DNA of 63,484 nucleotides, filler included, from Craspedostauros australis (GCA_030167865.1; 18 parts of 18 records of this genome joined end to end with filler, not necessarily neighbours in it), one strand, 5' to 3'; counted from the whole stretch's first letter, positions 1 to 63,484 are shown. Numbers and translations: made by a program. The notes: generated from the sequence alone by a model not told the origin.

Positions 1-299
1 AATTTACAACACGGGCTATCGCGGTGTTTTGTTCATTGACTTTTGCACCTCATCTTCACGCAGTAACACGCACATTTGTCGTGTCGTCTCCGTGTTATTT
101 TTACTTGCAATTGCATGAGATCATGTCATGCCTCTCTCATGCTCACAGTTCCAAGAATACAATCTTGTGAGCTCGACAGCATTCCTACTACCATACGAAT
201 AACACAGTAAACAAACACTCTCCTCACCAACAACAACGACTTGATCACTCTACGTTCTCGGTGCGGTATCTTCAAACCCATCTACGATTACGTTCTATC

Positions 300-1039
300 A
301 CTTGCGATTGCTGAAGACGGTGATGGTTTTTACACTGTCAATTGCTATTTCATTACATTGCTACTCCAATGCTCTTGGTGTATTCCGTTGGTCTGCCTGA
401 TTCTCTTGGTGTCTCTCCTGACTATGAGCTGGCATGCAAGATGCTCTCTCACCATTTCTCATATTCTCTCTCTCTCTCTCTCTTTCTCTCAATATTGCAT
501 GTTCATATCACACAATATTCTGTACTTGATACATACTCTGTTGTTTTGTTCTCCTCTGGCCCATTACTCTGCAAGTAATCGTCAATGTCTTGTCTCAACT
601 CCTCCTTGTATATCTCTTGGCCATTGAATCTTTGCCTTCTTGATCTGATGTGGAGACAGATGCCAGCATGGATACATGATGACATCCTGTTGACATCAGC
701 TGTTGCCTTCCATGGTCCTTCAGATTCCATATTCCATTGATGATGCAATGGTTTGGCAAGAATATCATCATTTGAGGTTTAGTTGGGACGTACATCGATC
801 CTTGCTCAATATCATATGTTTCAGTTGGTTGATGGACGGACTGGATTCCTGATGCTCTCACAAATCATTGTTCACAAATTTCCTTCCAAAATTCTGATTG
901 TTTTCATGTGTCTGATTTCGTGATGTGATTTTCGACAATCACAGTTCACTATTGACACGAATGTAGTTTTACCGTCTGTGTGTAGAGTATAAGAGAAAAT
1001 TGGGTGAACAACGCACATACACATATGCACATCCCAACA
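300..1039 (-). mobile_element. Solo/truncated LTR of a dispersed copia-type LTR family (about 740 bp)
   Basis: The minus strand starts TGTTGGGATGTGCATATG at 1039. Co-linear similarity to 45491-45762, 43256-43342, 53627-54284, 51465-51644 and about 33690-34053 (shared blocks AGGTTTAGTTGGGA, TTCCATTGATGATGC, GCTATTTCATTAC, CTCCTGACTATGAG). No PBS, PPT or pol adjacent. The left end is approximate. Confidence 0.65.
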
Positions 1040-1894
1040 TTCAGTTGCCGATGTGAGCAAGCCAGTCAATACTTTCCATGTCATGTTGCAATAGCATAAC
1101 TTGGGTAGCATCATCAGACTTGTTGGAGTGTGATATTCTACGATTGTTGTACAAGCTTGCTGTGTTCCTTGCCATTCACTTTCTGCGACCACAGCCGACA
1201 GCCAAAATTTGATGTCGGGAATCGTCGTGATGGAGAAGCCAAAAACGTCGTTGGGGGAGGGCGGGGGCACTGCCCGTTCATTGAAGTGTCCATACTCTCT
1301 CTGTCTCTCTCTCTCTATCTCTCTATCATAGAATTCCGATTAATCCTATTGTTGGCATGTACTATACTATATTATATAATAGTGTATATTCGCACACATA
1401 TTGATGTTCTGCCCGCATCCAACTGTCCGTTCAAGGACACAAGGACAGCTGTTTGTTGAGCACTCGACACGAAGTCGAGCAGAATGATCGTATCCGAGGT
1501 TCGGCGCCGCACGCGTGTGTTACACCTACTGTAGATCGTTCGCGACATCGCTGTAGATGTCCGCAGCAGTAGTGGTTCGTAGAGTATTCACAATACAAGA
1601 TTTGGTCAAGGCTGTGCATGACGGTCAAGGACGTCTATGTTGAGAGCAGATCACAGCAAAACCATGTGTGCACCTACGCCGTCGAAGTGAAACATCGCGG
1701 GACGAGATGATTTGCAAGCATGCAACTTGGCAAGGGCAAACCAGACTCATAAACTCAGCCATCAAGAACAGTGCAATACCAAGCACCGCAAAGCTTCCGA
1801 AGCGCGTCAGTGCAATACACACCAGGTGAGTTCTATTCTGTGTTTGTCTGCATTGAACACAGCAACAATGAAGATCTCGCGCACATGTATATGG

Positions 1895-1939
1895 GCATGT
1901 GCATATGCGCATGTGCATATGCGCATGTGCATGTGCATG
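1895..1939. repeat. 45-bp perfect alternating purine-pyrimidine tract (GCATGT/GCATAT/GCGCAT units)
   Basis: gcatgtgcatatgcgcatgtgcatatgcgcatgtgcatgtgcatg read directly. Confidence 0.85.
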
Positions 1940-2564
1940 GTGGTCCCACAGAATGCGCATTGTCCTGATGGCACATACATCCCACAAAGAAAATGAAAAC
2001 GACGTTCGTGTGGCCAATGATCAAGTGGCTGAGCCGCCATGATAATATGCAAATCAGTCGCTGTACAATAGACTGGTATGGACCTAGAGAGACCGAGGAC
2101 AAAATCCCGGTTTGAAATTTCAATGGCGAAATAAAACTAATCTAGTACTTATGTTCGATCCACGCCAGTCCGCAGAACGAGAACGTGTGGACGAAGCCAT
2201 GAATCTTCGATGAATCAAGGACATGCGACACGGACAGACTGCGCCAGCACAAGAGGGCAACAGGCACAACACACCAGCAGCAACACCGTGTGCAAAAGTG
2301 ACGAGAGTGAAGGCGGCACTCCACGCAGCCTGCGTGTTACGCACACGTTGCACAAGGGTACTCGTACGATCCATCTCGCCTCGTTGGTTGTGTGCTTCCA
2401 AGAACACAGGAGGACAGCCATCTCGCCTCCATCCGTCAACGCAAGGAGATCGGAGACCCCCCAAGGCAACAGCCTCCGTGTCCGTCCCATCCCGGAAACA
2501 CATCAACGAACGGCATTATCATCCATCACTGCCTCCGATTCATCAAAGAGCTCCTCCCAATGCC

Positions 2565-2940
2565 CACAACAACAGTCACAAAACAACCACATTGCATCAA
2601 CACCACCACCAACAACACCACCACCACCAACAACAACACCAACACCACCAACAACAACGGAAACAACAACAACGGAAACAGTCACAACCGCAGAAACACA
2701 AAGGACAGCGCCCCACATCCTCCCGCAATTCCCGATCGCAGAGGCACAATACTCGTAGCACCCCCTCACAGAAACCCAGTAGAAATCCACAGACGAACGA
2801 GTACGAACTCTCTCGTTGGGTACTGACACATAATAGTACAGCAGCAACTACTACCACTACGACCACTACCACTACCACCACAACATGCCGCTCCAAACAG
2901 TAACCGTAACCACAACCACTACTACCAACCCAACTACCAA
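2565..2940. repeat. Imperfect CAA/CAC/ACT trinucleotide microsatellite region
   Basis: Runs of caacaa, caccac and actacc upstream of and overlapping the start of the 2885 gene. Confidence 0.75.
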
Positions 2941-3890
2941 TGCAATCGCCGACACAACCGTGAGCATGCTGACCAACATGCACATTGAGCACCATGAGAA
3001 CCAGAACCTCGAAAAACCAGGCCGACCCAGCGACTGCAGCGTTTCCACGGCAAGTACAGGCACAAGAAGCACAAGCAACCCTGGCTCATCCTGCTGCTGC
3101 ATCGGAAACGAATCGAGGCATCTTCTGGACATCCCAGAGATCAAGGCAGGCGCAGATGCCGCACCTACCAAGGTTCCAGAGATCGTGGACACCACTGCAG
3201 ACCATTCCTGCGACGATGATACTGCCGCCAACACCTCGGCAGACTCGGAGGCCAGCGTTCCATCCGTCTCCGCTGAGCCAAAGCGCGTGAGATTTGGTGA
3301 AGTCGAGTTCCGCATGTACCCAATGATCATGGGAGACAATCCCGATTGTCGACAGGGACCGCCGGTAAGCATCATCACATCCGTCTGTCGTGACGGGTCT
3401 GTGACGTCTAATTCCGTGGGTTCGGGAACAGGGGCTACTGCTGCTCCATTTCTACAACCGCCTTCACTCACCCACTCATCCCAACCCGTTTCCTCTTTGC
3501 AACTGCGTTCTGTGGCGCCGTTCACTACGTGGATCACGTGCGACCAATCAATTATTGCCTTTCTGTACGCGTACTCAAAAATTGCAGGTAACGATAAGCT
3601 GGAATCACTGCAATTCCAAAGCTTTTTCCATCGATGATTTCGAGACTGCCCGACCCGCCAGAAAGAGCCAGGAGGAGCTGCAGATGACCTGGGTGCATCG
3701 CAAACGCCTGCTGCGATCCGCTTGCGGCGTGACAGACAAGGAGATGCGCGAGTGCATCGTCACCATCGACAAGATCAGACGGCAGAGGCAACAGACCGTG
3801 AAGGGACAGAAATTTGAAGCCTTCAACATCTTCGCAGAATCTGCAGGACGCAGGGGCAGGCGTCTGTTCTCCCGCAAGAGCTCCTCATGA
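2885..3890 (+). CDS. Uncharacterised protein with CSRNP-N-like domain; exons 2885-3364 and 3588-3890 (about 260 aa)
   Basis: The GTAAGC donor at 3365 and TTGCAG acceptor at 3587 join KRVRFGEVEFRMYPMIMGDNPDCRQGPP to VTISWNH..FSIDDFE..RKRLLRSACGV..IRRQR in frame. This motif order is common in diatom hypothetical proteins and recurs at 34154-35075. Start codon uncertain. Confidence 0.75.
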
Positions 3891-4771
3891 AGATTGCCCA
3901 ACAGCACTCTGCCGAGCGCGGAATCGGACCCCGCACTCGTACTTGTATGGTGTTCTCCTCGCATGGAGTGCACACCATCCTGTAACCCTGCGAACGGTGG
4001 CGATAACAACTGCCAACGAACCGCACAGCAATTTTGAACGACGGCAATGTCTGCCTGGCTTACTCCACGTCTCTTCTCTTGGATAACAACAAACACGAAC
4101 ACCACCCAAGGCGACCTTCCGATGAAAGCCGCAAGGAATGCGATGATTATCATACGCAAATGTATACGAGTATCACATGTAATGCATAATACGTATTGTA
4201 TGACTGGTTAAGTGTTAGACTCCCTGCCACTGCTTTACATAATTACACACGCAAATAGTCGCAGACACCAGTGACCACATCAAGCTAACTTGCCTTGCAG
4301 CCAATTCATGTTGCGGTACGCTTCGGCAAGGAGCAGAGTGGATGTGATGCACTCTTTGGATAGTTCCAACTGTTCTCCGCTGCAAAGATGGGCTTGACGG
4401 AAGAGCTAGATTCGAGGACGATAGCTTGCCACATCAAAAACAGAACAAAATCCGGCGAGCTGATCAACAACGAACACGCCACCACACAAAAGATCTGTCA
4501 CAACAGAACAGAGAGAGTTCCGACAAACATCACAACCGCGACTGGAGCCGGAACTGGAAGCACATCGTGCCGATCCTCAGCTCCACATCTCATTAGGGCT
4601 ATACACTGTGTCATCACTTTGAGCTGCTGCATTGTCGCATTCTCGGCTGTAGCATCACAGTGCAACGCAGAACAGTACACTCCAGTCTGCAGTACATCAC
4701 TATTCCCAGCCAACAAGTCGAGCGACGGGAACGAACATTAACACGAGCATTCACACCAGCAGACCGAAAGG

Positions 4772-6016
4772 ATGGCACGCAAGAAGGTGCTGCTGATGGG
4801 CAAGGCCCATTCGGGCAAGACGTCGATGCGATCCATCATCTTTGCCAACTACCTCGCGCAGGACACGCAGAGGTTCAGCCCGACGCTGGACGTGGAGCAC
4901 CATCACGTGCGCTTCCTCGGCGACCTCATCCTCAACCTCTGGGATTGCGGCGGCCAGGACACCTTCTTCGAATCCTACTTCGAGCGCGATCGCGAGACCA
5001 TCTTCCGATCGGTGGAGCTGCTCATCTACGTCTTCGACATCGAATCGGACAATCCGGAGAAGGAGTTCGATCACTTCTGCGGCGTCCTGGAGGCCATCGA
5101 GGAGAACTCGCCAGACGCCAAGGTCTTCGTCCTCATCCACAAGATGGACCTGGTGGCGGAGGAGGATCGCGAGCCCATCCTGGAGGACCGCAAGCTGCTC
5201 ATCCGCAACTCCTGCGAAACCTACGGCGTGGAGAACTACCAGTGCTTCGGAACCTCCATATGGGACGAGACGCTGTACAAGGCGTGGTCGGAGATCGTCA
5301 CCAACCTCATTCCCAACATCGCGCTGCTGGAGAGCCAGCTCAACAAGTTCTGCGTGCAGTGCGATGCTGACGAGGTGGTCCTCTTCGAACGCGCCACCTT
5401 CCTCGTCATCAGCCACGCCGTCAACAAGGGCGAGTACCATGACTACATGCTCCCGCTGCACGTCGCCAACGGCACACTCGACAGCATATCGCACCAGGCG
5501 ATCGACAATGGCACCACGACGGAGGGCGGGACGCTGGAACCAGCATCGCTCGCATCCTCGCCGAGGACGGGCGATGTAGGTGGTCAGACAGCGGGGGATT
5601 CGTCGCTGGTCATGGCCAACAGCCTGGATGTGCCTCCCACCAACATGGATTACGTCACGGAAGCCTCCTCCATGACGCAGGATGGCGCGAAGAACATCGT
5701 CCTGTCCGAAGTACCCGCGATGCAACGACAGACCGCCGTCGCCAAGCACCAATCGCGAACGCCTCATTTCGACGCGCACCGGTTCGAAAAGATCAGCAAC
5801 ATCGTCAAGCAATTCAAGCTGTCCTGCAGCAAGGCGCAAGCAGAGTTCCAGGGCATGCAGGTCAAAAATTCGAGATTCTCGGCCTATATCGATGCTTTCA
5901 CCGCCACGACCTACATCATGGTGATCGTGTCGGATCCGGACGTGCATTCCGCGGCGACGTTGTTGAACATCCAGAATGCGCGCAGTCACTTCGATCGATA
6001 CTTTCCGAGGGGCTGA
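4772..6016 (+). CDS. RRAGA: Rag GTPase RagA/B (Gtr1 family), 414 aa, single exon
   Basis: [53 protein letters not shown], and C-terminal [17 protein letters not shown]...[12 protein letters not shown], all hallmark RagA/Gtr1 sequence. Confidence 0.96.
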
Positions 6017-6252
6017 GGGACGGCGGTAGAGTTGTTGGGAGACATACGTACGAGTAGTCGCACAGTGATTTGTATTGGTACTATATGTAGATCTTCGACT
6101 TTCCTCCACTCGAACATGCGTGCGACCTGCAAGTACTTTTGGTGCAATGCTCTAGCACTTGCGTGTGAATAGTGTTATACTGAGCATACTCGCACTATGA
6201 CGTTCACACGAAAACACCACCAAGAGCAGCGGACTTGTCTGCTTTAGAGTGT

Positions 6253-7958
6253 CTAGTCTGTCCAATACGTCGGAAGCTGCTTGAACACCACCCCGCATTC
6301 CCGTAGCTTCACCTTGGCTGCCTTCATGCCCTGGATGGCTTGCCGTTTCTCCTCCTTATCCTTAATCTTGTCTTGGTGGAATTCCACCACGAGCATCGCG
6401 CTGTTCCTGCCGCCATCCACAAAGTCACACAGCACGTTGCTTGCGGCAACTTCCTTGACGATGCTGTACTCCGCCCCTTCCACATCCATCTTGACGAGGA
6501 TCGAGGCACCGGATAGTGCGGCAGCACTCCCATGAACGCCAGCGTTGTCTTTCAAATACCGCCCGAGCTTGCTACGGATCATGGTGCTCAGAGAGATGCC
6601 CGTCACATGAGCTTTCACCGAAGTGCCATTGTTGCGCTTTGCCGTTTTGCGAATGTCTGGCATGCTCTGGATCAAGCTCGATCCCCAGAACTGGAACGAG
6701 ACGTGGAATGGGCAAGAAAGAGAAATTAAGTCGAGCCAATACGTGCAATGGAATAAGAGCATCAATATTGAGCTGTGCAATGGACAGCGAGCGTTGGGTT
6801 GTCTATTCTCGAACGAAAAGACAAAAGGATACATAGGTAGAGACAGGTAGGTGGAAGCGAATGTGACTCTTTGCGTTCGAATGTGCCTTGGCTACCATGC
6901 ACACATGCCAAAGTCTCTCGCGCCACATTCGCATACTCTACACATCCATATTCACTCCCATGTCGATGTCGATGGAGCAAGGAATCCACTCGATCTACAG
7001 TTTGACTCACATGATGTTCCGCCGAGAACTGATCGACGTACAGCGTCGTGATCCCGTCCGTGGGTGCGACGACAGTCTCCGTCAGGATTTCTAGATGCTT
7101 CATCGGCTTCGGTTGAATGTTGTGATTGATGAAGTCCTGCAGTCGCTTCAATCGCGCAGTGAAGTGGGGATTTCCTTCCACTCCGTAAACGCAGACGTCC
7201 TCGGGTGTTGAATCGGCGACGATAGTGCCATAATGCCGTTGCAGCAATCCCAGCAGGCCGAAGGATTTGAAGCCATGCGTGTGCATCGTCAGAGTCTCAG
7301 TTTCGAAATGCGGATGCGGAAACGATTGGTCGTTGCGGTAGGCTCCCTTATGCATCGCAAAAGCCGTCACCCAGAGCGGCGAGCACACATCCAGCACTGC
7401 GTCCAGAAAGTAGCCGATGGAGTCGCCGCGGTTGGTGCCCAAGTCCAGGAATACGTGCTTGCAGGGTTCGGGTGCGTTCACGCTCATGGTTATTGCTGTC
7501 GATGACGCTGCATCCCCGTTTGCCTTGGAATGCAACTGAGCAGTTGGATCATTCGCCAACAACGAATTGATGGCTGCCAATTCCACCCTCTCCTTCTCTC
7601 GCAAGAATGGTCCCATCGACACTTCGCTTTGATCCGCAGATTTTGCAGCGGCTTGATCAATGATGGTCTGACACTCTCCGCGCAACTTGGATCTCCAATG
7701 CTTGATCGTCGAAGCATGGCCGTCACCGTTGTTGCGGATTGAAGATCGATCTTGCACACCGTCCAGCGCAAGGAACGACGGTCTCATGTCCTGCGCCATT
7801 CGAATCGTCTCCAACCCTTCATTTGACTTGGCAACTCCCCAGCATAGCGATGTGATGTAGGCGATCGTTGCCGAAGCGACAAGGATGGCATAGAAGAATC
7901 GGCCTGACAGTAGGTATCTTCGAGGTCCTCTCTTCCTTCTCACCAGTGCCGGTGCCAT
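6253..7958 (-). CDS. Type-II membrane-anchored FkbM-like SAM-dependent methyltransferase; exons 7958-7011 and 6690-6253 (about 461 aa)
   Basis: N-terminal TM segment FFYAILVASATIAYITSLCWGV. Motifs VFLDLGTNRGD, VYGVEGNP, VKMDVEGAEY, LVVEFH. Phase-0 GTGAGT...TTCCAG intron at 7010-6691. Confidence 0.8.
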
Positions 7959-8388
7959 TCGTCAATCCTCTCATTCCAGCACCGGCTGTTGAAGAACGGG
8001 AGGAATGCACGTTGTGGATAGCTCGAAGATGACGGGGTGTGATGGGGATTGAACTGGACGGAGCGCTTGGTTCCCAGCCGATTTTGTGGGAACAAACGAA
8101 ATCGTGAGAGAATCTCACAACAGTCATTTCATGGAAGGCAGGTGTAATTTAAATATACACCGAATATATGTGCAATTGAAACACGTTCCTATGAGGCTGA
8201 TGGGTAGGCGGGAATGAATGCTGACCAAAAATCAAGGATGCGAACAACACAAACCAAACCGAAGAAGAACAAGTCGTTTTTCATTTTATTGATGGCGGCA
8301 GCAACAACAACACTGCGAAGCCCAGACTCATGGAGTATAGTAGCTGGTTGAGCTTCAATAGCATCTTGTCATCGAAAGGTTGATCCCG

Positions 8389-9978
8389 ATGAGCTGCAGC
8401 AAGGCAATATCAACGCTAACAGCTACTGCAGCAACCGCGTTGAGGCGATGGCCCTTCTCGTTCCGTGTGAATTCATTTGTTGGTCAGGCAATTGTGAATG
8501 GGCGAGCCTCGATTGATGGAGCTGCTCATGCGAGTGCTGTCATGCATCGTCCAAGGTGTAGCCAATTGAGGTCGTATTCCATAGCGTCATCATGTTGCGG
8601 ATCGGTGCTTCCATCATGGTCGTCCATGTCGTCACGGCAACACTCACCTGAGCGATCGCCGTTGACATCGATGCAACCAATGACGTCATGGCACACATCG
8701 TGGATGCGACACCGATCCACGATGTCTCGATTTGGAGGATCAGACCCATTGCAGCCATCACGCTCCTATCTGACAAGGCCCGTATCCACCACTCCACGCA
8801 ATTGGGCAAAGGCAAGGAGAAGGGAGGACGCGGCCCCGTCCCCCAGGTCGATGAGGACTGTCCAGCAAATGCAGGTATCCAACGCCATACCCCCAAATGC
8901 AGTGGATGCATCCTGTCCCGTGCAAACGTACCATGCGGCTCAGACGATAGATTTGGCAGCCGTCTTTTCCAAGGTTTTTCCTGCGCAGGGTATCCACAAG
9001 GTCATGAAGAAGCGCTGCGTCATTATCGAGCTGGGACCGGCAGACAACACCAAGTCCAAATCGCCCACACCCCCAAACGCACCCACCTCCGAGCCAACGA
9101 GAGTGGAGGAAGCGCCGAGCTTGTCCAGGTTCGTTGTGGTCTTCCGGTTCGGCTCGGTCGTCTTCTTCAACGTCTCTACGAAGGACATGGCATCGATGTT
9201 GCGGAAGATCAAGAAGTGTGCGAAGCAACCCATTGCGAGCGACTTTGAAGGGAAGGAGAACTACTGCGTCCATGTCCAATCCAAGATGGAGGCCGCCGAC
9301 GAGGAGACGGCGGTCACCGGAGATTACTGCATTGTTCAGGAACTCAACATGGAATCCGCCGATGTCATCTCCAGCGTCCTCGCTCAATCTGTCGCCATCG
9401 AGACCTACAATCACTCGGTTGAAGGGCTGCTCAGCAACTTTGCGGAAATCAACGGCATCGTCCAATCGACCGGAGATCTATCCGACATCAAGCGCGATCG
9501 CCTGTTCCAGGCTGTGGCGCAGAACAACAGCATCTTCATTGACATGGTCAGCAAGCTCGGTCTGAAGAGCCGCAGTGAGACGGCGTGGAACCTCAGCCAG
9601 TACGAGCACATCCACGAGGGCATGCGAGAGGAGTTCGAGATTTCATCGCGATTCCAAAACATTGAATTCAAGCTCAATCTCATCCAGCAGAATGCCAAGT
9701 TCTTCCTCGAAGTGATGGCGAACCAAAAGAGCAACTCGCTGGAGTGGATCATCATCGTCCTCATCTTGTTTGAATGCATCTTGATGATCATGGAGATGAG
9801 CGGGTTGGGTGAGCAATTCTTTGGGACGGTGGCCAACATGATGGGGTTGGTTCCGTCGGCCTCGACGATGGTAGCGGCGAGCCCGGTCCAGCTGCCGGAT
9901 GCGCTGCCATCGGAGCTGCAACCGTCGTTTCCATCGCAAGCATTGGCCAAGGTGCAACCTCGGACAAGCGCCCAATAA
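8389..9978 (+). CDS. RMD1/RMND1 (DUF155) family protein, probably organelle-targeted
   Basis: VFRFGSVVFFN, ISSVLAQSVAIE, AW..SQYE.I...REEFEI..RF..IEFKL, KSNSLEWIIIVLI. Long Ser/Arg-rich N-terminus. Exact start uncertain (first ATG at 8389). Confidence 0.88.
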   Translation: MSCSKAISTLTATAATALRRWPFSFRVNSFVGQAIVNGRASIDGAAHASAVMHRPRCSQLRSYSIASSCCGSVLPSWSSMSSRQHSPERSPLTSMQPMTSWHTSWMRHRSTMSRFGGSDPLQPSRSYLTRPVSTTPRNWAKARRREDAAPSPRSMRTVQQMQVSNAIPPNAVDASCPVQTYHAAQTIDLAAVFSKVFPAQGIHKVMKKRCVIIELGPADNTKSKSPTPPNAPTSEPTRVEEAPSLSRFVVVFRFGSVVFFNVSTKDMASMLRKIKKCAKQPIASDFEGKENYCVHVQSKMEAADEETAVTGDYCIVQELNMESADVISSVLAQSVAIETYNHSVEGLLSNFAEINGIVQSTGDLSDIKRDRLFQAVAQNNSIFIDMVSKLGLKSRSETAWNLSQYEHIHEGMREEFEISSRFQNIEFKLNLIQQNAKFFLEVMANQKSNSLEWIIIVLILFECILMIMEMSGLGEQFFGTVANMMGLVPSASTMVAASPVQLPDALPSELQPSFPSQALAKVQPRTSAQ

Positions 9979-10267
9979 GTGTTACCTTTCTCTGTACTCG
10001 CAGTTGGTGCTCTCCATTATCAATGAAATCACTCTAGATTAAGAATATTATAGATGGGTAGCCCACGGTATCACTGCATCTTCTGCTGGATTGCATTATC
10101 ATTGTGAGAGGCGGGGAAGGCAAGCTGGCAGACAAAGCAAATGCTTCTTCGATGTCACCATGAATGCCACTTCATTTGTACTTTCACCCATTGGTTCGTT
10201 CATGCAATCGTCAACGCGTCAACAGCACGCATCTGAGCATCCCTCCCTCCATCCCTCTATCGGGCCA

Positions 10268-12289
10268 TCACGCCGCGGTCCCTCTTCCCAGCGTCGTGAC
10301 AGCATTGCGCGTCAAGTAGACGTACTCCTCTTTGGACAAGCCGACCGCCTGCGCAGATCCCGGAGTCTTGGTGAGCTCCTGCGTGAAGCGCAATTCCAAC
10401 AACACCATGTCCAGCAGAATGACGGTCATGGCCTTCCATTCCGCAAGCGCAAGCTTCGCCACGGGCGTGCTGTAATCGAACACTCTCAAGAAATCTGCCA
10501 GCCGCCGCTCCGCCTTGCGTTTGACGTGGACCATGTCATCGGCCTTGCCCGATGTCAGCTCGTTGAGGCAACGTGGGAGGTTCATCTTGATCATCGCCAT
10601 CAATCCGGCACAGCGCGACGCGCCGACATCGGAACGATCCACCTGTGGCGCCCACTCGGTGGACGCTGCAATTGTAGGGGTCGTGCTGGGAGAATTTGCA
10701 TTGGCGCCCGCTTTATTGTCGCCGTCGGTGTTGCCGTCCTGCTCGGCGCTGGCTTGTAGTTTTTGCTGGTTCGTGACGTCAATCACCAGCCGCTGTAACC
10801 ATTGGACGGCTTGGGGCGTGATCCATTCAGCGATGACATTCCAAAACTTCATGAATGCTCTCTGTGACGACGGATCGTTGGTGGATCCGTTGGCATCAGC
10901 TCCTTCGCCATCCATGGTGTTGATATCATCACCGCCGCCATCGTCGTCGTTGTAGTATTCGTCCGATAGCTTGCACGATTCTAACATTTCCATCAAACTG
11001 GCATCGTCGCCGTCGTCATCATCGCCTTCAGGAGTGTCTTCTTTGTCGAGGTTGTTCTGGTTTTCATTATCCGCATCGTCGAAATCTTCGTCAGCATTGT
11101 CGTCGTCATCATCATCAAATATGTCCATTCTTCCTTTGAAGGCTTTGTACTGCGCTGCCCTTGCAACCTCCTCTTCTTCCTTGGCCTCCACACGGTAGTC
11201 CTTGTATTCCGCGGGAGACATGCACGAGAATGAGATGTTTGCTTCCACCATCTGGGTGTCGTCAGTGATGACATCTGGATTTTGCGGCATTTCATGACCA
11301 GCCGCAACCAGCAATTCCTCGACAGAGTTCAGAATAAGGGGATTCTCGTCTCCGTCATCTTCACCATTATCCTCTGCGTTGTCTTCGCCTTCGTCGGTCC
11401 TCTTGCGTGCAGTATTGCTCGAGCCGACTTTGGCTGGCGGTACCGATGCCGCGTTTGCTTGCTTCGATGACGCCTGCGGTCCGCCCGAAACATTTGCTGG
11501 CGATGGAACGTTCTGATCAAACTTGACGGACGCAATGTGTGATGATTGTGGCACATAACCCTCCACCGCAGAGGCTTGTAGCGATGAGGTTGCTGCGGAA
11601 CCTGTCTTCTTCTTTTGTCGAGACGAGACCTTGCGTCTTCTGGGACGGACGCTTGGATCTCGCTCCACCACGAATTTCTTGCAGACAACTGGTCCGGATC
11701 TCGCTGCCGCTTCTGGCGCAGGTTTCAGATCTTGCGTCTCCGATACCATGGTTGGTAGAAATCGGGATCCTGATGACTGCATGATCATGGACGACTCGTG
11801 CATTACCGGTTGCTGGAGCTGGTGCTGTTTGTTGGCTGAGGTGTACTTGGGCGCTTTCAGAATGCTCTTGGGCGTCTCGCTACTCACAACAGTCTCGTGC
11901 TCGTGCTTCTTCGTGGTGGGATCCTTGGCCGTCTCCATAATGTTTGGTGGAGATGAGACAACGACCACACTCTGTGCGGCTGTACCTGTAGCCGCAGGTG
12001 CAGCTGTACCACCACCACCCACTCCCATCCATGCCTTCATCCGCGAGTTGGTCGAATTCACGCTTCCTCCATCTTTCACATTCGCAGCGGCGAGAGCCGC
12101 ATCTGCTTTGGTGCCAACAGCGGTGCGAGTGGGAGTAGGCGGAGGACTTGCAGTCGCTGTCGTCTTCTGCGCTTTGCCCCGACTCCGCACCCTTGGACGC
12201 ACATGGCTCGATGGCCTCTCAGAGGGGCTCTCCATCGCCACTTTCTGCTGTTCTTGTTGATGATGATGTTGTTCCTTCTGCTCTGTCAT
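10268..12289 (-). CDS. 673-aa protein: low-complexity/acidic N-terminal two-thirds plus a C-terminal helical domain resembling the RPAP2 C-terminus
   Basis: Long stop-free ORF. AFMKFWNVIAEWIT...LADFLRVFDYSTPVAKLALAEWKAMTVILL recalls the C-terminal region of RPAP2/RIMA proteins (by-eye inference). Contains KSILK. Confidence 0.6.
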   Translation of the reverse strand: MTEQKEQHHHQQEQQKVAMESPSERPSSHVRPRVRSRGKAQKTTATASPPPTPTRTAVGTKADAALAAANVKDGGSVNSTNSRMKAWMGVGGGGTAAPAATGTAAQSVVVVSSPPNIMETAKDPTTKKHEHETVVSSETPKSILKAPKYTSANKQHQLQQPVMHESSMIMQSSGSRFLPTMVSETQDLKPAPEAAARSGPVVCKKFVVERDPSVRPRRRKVSSRQKKKTGSAATSSLQASAVEGYVPQSSHIASVKFDQNVPSPANVSGGPQASSKQANAASVPPAKVGSSNTARKRTDEGEDNAEDNGEDDGDENPLILNSVEELLVAAGHEMPQNPDVITDDTQMVEANISFSCMSPAEYKDYRVEAKEEEEVARAAQYKAFKGRMDIFDDDDDDNADEDFDDADNENQNNLDKEDTPEGDDDDGDDASLMEMLESCKLSDEYYNDDDGGGDDINTMDGEGADANGSTNDPSSQRAFMKFWNVIAEWITPQAVQWLQRLVIDVTNQQKLQASAEQDGNTDGDNKAGANANSPSTTPTIAASTEWAPQVDRSDVGASRCAGLMAMIKMNLPRCLNELTSGKADDMVHVKRKAERRLADFLRVFDYSTPVAKLALAEWKAMTVILLDMVLLELRFTQELTKTPGSAQAVGLSKEEYVYLTRNAVTTLGRGTAA

Positions 12290-12939
12290 CCTCCTTTGAT
12301 TGTAAATTGTGAATTGAGTGGCGAGTTATGGGCGGAAGCAATCGTACGGTACGACTTTGCGCTCGCACAAGCAACCAAATCGAACCAAACTGCCGCGCGC
12401 CACACCCGTTTGGTGTTGTGGATTGAATGGTGATTGTTTGGTGATTGCTGGTGCCTTGTTTGAGAAGCGTTCTCGTGGGTGTGTTGCGCTGTGTTTCGGG
12501 TTTCGCGGTTTTGTGTTTCGTGATTTTAGTCTGTTGAGTCGATAGATGCTCCAAACGTGGACTCCAGGAACACACGATTGAATTTCTAAGTCCATGTAGT
12601 CGTAGATCAACAAAGACATATCGACGATCTCTCTGCAGAAGTACAGAGTATGATACGTGGAGACGGAGGGCAAAGCCTCGTACTTGACAGCTCATACATA
12701 ACACCGGAGGCATGATACGACCAAGTCGTCTTGCTGTAGATCGCACAATCGAGATCAAATGATGTCGACGGATGATGATATTACTATTCTCTTCACATTT
12801 ACGAGTACTTGTAGATACAGCCCGAGGTCCCAGGATGGCGGCATTCTTCTTTCACAAACACGGGGCGAGCGAACATGCCTGTGCAGAGTACGCTGCTCTA
12901 CTGCGCTGTTCCTGCTCCTGCGGATTCTCTACGCTAACT

Positions 12940-15145
12940 TCAATTTGGCGTCTGAATCTTGGCAACCTTGCGGGTCTTCACCATGACGGCGACGATGTAC
13001 ATGATCTTGTACACTGCACCGATGGCCAGCAGGGTGGCGATGTCTTGTGCCACATTGTCCTCGGTCTCAATGACAGGGAAGACCTTGCCGATCTCCTCCA
13101 ATGCCTCATCGCTCGTCAAGCCGTCGCTGAAGGTGGTGTCTTGGAAGACGGTGTACATAGTGCTGCGGATGTAGTACGCGTATGGCATGATGTAGTAGAA
13201 GAGCTTCAATGGCCAGTAGAGGTCGGACTCTGGGATGAGGAATCCACCGAACAGGAAACTGCCGAACCAGAAGTTCATGAACTGGAGCATGCCGATGATT
13301 GGATCATCGAACAGCACGGACAGCGCTTCGGCAACGCTCTCGAAGACGAACATGAGTGAGGCATAGAGGATGACGTGGATGCCGAATGCCTCCCATGGCA
13401 TATCCTGAATGAGGTATCCTGGAATCAGAAGGGAGAAGAACGCAAAGATGATGAAGATTGGTAGCACAAGCATGGACTTGGCGAAGACGTAGGTACCGGC
13501 GGAGACCATTCCGTTCTGCGATTCACGTTGGATGGACTTGAACTCGTCGTTGAGTGCGTAAACGGCCACGACTCCCACTGTTGTTGTTGAAGGCGTATGC
13601 CAATTGTTGTGGCAACGGTGATGAAGAGACGACAAGAGGAATGCTTGGTGAGCGAAACGTTGGTTTCAATGGAGTTGATCAATCAGCAGGCAGTCATCGT
13701 CCCATCTATCTGTTCAACGTATTGCTGTACTTACTGTTGGTTGGAACGGAGGCGATCCAAAGCTGGATCCACATCTTGCTGTACAGCTGGTCAAAGTCGT
13801 TGTCGCGGGCGTTCCAGTACACGAATGCGAAGACCATGCACATGACGAGGAAGATCAAGCAACGACCAAGGTAGAGTATGGGGTCGCGGGTGATGAGCCA
13901 GAAGTGACGCTTGAACATGATGCCCACCTCGACCGAGAAGGATGCGCCCTTGATCTTCTCGACGCCCACGGCTTCGTCGTCATCGTCATCGGCGAATTCC
14001 GTTCCGTGGGTAGATCCTCCGTGCGACGAAGCGTTCTTGGCCTTGTGCTGATCCCACAGATTGAGGATGTTCTCGACTTCTTCCTCACCGGAGAAATCAG
14101 AGTTGACCAGGTCAAGGAAGTGCTCGGCCGGGTTGGTTGCATCTGGAAGAGGGTATCCGATGCGGTCGAAGTATGGTGCGGCTTTGTCGGCATCGCCAGA
14201 AAAGGCCTGACGACCGCGGCTCATGATCATGACTTGATCGAATCCATTGTACACCTTGGTGGATGGCTGATGGATGGTACACACGATGATTATGTTCTCA
14301 GCCTTGGCAACACGAGAGATCTCCTGCATGATGTTGGATGCCGCAGCTGCATCCAATCCACTGGTGGGTTCGTCAAGGAAGAGGAGGGTTGGTTGCTTGA
14401 GGAGAGCGACGGCGATGCTCAGACGTCTCTTCTGTCCACCGCTGAGGCGTGCGCAACGCGTGTCGGCGCAGACGTTGAGACCCATCTTCTCGATGATGCG
14501 ATCGGCGATCTCGGGGATCGTCTGCGGGGTTCCAACATCGTACAGCCCGGCGGCGTAGATCAAGCTCTCACGCGTTGTGAGGTAAGGCCAATGCTTGTCG
14601 TGCTGCTTGACAACTGTAGGCAATTCATTCATCGGTTGGTCGATTGGGTGGGGCGTGGCAAACACGGTCGACGGAATTGAAAAGTGCAGAAGTAGAAGCA
14701 GGGTGAGAGGACAAGATATCGAGTTGCAGGAAGGCATGGTACTGTGTCGCTGCAAATCATTCATGCACTTACCGAAGCAATGCTTCTTGAAGATCTTGCC
14801 AGACAATGGCAGACCGTTGAGGGTAACAGATCCAGATGGCTCGCCGTAGAAGGCATCCAATGTCAATGCGTTGATCAACGTGGTCTTTCCTGCTCCGGAA
14901 GGTCCCATGATGGCCAGCACCCGCCCGTGCTTGACCTTGCCGCTGACATTCTCGAGGATGTGCTTCTTCTTGTCGCCGCTCCCGACGACGAAGTTGACAT
15001 CGCGGAACTTGAAGACGGAGGACTCCATGAGGGTGGTGGCGTTCCCCTTGGATCGCCCCATGTCGGATGCCTTGGTCTCGTTGTCGGCATCGACCTCGGT
15101 GGGCACGCCCACTTCGACGTCGTCGTTGTTTGCTGTGGAAGTCAT
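12940..15145 (-). CDS. ABCG (White-family) half transporter; exons 15145-14773, 14613-13735, 13577-12940 (629 aa)
   Basis: Walker A GPSGAGKTT, signature LSGGQKRR, Walker B LFLDEPTSGLD, CTIHQP, NPAEH, then TM domain. Both GTAAG...CAG introns restore frame (total 1890 nt). Confidence 0.93.
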
Positions 15146-16063
15146 GTTGGCCGTTGTTTTGCGTGTTTTGCTCGTGTTGGTTTCGAATACTTTCGATTGC
15201 TTTGGTCGGTGCGAGTCGATGTGTTGGTGGATGCTTGTTGCTTGGTTGCTTGATTGCTGGATGTTTCAAATTATGAGCTGATGGTGGAGTGGAGATCTCT
15301 CGGCGTGTGTTTGCACCTTGCACCTTACGTGCTGTCGTGTGTGTTGTTGTTTGCATCGTATGATGCTTCCTTGCGTGATGGTCGCCACATTTTTGTTGGT
15401 GGTGGTGGTATCGTTCATGATGGTGGTGACATGCGTGAAGGTATCCTGCAACGATCGTGGGAGAAAATATGGAGGCGGTTGCCTCATGTTCTCGGAATTG
15501 GAGTCAGAGGCGGAGTCCAAAGCAAACACTTCGGGCAGGCGGGAACAATTGGGAAAGTTAGAGGCGGATCGCATCTTCGAAGCGGAGGCTGATGGCACAT
15601 CATGTGGTGTCATGTTCGTCAGTTTCGCCACGACATGAAGGCGGATCGGATCGATGATGTGCGGAGATGTTCCGACGAATGAGGATGTGATCATGAAGGC
15701 GGAAAAATGGTGGCGGTTCTTGGATCAGTTTGGTGTTCTACAATCCGCCCTCAAAAAGTTGTTGACACCATATTCGTGACTAGATGTATCATGTGGTTCA
15801 CGAGTTGTGTGATGGCGTAGACTTCAAATTAACATAGGGTAGATGTATGTGTTGATCTACAGCGCTCGTGTGCCCAAACAGTCGCGAAGGGCCCATCAAG
15901 TAGTGCCGACACCGCATCATACGTTTAGAGTACACGTTAGCAGCATGAATTTTGGAGTCGAGGAGCGGTATCATTCTACTGGAGTTTGCTTCTATCTATA
16001 TCTGTGTGTGTATGGTTCCAGTACGCACGTTTGAGTACACGCGGTGAAGCATTCCCGCTCACG

Positions 16064-17800
16064 CTACTCGACGATGTTCCGGCCATTTGATTTGATTACT
16101 TCCGCGTACCAATCGCCCGAGTGCTTGGTCGTTCTTTGGAGCGTGTCGAAATCGACGTACACCATGCCGAACCGGCGTTGATAGCCGAACTCCCACTCGA
16201 AGTTATCCATCAAGCTCCATGCGAAGTAGCCCATCAGTCGGACACCCATCTGCTTCGCTTCGCGCGCTGCGCGGAGGTAGTCTTCGAAGTACTCCTTGCG
16301 AAGGACATCGTGCAATGCGCTTTGCAGGTCCTCCTCGTTCTCCGACGTGCCATTCTCCGTAATGAATATGGCAGGGTCGCCGTATCGTTGCGATATCCAC
16401 AGCAAGAGGTCGCGACAACCATCGGGGACGACGTTCCATCCCATGTAGTTCTGTCTCCATTCGGGCCTGTCTGAGAACTCCACGTTCATGTCTCCCCAGT
16501 AGCCGCCGTACGTTGGTTTTTGCTTCGGCAATGCAACCACCAACGACGAGTAGTGGTTGAGGCCGATGAAGTCTGGCTTTCCCTGCAGGAGCACAGCTTT
16601 GTCCGCGTCGGAGAATACAGGTAACTGCCCCGCGAGTATGTCCTTCATTGCTTGTGGATAATCGCCAAAGTAGAATGGGTCCGTGAACCAGCCCAACTGG
16701 AAGAGTATTGCGCGCTCCGCGGCGTCGATGTCGCCTTGGCTATCGCTTGCGGGGTATCGGAAGTCGCCACTGTTGGATATCCCGATGATCCCGCCTTGCT
16801 CCGATTGGAACTGGGTCTTGTAGAGAATGGCTGCCCTGGCATGCGCCAGGATCAAGTGATGACCAGCAACGTAGGTTGCGAATGGCACGGTGTCGCTTTC
16901 GCCTGGCGCCTTCGTGCCACCCGTGTAGCCGGGCACGGCCACCGTCCATGCCTCGTTGATGGTGACCCAATGCTTCACGCGGTCGCCAAATGCGTCAAAG
17001 CAAACCTGTGCGTAGTTTACGAAATCGGCAACGATGCGTTCGTCGAGCCAACCGCCGTACTCATCTTGCAGGCCCTGCGGAAGGTCCCAATGGTACAGCG
17101 TGATCCATGGCTCGATGCCGTGCTGCAGCAGCAGGTTGATGATGCTGTTGTAAAAGGCGATCCCATCCTGGTTTACGGCGCCCTTGCCCGTGGGAAGGAT
17201 CCTCGACCAGGCGATGGAGAAGCGGTAAGCCTTGACGCCCATCTCGGCCATCAATCGGATGTCCTGCTCGTGCAGATGGTAGTGATCGCATGCAACATCG
17301 CCCGAGCTGTGATCGAGAATATGATTGGCATTGTCATGCGTGAAGGTGTCCCAAATCGTCGTGCCGCGACCACCCTCGTTGACGCCGCCCTCGATTTGGT
17401 AGCTGGATGTGCCAACGCCCCATACGAAGTCCTCACCGAATTCTGGTGGTTCGGCATTGCTCAGGTCGCCGAAGATAGTCAACGGTGATGACAATGACGA
17501 GGAGAAGTATGACGCTATAGCGATGGCTGCAATGACGATCACGATTATTGCCACCGCATACCTCGTGCAATGTCGGTTGGGTCTTCTCCTTGTACCCGTA
17601 GCATCTCCTATTCCTGACGACGATGGCAACGACAGTTCTAATGGAGGGTGCTCGCTTGCGTTTTTGGTGTTGATGACTGACAGCTGTCGTGGATCGCTGA
17701 CGTATTCACCGTGCGCGGTGGCAGGTGTCAACAACTCCGTCGTTTCGCCGGGTTGCTGCTGCCGCTCACGTTCATCTCTCATGTCCAGAGTAACCATCAT
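16064..17800 (-). CDS. Glycoside hydrolase family 1 beta-glucosidase with N-terminal membrane anchor (about 578 aa)
   Basis: FVWGVGTSSYQIEG, ACDHYH, YRFSIAWSRI, TLYHWDLP, catalytic TINE and ITENG, WSLMDNFEW. TM segment YAVAIIVIVIAAIAIASYF. Start placed at ATG 17800. Confidence 0.94.
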   Translation of the reverse strand: MMVTLDMRDERERQQQPGETTELLTPATAHGEYVSDPRQLSVINTKNASEHPPLELSLPSSSGIGDATGTRRRPNRHCTRYAVAIIVIVIAAIAIASYFSSSLSSPLTIFGDLSNAEPPEFGEDFVWGVGTSSYQIEGGVNEGGRGTTIWDTFTHDNANHILDHSSGDVACDHYHLHEQDIRLMAEMGVKAYRFSIAWSRILPTGKGAVNQDGIAFYNSIINLLLQHGIEPWITLYHWDLPQGLQDEYGGWLDERIVADFVNYAQVCFDAFGDRVKHWVTINEAWTVAVPGYTGGTKAPGESDTVPFATYVAGHHLILAHARAAILYKTQFQSEQGGIIGISNSGDFRYPASDSQGDIDAAERAILFQLGWFTDPFYFGDYPQAMKDILAGQLPVFSDADKAVLLQGKPDFIGLNHYSSLVVALPKQKPTYGGYWGDMNVEFSDRPEWRQNYMGWNVVPDGCRDLLLWISQRYGDPAIFITENGTSENEEDLQSALHDVLRKEYFEDYLRAAREAKQMGVRLMGYFAWSLMDNFEWEFGYQRRFGMVYVDFDTLQRTTKHSGDWYAEVIKSNGRNIVE

Positions 17801-18410
17801 CCACGAAAGCGGGAAGGGAGATGTTGCGATGTTGTGTGTTGTGTGTTGTTGTGCTGTGTTGTTGTGCTGTGTTGTGTTGTCTTTGTGCTCTGGTCTGACA
17901 ATCATAACACGAGCAGAGTGGTTGGTGGAAACTGTTGGGTGGTTTTGTGTGGCAAGGAGGATCGTTGTTGTTTCATTTGGACGGCTCTCGGCGAAATTGT
18001 TCACGTTCCGATCCCACCGTGTTGAAGTTGTGACCTCGTGTGAACTGGTTCTCCCTCTTTCTCCAGTACGAGATCTGTGGTACCAATACGCAGCCCGTCG
18101 CAAAGGGAGACATCGCAGCGTGCCGCACTGCATCCGCAAGTGCTCCTGCCATACGAGCTCGTCGATCAGTAGGCTACGCGTGCTACTACTATGCTCTATT
18201 GTCCTCAATTTTATGATCAGTTCACGGCAAGTTACGAATATTGAGGCGTTTATTGTTTGAAACGACAGCCCACCCAATGATCAAACGAATCGATACTGTT
18301 GACGCCATCGCTCAAGTCTCCCGGCATGCCCAAGGATAAGACCTGCTCTACTTGCATCGCCATCAACGTATCTTTCGATTCCATACCACGAAAAGAGAGA
18401 TGCACGATCA

Positions 18411-19607
18411 TCATGGTTTCTTCTCATGCTCTGCATTGTCCTCTTCTGATGATGACACTGATGCTGGCTCTCCTGGTGTTGACTCCGTACTGGGAGGTGT
18501 GGCGTATTCGCGAAGTGATTCTGGGAGACCGCCATCGAGCTTCATCACATCTGCATGACTGCTCGCAACTTTCACGTACTATCGCCGATTGATTGATTGA
18601 TCGATTGCGCATGGGATCGAAAAGAGGATGAATGGGAGGTTCCGCCAACGTCATTCATTAATCGTGAGAGAGCATTGCATGATGGTAACCCCTGCATACA
18701 TTCAGACTTGCATCGAGGAATGAAATTGTACAAGTGCGCACCATACGAGCCAAACCGCTCAGTGTAGCAGCAGTAGGGGTATGAAAGAAGTTCAAAATGC
18801 AGCAGATCGCAGGATGACAGAACAACCCCAACTGGCATAACACAACGCCATCCTCACCTCGCTTGATTGGTAATGTAATCGTTGCCGTTCTTTTGGAGTC
18901 AAGTCTCTCAATTTGCGTGCAGGGTTGCCTACCCACAGTTCGCCGCTGGAGATCTCCGTGTCCTTGGAGACCACAGCACCCGCAGCGATGAAAGATTCGT
19001 CACCGATCTGCACGCCTGGCAGCAGGACCGAACCCATGCCGATCAAGCAATTGTCGCCGATGGTTGCCGAATCTATCCTCGCCAAGTGTCCCACCGTCAC
19101 TCCATTGCCAATCTGCGTGTGATTCACCGTCGCGCTGATGAGGCAGCCGTCCTGTATGTTGGAGTTTTCTCCCACGAAGATGCCACCGCCGATGCTTGTC
19201 GTCCTGCCCTTGTCCAGCCGCTTGTCATCCAGCTCCCACACCTTCTTGGCCTCTTCGTCCGGGAGGATGAAGCTCCTGGCATTCTCGCAATTGTCAGCCC
19301 GCAAAATGGCCTTGTAGAAGATGGACGCGCCGGGTTCGATGCAGACGGACCCGATCATCGTGGCGCATGGGGCGATGAAGGCGGCATCGGGCGACACGAT
19401 GGGCTTGCCTCTCCACAGCAAGGGCATCTTCTGACGGTGCCGTGACAGATGGTCCTGGAAGATGATGGGATCGTCACCGATCTCACGCTTCGTTGTCGCC
19501 AGCATTTCTCCCTGGATGCCCACGCGGTCCAGGAATTGGCCCGTCTCTCGGAACGCCCTGCCCAGCGATTCGCGGAGCCTCATCACGATGGTTGGTTTGC
19601 GGCTCAT
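18411..19607 (-). CDS. Gamma carbonic anhydrase-like protein (mitochondrial complex I CA-domain type); exons 19607-18858 and 18578-18411 (305 aa)
   Basis: LGRAFRETGQFLDRVG, LSRHR, FIAP.A..IG.V, NIQD, VTVGH, hexapeptide repeats, GELWVGNPARKLR. The GTGAGG...ATAG intron gives QSSE|YVKVASSH, matching the family C-terminal helix. Confidence 0.88.
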
Positions 19608-19621
19608 GATGGTGGATTAAC

Positions 19622-19668
19622 TGCTTGGATTCGATCAATTGCTTGGATTCGAACAATTGCTTGGATTG
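19622..19668. repeat. 18-bp tandem repeat (TGCTTGGATTCGAwCAAT, about 2.6 copies) just upstream of the gamma-CA start codon
   Basis: tgcttggattcgatcaat tgcttggattcgaacaat tgcttggattg read directly. Confidence 0.8.
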
Positions 19669-20384
19669 ATGGATGCAATAGGTGACCACAGAACCGACAC
19701 TTGCGCTGTGTGGTGATGGTTCACAGTTCTGGAGATGATGCTGCACGTGCTCTTTGCCTCGTCCAGGACAGCTGGTTGATTGCTTGATTCGATGGTCGTT
19801 GCCTTTTTGTTGACTCCTGTTGATTTTGGTTGCACACAGAAGACCACTGAAGAAAGATGCGGACATCAAGAATCCACGATCGTGGGCGGTCGCTACAACA
19901 CCACCACCAACACATCATCAACAAAATTGGAACACGAATCGTGTCGTTGGGTTGGCGGGAATCATAGACTTGCCAGGATAGACGCAACAGTAGGATGGGG
20001 CATGTCTGTGGTCGATGAAGAGTCGTGCGAGTACGGCATATACATACACAATCGCACTTTGCGTGCACATGCTCTCTCTCTCTCTCTCTCCAGAGAGTCC
20101 AGGGAGCCACTATGTTGCAACCATTCGGACAGCCAACAGCATCAAGCTTGAAAAACTGGCGTTGCATTTGTGATACGCAACACCCCCACCGAAACAGGAA
20201 GATCGTACAATAGAAAGTAGCTGTTGGACTGTTAGTTACTATTGCAATTTACTGTCCAAAGTGTACCAGTGAACTGAGGAAGGAGACATCTTCAAGTCTT
20301 GCGTCAACCGCCCATACACTACGTATGACTACGTTCCTGCCCGACTGTCAACTTGCTGGCATCAACTCTGGTCTGTGCAGTCCC

Positions 20385-22708
20385 TCATGTTGCTGGCACA
20401 GGGTTCGGCTGTTCCAGTGCCTTTCTCGATAGCGGCCCAATTCTCGTTTGATGAACCCACACTCCTGCGAGTCTCAGGATGTTGAACACTCCAAAACCGA
20501 GCCAGACACCGCTGAGCCCGATCTTTGGCGGGAAGATGTGCAGCGCGGCCAAGCAACCAGCCGTGGCAATCACCGTGCTGATGGACAGCTGCAGGAAGGA
20601 CCCGGTTCCCACCATGACACCTTCGCCGATGAACACAAGACCGTTGATGATTTGCAGCACGCTGGCGATGATGGCCGGTGCCTTGGCCGCGTCGCGGACC
20701 TCCAAGATTGGCGTGGATTTTTGTATCGCCGGCAGCAACAGTAGCTGGAAGGATCCGAGGATGATGCCCAGCAAGAATCCCCAGCTCATCATGCGGTTCA
20801 CTGTGGCCTTGGCGTACTTCAAGCCTCCGACCTTCTTGCCAGACTTTTCGTCGACCTTCTCAACCATGGCGTTCGGGACGACGATCTGGGCGACGGTGGA
20901 TAGCGCGAGCAGCACGATGCCGCCGATTTGGAATGTCTGCACTGCCATGGCATGCGCGGCCGCCGCCACACCTGTCTGATCGATGGATTGCGTGACGCGC
21001 GCCACCATGAGGAAAGTGAGGTTGAGCGCCAGGTTTCGCAGCTGCAATGCGGCTCCGCCCTTGAGCAAGGGTGATAGCGACGACCATCTCGGCAGCTTAG
21101 CGATCTTCCTCCAGCGAATCAAATTGCGTTTGCGTAGCAGGGTGAGAAAAACGACGGCCGAGATGACTTCTGCCGCGAGCGTGGCCATCGCGGCACCTGG
21201 AACTCCCATGGCGAAGGAGAAGATGAGGATGGGATCGAGGACTGCGTTGAAAACATTTGCGAATGCACTGATCTTGACGGGAGTTGCCGTGTCCAGGATA
21301 CCTGTGAGGCCATGACGGGGTACGCAGCATCGAGCATTCACGTATCACATGTTGAACAAGTGGCGAGCAAGGAAAGGAAAAGAACGGTGGATGAGATCAG
21401 AGAGGAAGGCATGGAAGACGACCACGGGTGCTCAATTGTACCGTACATGACTGGACCAGATTTGCCAAGAAATGGTGAATCGAGTCAGCAACCGAGCACC
21501 AAAAGAAGATGACGGAGAAAAACGTACCTCGGAATGCAGAAAAGCCGACCAAAGACATCAAAGAAGGAAGGAAAGCGAAGGCGCGGATCAACAGGTACGG
21601 CTTGGCATATGCCAACGCGGGCGCTGATTCAGATAGTACAGCACTGAGCGCCTTTTCCGGATAGAGGAGCATCAATACTGTTCCGATAACGGAAATGATG
21701 AGGCCCAGGAAGATGGCTTGGCAGACTGCATCCTGCGTTCCCTCAACGTCACCTGCAGCATTCTTCTTTGAAACCAGTGTTGCGGTGACTGCGGTTTGCA
21801 GTGCATTCGTGAGCGTTGGGAAACGAGTTGTAGAAGGAATGCTCGAGAGTAGAGTGTCGAAAAGAGCAATGGTTGAGTGCTGAGGTTCATTGAAGACAGA
21901 TCAGCAGGCAAGCATCGATTGGTATCGAGGTTTGGCGCATTGAACTTGTGATGTCTCGTCATGCCACATGTTGCAATACCAGACCTTGCATTCCGTGAGG
22001 TGGTGTACGCTCCCCTCATTTTCACTGCTCTGCATGGCACTGTCTCCCATTTCATCCCATTTGCTCCAATTGTATCCTTCGATGAATCGTCCAATCAAAA
22101 TACCAGTCGCAACACTCACCGCTGGGAAGAAAGGAGATGCACCAAAAGGCCGAACTGAAGACCTGATTGGCGGCCGACTGTCCAGCAATTGCCAGTGCAT
22201 TGCCCATCCGATTGACCCAGAACAAATCCACGGCGCCGATCAAAGGGTTGATGGCGAAGTTGGCAATGACGGGCAACGAGATCTTGATCAACGCCTTGTC
22301 CATCTCATCGAAACAAGGCCAGGTGGATGGCTGCGGGTTAGTCGATAGCAGGAACGGCGACGCCGATGATGATCCACCCTTGGTTGACAGGGAGGCGTCT
22401 GTTTGATTGTTGGAGACTCCACCGTCGCTGCTCACTTCATCGGCAGTGTCGCCTTCGCCGTCCTGTGCACGCAATGCTGCAAGATGTTGTTTTCTTCTCC
22501 ACCTCTGTCGGTAGCTGTTGACGTCAATGTTGGCACTGGCATAATCGTTGACGTAAATGCCGTTGCTGTTGCTCGTGGTCGAGAAGAGCACCGCTCGAGT
22601 GCCGGACTTTTTGCGATTGTGATGCCCGGCAAAGCATTTGACGTCGACTGTGGTCAGCAGCAGGATCCACAGATTGAGCAGGCATCGTCTGGGTGGAATG
22701 GGAGACAT
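20385..22708 (-). CDS. MATE-family transporter, probable plastid type; exons 22708-22120, 21788-21528, 21301-20385 (588 aa)
   Basis: ISLPVIANFAINPLIGAVDLFWV, YLLIRAFA.....GFSAFRG|ILDTATP, NAVLDPILIF..GVPGAA.AT, INGLVFIGEG. Two phase-1 GT-AG introns restore frame. N-terminal signal-like segment followed by Phe (VKC|FA), resembling a diatom bipartite presequence. Confidence 0.9.
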
Positions 22709-23558
22709 CTTTGTAAACGGTGTGCTTTGTGGAACGAGTGATCGGTCTATCAACCCTGTTTGGTTGGGTGCAGTTCGGTTCGGCGCGTTTTTTCTGCGGA
22801 AGCGTTGCTTTGCTCTGCTGTGATGAGATGGGATGTGAATTGGTGATGCCAATAAATCGCCCTTGATGGCCCTTCTTCTGACGTCTCCTGTTACTCTATT
22901 GATACTGCGGCAGCACTCTCTCCTTCTCTTTGGCGAACACCTGGGTTGGCCTCTTGTGCCAATGTGTCCAAAACGATGCGTTGTCAAGAAAGGAATCTCT
23001 CGCAACAGCACCAAATAATGATCGAATCGAAGTATGGTTGTGGGTACATGCACATGCGCAGACGTTGGATCGGTTTTGGTGAGGTCGGCCACTGATTTGG
23101 TGGGTGGCACCACACACAGCAGATGTCAGGAGCTGTGATGTGGTGGCAGTCGCTTCTTTCTGTCACTCTCATTCATCCACTCGTTTGGTGGAATGCGTTG
23201 GCATTCGTGTGACGCGTTGGATTTGTCGCGCAACACAATCGACTCATCTGACTATGATACGTGCATTCGTACTCGTGTAGAATGCCGCCAAGTGTAGAGC
23301 TCTGCGGTGGATGCCTGTTGCGCCTGAGCTTCTGCTTTCCCATTGGTGTGTACAACCTGCCCCATCGGCTCAAATGGATGTGCTGTTGCCGACGCATGGA
23401 CAAAATAGGAAAAGCGTTCCTTTCAATCATGTTGAAGTCACTGGCAAGGGGAGACTATTATGATAATATGATAGATGATATTGAATTTGTGGGTTGCCAC
23501 TTGCCCGCCACCACACCACCAATGAGCTACCATGCTCATTGAGCCGTCTCCGTTGCTC

Positions 23559-24488
23559 CTAGTACCCCTCCAAGCGCTCGCGGGTGAAAGCTTGAGCACG
23601 CTGTGCGTCTCCTGGGTTGCGCTTCATGCTTGGAATGATCTGGACGCAGTTCTCCGACAAGTCTCCATCCATCGTCCATGCGAGTTCGGTTCCTGCGAAG
23701 CCGAACAAAACCTTCAGCTCATACTTTTCCATTGGTTGCAACTCTTCCTCACCATCGCAGTAGCCACGAAGGAAGTCAGACATCTCCTTTCCCAGAGCCG
23801 AATTGTTGTGGATGGTCGTCTTGATGAAGTTCGGGAGGTCGTTTGCGTCGTCGACCGCCAGGATGATCTTGATGGGCTCCTTCTTGGATGGATTTGCTTT
23901 CATTGACTCCGACCAAGCCACCGGGCTGATATCCATGGAGTGGATGAAGTCGATGGTTTTCTCCAGGACAGGAAAGTGATCTACTACCAATGCCACAATC
24001 TGACTCTTGAGAGCGGCCCGGGCCTCTTCCATGCACTTGTCCATGTTGCTTTCATGGAAAGCGCAAATGTCATCCTTGATGTCCAACAGCAAGGTCAATG
24101 CACCTTTTCTGATGTACGCACTCGAGACCAGGTCGGTTGTTTTGCCAGATCCCTCTTCCGTGCAGTAGACGAAGACTTTGTCCGCATCAGATGGATCATG
24201 GGCTGGTGAGACTTCGACTTCGATGATCTTCTTTGGATCGTGCGCAATTGGACGGAAATCCTCACCAGCAAAGAAGAACCCAGGCTTGCCCTGTCGGTCG
24301 CACAGGAAGGTCGATACTCGTGCGCTCTTATTGCGGTATGCGAGGTCTGACAACAACGGGTAGAATATCTTGATGGTGTCGCCCAGAAAGTGGTAGCAAC
24401 CCTTTTCAAGTACACGGATGTTCTTGTCATGCTTCGGTTTGGGGTTTGGCTCGCCCTCGTCTGGGCTGCTGGTGCTGTCCGTGCTCAT
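23559..24488 (-). CDS. Divergent P-loop NTPase-like protein (about 309 aa), possibly truncated
   Basis: VFVYCTEEGSGKTT (Walker A-like), IILAVDD (Walker B-like), VLFGFAGT (sensor-like strand). Stop-free ORF near the contig end. Confidence 0.55.
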   Translation of the reverse strand: MSTDSTSSPDEGEPNPKPKHDKNIRVLEKGCYHFLGDTIKIFYPLLSDLAYRNKSARVSTFLCDRQGKPGFFFAGEDFRPIAHDPKKIIEVEVSPAHDPSDADKVFVYCTEEGSGKTTDLVSSAYIRKGALTLLLDIKDDICAFHESNMDKCMEEARAALKSQIVALVVDHFPVLEKTIDFIHSMDISPVAWSESMKANPSKKEPIKIILAVDDANDLPNFIKTTIHNNSALGKEMSDFLRGYCDGEEELQPMEKYELKVLFGFAGTELAWTMDGDLSENCVQIIPSMKRNPGDAQRAQAFTRERLEGY

Positions 24489-24561
24489 GTTGAGGGTGCG
24501 GAATGCCGGTGGGGATGAATGCACGCTGAGGCACGAGTGTGCCGATGGTGACGGTGTTGTG

Positions 24562-24661
24562 NNNNNNNNNNNNNNNNNNNNNNNNNNNNNNNNNNNNNNN
24601 NNNNNTTAATTAATTAANNNNNNNNNNNNNNNNNNNNNNNNNNNNNNNNNNNNNNNNNNNN
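24562..24661. other. Artificial contig linker (N44-TTAATTAATTAA-N44); first of 17
   Basis: Identical 100-nt spacers start at 24562, 26782, 28813, 32725, 34054, 36644, 37773, 43156, 45763, 47902, 49009, 50537, 51645, 52992, 54285, 55479 and 60235. The 12-mer gives stops in all six frames. Confidence 0.98.
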
Positions 24662-25856
24662 GCGCGACGTGCACTACTTGCTGCGGCATGCGCTGCAGCC
24701 AGCACCTACTGGTCGATTCTCTTCGTCCGTCATCATTCCGCATCGAGGCCAACCCATTTCGATTGCGTCGGATGTGTCGCAGGCGACTTTGGAGGCGCAC
24801 AAGAAGAGGTACAACGACGCAGACTTGGGTGGCAAGCGCGTGGTGCATGACGTGCCGGATCTCATGTCGAGCAGCTGCTGCTTTGATCGTCCCAACATCC
24901 GTCATGGACCCTTCGTCAGCCCGCAGGACTTCATTTCCATCACAAATTCCACGCTGGAGCTGTTCCGGCAGCACCGCAGCTTCTCGCATGTGGCTGGCAC
25001 GGGCAACATCTTCAAGAAGATGTTCCGTCTGTGCCAAATGTCAAGTCCGCGGCAGTTGTGCTTGTCCTCGTCGGCGTGATGGTGACGTTGATGGCGTTGA
25101 TGTTGGTGTTGGTTTGGAGCTGAGCCAACTGAGACGATTGCTCGAAGTCATCTGCTCGCCAGGCACGTCCATCAAGACTCGCCAACGACCAAGCAGGGGG
25201 TGCCAACAGACTTACCACCTGACCGACCAGCTGACATCATCAGCATCATCATCATCTGCGTGACAGACCACCATGTTGTTGGCGGCCGTCTCCAGCATGC
25301 CGCGACAACGCGTCAACGCAAAGCATTCATAACAACAAGTCTCCCATCCTCAAATTAATCACGGCGCCATCGATGGGATCGTTGCGACGCCATACTGGCA
25401 ACGATTTTGCAGCTGCATCCAGGCTGTGCCGATACGATGTTTCGCTCAGAACAATTGGTTCGTCGAGAGTGGAGTATCAGCCATCTCCAGCTCGTGTAGC
25501 AAGTGATCGAGTGGTGCCGTCGATGTCCCTTGGCTGATTCATATTTCCAAGAGCTAAGTTGATACAAGCCGTCATCGAGCAGCCTTCGTCGGCGAGTGAC
25601 GCGCACTTGGGCTGATCCATCCCATTTGCATTGCATGAATTGCATGTCTGATTCAACGCACGCCATACGAGTATGAGAAGAGTCAGAGCGTTGCATAAGC
25701 CCCATGAAACCTAAACTGTTCAGAACCACCTATCCAGTTGATTCTCTCCGTATCACGAAAGTGACCGCAATCATGCACTTCATTTCTACACTATTGCGGC
25801 AGATCCCAGGATGATGAGAGCGAGTGCGTAGCATTGTGTTGCGATGCATTAGTTGG

Positions 25857-26582
25857 TTACATAGCCGGAGATGTTAATATCCACTTTTCGCCGCCGTCGT
25901 CTTCCACCTGCTCTTCGCCGTCTTCGTCAGCATCGTGACCATCATCATCATCACCATCGCCAATGTTCTGATCTACCAATACTCCATCATTGGTCTGATC
26001 GTCAGCATCATGGTCATCGGCGTTTTCCTGATTCTGATGATGAGAATGATCAGCGCCGTCTTCTGTTCGTGCATCCGCCATCTCCTCACCTTCGTTGCCT
26101 TCGTCTTCCTGCTCCTCTTCCTCAACGTCGTCGTTGCCGTTTGTGCTACCGTTCCCGTTGGCAACACCTGCCATCTCGTCAACTTGGGTGTCGATGGCAG
26201 CCATTCCTTGTGCACCATGCTCCTCCGCGGTCGTGTCCGTCCGCATGGCCAAGGCGCGCAATTTCCATGCCTGCTTCTGTTCGGCGTCCACTCCCGTCTT
26301 CCATTGTCCAGCGACGATGCGAATCAGCTGATTGCTGGGCAATTCTGGATTCTGCGCCTTGACTGTTGGATACGTCTCCTGCACGAACAGCGTGTACGCC
26401 GTTTGCTGACGCTTGCGTCGATTGGGATTGATCTTGCGTTTCCTGGCCTTGGGTTTGCGACCCCGTTTCTTGCCCTTGTACTTGGGAACGCCATTCTCAT
26501 CGAGGGGTGGCAGTTGGGTTGGATCGATGGCTGCAGTCCGGAATGTTGGGGTGGATATCATCGCACGCCACGCGTTGGCCAT
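25857..26582 (-). CDS. HMG-box protein with basic AT-hook-like segment and acidic tail (241 aa)
   Basis: KKRGRKPK, then PNRRKRQQTAYTLFVQE..P.VKAQNP....QLIRIVAGQWK....EQKQAW, then a D/E-rich C-terminus. Confidence 0.88.
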   Translation of the reverse strand: MANAWRAMISTPTFRTAAIDPTQLPPLDENGVPKYKGKKRGRKPKARKRKINPNRRKRQQTAYTLFVQETYPTVKAQNPELPSNQLIRIVAGQWKTGVDAEQKQAWKLRALAMRTDTTAEEHGAQGMAAIDTQVDEMAGVANGNGSTNGNDDVEEEEQEDEGNEGEEMADARTEDGADHSHHQNQENADDHDADDQTNDGVLVDQNIGDGDDDDGHDADEDGEEQVEDDGGEKWILTSPAM

Positions 26583-26881
26583 GGTTGTTTCATTGTTGCA
26601 AATGGTGATGAGTGAGAAAGGAGTTTGCGGTGCGATGAGAGATCAAACAAATGAGACAAGACGACAACCGCAAACTTCATTGTGTAGCAAAGACAGCGCT
26701 TTGCTTGCCACAACCCTGCCTGACTCACCGTACTGATCCTGGGCGGCCTGCGTGACACCGAATTGCACCGACAGCATGCGTNNNNNNNNNNNNNNNNNNN
26801 NNNNNNNNNNNNNNNNNNNNNNNNNTTAATTAATTAANNNNNNNNNNNNNNNNNNNNNNNNNNNNNNNNNNNNNNNNNNNN

Positions 26882-27324
26882 CCTGCCCTCCGAGAATATG
26901 GTTCAGGATTATCATCATTTTCAGGGACGACCTCTGCAACTGGAACATAGACTTGATTCCTTGTGCTTTCATCAGGGTTGCCTGGAACTCTTGGTGTTTG
27001 AGTTTGCAACAGTCGCAAAACCCTTTGCAATTCCATTTGCGTTTCAGCCAGCATGTCTGCTTGCACGTCTGCTTGCACGTTGGCTTGCACGTTGGCTTGC
27101 ATGTTGGCTTGCATGTTGGCTTGCATGTTGGCTTGCATGTTGGCTTGCATGTCTGCTTGCATGTCTGCTTGCATGTCTGCTTGCATGTCTGCTTGCATGT
27201 CTGCTTGCATGTCTGCTTGCATGTCTGCTTGCATGTCAGCTTCAGACGCTACTGGCTCAGAGGGGGCAGCAGGGATTGGTGACGGAAGTTTAGCAGACGC
27301 ATCATGCTTTTTCTTGTCATCCAT
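26882..27324 (-). CDS. Possible 5' fragment of a protein with MQAD/MQAN tetrapeptide repeats
   Basis: The ORF from MDDKKKH runs through the repeat to the contig end. No recognisable domain. Confidence 0.3.
27051..27236. repeat. 12-bp minisatellite (CATGTCTGCTTG / CATGTTGGCTTG / CACGTTGGCTTG), about 15 copies
   Basis: Read directly. Variants are clustered in blocks. Confidence 0.92.
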
Positions 27325-27982
27325 TGTTGCGTATGAATGTGGCTGCGGCTGCAACTGCGGCTGTGTAAGTGAGTTTTGTGTCGGTCACACCCGTGGCAAA
27401 GATGTGAATGGCACCTGCGAAACTTGAGCTCTCTCTCTCTCTGTCTCTCTCGAGATTGTGAGTGGTGGTGGTTTATGGATGACGGTGTTGATGTATTGTG
27501 AGGGCGAGGAAATCAGATGTTCCAAACGATTTCAGGCATGTCAACAAGATCAATCTTGGGCGAGGCAGAGAGAGCAACTTCGCTTCTCTGCAGCAACAAT
27601 ATCTTGATCGCACTCATCAGTGCGGGCGTGGTGGTCAAAGGAGCAACGATACAACGCTCCAAATGTTGCAACTCCTCACAGAGTACACCCTTTGATATTT
27701 GGCCCAAAGAGGTGATGCATGGGGGTAGCTGCCCCACGTCTGTCATTTGCATCCGTGGCGGTGATAGTGGGCAGTTGAGGTGTCAACCATCAGAAGTGGT
27801 ACCCTTTCGTACCGTAGCGCACGTATTGATGCTGTGTCGTCCCCCATCGCACACGCTGTACTCGTAGAAATCAAATCTCCGATTACTTTGTACTCGTACC
27901 ACGCACTCTGACACTCATCCTTCTACTTTCGCAGATGTTCTTTATCATGGGACACGGACCGAACAGCCAAAGCGGTATTCCT

Positions 27983-28275
27983 CATCCGCTCCTATGATCG
28001 CACGCTCGGAAGGCGATAGGTGGAATGCGAACTACCAACAAGACATCGAGGAATGAGTCTTCAATGCAAACAGAGAAACAAAAGCCAAGGGCAGACCCAT
28101 TCGCTCCTATGATCGCATTCTAGGTCGCACCCTCGGAAGGCGATGGGTGGAGTGCGAACTACCAACAAGGCATCGAGGAATGAATCTTCAATGCAAACAA
28201 AGAAACAGAAGCCAAGGCAGACCCATCCGCTCCTATGATCGCATGCTGGGTCTCACCCTCGGAAGGCCATGGGCC
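27983..28275. repeat. Tandem repeat of about 115-126 bp, about 2.4 copies
   Basis: CATyCGCTCCTATGATCGCA starts at 27983, 28098 and 28224. TGCGAACTACCAACAAG and TCTTCAATGCAAACA each occur twice. Confidence 0.88.
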
Positions 28276-29907
28276 CAGCACAGGTAGTGGAAGAGGTCGG
28301 TCGGAGGGCGATGCCGACCATGCGAGTACACACCTCTCTACTGTACACTCTAATCGTGTTCACCAGCTACCTCCAAAGGCTCCGTTTGAGCGGCGCGTCG
28401 ATGATCCTTCCAACACGTGCTCCACGATGATGACGATGACAAACACCGCCAAAGAAAGTGGTAAGATGCATTCTATTTACCATATCCCTAATGAGATTTT
28501 GGGCCCCCGATGTGACAAATTTGGCACTTCACATTGATGTGACAAATTTGGATCGATGTGCCACATTTGTCACNNNNNNNNNNNNNNNNTCGGCCAGCTG
28601 AGGTGGTACTGATAATGTTTTTTCGACTTCCACACAGCGTTATCGCGGAGAGGCGCTTTTGTGTCCTCAAAACTCTTGATTATTGTTTATCCAGGATTGG
28701 CGTTTGTACTTCTATTGGTTTCCGACGGCGGTGAGACTATTCGATGCTTCACGGAACTTGTTTCAGTGCTATTTCCAAGCGAAGTCTGTGATTTTCATCC
28801 AATCATTGTCTTNNNNNNNNNNNNNNNNNNNNNNNNNNNNNNNNNNNNNNNNNNNNTTAATTAATTAANNNNNNNNNNNNNNNNNNNNNNNNNNNNNNNN
28901 NNNNNNNNNNNNGGTGGCGCACGTTGCATTGTTCGCAGGTCCTATTGGGCACATAAAGATATGCACATGGAGAAACGCACATGAAGAAACGTATAAGAAT
29001 ATTATATAATACATGAAGAAACCCGGAACGTGCCTTTTGCACTGATGATTTGGACTCATCGATGTGGGCCTGGATTGTTTCGCGGTCCTGTTCGGCTGGC
29101 GTAGGACCACAGGATCACGAGCCAGAGGGGAAAGAAGGGTGACGTCTTGCCCAGCTTCCGCATAGTGTGTGTGATGACAAGACCTCGCTATCGATCAGAG
29201 CAGTCTGGGGTGGAACACTTCTCTGGCATTGATATCAGACATGTCGTCTCTGAAATTCGAAACCGGTTGCAACGCGTTAAATTCCAAGGATGCTCGTGGC
29301 ATTCGTTCTCCGTCTGAGATTTGCGTCGTCACTTGAACTTGATGTCCGGTTTGACACGCGCCAGCAAGAAATCTCGTCATGTTCCGCTGAGTTTCGTTCT
29401 CCGTCATAAACTCGGTCATAGTGGAATAGTTCTTTCCGGATGCGAAGCCACAGTCCGTGCCACCATGAGAATGCGGCTGTTCACAAATTGCACAGAGTGG
29501 AGACAGATCGATCAATCGCAAACGAAGCGAAGATCACGATGCTGGCAACGAACACAGAAAGCGTTGGTGGAGAAACAACAGGGGCGTCACTTGTCATCCC
29601 AATTCACCCATGGGCTATTCACGCACTCAACAGCCCAACAGCCCAAAAGCGCACAATCGCAATTCAGGTTGTTCCCGCTCTCGCGCCAAAGAGTGTTCGA
29701 TCATAGCACCAGAGCGTTGAGCGGATTTACGTCTTCATTTTCCCTCTCATTCATCGGCTGGCCTATTTGATGCCCATTCCAAATCCAAGCACTGTGCTCA
29801 TAATTCGCCAACACTGACCAGCAACCGGGCCACCATCACCATCATCATCACCGCCACCACGAACAGCAACGCAACAGCGCAAGAGATCAAGGATTGATCC
29901 CATCAAC

Positions 29908-32670
29908 ATGGCGCCCAACAATTTAGAAGAAACAAAGCAGGGTAGTCTCCGCGACCTGGACCCCTCCTTCGACGAGCCTCAGGATGAGCAGTCAATCTCA
30001 GCACAGATCATTCAGCATGTGCCAGCACCTATCACGCACACCACAGTTAACGTGCCCGCAGCCGTCCCCAAAACACTGACCGATACAACGACGGTGGAAG
30101 ACTTGAGGAGCTTCGTTGCCGCCGATGCTGAGGCCGCCACCGGCTCAGCGTCATCCGGGCCCACGATGTACTGGTCACCCTTCGATGAGCCATCCCAAGA
30201 CTGCAAGGTCTCGCTGCCTCTCGTCTACTGCGATCAGACGGCATCCAACCGTCCCTTGAAGTCCATCGAGAGTTACTTGCAGAGCACATGTCTCCCGTAC
30301 TACGGCAACACGCACACCATGACATCCATCACCGGGTCAACCTCAACAGCTCGCTGCGCCGAGGCGCGTAAGATTGTGGGAGAGGCCGTGAATGCCAACA
30401 TCGAAGGCGGGAGCAGTGACGATCTCGTCCTGTTTGCGTAAGTTGTTGTGATTGTCTTGCATCTATCCACCTATCTATCCATGCTGGAGTTGATTGTTCG
30501 CGTTACAACCCATTCTGGCTTGAAGCGGAAGGTGCAGGTCACGATCACAGGCTTGCCCAAGTGGAGGGCGAACATAAAAGAGAAGCAGAGCTTGTTGCAG
30601 ATTGTTGACCATCTTCGTTGTGGCGCTCTCACACCTGTTGGATTCGTATCTGCGCACCATGCGTGCTTCAAATCATTCCCCTCCTTCCTTCATTCCTTCT
30701 CTTGCCGACCTTCATTGCGTACCTGCCCACTTGTATAACGCGATGTTACCATTCGCAGTGGAAGTGGGGCAACAGGTGCCGTGGATCTTTTGCTTGATTG
30801 CCTAGGATTGCACGAGTATAAGAAAGCTGCATCCTCTGGTGCGAATCAAATGCAGAACCACAAGCGCAAGCAGAAGAACAACAGCAGCCGCAACAATGCA
30901 GCGATCCCGATGCAAGTTGACGCAGACTGCCCGATTGTCTTCATCGGGCCATTCGAGCATCATTCCAACCTTCTTCCATGGCGTGAATCGGGTGCTCATA
31001 TCATCATCGTACCCGGAGATCGGGGCCAGATCGATATGGTTGCATTGGAGCAGTTGCTGCAGGAGCATAAAAATCACAAGGCCCTCAAGATCGGTACCTT
31101 CACGGCAGCATCCAACATATCCGGAATCGTAACGGATACCAACGCCGTGACGGCCATGCTTCACAAGTACGGAGCTCTTTCGTTTTGGGATTACTCCACA
31201 GCCGCTCCGTACCTGCACATGAACATGAACCCGACCGATGACGAAAGGTTCGCATCCAGGCCTGCTGCTGTGGCCAAGGATGCCATCTTCTTTGCCCCGC
31301 ACAAGACGATCGGGGGCATCGGCACTCCAGGCGTTCTCATCTTGAAGAAAGCCCTGCTCCAGCCGAGCCGCGGGCCAAGACGAACCGGAGGAGGTACTGT
31401 GTTTTACGTCACTCCCACTGGCCATCACTACCTCCCCAACCCCATCGAGAAGTACGAGGGTGGGACGCCAAACGTGGTCGGGATCTGGAGGGTGGGCCTT
31501 GCCATGCTCCTGAAACACCAAGTTGAGACCAAGTACGAGCAGCTCGCCGCTGAGCAGAACGCGGCTGGCGTCGTCAGTGCCGTCCCTGCCACCGTGGCGA
31601 AGTACGAGTTCGCCACGTTCAACAAGGTCGCCGCAGAACTTCGCAAGATCCCGAACGTGGTGCTCGTCAATGACAGCCTCGACCCGTCCGTGAAGCATCT
31701 TCCCATCTTCTCCTTCCTCATCAAGTGCGGGCCGCGCTTCCTGCACTACAACTTCGTGTCAGCTCTGCTGAACGATGTATTTGGCATCCAGTCCCGTGGA
31801 GGTTGCCAGTGCGCAGGACCGTACGCCCAGGAGCTCCTCGGGATGCCAAACGGCCATGGCATGGGACGCATCTGCTGCCCTGTCGACACGGACGATCCAG
31901 TTGAAGCGGCCTTGATATCTGCCGACGGAGGGGCCGAGCTGCTGCGACCAGGATTCACAAGGCTGTCGCTGCCTTTCAAGGGATTGTCGTCGGTCCAGGT
32001 GGACTACGTCATCCAAGCCATCCAATGGGTTGCCCATCACGGATGGATGTTCCTGCCACAGTACCGATGCAATCTTCGAACCGGCATCTGGCGACACGCC
32101 AGCGGCGATGTGATGCAAGGTGGCAACAGCTCGACCCACACCTTGGCTGACTTCACGATGGGAGCGTCCACGCAAACGCAGGCAAAGGGGTGCGATTGTT
32201 CGCCATCGTCACCACCATCCTGGTCCGATGTGCTCAAGCAAACCATGGGGATGGCAGACCGTCTTCTTGCCATGGCAAGGCGTGATTCCGTTCGGCTCTC
32301 GGAGTACGCGAAGCTCTCCAAGGGACTTGAGGTTGGCGACGGTGGCGCCAACCAAACGCTGGATCCGGCCTTCGAGCACTTGCGATGGTACGTCCATCCC
32401 GATGAAGTCATCGATTGCATCACCGAAGGGTTGGATGAAGTGCCAGGATCGGCGGACCCTTCCCATCTGCTTGGTGCGTTGAAACCAGCCGTGTGGCTTT
32501 ACACAGGCGCTGCTAGCCAGTCGACGCAGAAGGGGGAGGCTGTTGATGAGCCAATTCCATCCGTTGATCATTCGATTTCATCCCAAGGCCCCATCGCACA
32601 CAAGCATGCTAGCATTGCCAGAAACCAGCCGGAGGAAGTGGAGGCCAAGTGCGCATGTTCCATCATGTGA
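29908..32670 (+). CDS. Class-V PLP-dependent (cysteine desulfurase-like) protein; exons 29908-30437 and 30759-32670 (813 aa)
   Basis: VYCDQTAS, PYYGNTHT, VLFA|GSGATGA across a GTAAGT...CGCAG intron, GPFEHHSN, FTAASNISG, WDY, PLP-lysine APHKTIGG, EGGTPN, QSRGGCQCAGPY, RPGFTRLS. Ends in CSIM-stop. Confidence 0.9.
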
Positions 32671-32824
32671 TTTGCACGTTGGCCAAGCAGTCTGTCTCGC
32701 CTTCATCTTCGATCGTCTGTTCTCNNNNNNNNNNNNNNNNNNNNNNNNNNNNNNNNNNNNNNNNNNNNTTAATTAATTAANNNNNNNNNNNNNNNNNNNN
32801 NNNNNNNNNNNNNNNNNNNNNNNN

Positions 32825-33325
32825 GGATGCCGATGGCAGCGGATATGTTGACTTCCTTGAGTTCTGTGCTTTCATGGGTCAGGTGAGTGTGTTTCCTGTT
32901 CTGTGGGGTGGCGTCGCGTGTTTCACTTGGTATGCGTGGGTGGTTTGCGTGGATAGTATGCGCAGCTGCCATGATGGTGCGCGTGCATGGTGTATCTATG
33001 TTGCCAACCATCCATTCATTCATTCATTCCTTCATTCGTCACGCTATCGTACTCGCATCTGACCTGATGTCTTTGTTCCGAAACCATCCATCCCTTTCCG
33101 CTACGATCTTTGGTTGCTTCTTCGACTGCGCAGTGCCATGAGGAATACGACGATGCTCGCGACAATCGCACGTTGATGGCGGAGCGTTTGTCCCGTCGCT
33201 TCTCCATGCGCCTGTCGCAGATCGAGGAAGACGCCGCAGGCCAAGCTGCCGATGCTGCAGCGACAGCCGATCCTGAGAATCCTGGAGGAGAAGAGGAGGA
33301 AGACGATGTGCCAAGTAGTACTTAA
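32825..33325 (+). CDS. 3' end of an EF-hand protein (exons 32825-32882 and 33134-33325), 5' partial
   Basis: Canonical loop DADGSGYVDFLEF. GTGAGT...CGCAG intron. Paralogue at 47411-47901. Confidence 0.8.
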
Positions 33326-33689
33326 TCGTCAGCCGAGGAGCGTGCCATCATGGATCAACTGGAGGTGCTGCCGCTCGCCACTCTGGCAAAGACCAAATTT
33401 GGAGTCGGTGGAGAGGCAACCAGTTGGTTGCAAGGGGTGATGGCAAGATGTCGTGTCATAGCCGCACCTTGGACAAAAGTGCATGCACAGTTGAATGCGT
33501 GCACATTCCGCAATGTGAAGTTCTTGGAATACAATAATGGAATAGACTAGTCAAGTCGAGACATTGATTCTGCACCATTATACTATACTACGTATTATCT
33601 CGTTACTGTACACAGCGAAATCACACGAGTCCTTCAAGAGAGATCAAGTCTTTCAGGACGAGGGCGACGAGCTGTGGAGTGAAGACACT

Positions 33690-34053
33690 GTTTGGGTTGA
33701 GTGACTTCTGTTTCTATGTTATCTTCATTGAGTTGTATCTCATGTTGCTGTCTTCAAGGTCAGCTCTCGGTCATTGCACCTCNNNNNNNNNNNNNNNNNN
33801 NNNNNNNNNNNNNNNNNNNNNTGGCGATGATGTCTTCTGTGTCGACGTCACTCATCACCGTTCCATGGCTCTGTCGATTCCACATTCCATTGATGATGCT
33901 TGAGGTCGTCGAGTGTGTTGTCATGTCAGGTTTAGTTGGGAAGTATATCAGGTTGAATTGGACATCACCTGTTTGCCGGGTGGTGGCCAGACCGAATCTC
34001 TGATGTTCCCTAGTGTGTCCCTTATGCCGAAATTCATGTGTCTGAGTAAAGCA
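33690..34053 (-). mobile_element. Diverged fragment of the dispersed LTR family
   Basis: TTCCATGG..GATTCCACATTCCATTGATGATGC and AGGTTTAGTTGGGA are co-linear with 670-800 and 54050-54170. Boundaries approximate. Confidence 0.55.
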
Positions 34054-34153
34054 NNNNNNNNNNNNNNNNNNNNNNNNNNNNNNNNNNNNNNNNNNNNTTA
34101 ATTAATTAANNNNNNNNNNNNNNNNNNNNNNNNNNNNNNNNNNNNNNNNNNNN

Positions 34154-35075
34154 CCGCAGCACCACGCAACGACGTGTGGGACGCAGGCAGCCGCCGCAGC
34201 GGTTTCATTCCGATTCTTTGACCGTGATGCAGCAGCAGCAACAACAACAGCAGATGATGATGCAATACCAGCAACAACAACAACCACAGCGACACCACCC
34301 ATCCGCCATGATGGGACGTCGTGCGGTGCCTCATCGCGCCCATTCCGATCCGCGTCAGCTTCAGCAGCTGCAGCAACAGTACCACATGCACAACCGCGCC
34401 CATCCTGCAAACCAGATGAGACCCCGTCTGCCACCGCAGCACTTCAGAAACGGTCCCCCGGTCATCAACGATCCGCGTTGCGCGCNGGATTACGGACAGG
34501 TGTACCATGCGAATCTCGACAATGCCATCGGTGAGTACGATGTCTACAACCAATACGCGCACNACAACGGCTCGCAATACTCCTACGAAGATGACGAGCG
34601 AACGCAAGCATCGCGCAGAAGCATGCGCAAGCCAAAGACAGTGCGTCCTTCGGTTCGATTCTCAGTTGTGGAGGTCTTCGAACATCCCACCACGGTCGGC
34701 GTGGAACCCGTCCCCGGCGGACCGGCGCTCACCATGCAATGGAAGGCGTCGGGGCACTGGGTCATGCAGATCGACAACTACCTCGACTACGTCAAGCACG
34801 CTGCCAAGATGCGCAACAGGAGCGGCAAGCCACCGCCGGCGTTGGCCAACAGCACCGCCTCGGACACCATCTACAGCACCTACAATCACAACTACGTCCC
34901 GTTGACGGCAACGGAACGCTACGACAGATTGACCCACAACGGCGTCCCCTTCACCAAGATCCAAAGCTCCATGCTAGAATCGCAGTACACGTACCAGCAA
35001 CGTCTCGAGACCAAGCTCACGGAGTGCATCCTGGATCTCAAGACGCAGAGACAGAACGCGCTCGCCGCAACTTAA
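34154..35075 (+). CDS. Gln-rich protein with C-terminal CSRNP-N-like domain, 5' partial
   Basis: PolyQ region, then SVRFSVVEVFEHPTTVGVEPVPGGPALTMQW...IDNY...PLTATERYDRL..NGV...QQRLET. Same motif order as the 2885 gene. Confidence 0.7.
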
Positions 35076-35570
35076 TGCTACGTCGTTTAGAGCACGCAAC
35101 TCGGCGTCATGATTATTCTTGTTCTGTGATATGATAGTATTGGGTACCATGCTGTTCGTGTCGAGCCATCCCGGCGATGATCGAGATGGAGTTCAATCGT
35201 GGCGCATGCGAACTCTTGGCGGAACGAGTACGATGCCAAAGCCGTCATGGTCGCACACAACACACACGCAGGGACTATCGAATGACTCAACGGACTACAG
35301 AACATCGAGTTCGATCGCACACATTCCTTCTTCGTGTTTCTTTCATTTTGTTTGTGTGTGTCGATGTTGAGAAAGATCTTACGGCAAACCAGGGTGCGAT
35401 CATGGAACAGAGAAACAGAACGTGCGAACAAGACAACGACAACCTTGCTATTCCTTGCAGCAGCTTGGTCTCATACTATCAGCCAGCATCTTCATCATAA
35501 GACCGTGAACACATTGAGCAATCATCCAGCAATTGTTTGTCTACCAACAGCTCAACAACCAACGACCAAC

Positions 35571-36643
35571 ATGCCGAATGTCTCAGACAGACAACTCATT
35601 CGTGCTGCTGTTACAGGTGATCTGTCAGTATTGAAGGAATGGAAGAAGCAGAACGAAGGACGTGATGTCAACACGGTCAAATGCGGCAATGGCTACACTT
35701 CACTTCATTGGGCATGCGTTGGAGGCAGCCTGGAATGTGTGAAGTACCTCATCGAATCAACCAACGCCGATGTCAACTGCAAAGACAAAGGTGGCGACAC
35801 TCCACTTCATGAGGCATGCTATGAAGGCAGCCTGGAGTGTGTCAAGTACCTCATCGAATCAGCCAACGCCGATGTCAACTGCAAGAACAACATTGGCGAC
35901 ACTCCACTTCATCGGGCATGCGTTGGAGGCAGCCTGGAATATGTGAAGTACCTCATCGAATCAACCAACGCCGATGTCAACTGCAAGAACAACATTGGTT
36001 GGACTCCACTTCATTGGGCATGCATCTACGGCCGTTATGAATGCGTCGAGTACCTCATCGAATCAACCAACGCCGATGTCAACTGCAAGAACAACGATGG
36101 CAGCACTCCCCTTCATGTGGCATGCTATAAAGGCCGTTATGAATGCGTCGAGTACCTCATCGAATCAACCAAGGTCAATATCGACATCCAAAACAACGAC
36201 AACAAAACACCCGTCGAACTAATCACAGCGAACAAGCAGGTCAAGATGATGACATCAATCATGAAGCGTCTCGGTCATCTCAGTCGTCGCAACTTGCAAC
36301 TGCAGACACAGCTGCAAACAGAGACGCAGGTGCGCAAGCAAAGCAACACAAACACCATCACAACACCAACCAAGCACAACAATCCTAAAATCCACACAAC
36401 AACCAACATCAGCATCGACCAAGATCGTCGCAGCGCTGTTCGTTCTGAGGCCAAGGCAGACATCACCTTCCTGTGCGGACAAGGCGACGAACAACAGCCA
36501 ATCAAAGCAAACTCCGGAGTCCTCATGGTCACTGTTCCGTCCATTCAGACATTGATCGGCTCGGGAATCCAACATCAGCATGTCGATGACGGCACTGATG
36601 ACGGCACTGATTCTGCCACTGCCCTCACCCGCAGGCTCATCCC
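35571..36643 (+). CDS. Ankyrin-repeat protein with coiled-coil linker and the start of a BTB/POZ domain, 3' partial
   Basis: Five 34-aa GxTPLHxAC repeats (35691-36200) plus caps, then ADITFLCG....IKANSGVL typical of a BTB N-terminus. The ORF runs into the linker. Confidence 0.88.
35691..36200 (+). repeat. Five tandem 102-bp coding repeats with high nucleotide identity
   Basis: Units start at 35691, 35793, 35895, 35997 and 36099. CTTCAT, GCATGC and TACCTCATCGAATCA are invariant. Confidence 0.93.
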
Positions 36644-36827
36644 NNNNNNNNNNNNNNNNNNNNNNNNNNNNNNNNNNNNNNNNNNNNTTAATTAATTAAN
36701 NNNNNNNNNNNNNNNNNNNNNNNNNNNNNNNNNNNNNNNNNNNGACAGATTCATGGACCAGCCACCAATCTCCGACGCACCAATCAAAAGCAACAGGCAG
36801 AACAGAATGTCCGCCCCCAGCGAACTC

Positions 36828-36916
36828 GCATCACACATCACACATCACACATCACACATCACACATCACACACCACACATCACACATCACACATCACACA
36901 CCACACACCACACACC
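36828..36916. repeat. 7-bp microsatellite (CACATCA/CACACCA)n
   Basis: Read directly. Confidence 0.88.
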
Positions 36917-37872
36917 CAACAACTGTACTCTGGCCCATTCACTGCGGATACTTCAATCGTCGCATCTGAGACGATCGGCGCCGACAGCCAACACAATTCC
37001 AAATGGCAGCCAACGAAGAACAGATCGATTGTATTCTACCGTTTTGCGTTCGGCCACCAGGGAAGTAATCATTACACTCTCGATCGTCTCTCACGATGCC
37101 AACACAAATGATGAGAAATTAAGGCTACAATCGATGAGAATAAAAAGAAAAAATCAATAGAGAATGAATGGACAGACGGATTGATGTAGCACTCGTTGCT
37201 CTCTCTCTCTCTCTCTCTTGCACTTGCTCTCTCGTTTTGTTGGCGCCGCGTCACACTCACTCTTTCGCCAGAACAAAAATTCGCAGATGGTTCCACATAC
37301 ATTCTCCAATCACAACCACGTATGCACCAATGAGCGACCGTTGAGCTGTTGCCGCCGATCTCCGCACAAACACATCCCTCATGCTGTTGTGAACGAATAT
37401 GCATGTGTCATTTTGGTTTGTTGTGTATTGTTGTCGCTGTCTGCTGTGCTCTCCTATCTGCAATGTCAGCACAACGCTCAGTGCTCCCCAACATCGAGAT
37501 CATTCAGAATCATCTGTGCCTTCCCCCCACCCACATCGTCCGTCAGCCACCATCGCTATCGCATCATGACCCGTCCACGCGAGGATTCGAGCAGCGACCC
37601 CAATCCATCCCAATCAAAGGTGCAACGTCAAACAGCAACTGCTGGCACATCCATCTATCCCCAACCACCTCATGGGCACTACGCATCGTACCAATACTCT
37701 GCACCTGTCGGACCAAACCACCATGGCAGCGTTCACAGTCCTCCTCTCCCCATGGTTGCGAATCATCATGTCNNNNNNNNNNNNNNNNNNNNNNNNNNNN
37801 NNNNNNNNNNNNNNNNTTAATTAATTAANNNNNNNNNNNNNNNNNNNNNNNNNNNNNNNNNNNNNNNNNNNN

Positions 37873-40800
37873 GGAGATCCTCATGCAGCTTGGGTGGCCC
37901 TCGGACGCGTCTACGAGCAGCGCACTGCGCCTATGAAGGCAAAGTTGCTGGCGGAGATCAACGCGATGCGATTGAAGAAGGGAGAGAATCCGGATCTCTT
38001 CTTGACGGACATGGAGGTCCTTCGCAACCGACTGATCGACCAGGAGGTGATCATCGACGCGGAGCAGTTCAACATGCTCGTACTCAACGCGCTCTGCCGC
38101 GAGTACGAGATGGACGTGAAGCTGCTCGAACTCAAGTTCCACGGAAAGGAACGAGAGATGACTGTGGGCGACATCCGCNAAGCTGTNAGNCTNACCTACG
38201 ACCGCCACCATCTCAAANATGGTTATAAGCGCGCAGGCAACAGCANCAACGAGGAGCTCGCTCTGTTCGGAGCTGGACAGTTCAAGGGAAACTGTCGCAA
38301 CTGCGGTGCCTACGGGCACAAGAAGGCGGACTGTCGTGCGCCAGCCAAGGGAGGCAACAACACAAGGGGCGGTGGGTCCAAGAAGAAGGGCAACCACGCC
38401 AACGCCAAGGGCGGATCCAAGAAAGGCGGATTCGACGGCAAGTGCAACTACTGCGGAAAAGCAGGGCACAAGATCGTCCAATGCTTCAAGCTGAAGGCAG
38501 CAATGAAAGAAGCTGAGAGCGCCAACATGGCGATGGACGGCGACGACGCGATGGACGATATGGCACTCGTCATCGCAGACGGTGATTTCATTGAGATTGA
38601 CGATCTCGACGAGATCGAACTCGAAAGCACAATCGAAGAGGATCTTTTCGAAATCATGGAGACGTTCCCTTCGACGGAAGCAGTCGAATCACCAACCAAC
38701 GAAGGCATCCGCGATCTCATGAACGGTGACTTGCTCGAATCAGACGAGAGCATCGGGGACACCGAAATCGCAATGCCAGGGATCGACGTCAACAATGCGC
38801 CACCTGCGCAAGGTGAAGAAGCAACAGGCGCTCGGATGAGTAACGCCATCGACTACTTCCTACGCGACGAAATCGATCGCATGTGTGAACGGAGCAGGAT
38901 GGACGCATGGTGTCCAATCTGCCTCGCGCGTGGAGCGATGTATTCGTGGTGCACAGGATGCACGGAGTTCGACGTGTTCAAGATTCGAGCACGCTGGGCG
39001 TTCAGAGACATCCCGACAACCACGGAGCCTGAAAGGATTCGCCGTCGAGCAATCCTGAGCAGGTTCAACTGTTTGGAAGATGCAGTCAGGGTTTCCCTAT
39101 CCAACGTATTGGAAGCCAACGATGTGCGTATCAACGACGCGCTCCTCTGTTTCGATGTGAGAAAGAAGTCCATCGAAGACGGAGTCAACTGCATGGGAGC
39201 TCGGGAGCTCTACTACATGCTGACTCAAATCGGCTTCAACGGAGCATTCGACGTGTCATGCAAGATTGTGGTCATCAACGAACTGCTCGAAGAGAAAGGG
39301 CTACCACTACTTCCCAAGCACCTGATCATGAGGATGAGCAAGATGGCCGCATCAAGACTCATGTGGATGCACAACTGGGAGGATACCGAAGTACGCGACG
39401 GGCTGGAATGCCCAGAACTCCCCAAGACAAGACCACTTGTGGGAAGTCCTCAACACCAAGTCGAGATGATGGAGCATTTCAATACAGCAAGATTCGGCCA
39501 CGAAATGGCCATGGTGATCGAGGATCACGAGTCGAATGAGAGCAACCGCGAGCTGGTTGCACCAGACCAACATGAAGCAAACACATGGTTGGGAGATACC
39601 GGCGCATCCTGCCATTTGACTAATAATGATGAGGGCATGACGAATGTGCGCCTCTCTAATTTCTCTGTGAAGGTGGGAAGCGGAAAATTCCTCCGCGCCA
39701 CCAAGGTCGGTGATCTACGCATGCGAGTGATGCAGAAGGACGGCAAGAGTGCCATCATCATCCTGAAGGGAGTGCGCTACGTGCCTAAGCTCTGGGTCAA
39801 TCTGTTGAGCATCGGCAAGGCGCTCCATAACGGATTCAACATCAGCAACAAGGGCGTGATCATCGCGCTAGATAAGAACGGGCAGCGCATCCGATTCGAT
39901 CGGATCATGGCAACTCACAGCGGATTCGTGCTCGGTGTGAACATGGTACCTGCCCCCAAGAACAGAGAAATGGCGAATGTCGGGCTTGACACAAAGAAGC
40001 CCATGGATGTGAATAAGATTCATAAAATGCTAGGCCACGTTGACTCTTACACGATCTCCAGGACGGCAAGACAATATGGATGGAATATCACTGGGACTCT
40101 CAATCCATGCGAGGACTGCGCGATCGGAAAGGCGAAGCAAAAACGCCTGACCAAAACTCTCCAACTACGAGCGAAGAAGGTCGGAGAACGACTCTTCATG
40201 GATACTTCAAGTGTCCAAGCCACGAGTTTCGGGCACGGAAAGTACTGGTTGCTGGTCATCGACGACTACAGCGACTACTGCTGGAGCTACTTCGTTAAAG
40301 AGAAGAGCGAAGTCGGCGCCAAGCTGCTATCATTGTTGAAGTGGCTATCAGGCAATCAACAAGTGACAGTGAAGAATATCAGATGCGACAATGCCGGAGA
40401 AAACTACAGCGCAGAGGCACTACTACTGAAGGCAGGCTTTGCCCCAACCTTCGAATACACCGCCGCATCAACTCCTCAACAGAACGGAAGAGTGGAACGG
40501 AAGTTCGCTGTTCTCTACGGTAAGGTCAGGTCAATGCTGAACCAGGCGCACCTACCGAGACAGCTGCGCGGCAAACTATGGGCAGAGGCAGCAAGGAACG
40601 CAACGCAGATCGAGAACATCATCGAGACGAAGTCGAGAGAACCTGCATGCCTGCTACTCAATGGACAGACCCCAACTTACGCGAAAAGGTTGCGTATCTT
40701 TGGGGAGATCGGAATGGTCTACATCGGCAGTCGCGCAATCAAAGCAAAACTGGATGATAGATCCAAGCCAGCCATGTTCGTCGGATACGGACAGTCTCAT

Positions 40801-43155
40801 GCGAATGGAGTATACCGCATGATGAATCTGGCAACTACGAGAATCCTGATCACCAGAGACGTGACATGGATGAACCAGTCGTATGGGCAATTCAAAGGTG
40901 TTGAGAATGCCAACAGAACGCAATGGGTGGATCTGGAAGACGACGACTTCGATGCCGGAGCAGCCCTCCGCAATACGAAGGTTACTTGGGAGCGTGACAC
41001 GAGTATCGCAAGAGAAGCGAAGGCCGTATCAGCTGATCGAAGCAGAGAGCCCGGAACAGACTACAAAGATAACCAAGGCTACGCATCGAAGCAAGATGAA
41101 CTGCTACCTGCCCAAGAGGACGAACCATCGGACGATGAAGACGACGATGAATTCGGAAGGGACGAGACACGAGTGACTCGAAGACAAGCCGCCGAAGGCA
41201 GAGAGATCGAGCAACCCCCAGCGAGACCTGTGGCAAAGATGCCAAGGATGCTACGGGGTTTGGTCCCGTACAACCATCCGCCAGGATATGAATCCGACTC
41301 AGAATCAAGCAGTGGAGACGATGAACCAGCTGAGGCAGCTGAGACGACCCCTGCAGCTACTGGCGAACGAGACTTCCATTCGAACATATCCATGTTCAAT
41401 CGAGACGTGGCGAGTCTAATGATCGACACCACGGAAGGGAGAATGAGGCTGGATGAGTTCATCGCAGCAAGCCAACGAGTTGAAAGAGGGGATTGGAACG
41501 AGACGTCCGAGCATGCATACACGGCTATTATGCTGGACCCAACCACCTTCGAGGAATGCTGGGATCATGCAGATCCAGCGAAGCGAAGGAAGTGGCGGGA
41601 GGCCATCAATAAGGAGTTCCACGATATGACGAGACGAGGAGTCTGGCTGAAGATCAAGAAGAACAAGATGCCGAGGGATCGGCGATGTGTGAAGACGAAA
41701 TGGGTCTTCAAGGAGAAGAGGAATGGAGTCTTTCGCGCCAGGTTGGTTGCCTGTGGATATTCACAGATCGCTGGAGTGGATTTTTCCGCTCATCATGCAC
41801 CAGTGATCCACGATGCAACGTACCGAGTGATGCTGACTATGAAGATGTTGTTGAAGACAGACAGCATCATCATCGACTTCGAAACCGCCTTCCTGCACGG
41901 AGACCTTGAGGAAGAGATCTACATGCAATGTCCCAAGGGAATGGAGCATGAACCGGACGAATGCCTGCTGCTGAAGAAGACCATCTACGGGTTGGTTCAG
42001 AGCGCAAGGCAATGGAACAAGAAGCTTGTGAACATCCTGATCAAGCTTGGCTTCCGGCAGAGCAAAGTGGACCCATGCCTGCTAATTCGGAATCGGGAAG
42101 GGAATCTCGTCCTCATCGGGACGTACGTCGATGATTGTCTGTGCATCGGAAGCACCCTCGAACTGAAGCGACTGGTGAAGGACATCAAGTGTGAACGATT
42201 CGGAATCAAGATCGAGGATGGACTCGAAGACTACTTGAGTTGCCGGATCGAATTCAACGAGAGCGAAACCAACTGCTGGGTGAACCAGCCACACATCATC
42301 AAGAAAATCACGGATACGTTCAAGAGCGACGTGACGAAGCTTCAACGATACGGAACCCCAGGCACACCAGGCCAAGGGATCCAAAGGAACAGTGAAGCAC
42401 CCAAGGTCGACAAGGATCGACACAGCAGATACCGCAGTGGAGTGGGCACGCTACTATACCTGGTGAAGCATTCGAGACCAGACATCGCGAATGCAGTCCG
42501 AGAACTCACGAAGGTGTTGGATGGACCAACAACCACAGCTTACAAGGAGATGCTAAGAGTGATGAAGTTCGTGTCGGACACGAGAGAATACGGATTGAGG
42601 ATGGAGCCCAAGCCATTGAACAACAACGCTTGGAAGATCGTGGTGTACACCGACAGCGAGTTCGCTGGAGACAAGGACAACCGCATCAGCGTTGGAGGAC
42701 ATCTGGTCCTGCTACAAGGAGTGCCTATCATCTGGAGATCGAAGGCGCAACGCAGCGTGACACTGAGCTCGACCGAGGCCGAGTATGTCGCACTGTCAGA
42801 AGCTGGAAAGGAGATCCGCTTTTTGACTCAACTGATGGAGGACATCGGGTTGAAGATGGAGAAACCTGCAGATGTGATGGTCGACAACGTGGGGGCGATC
42901 TTCATCGCCACCAATCCATCGACATCAGCGAGAACGAGACACATCGATATACGCAACCACTTCATCAGAGAGCTGATTGCTAACAAGGAGGCGAGAGCTC
43001 GATTCGTGAAGTCAGAAGATAACATCTCCGACGGATTCACGAAGAACACTAAGAAGGAGATCTACGATCGACACAAGGGGAGCATCATTCAGCCCAGGTC
43101 AGCATTGGACTGAACATGGTGGATGATATGGTTGGAGCGGCAATGGAAGGGTGTC
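37873..43155 (+). mobile_element. Ty1/copia (CoDi-like) LTR retrotransposon internal region, ending at the PPT and first 4 nt of the 3' LTR
   Basis: Domain order Gag-PR-IN-RT-RH. Purine tract GGAAGGG (43145-43151) is followed by TGTC at the contig end. Confidence 0.95.
37894..43113 (+). CDS. Copia Gag-Pol polyprotein, 1739 aa or more, 5' partial, uninterrupted
   Basis: Two CX2CX4HX4C knuckles (CRNCGAYGHKKADC, CNYCGKAGHKIVQC), protease WLGDTGASCH, HHCC (HKMLGH..CEDC), integrase D..D..E (FMD, RCDNAGE, QNGRVER), RT (RARLVACG, YGLVQS, YVDD), RNase H (YTDSEFA, STEAEY, RHIDIR). Confidence 0.95.
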   Translation: MALGRVYEQRTAPMKAKLLAEINAMRLKKGENPDLFLTDMEVLRNRLIDQEVIIDAEQFNMLVLNALCREYEMDVKLLELKFHGKEREMTVGDIRXAXXXTYDRHHLKXGYKRAGNSXNEELALFGAGQFKGNCRNCGAYGHKKADCRAPAKGGNNTRGGGSKKKGNHANAKGGSKKGGFDGKCNYCGKAGHKIVQCFKLKAAMKEAESANMAMDGDDAMDDMALVIADGDFIEIDDLDEIELESTIEEDLFEIMETFPSTEAVESPTNEGIRDLMNGDLLESDESIGDTEIAMPGIDVNNAPPAQGEEATGARMSNAIDYFLRDEIDRMCERSRMDAWCPICLARGAMYSWCTGCTEFDVFKIRARWAFRDIPTTTEPERIRRRAILSRFNCLEDAVRVSLSNVLEANDVRINDALLCFDVRKKSIEDGVNCMGARELYYMLTQIGFNGAFDVSCKIVVINELLEEKGLPLLPKHLIMRMSKMAASRLMWMHNWEDTEVRDGLECPELPKTRPLVGSPQHQVEMMEHFNTARFGHEMAMVIEDHESNESNRELVAPDQHEANTWLGDTGASCHLTNNDEGMTNVRLSNFSVKVGSGKFLRATKVGDLRMRVMQKDGKSAIIILKGVRYVPKLWVNLLSIGKALHNGFNISNKGVIIALDKNGQRIRFDRIMATHSGFVLGVNMVPAPKNREMANVGLDTKKPMDVNKIHKMLGHVDSYTISRTARQYGWNITGTLNPCEDCAIGKAKQKRLTKTLQLRAKKVGERLFMDTSSVQATSFGHGKYWLLVIDDYSDYCWSYFVKEKSEVGAKLLSLLKWLSGNQQVTVKNIRCDNAGENYSAEALLLKAGFAPTFEYTAASTPQQNGRVERKFAVLYGKVRSMLNQAHLPRQLRGKLWAEAARNATQIENIIETKSREPACLLLNGQTPTYAKRLRIFGEIGMVYIGSRAIKAKLDDRSKPAMFVGYGQSHANGVYRMMNLATTRILITRDVTWMNQSYGQFKGVENANRTQWVDLEDDDFDAGAALRNTKVTWERDTSIAREAKAVSADRSREPGTDYKDNQGYASKQDELLPAQEDEPSDDEDDDEFGRDETRVTRRQAAEGREIEQPPARPVAKMPRMLRGLVPYNHPPGYESDSESSSGDDEPAEAAETTPAATGERDFHSNISMFNRDVASLMIDTTEGRMRLDEFIAASQRVERGDWNETSEHAYTAIMLDPTTFEECWDHADPAKRRKWREAINKEFHDMTRRGVWLKIKKNKMPRDRRCVKTKWVFKEKRNGVFRARLVACGYSQIAGVDFSAHHAPVIHDATYRVMLTMKMLLKTDSIIIDFETAFLHGDLEEEIYMQCPKGMEHEPDECLLLKKTIYGLVQSARQWNKKLVNILIKLGFRQSKVDPCLLIRNREGNLVLIGTYVDDCLCIGSTLELKRLVKDIKCERFGIKIEDGLEDYLSCRIEFNESETNCWVNQPHIIKKITDTFKSDVTKLQRYGTPGTPGQGIQRNSEAPKVDKDRHSRYRSGVGTLLYLVKHSRPDIANAVRELTKVLDGPTTTAYKEMLRVMKFVSDTREYGLRMEPKPLNNNAWKIVVYTDSEFAGDKDNRISVGGHLVLLQGVPIIWRSKAQRSVTLSSTEAEYVALSEAGKEIRFLTQLMEDIGLKMEKPADVMVDNVGAIFIATNPSTSARTRHIDIRNHFIRELIANKEARARFVKSEDNISDGFTKNTKKEIYDRHKGSIIQPRSALD

Positions 43156-43255
43156 NNNNNNNNNNNNNNNNNNNNNNNNNNNNNNNNNNNNNNNNNNNNT
43201 TAATTAATTAANNNNNNNNNNNNNNNNNNNNNNNNNNNNNNNNNNNNNNNNNNNN

Positions 43256-43342
43256 CCGTCCAAGTGCGTATGAGAGAATAGCGGGTGAACGATGCACATA
43301 TACACGTACATCTTGACATATACTCACATGTACATCTCGCCA
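43256..43342 (-). mobile_element. Start of an LTR (TGGCGAGATGTACATG...), reading outward
   Basis: Reverse complement of 45491-45577 with 2 mismatches in 87 bp. Confidence 0.75.
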
Positions 43343-45490
43343 GCAGAGGCCGTAACGGAGGCAGAGGCAAAGGCCGTGGCTTCAAGGGCAACTGTCACTA
43401 CGGTGGGATTGCCTACCATCGAGAGTCAGAATGCAGAAAGAAGAAATACGACGAGCACATGAAGAAAGAACAAGAAAATGCAAACATGACTCGCGACTCG
43501 AGCGACAAAGACTCGAACGACATCGTCTTTACGATGATCGACGAACCATACTGTGTGAAGGGAACAGGGGAGATCAACAACTCCTTCTTTGACTCCTTCA
43601 CCTACTCCAGCGAACCCGAAGAAGTCCACGATGACAACTCCACCCCTGATTGGCTGCAGGAACCAATCATCCACGAGGTGGATCCCAGCCAAGGCCTCGA
43701 CTTCGACTTCAACTTCGAGTTCTGCATGAATGCTCAAGACGATTCAGATGAAGAAGAAATGGGCGGCGACACCAACGAGAGCGACAGTCGCGCAGCGACT
43801 GACCATCGTCCCAACAGAAGACGAGGCATCTTCGATGAGACCGACAGCGGCTCAGAATCGAGTGCATCCAACTTCGACGTGGATGGCTCGCAGAGCAACA
43901 TCGAACCAGACGAGGATTCGGCATCAGACAACGACAACCACAGCAACAACGATGCCACTTTCAACCCTAACGAGAGGGTCCAATACCCAACGCAGGTGAT
44001 CCTCGGATCCCTTGCGCCGTACTTTGAGCAAGGACGGACCGGCCGACACCAGATCCTCCCGGATCCGAGTCCAACCGCCAGGACTACGCAGCGACAACAC
44101 ATCGCAAATGCAGCATTCGCCGTGGCAATGTACCTCTTCCCAGACAACCCAGGGAACCAGAGCGACTGGATGAGCAACATGGTCTCGCTCTTCACAGCGG
44201 CAGGATTGTTCTCCATCGAACACATCCTAGCGAACGGCGCCTTCCTTCCCGACATCTTCGAACTACGAGGAATCCAGAGAATGGCTGACCTCGAGCACCA
44301 CCTCATCCTAGGCAGCTGCATGGCTGAGCTACTTGTACAACGACCGCATCCACAACATGGGATGGCGTTGAACCCAGACCAAAGTCAAGCCGAAGACCAG
44401 AACAATATGGACATCAACCACGCCATCGATGACATGGCCATCATGGCGATTGGCAATAACCTTCGAACTGTTGGACCAAGAGACGCACCCGATGAACACA
44501 CATGGCTAGCTGACAGTGGCGCATCGTGCCACATCACAAACTCGGACAAGGGGATGTTCAACATCCGCCACGTTAAGTCGCATGTGAGAGTTGGCAACAA
44601 CACCCAGTTGAGCTCACCGAAGATCGGTTCGATGCTCCTGGAAGTCACACAGAAGGACAACACGAAAACAACGATTCGCCTTGATGATGTGAAGGTCGCA
44701 CCAAAAATGTGGGTGAATTTATTCTCCACCAACAAGGCCCTGCAAAAAGGGTACCGGATCAACAACAACGGAATCATCATGAACATCGCGAAGAACAAGG
44801 GAAATCGAATCGTGTTCGACCGTGTGTTCCCGACGAAGAATGGTTTCATCACCGGAGTGCAGATGCGGCCAATCAACCCGAACAATGACGTGGCCGCACT
44901 ATCCATCGTGTCTAGCAACAAGCAGACAATCAATGCCACGACACTTCACCGTATCCTCGGACACGCACCACTTGCAACTATCAAGTGTACTGCAGCCAAA
45001 TATGGATGGAAGATAATCGGAGATCTGCCCACGTGCCGCGATTGCGCCACTGCGAATGCGCGCGTGAAGAACCTGGCCAAGGCGACCATTCCAAGAGCAA
45101 CAAAGAGCTTCGAACGGCTCTTCATCGACATCAGCTACACCAAGCACACGAGCTTTGGGAACAAGAGGCACTGGATACTGGTCGTCGACGACCACACCGA
45201 CTTCGCATGGAGCTTCTTCACCAAGAACAAGAGCGACCAACCAATCCACCTCAAGACACTCCTCCAACAGATGAGTCCCCACATCAAGGACCATCGAGTG
45301 ATCTTCCGCGGGGACAACAGCGGAGAGAACAAAGCAACAGAGGCCCAGCTGATCGAAGCCGGCCTCAATGTGTCATTCGAGTACACCGCTCCCAACACTC
45401 CACAGCAGAATGGGAGAGTCGAACGCAAGTTCGCATACCTTTACATGAAGGTACGGTCCATGCTGAAAGAAGCACAGTTGAACGAAGAGC
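43343..45490 (+). pseudogene. Internal fragment of a second copia family (degenerate knuckle, linker, protease, integrase N-half), cut by LTRs at both ends
   Basis: CHYGGIAYHRESEC (knuckle with one Cys lost), WLADSGASCH, HRILGH..CRDC, FIDIS, RGDNSGE, QQNGRVERKF. Homology to the 37894 polyprotein stops abruptly at 45490. Confidence 0.9.
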
Positions 45491-45762
45491 TGTCGAGATG
45501 TACATGTGAGTATATGTCAAGATGTACGTGTATATGTGCATCGTTCACCCGTTATTCTCTCATACGCACTTGGACGGTATAACTATACTCGTGTCGATAG
45601 TATGCTGTGATTCGTCAGAATTACAGGGGAAACGGAACACACAAAAAGGGGCAAGATTTCTGGAGGAAATTTGCAATCGATGATTTCTGAGAGAATTGGA
45701 AGATCGTCCGTCCATCCATCAATGGTACCAAGAGAATCTCGAGGTACTTCCCAACTAAACCT
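45491..45762 (+). mobile_element. Start of an LTR (TGTCGAGATGTACATG...), reading outward
   Basis: Begins with TG exactly where integrase homology ends. Co-linear with 1039-776 and 54284-54146 on the minus strand. Confidence 0.78.
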
Positions 45763-45862
45763 NNNNNNNNNNNNNNNNNNNNNNNNNNNNNNNNNNNNNN
45801 NNNNNNTTAATTAATTAANNNNNNNNNNNNNNNNNNNNNNNNNNNNNNNNNNNNNNNNNNNN

Positions 45863-46000
45863 CACAGGTTTCGTCCTTGATCTCTTGACACCTTTTCTTA
45901 CGATTGGTGTCAAGCTTGATGCCCTTTCTGAATTGTTCTAGTCCGCGAGTGGCACGTGTTTCGGTTCTCCTGATGGGGTGATCACAGACCTGCTGGTCAT
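45863..46000 (-). mobile_element. Degenerate copia gag relic
   Basis: LEQFRKGIKLD...EIKDE resembles the FxKGIKRD...LKD motif of diatom copia Gag (recalled motif, short match). Confidence 0.4.
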
Positions 46001-46212
46001 CGATGTTTCTCCTGTGACGTCGTTGTTTGGATTGTCGCGATGTCATGTTCGATGTTGGGACATCCTGTTTTTGCGTCGTCATGGTTTTTCTTGTTAGAGG
46101 AGGACAGGCTTGTTTTCTTGTCAAGACTGAGATCAGTCACGTTTGTCTTGAGTCACGGTTGTGATCAACAAGACTCAAAGGTGTGATCAACAGGAGTTGA
46201 TTTCAGTCGTGA

Positions 46213-47046
46213 TTGATAATTTTGGGAGGTGCGGCAATCATGGGTATCTTGACAAAGTCGTACCCTCGATTCCTAACAGATCTGCACAATCAGGACGTGT
46301 GGGACGATCGGGAATACTACGCCATCTTCTTCCGCGCCTTATCCCACAACACCTCGTTGCAGTACTTGAATCTGGCCGGCAACTTTCTGCACGACGGATT
46401 GGCGCAATCGATGGCAACATCCTTGGTCTGCAACACCAGCCTCGAGGAACTCATCCTCTCCGACGATCTCCTGGGCGACACATTCGCACACACCCTCGGT
46501 TGCTCTATGCAACAAATACAAGGATTGGAATCATTGCATTTGATGTTCAACTCGAGGCTCAGCAAGGATCTTGGATGGGCGGCGCTAGCGCAGGGTATGC
46601 GCCAGAACTGGTCCCTTTGCAGCGTCTTGCTACACGAGATTGACAGCGCCGGACATGAAGAGCGGTCTCGCTGCCTTTGCGAATTGGCACACGATCGTGA
46701 TGTTCTCGAAGCGTACACGGCGATTCGGTACTACACCCATCTGAATCGATGCGGGCGGCGGGCCATGCTCGATGGTGGACCGGCGCAACATAGTGCTGAT
46801 GTAACACAGTCACTGGCCACCTCGCTGGGCACTCGCTTGCCTGTTTCCCGGGATGCCAACTCCCTGCCATCCTCGTTATGGCCACACATTTTTGCATATG
46901 CCGGCTCAGCTGAGAACCGCATCCTCACGCTGTGCTTGAAAGAAGCTGGTTTTGAAGTTGAGAAAGCTGAGGAACAACAGCAGCTCCTCCAAGCGAATGT
47001 GCTCTTCTGCTTCCTGCGAGAGAGATTCTTCCATGCTTATGGGTGA
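46213..47046 (+). CDS. RNI-like leucine-rich-repeat protein, C-terminal part of a diatom-expanded family; start uncertain or truncated
   Basis: NTSLQYLNLAGN, NTSLEELILSDD, LESLHLMFN, GMRQNWSL, then the typical tail IRYYTHLNRCGRR...LWPHIF...VLFCFLRE. Confidence 0.75.
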   Translation: MIILGGAAIMGILTKSYPRFLTDLHNQDVWDDREYYAIFFRALSHNTSLQYLNLAGNFLHDGLAQSMATSLVCNTSLEELILSDDLLGDTFAHTLGCSMQQIQGLESLHLMFNSRLSKDLGWAALAQGMRQNWSLCSVLLHEIDSAGHEERSRCLCELAHDRDVLEAYTAIRYYTHLNRCGRRAMLDGGPAQHSADVTQSLATSLGTRLPVSRDANSLPSSLWPHIFAYAGSAENRILTLCLKEAGFEVEKAEEQQQLLQANVLFCFLRERFFHAYG

Positions 47047-47410
47047 AACGTGACCAGTGAGCTTACAGTCACAACGCCCACTCTCCTCATGGTGATCTGT
47101 GTGGAATGGATCAATAGTGGGAGAGCAGCGTATATTAAATATAATAAATTTGTACTTTTGAACGAATGCACTATACTGCACCTTCATGCGTTTGCGTCTG
47201 TCGTTAACGCCGTTCCATAACCTACATTCCCTCTGCCGTAGAGAGCGCAGTGTGCAGGCGTCTCAAGGTGTGGCCTCTCGTCTCTATGCATTGCTGTGAA
47301 CTGGATGTGAGTGGTTTCCGATGTCTTCTTTGCATTGATGAAGACCACGATGGTTGGAGTGGAGGGAAGTCGAAAGAGCCACTCTACTCAAACGAGGGTG
47401 CAGTGTCATT

Positions 47411-47901
47411 CTAGACGGAATCGCCTGCATCCGGTTTGGCGTCCGCGTCTGCGTCCGCATCTGCGTCGACAGCAGCGATAGCATCGATCTCGGATGCTGC
47501 TTGTTGCGGGGAGTTCTCCTCGATCTGAGACAAACGGAGAGAGAAGCGACGGGACAGACGTTCCGCCATCAACATGCGATCGTCACGAGCATTGTCGTAT
47601 TCCTCGTGGCACTGCGGGTTGAAAAATGGATGATGATGAATGGGAAAAAGATAACGTGTCGGCGGATGGGTGGTTGGATGAGTGACAAAGGTGTCATGCC
47701 ATGAAGAATGATGAGGGATTGAATGGGCCATTTGTTGCACCTTGTAAATGCGATGCACACATCATAACACAGCACAGAACAGCAGAGCACAGAACAGAAC
47801 AGCGCCACGTCGAACAAATCATCGAACTCACTTGACCCATGAAGGCGCAGAACTCAAGAAAGTCCACATATCCGCTACCATCAGCATCCATCACCGCCCA
47901 C
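47411..47901 (-). CDS. 3' end of an EF-hand protein (exons 47901-47832 and 47611-47411), 5' partial
   Basis: MDADGSGYVDFLEFCAFMGQ|CHEEYD..., with the same intron position as the paralogue at 32825. Confidence 0.8.
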
Positions 47902-48001
47902 NNNNNNNNNNNNNNNNNNNNNNNNNNNNNNNNNNNNNNNNNNNNTTAATTAATTAANNNNNNNNNNNNNNNNNNNNNNNNNNNNNNNNNNNNNNNNNNN
48001 N

Positions 48002-49008
48002 ATGCTCCAAGGGCCGGATCCGCTGGGACCCATAAGTGGGTACTACCATAGAGTACAGTGGTGGGCGGATCATCCTTGAGACGCACCAAGCACAGATCCC
48101 ATGCTTGGGATGTGCAACCATCAAGTCGTCCAGGTGGGGTGTAGGTATGGTACCCACCATGACGCTGACGACCGGATTCGTCCGACTTGAGACGATCCGC
48201 GAGACCACACAAAATGATGTCAGAACCGTGTTCTGCAATGGGCTCGAAAACGTCACTGGGATCCGTGCTCAAGCCAATGGGAGGCGAGCGTGCATCGTCG
48301 AGATCTTTGCTGCGAAGGTTCGGCGGAACACCAGTGTCAGCAAAATTCTCGTTCGGAACAAGAGGCGGAGGCGCGTTGTGGCCATCAACACCGTTGTGAT
48401 CGTTCGCACTGTGGATGCGTTGCGCAGCCATGGTGCAGTTGTCTCCAACACGGTTGCCACGGAAGCAAGCGCTGTCATGCGAAACATAGCGGCTGTGGGC
48501 GCGTTGGACAGCAAGTGAATGGCCATCATCAGGATGGTTGATGCCGATGTTGCGACAAGATGATGTTGATGCCAATGGCGTACGTGCATGGAAGACGGAG
48601 CCAATGTATGCTGCGGGAATGATGTCTTCGCCCCGGCGATACGCACGGAAGGAGTGTGCATCAAGCATGCCAATGGCATCAATCCAATCGCCATGAGNGC
48701 CCTGACCAAAGTCCTGATACCACGAGCGGAGCTTCCACATATTGCGCATGCGGATGATGGTGACCACTGGTGACGCGCACATGCATGCATAGAACTCGTG
48801 CTCTGAGAGTTCAAGCAGATCAAAGAACTCATCGTCGCACTCAACCTGCATGTCTGCGAGCAGCGTTGCCAACCAAATCCATCCGAGGCGGCGCGTGATG
48901 GTCTCAGCGGTGACGAGACTGTCGGGCAGCCCTGCGCATGTGTCAGATGCATCGAAGGACATGGCGGATGATGGAGCGAGGCGATGGGCGGGGGTGTTGG
49001 AAGGCATG
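48002..49008 (-). other. Stop-free frame across a whole small contig; possibly a decayed retroelement gag N-terminal region
   Basis: FFDLLELSEHEF...IRMRNMWKLRSWY...DWI...SFRAYR is reminiscent of diatom copia Gag N-termini. Weak, by-eye only. Confidence 0.3.
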
Positions 49009-49109
49009 NNNNNNNNNNNNNNNNNNNNNNNNNNNNNNNNNNNNNNNNNNNNTTAATTAATTAANNNNNNNNNNNNNNNNNNNNNNNNNNNNNNNNNNNN
49101 NNNNNNNNT

Positions 49110-49883
49110 CAAACATTGATCGACTCTGGAATCCACCATCTATCTTTGACCAAGCCATCATCCCCACCGTCATCGTCATCCTCGCTGTCATCGTCATGGG
49201 ACGATTCTATCGCTGATCCTGTCGCTGACCCTGTCGCTGTCCCTGTCCCTGATCCGATCACTGACTCCATCCAAACCACCGTGGCTCTTCCTGACCTCCA
49301 ACCCAAATATGTCCGCCATGTCATCGAATGCATCTACAAGGGGGAGATATCCTTCGATGAGAGCGATCATGCCGGTGGCGATGACCAGCCAACTCCCATC
49401 CTCAATGGACAACACGATCTGCAGCAGCTGATCCTTGTGGCCAACGAGTTCGGCTTCTGGCGACTCAAGCTTGTTCTTGAAGCGGAGTTGGCCCACAAGC
49501 ACCTCACAAAGGACACCATGATTGATACACTGATATTCGCCCATCAACACAGCTGTTCAGTGTTGGAAGATGCGGCAATGAGAGTGATATCTCAAAATAC
49601 AAAGGCTTGTCTTGCTCATCCAGATTTCAACAAGATCACTCAAGAACCTCAACTGATGGGAGGCATTCAAGTCCTTTGCAGTGGAGGAACAGTCAGCGAT
49701 GGTGTTGATGACGAGTACAGTCGCATGTCTATGATGGAGCTGTACAAGGTTGTGGATGAAGATGAGGGTAGTGCGCAAGTGGATTCATACATGGATCGTG
49801 TAACATTGGTGGGTTTCGTGCGTTCCATCAAATCATCCTTTGAAAGTGAGAGCAACAGCGCTGCTGAGGAGGAGGACAAGTGA
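49110..49883 (+). CDS. BTB/POZ C-terminal half plus BACK-like helices, 5' partial; paralogue of the 35571 gene
   Basis: LPDLQPKYVRHVIECIYKGEI, LILVANEFGFWRLKLVLEAEL, IDTLIFAHQHSCSVLEDAAM. Begins QTLIDSGIHH versus QTLIGSGIQH at about 36545. Confidence 0.82.
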   Translation, partial: QTLIDSGIHHLSLTKPSSPPSSSSSLSSSWDDSIADPVADPVAVPVPDPITDSIQTTVALPDLQPKYVRHVIECIYKGEISFDESDHAGGDDQPTPILNGQHDLQQLILVANEFGFWRLKLVLEAELAHKHLTKDTMIDTLIFAHQHSCSVLEDAAMRVISQNTKACLAHPDFNKITQEPQLMGGIQVLCSGGTVSDGVDDEYSRMSMMELYKVVDEDEGSAQVDSYMDRVTLVGFVRSIKSSFESESNSAAEEEDK

Positions 49884-50636
49884 AGCACCACCACAGAAGA
49901 CTGGGGAACGAACTCGTCATGAAGTTGAGGAGAGTAGATGACGAATATTCAGTAGTCGTACAGGACATGAGCGGTTTCTTCAAAATCTAAAACTGTTTAT
50001 GTACTCTACTTCAATTGTGTTCTGTACTCTGTGATGCACAATGTAGCATTCCGAGACTGGTGCAGATCTGTCCACATGCTCTCATGCTCTCATGTTTGCG
50101 CTCATGTTTGCACCCATCCCAAGCTCGCCGTGTTGAGCTGAATGCAGGGACGCGCCATGTTGTCTCGGATGACTCTCCACAGACAAGCACCACAGACAAG
50201 CACCACACCCCTGTGCAATGGTATGCGCTCACAGAGATGTGCTGGACACCTTCGAAGTGTGCAAGCCTTTCGCGAGATGCTCAAACTTGCCATCTTGGAA
50301 TCCTGGCAGAGATTCGAGCAGGTAGGTCGCAGCGCAGGGCAGATCTTCCTCGCTACTCGTCGGGGATGTTGCTGTTGGTGTATCCGTACTGAAGGCGCCG
50401 CCCCGCGCTGGATTCCGGAATGCTGTCGCACCGCCGGTTGACCCAAGCAGAGCCTGCTCCCGTTCCAAGATGGGGTATCCTTGCACGCTGACCTTGGTGT
50501 CGAGAGCGGTCTTGGGACAGGCGTCCTCAGGCGCGTNNNNNNNNNNNNNNNNNNNNNNNNNNNNNNNNNNNNNNNNNNNNTTAATTAATTAANNNNNNNN
50601 NNNNNNNNNNNNNNNNNNNNNNNNNNNNNNNNNNNN

Positions 50637-51089
50637 GAGGATGACGAGGGGCAGGAGCGGACCTTCCGGTATGGCAACGGCGATGGGCAAACCGATGGAT
50701 GGAATGTTCTCGTCGAATGAAGGAAGCGGCGCGCATTGGCGGATCTTCTGTCTCAATTGAATGACGAGATGCGCCGTTGCATAGATCAACGTCTGGTACG
50801 TGATCGCAACACTCGTACGTTGATGGCTTTGCATCGGCGTTGACATCGCCATCCCATCCACCGATTCTGCTGCATCTGTCCCATTGTGAAGCGGGGTCGT
50901 CAGAAAGGCCAGGTCTCTCCAGTAGCAAGGCAATGCTTCGTCTTCTGAACTGGACAAGTCTCCTGTGGATCTTTTCTGCCACACAATCGCTGGCTTGCGA
51001 AGCCAACCGATGGATTCGTCACATGCCATCGTACGAGCAGATGATGATGATGTCTGGCAATTCATGGTCAATGCGGCAATGGAATCCAT
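50637..51089 (-). CDS. 5' fragment of a probable AMP-binding (adenylation domain) enzyme
   Basis: KPAIVW...ITYQTLIYATAHLVIQLR...IAVAIPEGPLLPLVIL fits the A1 (LTY.EL) to A2 region of ANL-superfamily enzymes. The ORF runs into the linker. Confidence 0.5.
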
Positions 51090-51464
51090 CCACAGCAGCG
51101 CAAACGCAATGATGAACGCAGGATGTCTGAAGCAGGCTGATGCGGATCGATTCCAAAGAAGATATCGCGTGCAACCATCAGCCATAGCCTGTGGTACGAG
51201 CTATGCAATGGTGTGCTCTTGCTCATCGATTGATTCTCTGTGTGGATTGTGATGGGTTTGTGATGGGATTGTGATGTGCGAGAGTGGAGACAGATCTGAT
51301 TTCTTGGCGCCAAAATCGCGTCTGTCCGCAATCCGGAGATGTGGGCATGCAGAGCTACCAGTACAATCTTCGGTGCTGCCGCATCCCTCTATCGTATAAT
51401 AGCTAGTCTTCTCTTACGACTATGTACACGATAGATAGCCCGCAGATCACTAAACGAGAGAGAG

Positions 51465-51644
51465 TGTTGGCAAGTTCCGCGCACGGTAACCTACGATCGT
51501 GGAAGATGGTGTTGGTTGATAGTCGTCTGTTTGCTATTTCATTACTTGGCTACTCCGATGCTCTCGGTGTACGCCGTTCTCTTGCCCGATGCTCTCGGTG
51601 CTTCAATCTGTTTCGTAGATTCAGTCTCCGACTATGAGTCGGTA
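51465..51644 (-). mobile_element. Distal end of an LTR-family copy (...GCGGAACTTGCCAACA on the minus strand)
   Basis: TGTTGGCAAGTTCCGC on the plus strand is identical to 53627-53642, with unrelated left flanks. The downstream sequence matches 315-430. Confidence 0.72.
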
Positions 51645-52229
51645 NNNNNNNNNNNNNNNNNNNNNNNNNNNNNNNNNNNNNNNNNNNNTTAATTAATTAA
51701 NNNNNNNNNNNNNNNNNNNNNNNNNNNNNNNNNNNNNNNNNNNNTGAGTCGACCACTCGTTTGAAACGGGCATTCTAACTTTTCATCTTCGATATCCAAA
51801 CCAAGCACATATTCTTAATCCTTATAATCTTCTTACAAATAATTAACCGATCGATTTTTTATGTATATCCTGTTTTAAGTCTTATGGATCGATCTATATG
51901 TTCATTCTAGTCGCGTGGGTCCAACAGCACAAAACCCGTTGTTATTGGCAGAAGGTTCGATGATGTTCTCATTTATTTATCGTGAGGTGATCAGTCACGG
52001 ACTTGCTTCCGAAGGTGCCGGTGGTTTGGTACGCGTTAATTACACGTTAGCATGTGGCACCTGATTCCGCATTCTGCTCGTCACAAAACACATGACACAA
52101 AACACATCACACAAAACACATCATCTCCATCATTTCGCAAAATCGCGCCTCACTTTGGCTCCATTCACAACTGTCCTCGCCAATGCCATGCACACTCGCC
52201 CTTTCGCTCCATGCCCGTTCTCGTCAGAC

Positions 52230-52251
52230 TAGTAGTAGCAGTAGCAGTAGC

Positions 52252-52296
<45 letters not shown>

Positions 52297-52312
52297 TGTT
52301 GTTGTTGCTGTT
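52230..52312. repeat. (TAG)n/(TTG)n microsatellite
   Basis: Read directly. Confidence 0.9.
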
Positions 52313-52428
52313 GTCAACGAATGGTCCACTCATCATCCCATGCTCTCCTGTCCTCACTTCGGCTCAGACCAGTGCACACCATCACATCGAACTAGCAAAC
52401 AACACTACTCTACACCAACAGCTACATC

Positions 52429-52991
52429 ATGCCTCTCTCTACCACCCCCAAGGCCCTCTCCAACGATGCCAACCCCTCCCCCAGTAAGAAACCACGTGCT
52501 CACCCTGTGTCTGCTCCCTTCGATTCGAAGGGATTCCTGTTGCCGACTGCAGACCAACTGTTGCCCGACAAGCCGTCCGCTACGTTGAAGAAGCAGAGCA
52601 CCATCACGCGAGTGATGGATGTGAAGCCGATGCATGCAGCGGATGGCAACCTCGTCCCGAACGGTATGCATGCGCACGCTCGCGAGCTGCACGTGTACGT
52701 TCACATCCTNGACAACAACGGATGCGTCTACGACGACTCCCACGTCGAGGTGCGTTCGGAGGGACGAGGTGTCGGCGATGGAGCAGTGGTGAGCGTTATC
52801 GTGAACGCGCCGCCCCATGCTGCAGCTGACGTTGCACCACCTGTCGCGCCGACCCCACCAGCGAGGCTCCCTCGTCGCTGCAATGCTGTTGTTGCTGGGG
52901 GCTACGCAGATGCCTCTAGCGATAGCGACAGCGCGTACGAGGACAACGGCAAGGAGCAACGAACACGTGCCAGCAGGAACAGGAGAGGAGG
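52429..52991 (+). CDS. Hypothetical protein, 3' partial
   Basis: ATG-initiated ORF open to the contig end with coding-like composition. No domain recognised. Confidence 0.35.
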
Positions 52992-53091
52992 NNNNNNNNN
53001 NNNNNNNNNNNNNNNNNNNNNNNNNNNNNNNNNNNTTAATTAATTAANNNNNNNNNNNNNNNNNNNNNNNNNNNNNNNNNNNNNNNNNNNN

Positions 53092-53626
53092 CGTCTGGGT
53101 ACAGATGCATGCCTGCTGTCATCACAGCGTCGTGGATGAGCTGCCATTGCATGATCTCTGCTGTTGCTGGGGCCCGTGGTGTTATGTCAAGTCTGTATAT
53201 CACTCTTGTTCCTCTGAACTCTGCAGTCGGTGCGAATGCGGCGTCGGCTGGGTAGGCGACTCGCTCGTCGGGGTTGAATCCATTTTCTGATTCATCGCTG
53301 CTATCTTCATCGAAGATGCCCGTTCTGTTGTTCCTCGCTGCTGTTCATCTCGTCGTTGGAGACGTCTTCGTTCTTGTTGGGGTCTGCGTCGTTTGCATTC
53401 TTGGCAGCTTCTATCTTGATATCGATGGCCTCGGTTCCCATTTCAGCTGCGTCGCCGGATGGATTGATGATGTCATTCTCGTTGAAGCAGTACTCATAGC
53501 TGACTTCACAATGTGGATTGACTTTGTGGATGATTGGCTCATCGCTGAGCCACGCTGGTACGGCCTTGTTGTCATGTACTTCACAATCCGAGCCGCGGGC
53601 TCGCACTGATCTATCGTTTATAAACA
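53092..53626 (-). pseudogene. Frameshifted relic of the Gag-protease linker of the same copia family as 43343-45490
   Basis: EVHDNKAVPAWLSDEPIIHKVNP..EYCFN versus EVHDDNSTPDWLQEPIIHEVDP..EFCMN. In a shifted frame, NRTGIFDEDSSDESE versus NRRRGIFDETDSGSES. Confidence 0.72.
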
Positions 53627-54284
53627 TGTTGGCAAGTTCCGCTCATGGATACTCTTGCGACTGTGAATGACAGTGTTGGTGGTGGTGGTGGTGGTGGTGG
53701 TGGTGGTAGTTGCGATTCTGTTTGCTGGTTCATTATGTTGCTATTCCAATTCTGTCTTGGAGTCTCCTGACTATGAGTCAGCATGCAAGGTGATCTTTTA
53801 CGATTGCTCGTTTTCTCTCTCTCTCTCTNNNNNNNNNNNNNNNNNNNNNNNNNNNNNNNNGTACTCGATACGTGCTCCGTATTTGATACGTATTCAGTTG
53901 TCTCATCCTCTACTGGCCTACTACTTTGTGTGCAGTTTCCAACATCTCATCCGAACTCCTCCTTGCATATCCACGATCTCAATGTCCCTTGGTCATCAAA
54001 TCTTCGCCTTCTCGATCTGATGTGGAGACAGATGTCGACATGGTGACATGATGACATCTTGTCAACGTCAGCTGTCACCTTCCACAGTCCTTCTGATTCC
54101 ATGTTCCATCAATGATGCGATGGTCTGGTGAGGATATTGTCATTTGAGGTTTAGTTGGGAAATACATTGAGCTTCACTTGATGCCATGCATTTCCTTTGA
54201 TGGATGGACGGACGATGTTCCTGATACTCTCAGAAATCGTTGATTGCAAATTTCCTCCAGAAATTCTGCTCGTTTTCATGTGTT
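53627..54284 (-). mobile_element. LTR-family copy (distal about 660 bp) abutting the copia relic
   Basis: Terminus TGTTGGCAAG at 53627. Co-linear with 300-910, including the CT microsatellite and AACTCCTCCTTG..ATC block. Confidence 0.78.
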
Positions 54285-55184
54285 NNNNNNNNNNNNNNNN
54301 NNNNNNNNNNNNNNNNNNNNNNNNNNNNTTAATTAATTAANNNNNNNNNNNNNNNNNNNNNNNNNNNNNNNNNNNNNNNNNNNNATGTGTACATCATCCA
54401 TCTGTTTGCTCCAATTCCTTGTGATGCGGATCGTATTCTGACGACACGTTCAATGGAAAGGACAAAAATTACATTCTAACAAGCTAAGAGCATGGAGAGC
54501 ATTCCAATGGGTATATTATTAGCTTGTGGGTATCTAATTCCATCTGGAAGAGATGCTGGCATCCAAATCTGTGAATCGTGTGATACTGTGTGGTGCGCAT
54601 CGCGCTGTACAGTCTTCTGCATATCTATGCATTCGGCAGGCCATTTTGAGAGATCCGATCAGCCACATCACTCCAAGAACACTCGAAAGAGTAAGGGCAT
54701 GAAGTTTGAAGTCTTTGATCCGTCAGGAAGGGATCCAATTCTACGGATGCTGATATCACGCGGTTCTGAACCGTCCGTGTCACGCTGTAGAACGTTCTGA
54801 GAATACGTGCATATAAAATGTTGGTCATATTCAACTCCAACACTTTGGTGAATCCGAACGCATTCCACAGAGCACAGACATGGGGTTTGAAGCCGTGAAT
54901 CCTCCAGGAAGACGCATCAGTATGCGCCCAGGTGATCCACATGTCATGACGCCGCTCAGTGACACTCCACTTCAGCATCCGTAGAAATGGACCTCTTCCA
55001 AATGGATATGGGACTTCAACCTCCATGGCAACAGCCTTCGGAGTCTACTTGACGCAATGCAGTTGGTCGGATCTCTCAAGCCAGCCAACCGAATGAAGAT
55101 GTCCGCAGAAGGCTCCACAGCGCAATGCGCATCGGAAAGCCCCCTCGCAAAAAGCATCACCAGATATCCGTAAGGAATTTTTCG

Positions 55185-55282
55185 GGACTGGTGAATCCAC
55201 TTAGCCGTAAGTGGACTCATGAGTCCACTTATTTTCCTATTTCGTGCACAGGGGTCGTAAGTGGACTGGTGAATCCACTTAC
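55185..55282. repeat. Cluster of three related palindromic/hairpin motifs
   Basis: Perfect 24-bp palindrome TAAGTGGACTCATGAGTCCACTTA (55208-55231), flanked by two copies of GGACTGGTGAATCCACTTA. Confidence 0.85.
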
Positions 55283-56434
55283 CCAGTATTTGACAAAAAT
55301 AACGACTACTTCGATTAAAATCATCTCAAACGATTTCTCTTGAGACTCACACACTCGGCTTCCGATTCTCGTTTTACTCGTATCACTGCGTGTTAACTCC
55401 TCATCATGGCGACGTTGTATTCTGTATCAACCCATCCCTTTTGCTCACTTCCTCTACCACACGAGTGTTCATGTTTCANNNNNNNNNNNNNNNNNNNNNN
55501 NNNNNNNNNNNNNNNNNNNNNNTTAATTAATTAANNNNNNNNNNNNNNNNNNNNNNNNNNNNNNNNNNNNNNNNNNNNCCGTTGTTACCGTTGTTACCGT
55601 TGTTACCGTTGTTACCGTTGTTGCGTTTCTGATTTTATGAGGAGAGGATGTGGAGGAAAAGGACGAAGATGAGGACAGAGAGGAAGAAAGGACGAGGGAG
55701 AGGTTCTGATCTCGCGGTCGCCAGTGCTGCTGCTGCTGCTGTCGTTGCTGGTATTGTTGGTATTGTTGGTATTGTTGTTGTTGTTGTCCGAAGCAGTACT
55801 CACAATCGCACCACACTCTCCTCGTGAATGGTATGTATACTCGTCTGTGTGTGTTTTGGTGTGTTGATTTGGTTGTTGGATTTTCCAGGTTTCCGTGTTT
55901 TCCACGATTTTGTGTTGTGGTGTGTTGTGTGTCGTTGTCATCGTGTTCTGCGAAGTCTTGTTTGAAGCCGTGACGTCAGGCATCCCCACGTAGTTCCGTT
56001 GTGTTGAGTGCCAGATGGTGGACTGTGACGTGAGGATGGCTTGAAGTCGATTGTGTGGTGTGACGATGCAGATAGAGAATGATGTGACAGGGTTGAACTT
56101 TCGAAATGAGACAACCGGTACTCATGCTCTCCGTCCGCATTGTGAATCACGGGCGGCGATTGGCTATGGTGACAACTGGACACACGGGCACTATGACATA
56201 CCGTCCACGTCATCACATGACCCAAAGATGAGACAGCACGGCTGACACTTGTTCTCATAGTTTTGTCCTTGATCGCGGACTATGGATCGTCCGTTTGTAG
56301 GATACGCGGTAGTATACAACACATTTCACTTGATGCCACATTCCGTTCGCGCCACATTTTGTTTTGAACGTTTCACGTGAACACAATCATTCGTATCAGT
56401 CGACTTGGTCGAAGCGAAACTCGAAGAACCAATT

Positions 56435-57034
56435 AGAGGACTATCGCATTCAGCTCCCTCAGCCCCTGTGTCATGTCGTAGTTCGCATTAGCTCTCGAGT
56501 CGTGAAACTGCACAGGACTGTTTTGTGACAGAACCCTGCTTTGATTCACTCGAGCAATATCGAGTCAGTTCCACGACTAAGGTATCTAATTTGGACAAGT
56601 CTGCTTCAGGTTCTGCTTGATAGCATCCTATTTTGGTCATGGCTGTGCTGAGATTGTACATGATGGCTGTAAAATTGAAAAGATGTAAATCTGATGTGAT
56701 AGGTGTGCCATTGTTGTTCTCTTGGATGTTGTTGTCCGAAATTGAATGTAAATGGCATAGCATTGCCACAAACATACATCAATCAGAACGACACGAACGA
56801 CCAAAGTGTCAAAACGAAGCAACATGATTGGCTGAAGCTTGTTAACACGTGGAACTGATAGTTTCGCCAGGACTGTGCGAGCTGAGAACATTTCAGCTCA
56901 GAACGCACGAACTGAAATCTATTCAGCTCACCTGGGGGAAGTTCGCGTGCCACCCCCTGAGAAATGTCTCTATCAGGCTATGATTCCCTTGTGGGACTGC
57001 TAGTGACTGGGTGAGCGGAATGCAAAACTCCTCT
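56435..57034. mobile_element. 600-bp MITE of the PIF/Harbinger (PHIS) superfamily with about 22-bp imperfect TIRs and ATT target duplication
   Basis: ATT|AGAGGACTATCGCATTCAGCTC ... GAGCGGAATGCAAAACTCCTCT|ATT. The first about 215 bp are homologous to the left end of the adjacent transposase-bearing element. Confidence 0.82.
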
Positions 57035-57037
57035 ATT

Positions 57038-58660
57038 AGAGGACTTTCGCATTCCGCTCAGAGCACCCCAGACGACATGTCACACGACATGGACGCCAGA
57101 GTGACAGAAACTGCACAGGACTGTTTGTTGACAGAATACTGCCTGGATTAAGTGTAGTCAAATCGCGTTCTCACCATCACTAGGGTATCAAATTCAGACA
57201 CGTTGGCTTCGATTCATCCTGGAGAACATCACATTTTGGTCATGAGTGTGTCGACACATCATCTGTTTCTTCTTTTGATGTTGCATGATGTGTGTCCTCC
57301 TTGCTTCACTTCATGCTAGACTCGCTGTTCCTTGAATTCTTCTGTGTTCATCAAACCTTTGCACACTTAGCTTTTCTACACGTTCGATCACTACTTGCCA
57401 TCGTTGTCATGGTCAGACATAATTGGAATACCGTTCCCGAGTGGCAGGCATTGCAAGAAGCCAGCGCTCGATTTGAGGCTGCTATCGCTCAACTTGCAGA
57501 CATCGACGTCCAAGGTCTGGATTTCGCAGGCGTTGTGATTCTCGTTCAGCAATACAGCAACGTTGTCACATTGGGCTGTCACATGCTGCAAATGCAGCAA
57601 CTCTACCTTGGTCCATTGGGACCTCCTCCCATGTTTACCAACAGGAGCATTGTCATCGTGGAACTGGAGGACCGCGAAAGTGTTCGTCACTTTCATTCCT
57701 GTGCGCGTGATCTTCAACGTCTGGCTGACCGTCTCTGGCCCAAGTTGCAGGCAGTGTCCGGCGAGGCAGATCCTACATGCATTCAAGTGCGGAATCGATA
57801 CAAGGTATCATACGAAATGGGATTGCTTGTGATGCTGTTCCATCTGGCACATGGCGGACAGCTGTTTAACATGGAACAAATATTCAGCATGGACAGTGTT
57901 TGCATCTCCAGTATTGCCTCCACTTCTACTCCTACTTCTATGCCATTGGCATGCCCTACCTAAGCGACATCAGTTTGTTTCATCCTCGATTTCCCAACTG
58001 CGAGCCGAACAACCATCATCTCACCCACTGCTTGGTGGACAATGTGTTGGCTTATGTTGACAGCACGTTCTGGGAAACCTGTTGTCCCAAGGATAATCAA
58101 GAGGACCTCTACTCCGGCTATAAACGCGGTCATGGGTTGCACTATCAAGGCATTGTTGCACCAGATGGGTTGCTCATCCACTACTTTGGGCCAATTGCAG
58201 GTGCTTGCAGTGACAGGTACATGTTCCAGCAAAGCAAAATCAAGCAGCAATTGGAGGCTCTCATGCCATTGGATGAGAACAATCCTCCATACCGTCTCTA
58301 CAGTGACCCAGTGTATCCTACTACACCATACATTTTCAGTGCATACAAGCACACCGTTCCAGGATCCTCTGAGGTGCAGTGCAATGCGGACATGGTGTCA
58401 GGACACATCTGTGTTGAGTGGGCATTCAAGGAGGTTACAAAGAACTTCCCTTGGTTGGTATCCGCAGCGTCAACAAGACATTGCAGAATCCTCTCACTCA
58501 TATTCATTTTGTTGCTGTGTTTCTTGTCAACATTCATTGCATCATGAATGGCAATCAGCAGTCTGCACAGTACCGATTGCACAAGCTGACATTCAAAGAA
58601 TACATCAGTCTTATCCCATGAGCACACCAACAGTTCTTTGGAGAGATATTGATTGCATGT
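57038..58660 (+). mobile_element. Decayed PIF/Harbinger-superfamily DNA transposon: left TIR plus frameshifted DDE_Tnp_4 transposase (about 57410-58625)
   Basis: TIR AGAGGACTTTCGCATTCCGCTC at 57038. Motifs YVDST, YSGYKRGHGLHYQGIVAPDGL, GPIAG..SD, LYSDPVY, ICVEWAF. Frameshifts near 57920 and 58475. Right TIR not found. Confidence 0.87.
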
Positions 58661-59130
58661 AATATGCATTAGACTAGCTGTTATGTAGCAATCATGGTGT
58701 GCTGGCACTTGTGTTTGTGTTGTGTTGTGTTGTGTTGTGTTGTGTGTACTGCATGCAATCAGCGAATGCTGGGAGTAGCACTGATGGAATGCATGTAGGC
58801 ATGGAAGGAAACATGCGGCTGTGCACGCATAGGCTTGAGCGTGTCGGCTTCTCTACTTTGTGTTGCTCTGCATGCCATGGCAGAGTGCTGCTGCCATGGA
58901 GAGAGGAATGAATGGATGGATGCATGTATGGAGGGATGGAAAAACAAATGCATGGATGATTGCATGGGCGAATGGATGGTCAAATTGGATCAACGAATGC
59001 ATCGAAGGATGGGTAGGCTGATGTATTGTGAAACATGACAGACTGTGGGAAAGAGGGTATGAAATGTGCAATACGCAGAAAGGAAGGAATGGGTGAGTAT
59101 CAGTTTCGCACGTCGTCCTTGCCATTGCGG

Positions 59131-59131
59131 C

Positions 59132-59216
<85 letters not shown>
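59131..59216. repeat. (TTG)n microsatellite, about 28 units
   Basis: Read directly. Confidence 0.95.
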
Positions 59217-59217
<1 letters not shown>

Positions 59218-60077
59218 CAAGCTGTGATCCTCGAAATTGTGTGTTTTCCTGTTCTGAAAGGAATCTGTTGCTGACACATGCTCAGGTATGTAACCACTAG
59301 GCCGGTGGCGCGTAGGAGTCATTGCACGAGGCCAGATGACTGTACCGGTCAACCACCAGACGGTCCAACCCGGATGATCCCAAAACTCGTTGTTCGGGAA
59401 GCGACGACTTGTGAGAATTCTCCACTGTCAAACACCTCCACGAAAATGAGTGGCTGCATTGGGTCCCGTACACACCCTGAATCACGAACATCCATTTGTT
59501 GTTGTTGATCGGCTGAATCCATTTGCACATAATATGCATATTTATATATACTACCGCAGCTCCGTTATCCAATCAAATCAACACGAATCTTCAGCAACCA
59601 CCACACAGTTGCCCACCTGTACCAAAGGTCATACCAAGCCACCTCTCATCGCAGGGAGCCTGACCAGACGGATGCAGCATCGTGGATGCGGCAGGTTCCC
59701 CACCTTCATACTCGCACGTGTATGTACTCCGGACGAAACCGCGAGCCGCAAGCCGCAATCCACAATCCGCGAGCCACTGACACCGCGCCATGCTGTGCCA
59801 ACACAACGAATGCGAGCTACAACACACCCAACAGCGGCAGCTTGATATAGTGTAATACATCTCAATGCACAGTATCTCAAGACGGTGATGTCGTCAATTG
59901 CTCAGGGCGATATTCCAGACTCTACGTGAAGATTCTACTGTTATATGCACGTGGTACTAGTATAGTACTAGTATTATTGTAATATTATGTAAAATGGAAT
60001 CAAAATCCTTTGGAAATTACGGGAGGCGGGGAGAGCCCTGCGACAATCCAGGCATGTTCCTGCTCGCGCTCCTACTC

Positions 60078-60234
60078 CTACTCATCAGCGCTGTCGCTGC
60101 TGCTGCTCTCCTCCATGGAGCTGAGGTGCTTCGATTCCTCGTACCTGCGAACGGACTGCTCCTTCGCTTCCGCCCATTGCTCGATGCTCTCGTCCTCGCC
60201 GTCCAACAACAGGAGCTCCCATCCCTCGAAGAAG
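60078..60234 (-). CDS. Possible 3' end of an unknown acidic protein, 5' partial
   Basis: FFEGWELLLLDGEDESIEQWAEAKEQ...SSSDSADE-stop is open from the contig edge and followed by AT-rich, 3'UTR-like sequence. Confidence 0.3.
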
Positions 60235-62109
60235 NNNNNNNNNNNNNNNNNNNNNNNNNNNNNNNNNNNNNNNNNNNNTTAATTAATTAANNNNNNNNNN
60301 NNNNNNNNNNNNNNNNNNNNNNNNNNNNNNNNNNGGACGATGCAAAAAACACGCAAGTGGTATCGATAGTACTCCAATGGGAGTTGTTGTTGGCGTTTGT
60401 GCTCCTTGGTTTTGGTGGCGCCTACTGTGGTCGTTTGGTTCTGCGTTGGTTTCTGCGTCGTTCATGTCCTTCACACAGCACCGAGTGTTTCTCGGCGTTG
60501 GACCCGCTTTCGTTGTCATCCGACGGGCGCGACACCCACAGTCATGCATTCGGTGTCTCTGTTCCATGCACGCAAATCGCCAACACAAATAGAGGAATCA
60601 CCTGCTCGTGGTTCCTGGTCATCCTTCTGTGAACTCACAAGCGTGCGCTTGCTGTCTCGTTTCTGTGTCATTTGCCGTGCCAGGTTGCAGTCCATTTTGC
60701 GGTGACGACAGTGTCCAGCGAACTTCAAGTAATACTCCTCTCACGCAAACCCTTTGGTCACGAAAAGTGTTCTTCGATTTTGAAGAGGGCGACAAAGCAT
60801 GTGTTCTCCGTGGTGCGAGTTTGTCCATCTCAGTGTGCGCCAAATAACACAACACACAACGTGTCACGAGAGCAGCACCACACAAACATGCTGCCGCTGT
60901 CGCCACAAAATGGAAGTGAACCGTTGTTGTTGGCGCATTCGTGCATTGTTGCACTGATAGCTACTCCTCTACTCCTACAATACTCTACCCCACCCTGCTC
61001 TGCTCGCACTCTATTCAGGTCACAAACCAGTTGTCATTGATGTAGTGTTTCATTGAGACACTTTCGCACTTGTGTGTTGCAATAGCAAGATGATTGTCAT
61101 TCGAATAGCACTGGTATGGTTGCGAGGGTGTGATCATTCGCGTACCACTGCAGAGCACAACGCGGTGTGACTGCGGGCGTTGGCTCTCCTCCGTTTTGTT
61201 CTGCGTGACAGCGCGTACTTCTGCAATCCTCGCGCGCGGTCGATACTGGCGAACAGTGATCAAGATGCCAATGACCAGACACAAGGAGGTTCTGTGTTAG
61301 TCGTACATCGATGCATGCGGATGGTATGACATGGGCGGCGGCGACTGGATCGGAGCTGACACGCGCACGAGAAGTTGGAGAAATCGAGCAAGCCCAACCA
61401 CATCAACATCATCGCGATCTCTTTCTTTCCCTTCCGATCGAAGTTGCGCTTGCATCCATACAAAAATATCACAATGATGTCATGCGCACGAGCATTGCGG
61501 CAACCTGAACAGTTCTCCCTCTTTTCGTGAGAAACACAGCAACGTCAGGTTTGGACAATGGGGAGTCACCACATGCACCATTGGCAGAAGCCGGATCAGC
61601 ATCAACAGGGTCACCACAGCACAAGAGGGTGTTGCGCTTCTGTATTTGTTGCAGCTGTGTCTGCAATGACTGGGTGGAAAGCGCGGACATGTGCACTGAA
61701 GACGGATCTCCCGTCGTCAAGGCGCAGATGTGGTGACGGTGCGTGATTGAACTGATTGTATTCTCTGTTTTGGTGCAGAACAGCACTTCCATCCAAACAC
61801 CGTTGCGCAAATACCCATCAGTGATGGCGTCATGGGGGAGCAATAAGAGATGCGAACCGGCACTCCATGACCTGTTGCAGAACAGGGCGCGCATCGTGAA
61901 TCAACTCTTAGTCTGCGCAATTTCCGCAACGAAACGCCGTCACATGCAGTTGTTTGTCCGGCTTTACGTATTCGCATGTGCGTTTTCGATGTCATGCGCC
62001 TCTCCGCATGTGTGGTTGTCATCGAACGCGCTGCGCAGTGCAGGCTATTTGCATGCGGATGGTGCCAGTACACGTTCGTTACAACAACATCCTCCACACA
62101 TCATTCCTC

Positions 62110-63270
62110 GCGCATGCACTGCACATCATGCACATTTTCCGCGCATCCGCGCATGTGTCGACATCTTCCCTGCGATCTGCACATTTCGTGCACAACGTCG
62201 CATTCGTCAACATTCGTACGCTCATTCGGACATCTGTCAGCATCTTCCCAACGATCTGCACATTTTCCCTGCATCAGCACATTTTCCCTGCATCAGCACA
62301 TTTGTCAACATCTTCCCGACGATCTGCACATTCTCTGCACATCCGGGTCGTCTCGCGTTTTGATGCAAAAATATGTCTTTCTCATGTCTTGTGTAAGTCC
62401 GATACGACATGAATCCGATCCCACCTCTTGCCATCACGGTGTCACTTCCACTTTAACTTTTAGTGCTCAAAAGCAATAAACGACAGAGAATCAAATAAAT
62501 TAGTAGTGTTCTTGGCCATTAGATAGCGATTAAATTGAACAGAATTATCCTTTTCGTCGCTTTATGATTCTTTTCAGTGATCAATGATGTTAGTCTATGC
62601 AGTATTGTCTAGATCTAGACCATTGTTGATGTCACAGTCATGACCGAACAGTGTCGCAGTAATGTCTTGGGAATTGTAGTTGTGCAGGGAAAATGCATGC
62701 GCAGGGGAAAACGCATGCGCAGGGAAAATGCATGCGCAGGGAAAATGCATCTGCAGGGAAAATGCATCTGCAGGGAAAATGCAGTGCATGCGCATGTTCA
62801 GTCGAAGTGCAGTGCATGCGCACGAGCAGGGAAAATGCAGGCGCAGGAAAAGTGCAGTGCATGTGCATGTGCATGCGCAGTCGAAGTGCATGCGCAGGGA
62901 AAATGCAGGCGCTGGAAAAGTGCATGTGCAGTGCAGTGCAGTGCAGTGCATGTGCACGCGCAGTTGAAGTGCATGCGCAGTCGAAGTGCATGTGTAGTAG
63001 TGCATGTGCAGTGCAGTGCATGTGCACGCGCAGTCGAAGCGCATGTGCAGTCGAAGTGCATGTGAAGTGCTTGTGCGCGGAAAGTGCATGTGCATGAAAA
63101 GTGCGTGTGCATCTGCATGTGAAGTGCATGTGCGCGGAAAGTGCAAGTGCAAGTGCATGTGCATGTGCAGTGCAGTACAGTACAGTGCAGCCGAAGTGCA
63201 TGCACATGCGCATGTGCACTCGAAGTCCATGTGCAGTGCGCACAACTGCAATGCACATGCGTTGCGCATC
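62110..63270. repeat. TGCA-rich satellite-like arrays in opposite orientations around an AT-rich core
   Basis: CATTTTCCCTGCA variants at about 62130-62340, and the complement TGCAGGGAAAATG plus GCAGTCGAAGTGCATG units at 62683-63270. Confidence 0.8.
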
Positions 63271-63484
63271 TGCCGGACATCCGCTGCACGTGCACTTTGG
63301 CTGCGCTTGCGCATCCACTTTCCATGTGCAATCACGCAGCGATCAGACGCGCGGGGCAACACATGGACAGCAAATTTCACGCCGGCGCAGGTCCGTCGCA
63401 CACTGTTGGAGCACATCGATAATCGCGTTTGTTGATGCATCATGACCAACCAGTTTGCGAATGACATTTATGCTTGTGGCGGAA

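Follow-up and report, generated by a model that had tools for sequence, protein, structure and literature searches.

Ankyrin repeats (ANK) and BTB domains are combined in animal ABTB1, ABTB2 and BTBD11 and in plant NPR1 and BOP, and we know of no protein among these with near-identical repeats. In DARPins, the randomised set consists of repeat positions 2, 3, 5, 13, 14 and 33. The ANK-N5C library was randomised at positions 2, 3, 5, 10, 13 and 33, which its authors assign to beta-turn 1 and helix 1, together forming the binding surface (PMC4308713). Natural diversification of repeat surfaces has been described in fungal NLR proteins, whose ANK, TPR and WD repeats are reported to be highly conserved internally, to be polymorphic in number and to be under selection at positions of the binding face (PMC4986451, Dyrka et al. 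2014). For the ANK repeats, the same study gives five selected positions on the concave face and a class threshold of at least 85% unit identity (PMC4986451). Families of MATH-BTB adaptors were expanded in monocots, and evidence for diversifying selection in them has been presented (PMC3030570).

The window, by which we mean the whole stretch of 63,484 nucleotides analysed here from Craspedostauros australis (GCA_030167865.1), is not continuous genome. Roughly 18 short contigs make it up, linked by N44-TTAATTAATTAA-N44 spacers, 17 of which lie within 24562–60334, and it runs as a chain of short contigs from ~24.5 kb onward. The spacers close every one of the six frames with a stop, gene order across them is meaningless, and contigs adjacent here need not be adjacent in the genome. 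The reading frame under study, P0001, lies on one of these contigs and is cut by its end (Table 1). It contained no introns and was stop-free up to that point, its start agreed with the conserved N-terminus of its relatives in the family alignment, and it was collinear with two of them, P0004 and P0072. Pfam assigned it Ank_4 (237.8 bits), Ank (183.7), Ank_2 (177.5), Ank_3 (140) and Ank_5 (129.9), against curated cut-offs of 21–27 bits, and nothing other than ankyrin families rose above noise in a Pfam search of its 358 residues. P0001 is an ankyrin repeat protein of the Pfam clan Ank.

Table 1. Features of the ankyrin-BTB gene, its contig and the second family copy, in window coordinates.
Feature	Coordinates	Strand	Evidence and remarks
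Contig with the ANK-BTB gene	34154..36643	.	2490 bp; artificial spacers on both sides (map of N runs and spacers)
ANK-BTB reading frame (P0001, 358 aa)	35571..36643	+	ATG at 35571, translation; 3' end cut by contig end
N-terminal capping repeat, aa 1–40	35571..35690	+	Inside Ank_2 match 9–106; conserved in family alignment
Five 102-bp units, i.e., five 34-residue internal ankyrin repeats	35691..36200	+	Tandem Repeats Finder, repeat family D5, translation, Pfam Ank E 5.7e-56
C-terminal capping half-repeat, aa 211 to ~235	36201..36275	+	Aligns with the final repeat plus helix in P0004 and P0072; helices 280–313 in the P0004 model
Low-complexity linker, Q/T/N-rich	36276..36407	+	Equivalent in the P0004 model (306–357) has pLDDT <50; poorly conserved here in family alignment
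Conserved pre-BTB motif and truncated N-terminal BTB part	36408..36643	+	Matches P0004 and P0072 at the onset of their Pfam BTB
Artificial contig joint, N44 + TTAATTAATTAA + N44	36644..36743	.	Spacer map
Paralogue P0132, 3' portion (257 aa, stop TGA 49881–49883)	49110..49883	+	tblastn with P0004, P0072, P0122 and P0124; translation

Several other elements were observed in the window. The contig of P0001 also carries, upstream on the plus strand (34154–35075), a Q-rich gene with a truncated 5' end and a stop at 35073–35075, in whose last 169 residues Pfam found no family. The next contig carries at its start a 7-bp microsatellite, CATCACA, of 12.3 copies (36829–36914). A separate contig holds a long plus-strand open reading frame (37873–43113) for a retrotransposon polyprotein of the Ty1/copia type (RVT_2 at 134.9 bits, Pol beta-barrel and a retroviral SH3-like domain), with a few single Ns near its 5' end. 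Dispersed repeats of ~80% identity (families D9, D13, D17 and D18) pair 610–909 with 53982–54281, and 342–479 with 51531–51600 and 53763–53828; shared by the first large contig and later small ones, they probably represent either a repeated element or contigs that are diverged paralogues or alleles.

The fragmented state of the assembly bears on the array itself, which could be several paralogous arrays collapsed or fused into one consensus. Its contig measures 2.5 kb, contains single Ns and ends inside the gene. De Bruijn contigs of a public sequencing run (X1), the kind of which is only guessed and which may be the window's own source, were broken to ~70–120 bases in this region, and some of them fit two places. 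On the other hand, the frame stays open through all five units in an order collinear with the relatives, and three X1 contigs matched exactly, with 0 other letters, at 35647–35749, 35965–36059 and 36090–36161, covering two unit junctions, although they are perhaps not independent of the assembly. We consider an artefact of this kind very improbable.

Tandem Repeats Finder returned a period of 102 with 4.7 copies and 85% matches at 35690–36172, and all five units, starting at 35691, 35793, 35895, 35997 and 36099, are in frame with the ATG. The original prediction had described five 102-bp ankyrin repeats here, and every codon and residue that it quoted was confirmed. CTT CAT, GCA TGC and TAC CTC ATC GAA TCA use the same codons in all five units and AAC GCC GAT GTC AAC TGC in four of the five, while the variable residues read Y/D/D/W/S, W/E/R/W/V, VG/YE/VG/IY/YK and G/I/I/D/D across units 1–5. 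The hypervariable codons of the unit are 2, 7, 10, 11 and 34. In unit 5 the tail departs from the other units as well, but this reflects its match to the conserved last loop of the family and not hypervariability.

The same prediction had called the units nearly identical at silent sites, which proved overstated, as only 11 of 34 codons were identical across all five units and the Nei–Gojobori pS, at 0.04–0.14 among units 1–3, was 0.24–0.35 for all other pairs. With pS in this range of 0.04–0.35, the unit duplications are not extremely recent. Pairs of units shared 71–91% of nucleotides and 47–85% of amino acids (mean amino-acid identity 68%), and their pairwise dN/dS values (0.4–2.4) were scattered around 1. 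Set against the fungal NLR class, which requires at least 85% unit identity over at least 100 residues, the array fell short, with a mean of 0.68 and one of ten pairs reaching 0.85, and Pfam found no NACHT/NB-ARC (NOD) domain in P0001 or in nine family relatives; the idea that the repeats are homogenised as in those proteins was not borne out.

The five units differ by at least 45 substitutions, of which 20 (44%) fall in codons 2, 7, 10, 11 and 34. The clustering that had been proposed is therefore present and far exceeds chance (binomial P 1.7e-6 for 5 of 34 codons, a set chosen post hoc), but these codons hold less than half of the differences and not, as had also been proposed, most of them. 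With six codons fixed beforehand, 19 of the 45 substitutions were captured (P 1e-4), whichever of two six-position sets was used.

In canonical 33-residue numbering, unit positions 34, 2, 7, 10 and 11 correspond to positions 3, 5, 10, 13 and 14. All five lie inside the union of the ANK-N5C and DARPin sets, in agreement with the proposal that the variable codons sit on the beta-turn/helix-1 face, and change in the array is concentrated on this binding face. The whole scope of the selection test is the five units of 34 codons each. To these we fitted a fixed-partition codon model (F3x4 frequencies, branch lengths in common) on the best topology, ((2,3),(4,5),1), and obtained a whole-unit omega of 0.78. 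With the caveat that repeats recombine and that several hypervariable codons differ at two or three bases, changes that codon models count as several events and that inflate the test, omega reached 5.6 for the DARPin set (LRT 9.99, p 0.0016), 11.2 for the ANK-N5C set (LRT 13.9, p 0.0002) and 11.5 for the union of the two (LRT 18.7, p 2e-5), the latter two fitted on the best topology only. Background omega outside the tested position sets was 0.39–0.58. On the two next-best topologies, the DARPin set gave an omega of 6.7–7.4 (p 0.0003–0.0004). In a parametric bootstrap under omega = 1, the observed LRT was reached in 0 of 80 simulations (maximum 8.0, 95th percentile 4.6).

A conservative count, which treats each codon replacement as a single event on the tree, gave 2.3–2.6 times as many nonsynonymous events per site at the pre-set positions as synonymous events per site (binomial P 0.025–0.048). 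Among 24 units of other family members, positions 11, 10, 2 and 7 had the highest entropy (3.44, 3.07, 3.04 and 2.95 bits, respectively), which is normal for any ankyrin family and alone is no sign of selection. Taken as a claim of positive selection, the original prediction agrees with a nominally significant omega above 1 at positions fixed beforehand (p 0.0002–0.0016) and is borderline on the event count. The data are suggestive of positive selection on the binding-face positions of P0001 and are not proof of it, and for the family the signal comes from one short contig and is likewise suggestive.

These numbers can also be read as a neutral history, in which units were duplicated in tandem and unconstrained surface positions drifted with an omega of ~1 under a framework kept by purifying selection. 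The whole-unit omega, the scatter of pairwise dN/dS around 1 and the borderline P of the conservative count all agree with such drift, and in every ankyrin family it is these hypervariable positions that vary most (PMC4308713). Drift accounts poorly, however, for an omega of 5.6–11 at pre-fixed positions, where omega = 1 was rejected by the likelihood ratio and by all 80 simulations, and the conservative ratio itself stays above 1. We judge the neutral history somewhat unlikely.

Further versions of the unit were seen in run X1, which contains 47% of the sampled words. At a likeness of at least 90%, 198 pieces of X1 contigs covered 1944 bases, with 59 pieces at 99% or more, 71 at 95–99% and 68 at 90–95%, and 45 of the 198 fitted two places. 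Eleven joints between pieces had letters between them. Ten of these were further versions of codons 10–13 set between P0001-like flanks (HS-GQ, ID-GH, AN-GH, KN-GH, RN-GH, RN-SS, IN-GH, MY-GK, DN-SE and YK-GH), and the eleventh was a different helix-2-to-turn loop. Loose ends led into paralogous N-termini and BTB starts. Such variants are visible only where the alignment breaks, which favours variable codons and makes them unusable for rates. Depth was 66–68 for the exact contigs across parts of the array vs. 12.9 on the upstream gene, where an exact X1 contig ends at 35078, a difference that is uninterpretable for a run whose kind is only guessed; the stretch 35090–35544 had no X1 cover and is uninformative. 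Two other runs, X2 and X3, gave no aligned pieces. Many related units exist in Craspedostauros australis.

Variation in repeat number was observed in a relative. P0122, P0130, P0133 and P0131 are forms of one Craspedostauros-type gene, 95–97% identical to P0131 outside the array, and they contain four, four, five and six units, respectively, with some middle units unique to one form. All four come from short-read transcript or contig assemblies in which repeats may be mis-joined; middle units with residues of their own cannot arise by mis-joining. Of the proposed repeat shuffling, variation in unit number and content is seen in the relative, within the limits of short-read assemblies; as an ongoing process in the organism of the window, shuffling is not supported.

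A stronger version of this idea holds that P0001 is a shuffling, concertedly evolving receptor for non-self or pathogen proteins, similar to fungal NLRs, that feeds its targets to CUL3 in diatom defence. The many near-identical X1 units with different codons 10–13, the relative's forms with their differing repeat number and unit content, and the several paralogues per species would all fit, and there is the fungal precedent of conserved ANK units with number polymorphism and five selected concave-face positions (PMC4986451). Against it, the mean unit identity is 68% with a single pair of ten at 85%, pS values of up to 0.35 argue against strong ongoing homogenisation, the NOD domain is absent from P0001 by Pfam, and the relative's forms derive from short-read assemblies. 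We find such a receptor quite improbable, and active shuffling and a defence role for P0001 are speculation.

The array had also been predicted to be fused to a BTB domain. Only ~60 residues of the BTB region precede the contig end, and Pfam reported no BTB in P0001 at E <= 1. In alignments they coincide with the beginning of the BTB domain in P0004 (Pfam BTB 356–482) and P0072 (251–372), and from the first methionine to the BTB start P0001 was 37% identical to P0004 (E 5e-82) and 36% identical to P0072 (E 3e-61). By homology, the intact gene almost certainly includes a fusion to a BTB domain, which is not demonstrable in this truncated copy. The predicted fusion is accordingly backed by homology and by the fold of a paralogue in the window, and not directly, Pfam being blank on the truncated copy.

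This paralogue, P0132, spans the second half of a BTB domain, a BACK-like helical domain and the conserved C-terminal helices of the family, and lies on the contig at 49109–50536. That contig was considered as the missing 3' end of P0001 and ruled out, because the overlap of 32 bases contains 4 differences and is followed by an unrelated inserted loop; P0132 is a different copy, since its overlap with P0001 differs and then diverges. In P0132, Pfam scored BACK just above its cut-off (21.6 vs. 20.9 bits) and part of a BTB domain at 16.5 bits. Its AlphaFold model had a mean pLDDT of 75.8, with 109 of 257 residues above 90, and matched the BTB-BACK part of SPOP, a substrate adaptor of Cullin-3 (CUL3), at Z 11.9–13.1 (rmsd 2.2–3.9, 122–138 residues aligned) and the SPOP C-terminal domain at Z 10.5 (rmsd 1.5, 63 residues). 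The top 34 rows of fold matches were all BTB proteins, CUL3 adaptors in many cases, and unrelated rows did not exceed Z 4.9. SPOP was followed in the list by KBTBD4, A55, gigaxonin, KLHL11, KBTBD2, KEAP1 and KLHL3, several of them solved bound to CUL3, and NPR1 appeared at Z 7.9. The Foldseek E-value for P0132 was, taken alone, marginal (1.1e-3), and phmmer of P0132 against PDB sequences gave chance-level rows only (E 0.76 and 0.98). As modelled, P0132 has an SPOP-type BTB plus BACK fold. The model of the full-length relative P0004 showed a confident ankyrin solenoid, a disordered linker, a BTB domain, a BACK-like region made of helices and, at the C-terminus, two further helices.

All full-length members carry a conserved pair of C-terminal motifs after the BACK-like part (P0132 200–257, window 49707–49880), predicted to form two helices, for which neither Pfam nor PDB gave a convincing match. 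In P0122, P0131 and P0133, forms of one Craspedostauros-type paralogue, the last ~25 residues are first hydrophobic and then basic, which resembles a tail anchor, and this member may be membrane-bound. P0132, unlike these, ends in an acidic tail.

Membership in the class of CUL3 adaptors would follow from fold and domain order only. The BTB-BACK part could instead serve in oligomerisation, as a scaffold or in transcriptional co-regulation, as in some ANK plus BTB proteins, with the ankyrin array binding a fixed partner. The BTB domains of the family are divergent (24–34 bits) and have long inserted loops, and the NPR1 fold match points in the same direction. The best and clearly separated fold matches are nevertheless the BTB-BACK and C-terminal domain of SPOP (Z 10.5–13.1), followed by KBTBD4, KLHL11, KEAP1 and others, and Pfam BACK exceeds its cut-off in P0132. 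A role apart from CUL3 seems to us on the unlikely side, and we return to the reading of P0001 as part of a CUL3 adaptor below.

The distribution of the family was investigated with the tail of P0001 (aa 195–357). HMMER found ten proteins at E <= 0.001 among 1.84 billion representatives; nine of the ten contained Pfam BTB (PF00651) at 24.0–34.4 bits (cut-off 20.5), and eight of these nine also contained ANK. The BACK-like part was present in the BTB-bearing relatives of P0001 as well. One candidate, P0129, was rejected as a fungal-type HET-ANK protein matching over 25 residues only. P0132 as a query for longer proteins retrieved only P0004, and residues 340–607 of P0004 retrieved seven proteins, namely family members already found and P0133. 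In metagenome contigs, one distant related locus (L001) was found at 32% identity. The named family members are all from Craspedostauros australis, with at least seven distinct paralogues, and the other members are JGI records; the window genome contains at least two copies, P0001 and P0132. A new, narrow, multi-copy diatom family with ANK, BTB and BACK is well supported by these searches. In literature on ankyrin and BTB in diatoms, judged by titles and the starts of abstracts, we found no paper on a diatom ANK-BTB family.

Family members had three to seven recognisable ankyrin units. Mean identity between units of the same protein was 0.38–0.44 in P0004, P0072, P0123, P0124 and P0128, 0.62–0.66 in the P0122/P0130/P0131 group and 0.68 in P0001; P0126 and P0127, with fewer than two complete units each, were left out of this scoring. 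As identities are high in P0001 and the P0122 group only, internal duplication has been recent in some members only.

On balance we favour, by a little over even chances, the view that the array serves as the module for substrate recognition in a truncated ANK-BTB-BACK gene, laid out as in SPOP with ANK in place of MATH, with a diversified binding face and putative recruitment of CUL3. P0001 is a member of a small multigene family in which an ankyrin array takes the place of MATH in an SPOP-like architecture. Its internal 34-residue repeats would have arisen by tandem duplication of units, and the units would since have evolved most rapidly at the target-contacting positions of the beta-turn and helix 1, which would fit selection for new or different binding specificities. 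The BTB-BACK part would dimerise or oligomerise and recruit CUL3, and proteins bound by the ankyrin array would be ubiquitinated. This recruitment, the substrates and any biological role of P0001 are inferred.

A broader proposal would make the family a CUL3-receptor family private to raphid diatoms, with ankyrin arrays diversifying by duplication and exchange from a large pool of near-identical 34-residue units together with positive selection on the binding face, and forming a recognition repertoire for foreign or fast-evolving proteins independent of fungal NLRs and of plant and nematode MATH-BTB proteins. We regard this as unlikely. Little is known of how diatoms recognise viruses, bacteria and parasites, and the family would, if the proposal is true, be a concrete place to look for immune-like recognition. 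It would then also represent a parallel in nature to designed ankyrin binders joined to a ubiquitin ligase, and a third independent case of binding-face diversification beside fungal NLR repeats and MATH-BTB expansions.

In comparison with designed ankyrin libraries, P0001 shares a fixed framework that varies at canonical positions 3, 5, 10, 13 and 14, and four of the six ANK-N5C positions are hypervariable in it. It differs in being natural, in having a unit of 34 rather than 33 residues and in varying little at canonical positions 2 and 33; the framework also varies, with at least 25 of the 45 substitutions outside the five hypervariable codons. Fungal NLR ankyrin repeats resemble the array in their similar tandem units, in variation on the concave binding face and in repeat-number variation, which here was seen in the relative, whereas the partner here is BTB-BACK and not NACHT/NB-ARC, and silent divergence is appreciable. 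NPR1 combines the same two domain types with BTB preceding ANK, and a sequence-level relation to ABTB1, ABTB2, BTBD11, NPR1 or BOP was not seen, the tail having matched only the ten proteins above. Compared with SPOP and the MATH-BTB(-BACK) adaptors, recognition is by MATH there and by a 34-residue ankyrin array here, identity is ~20%, and the BTB domain here has long inserted loops; in both, an N-terminal recognition domain is followed by BTB and a BACK-like helical domain.
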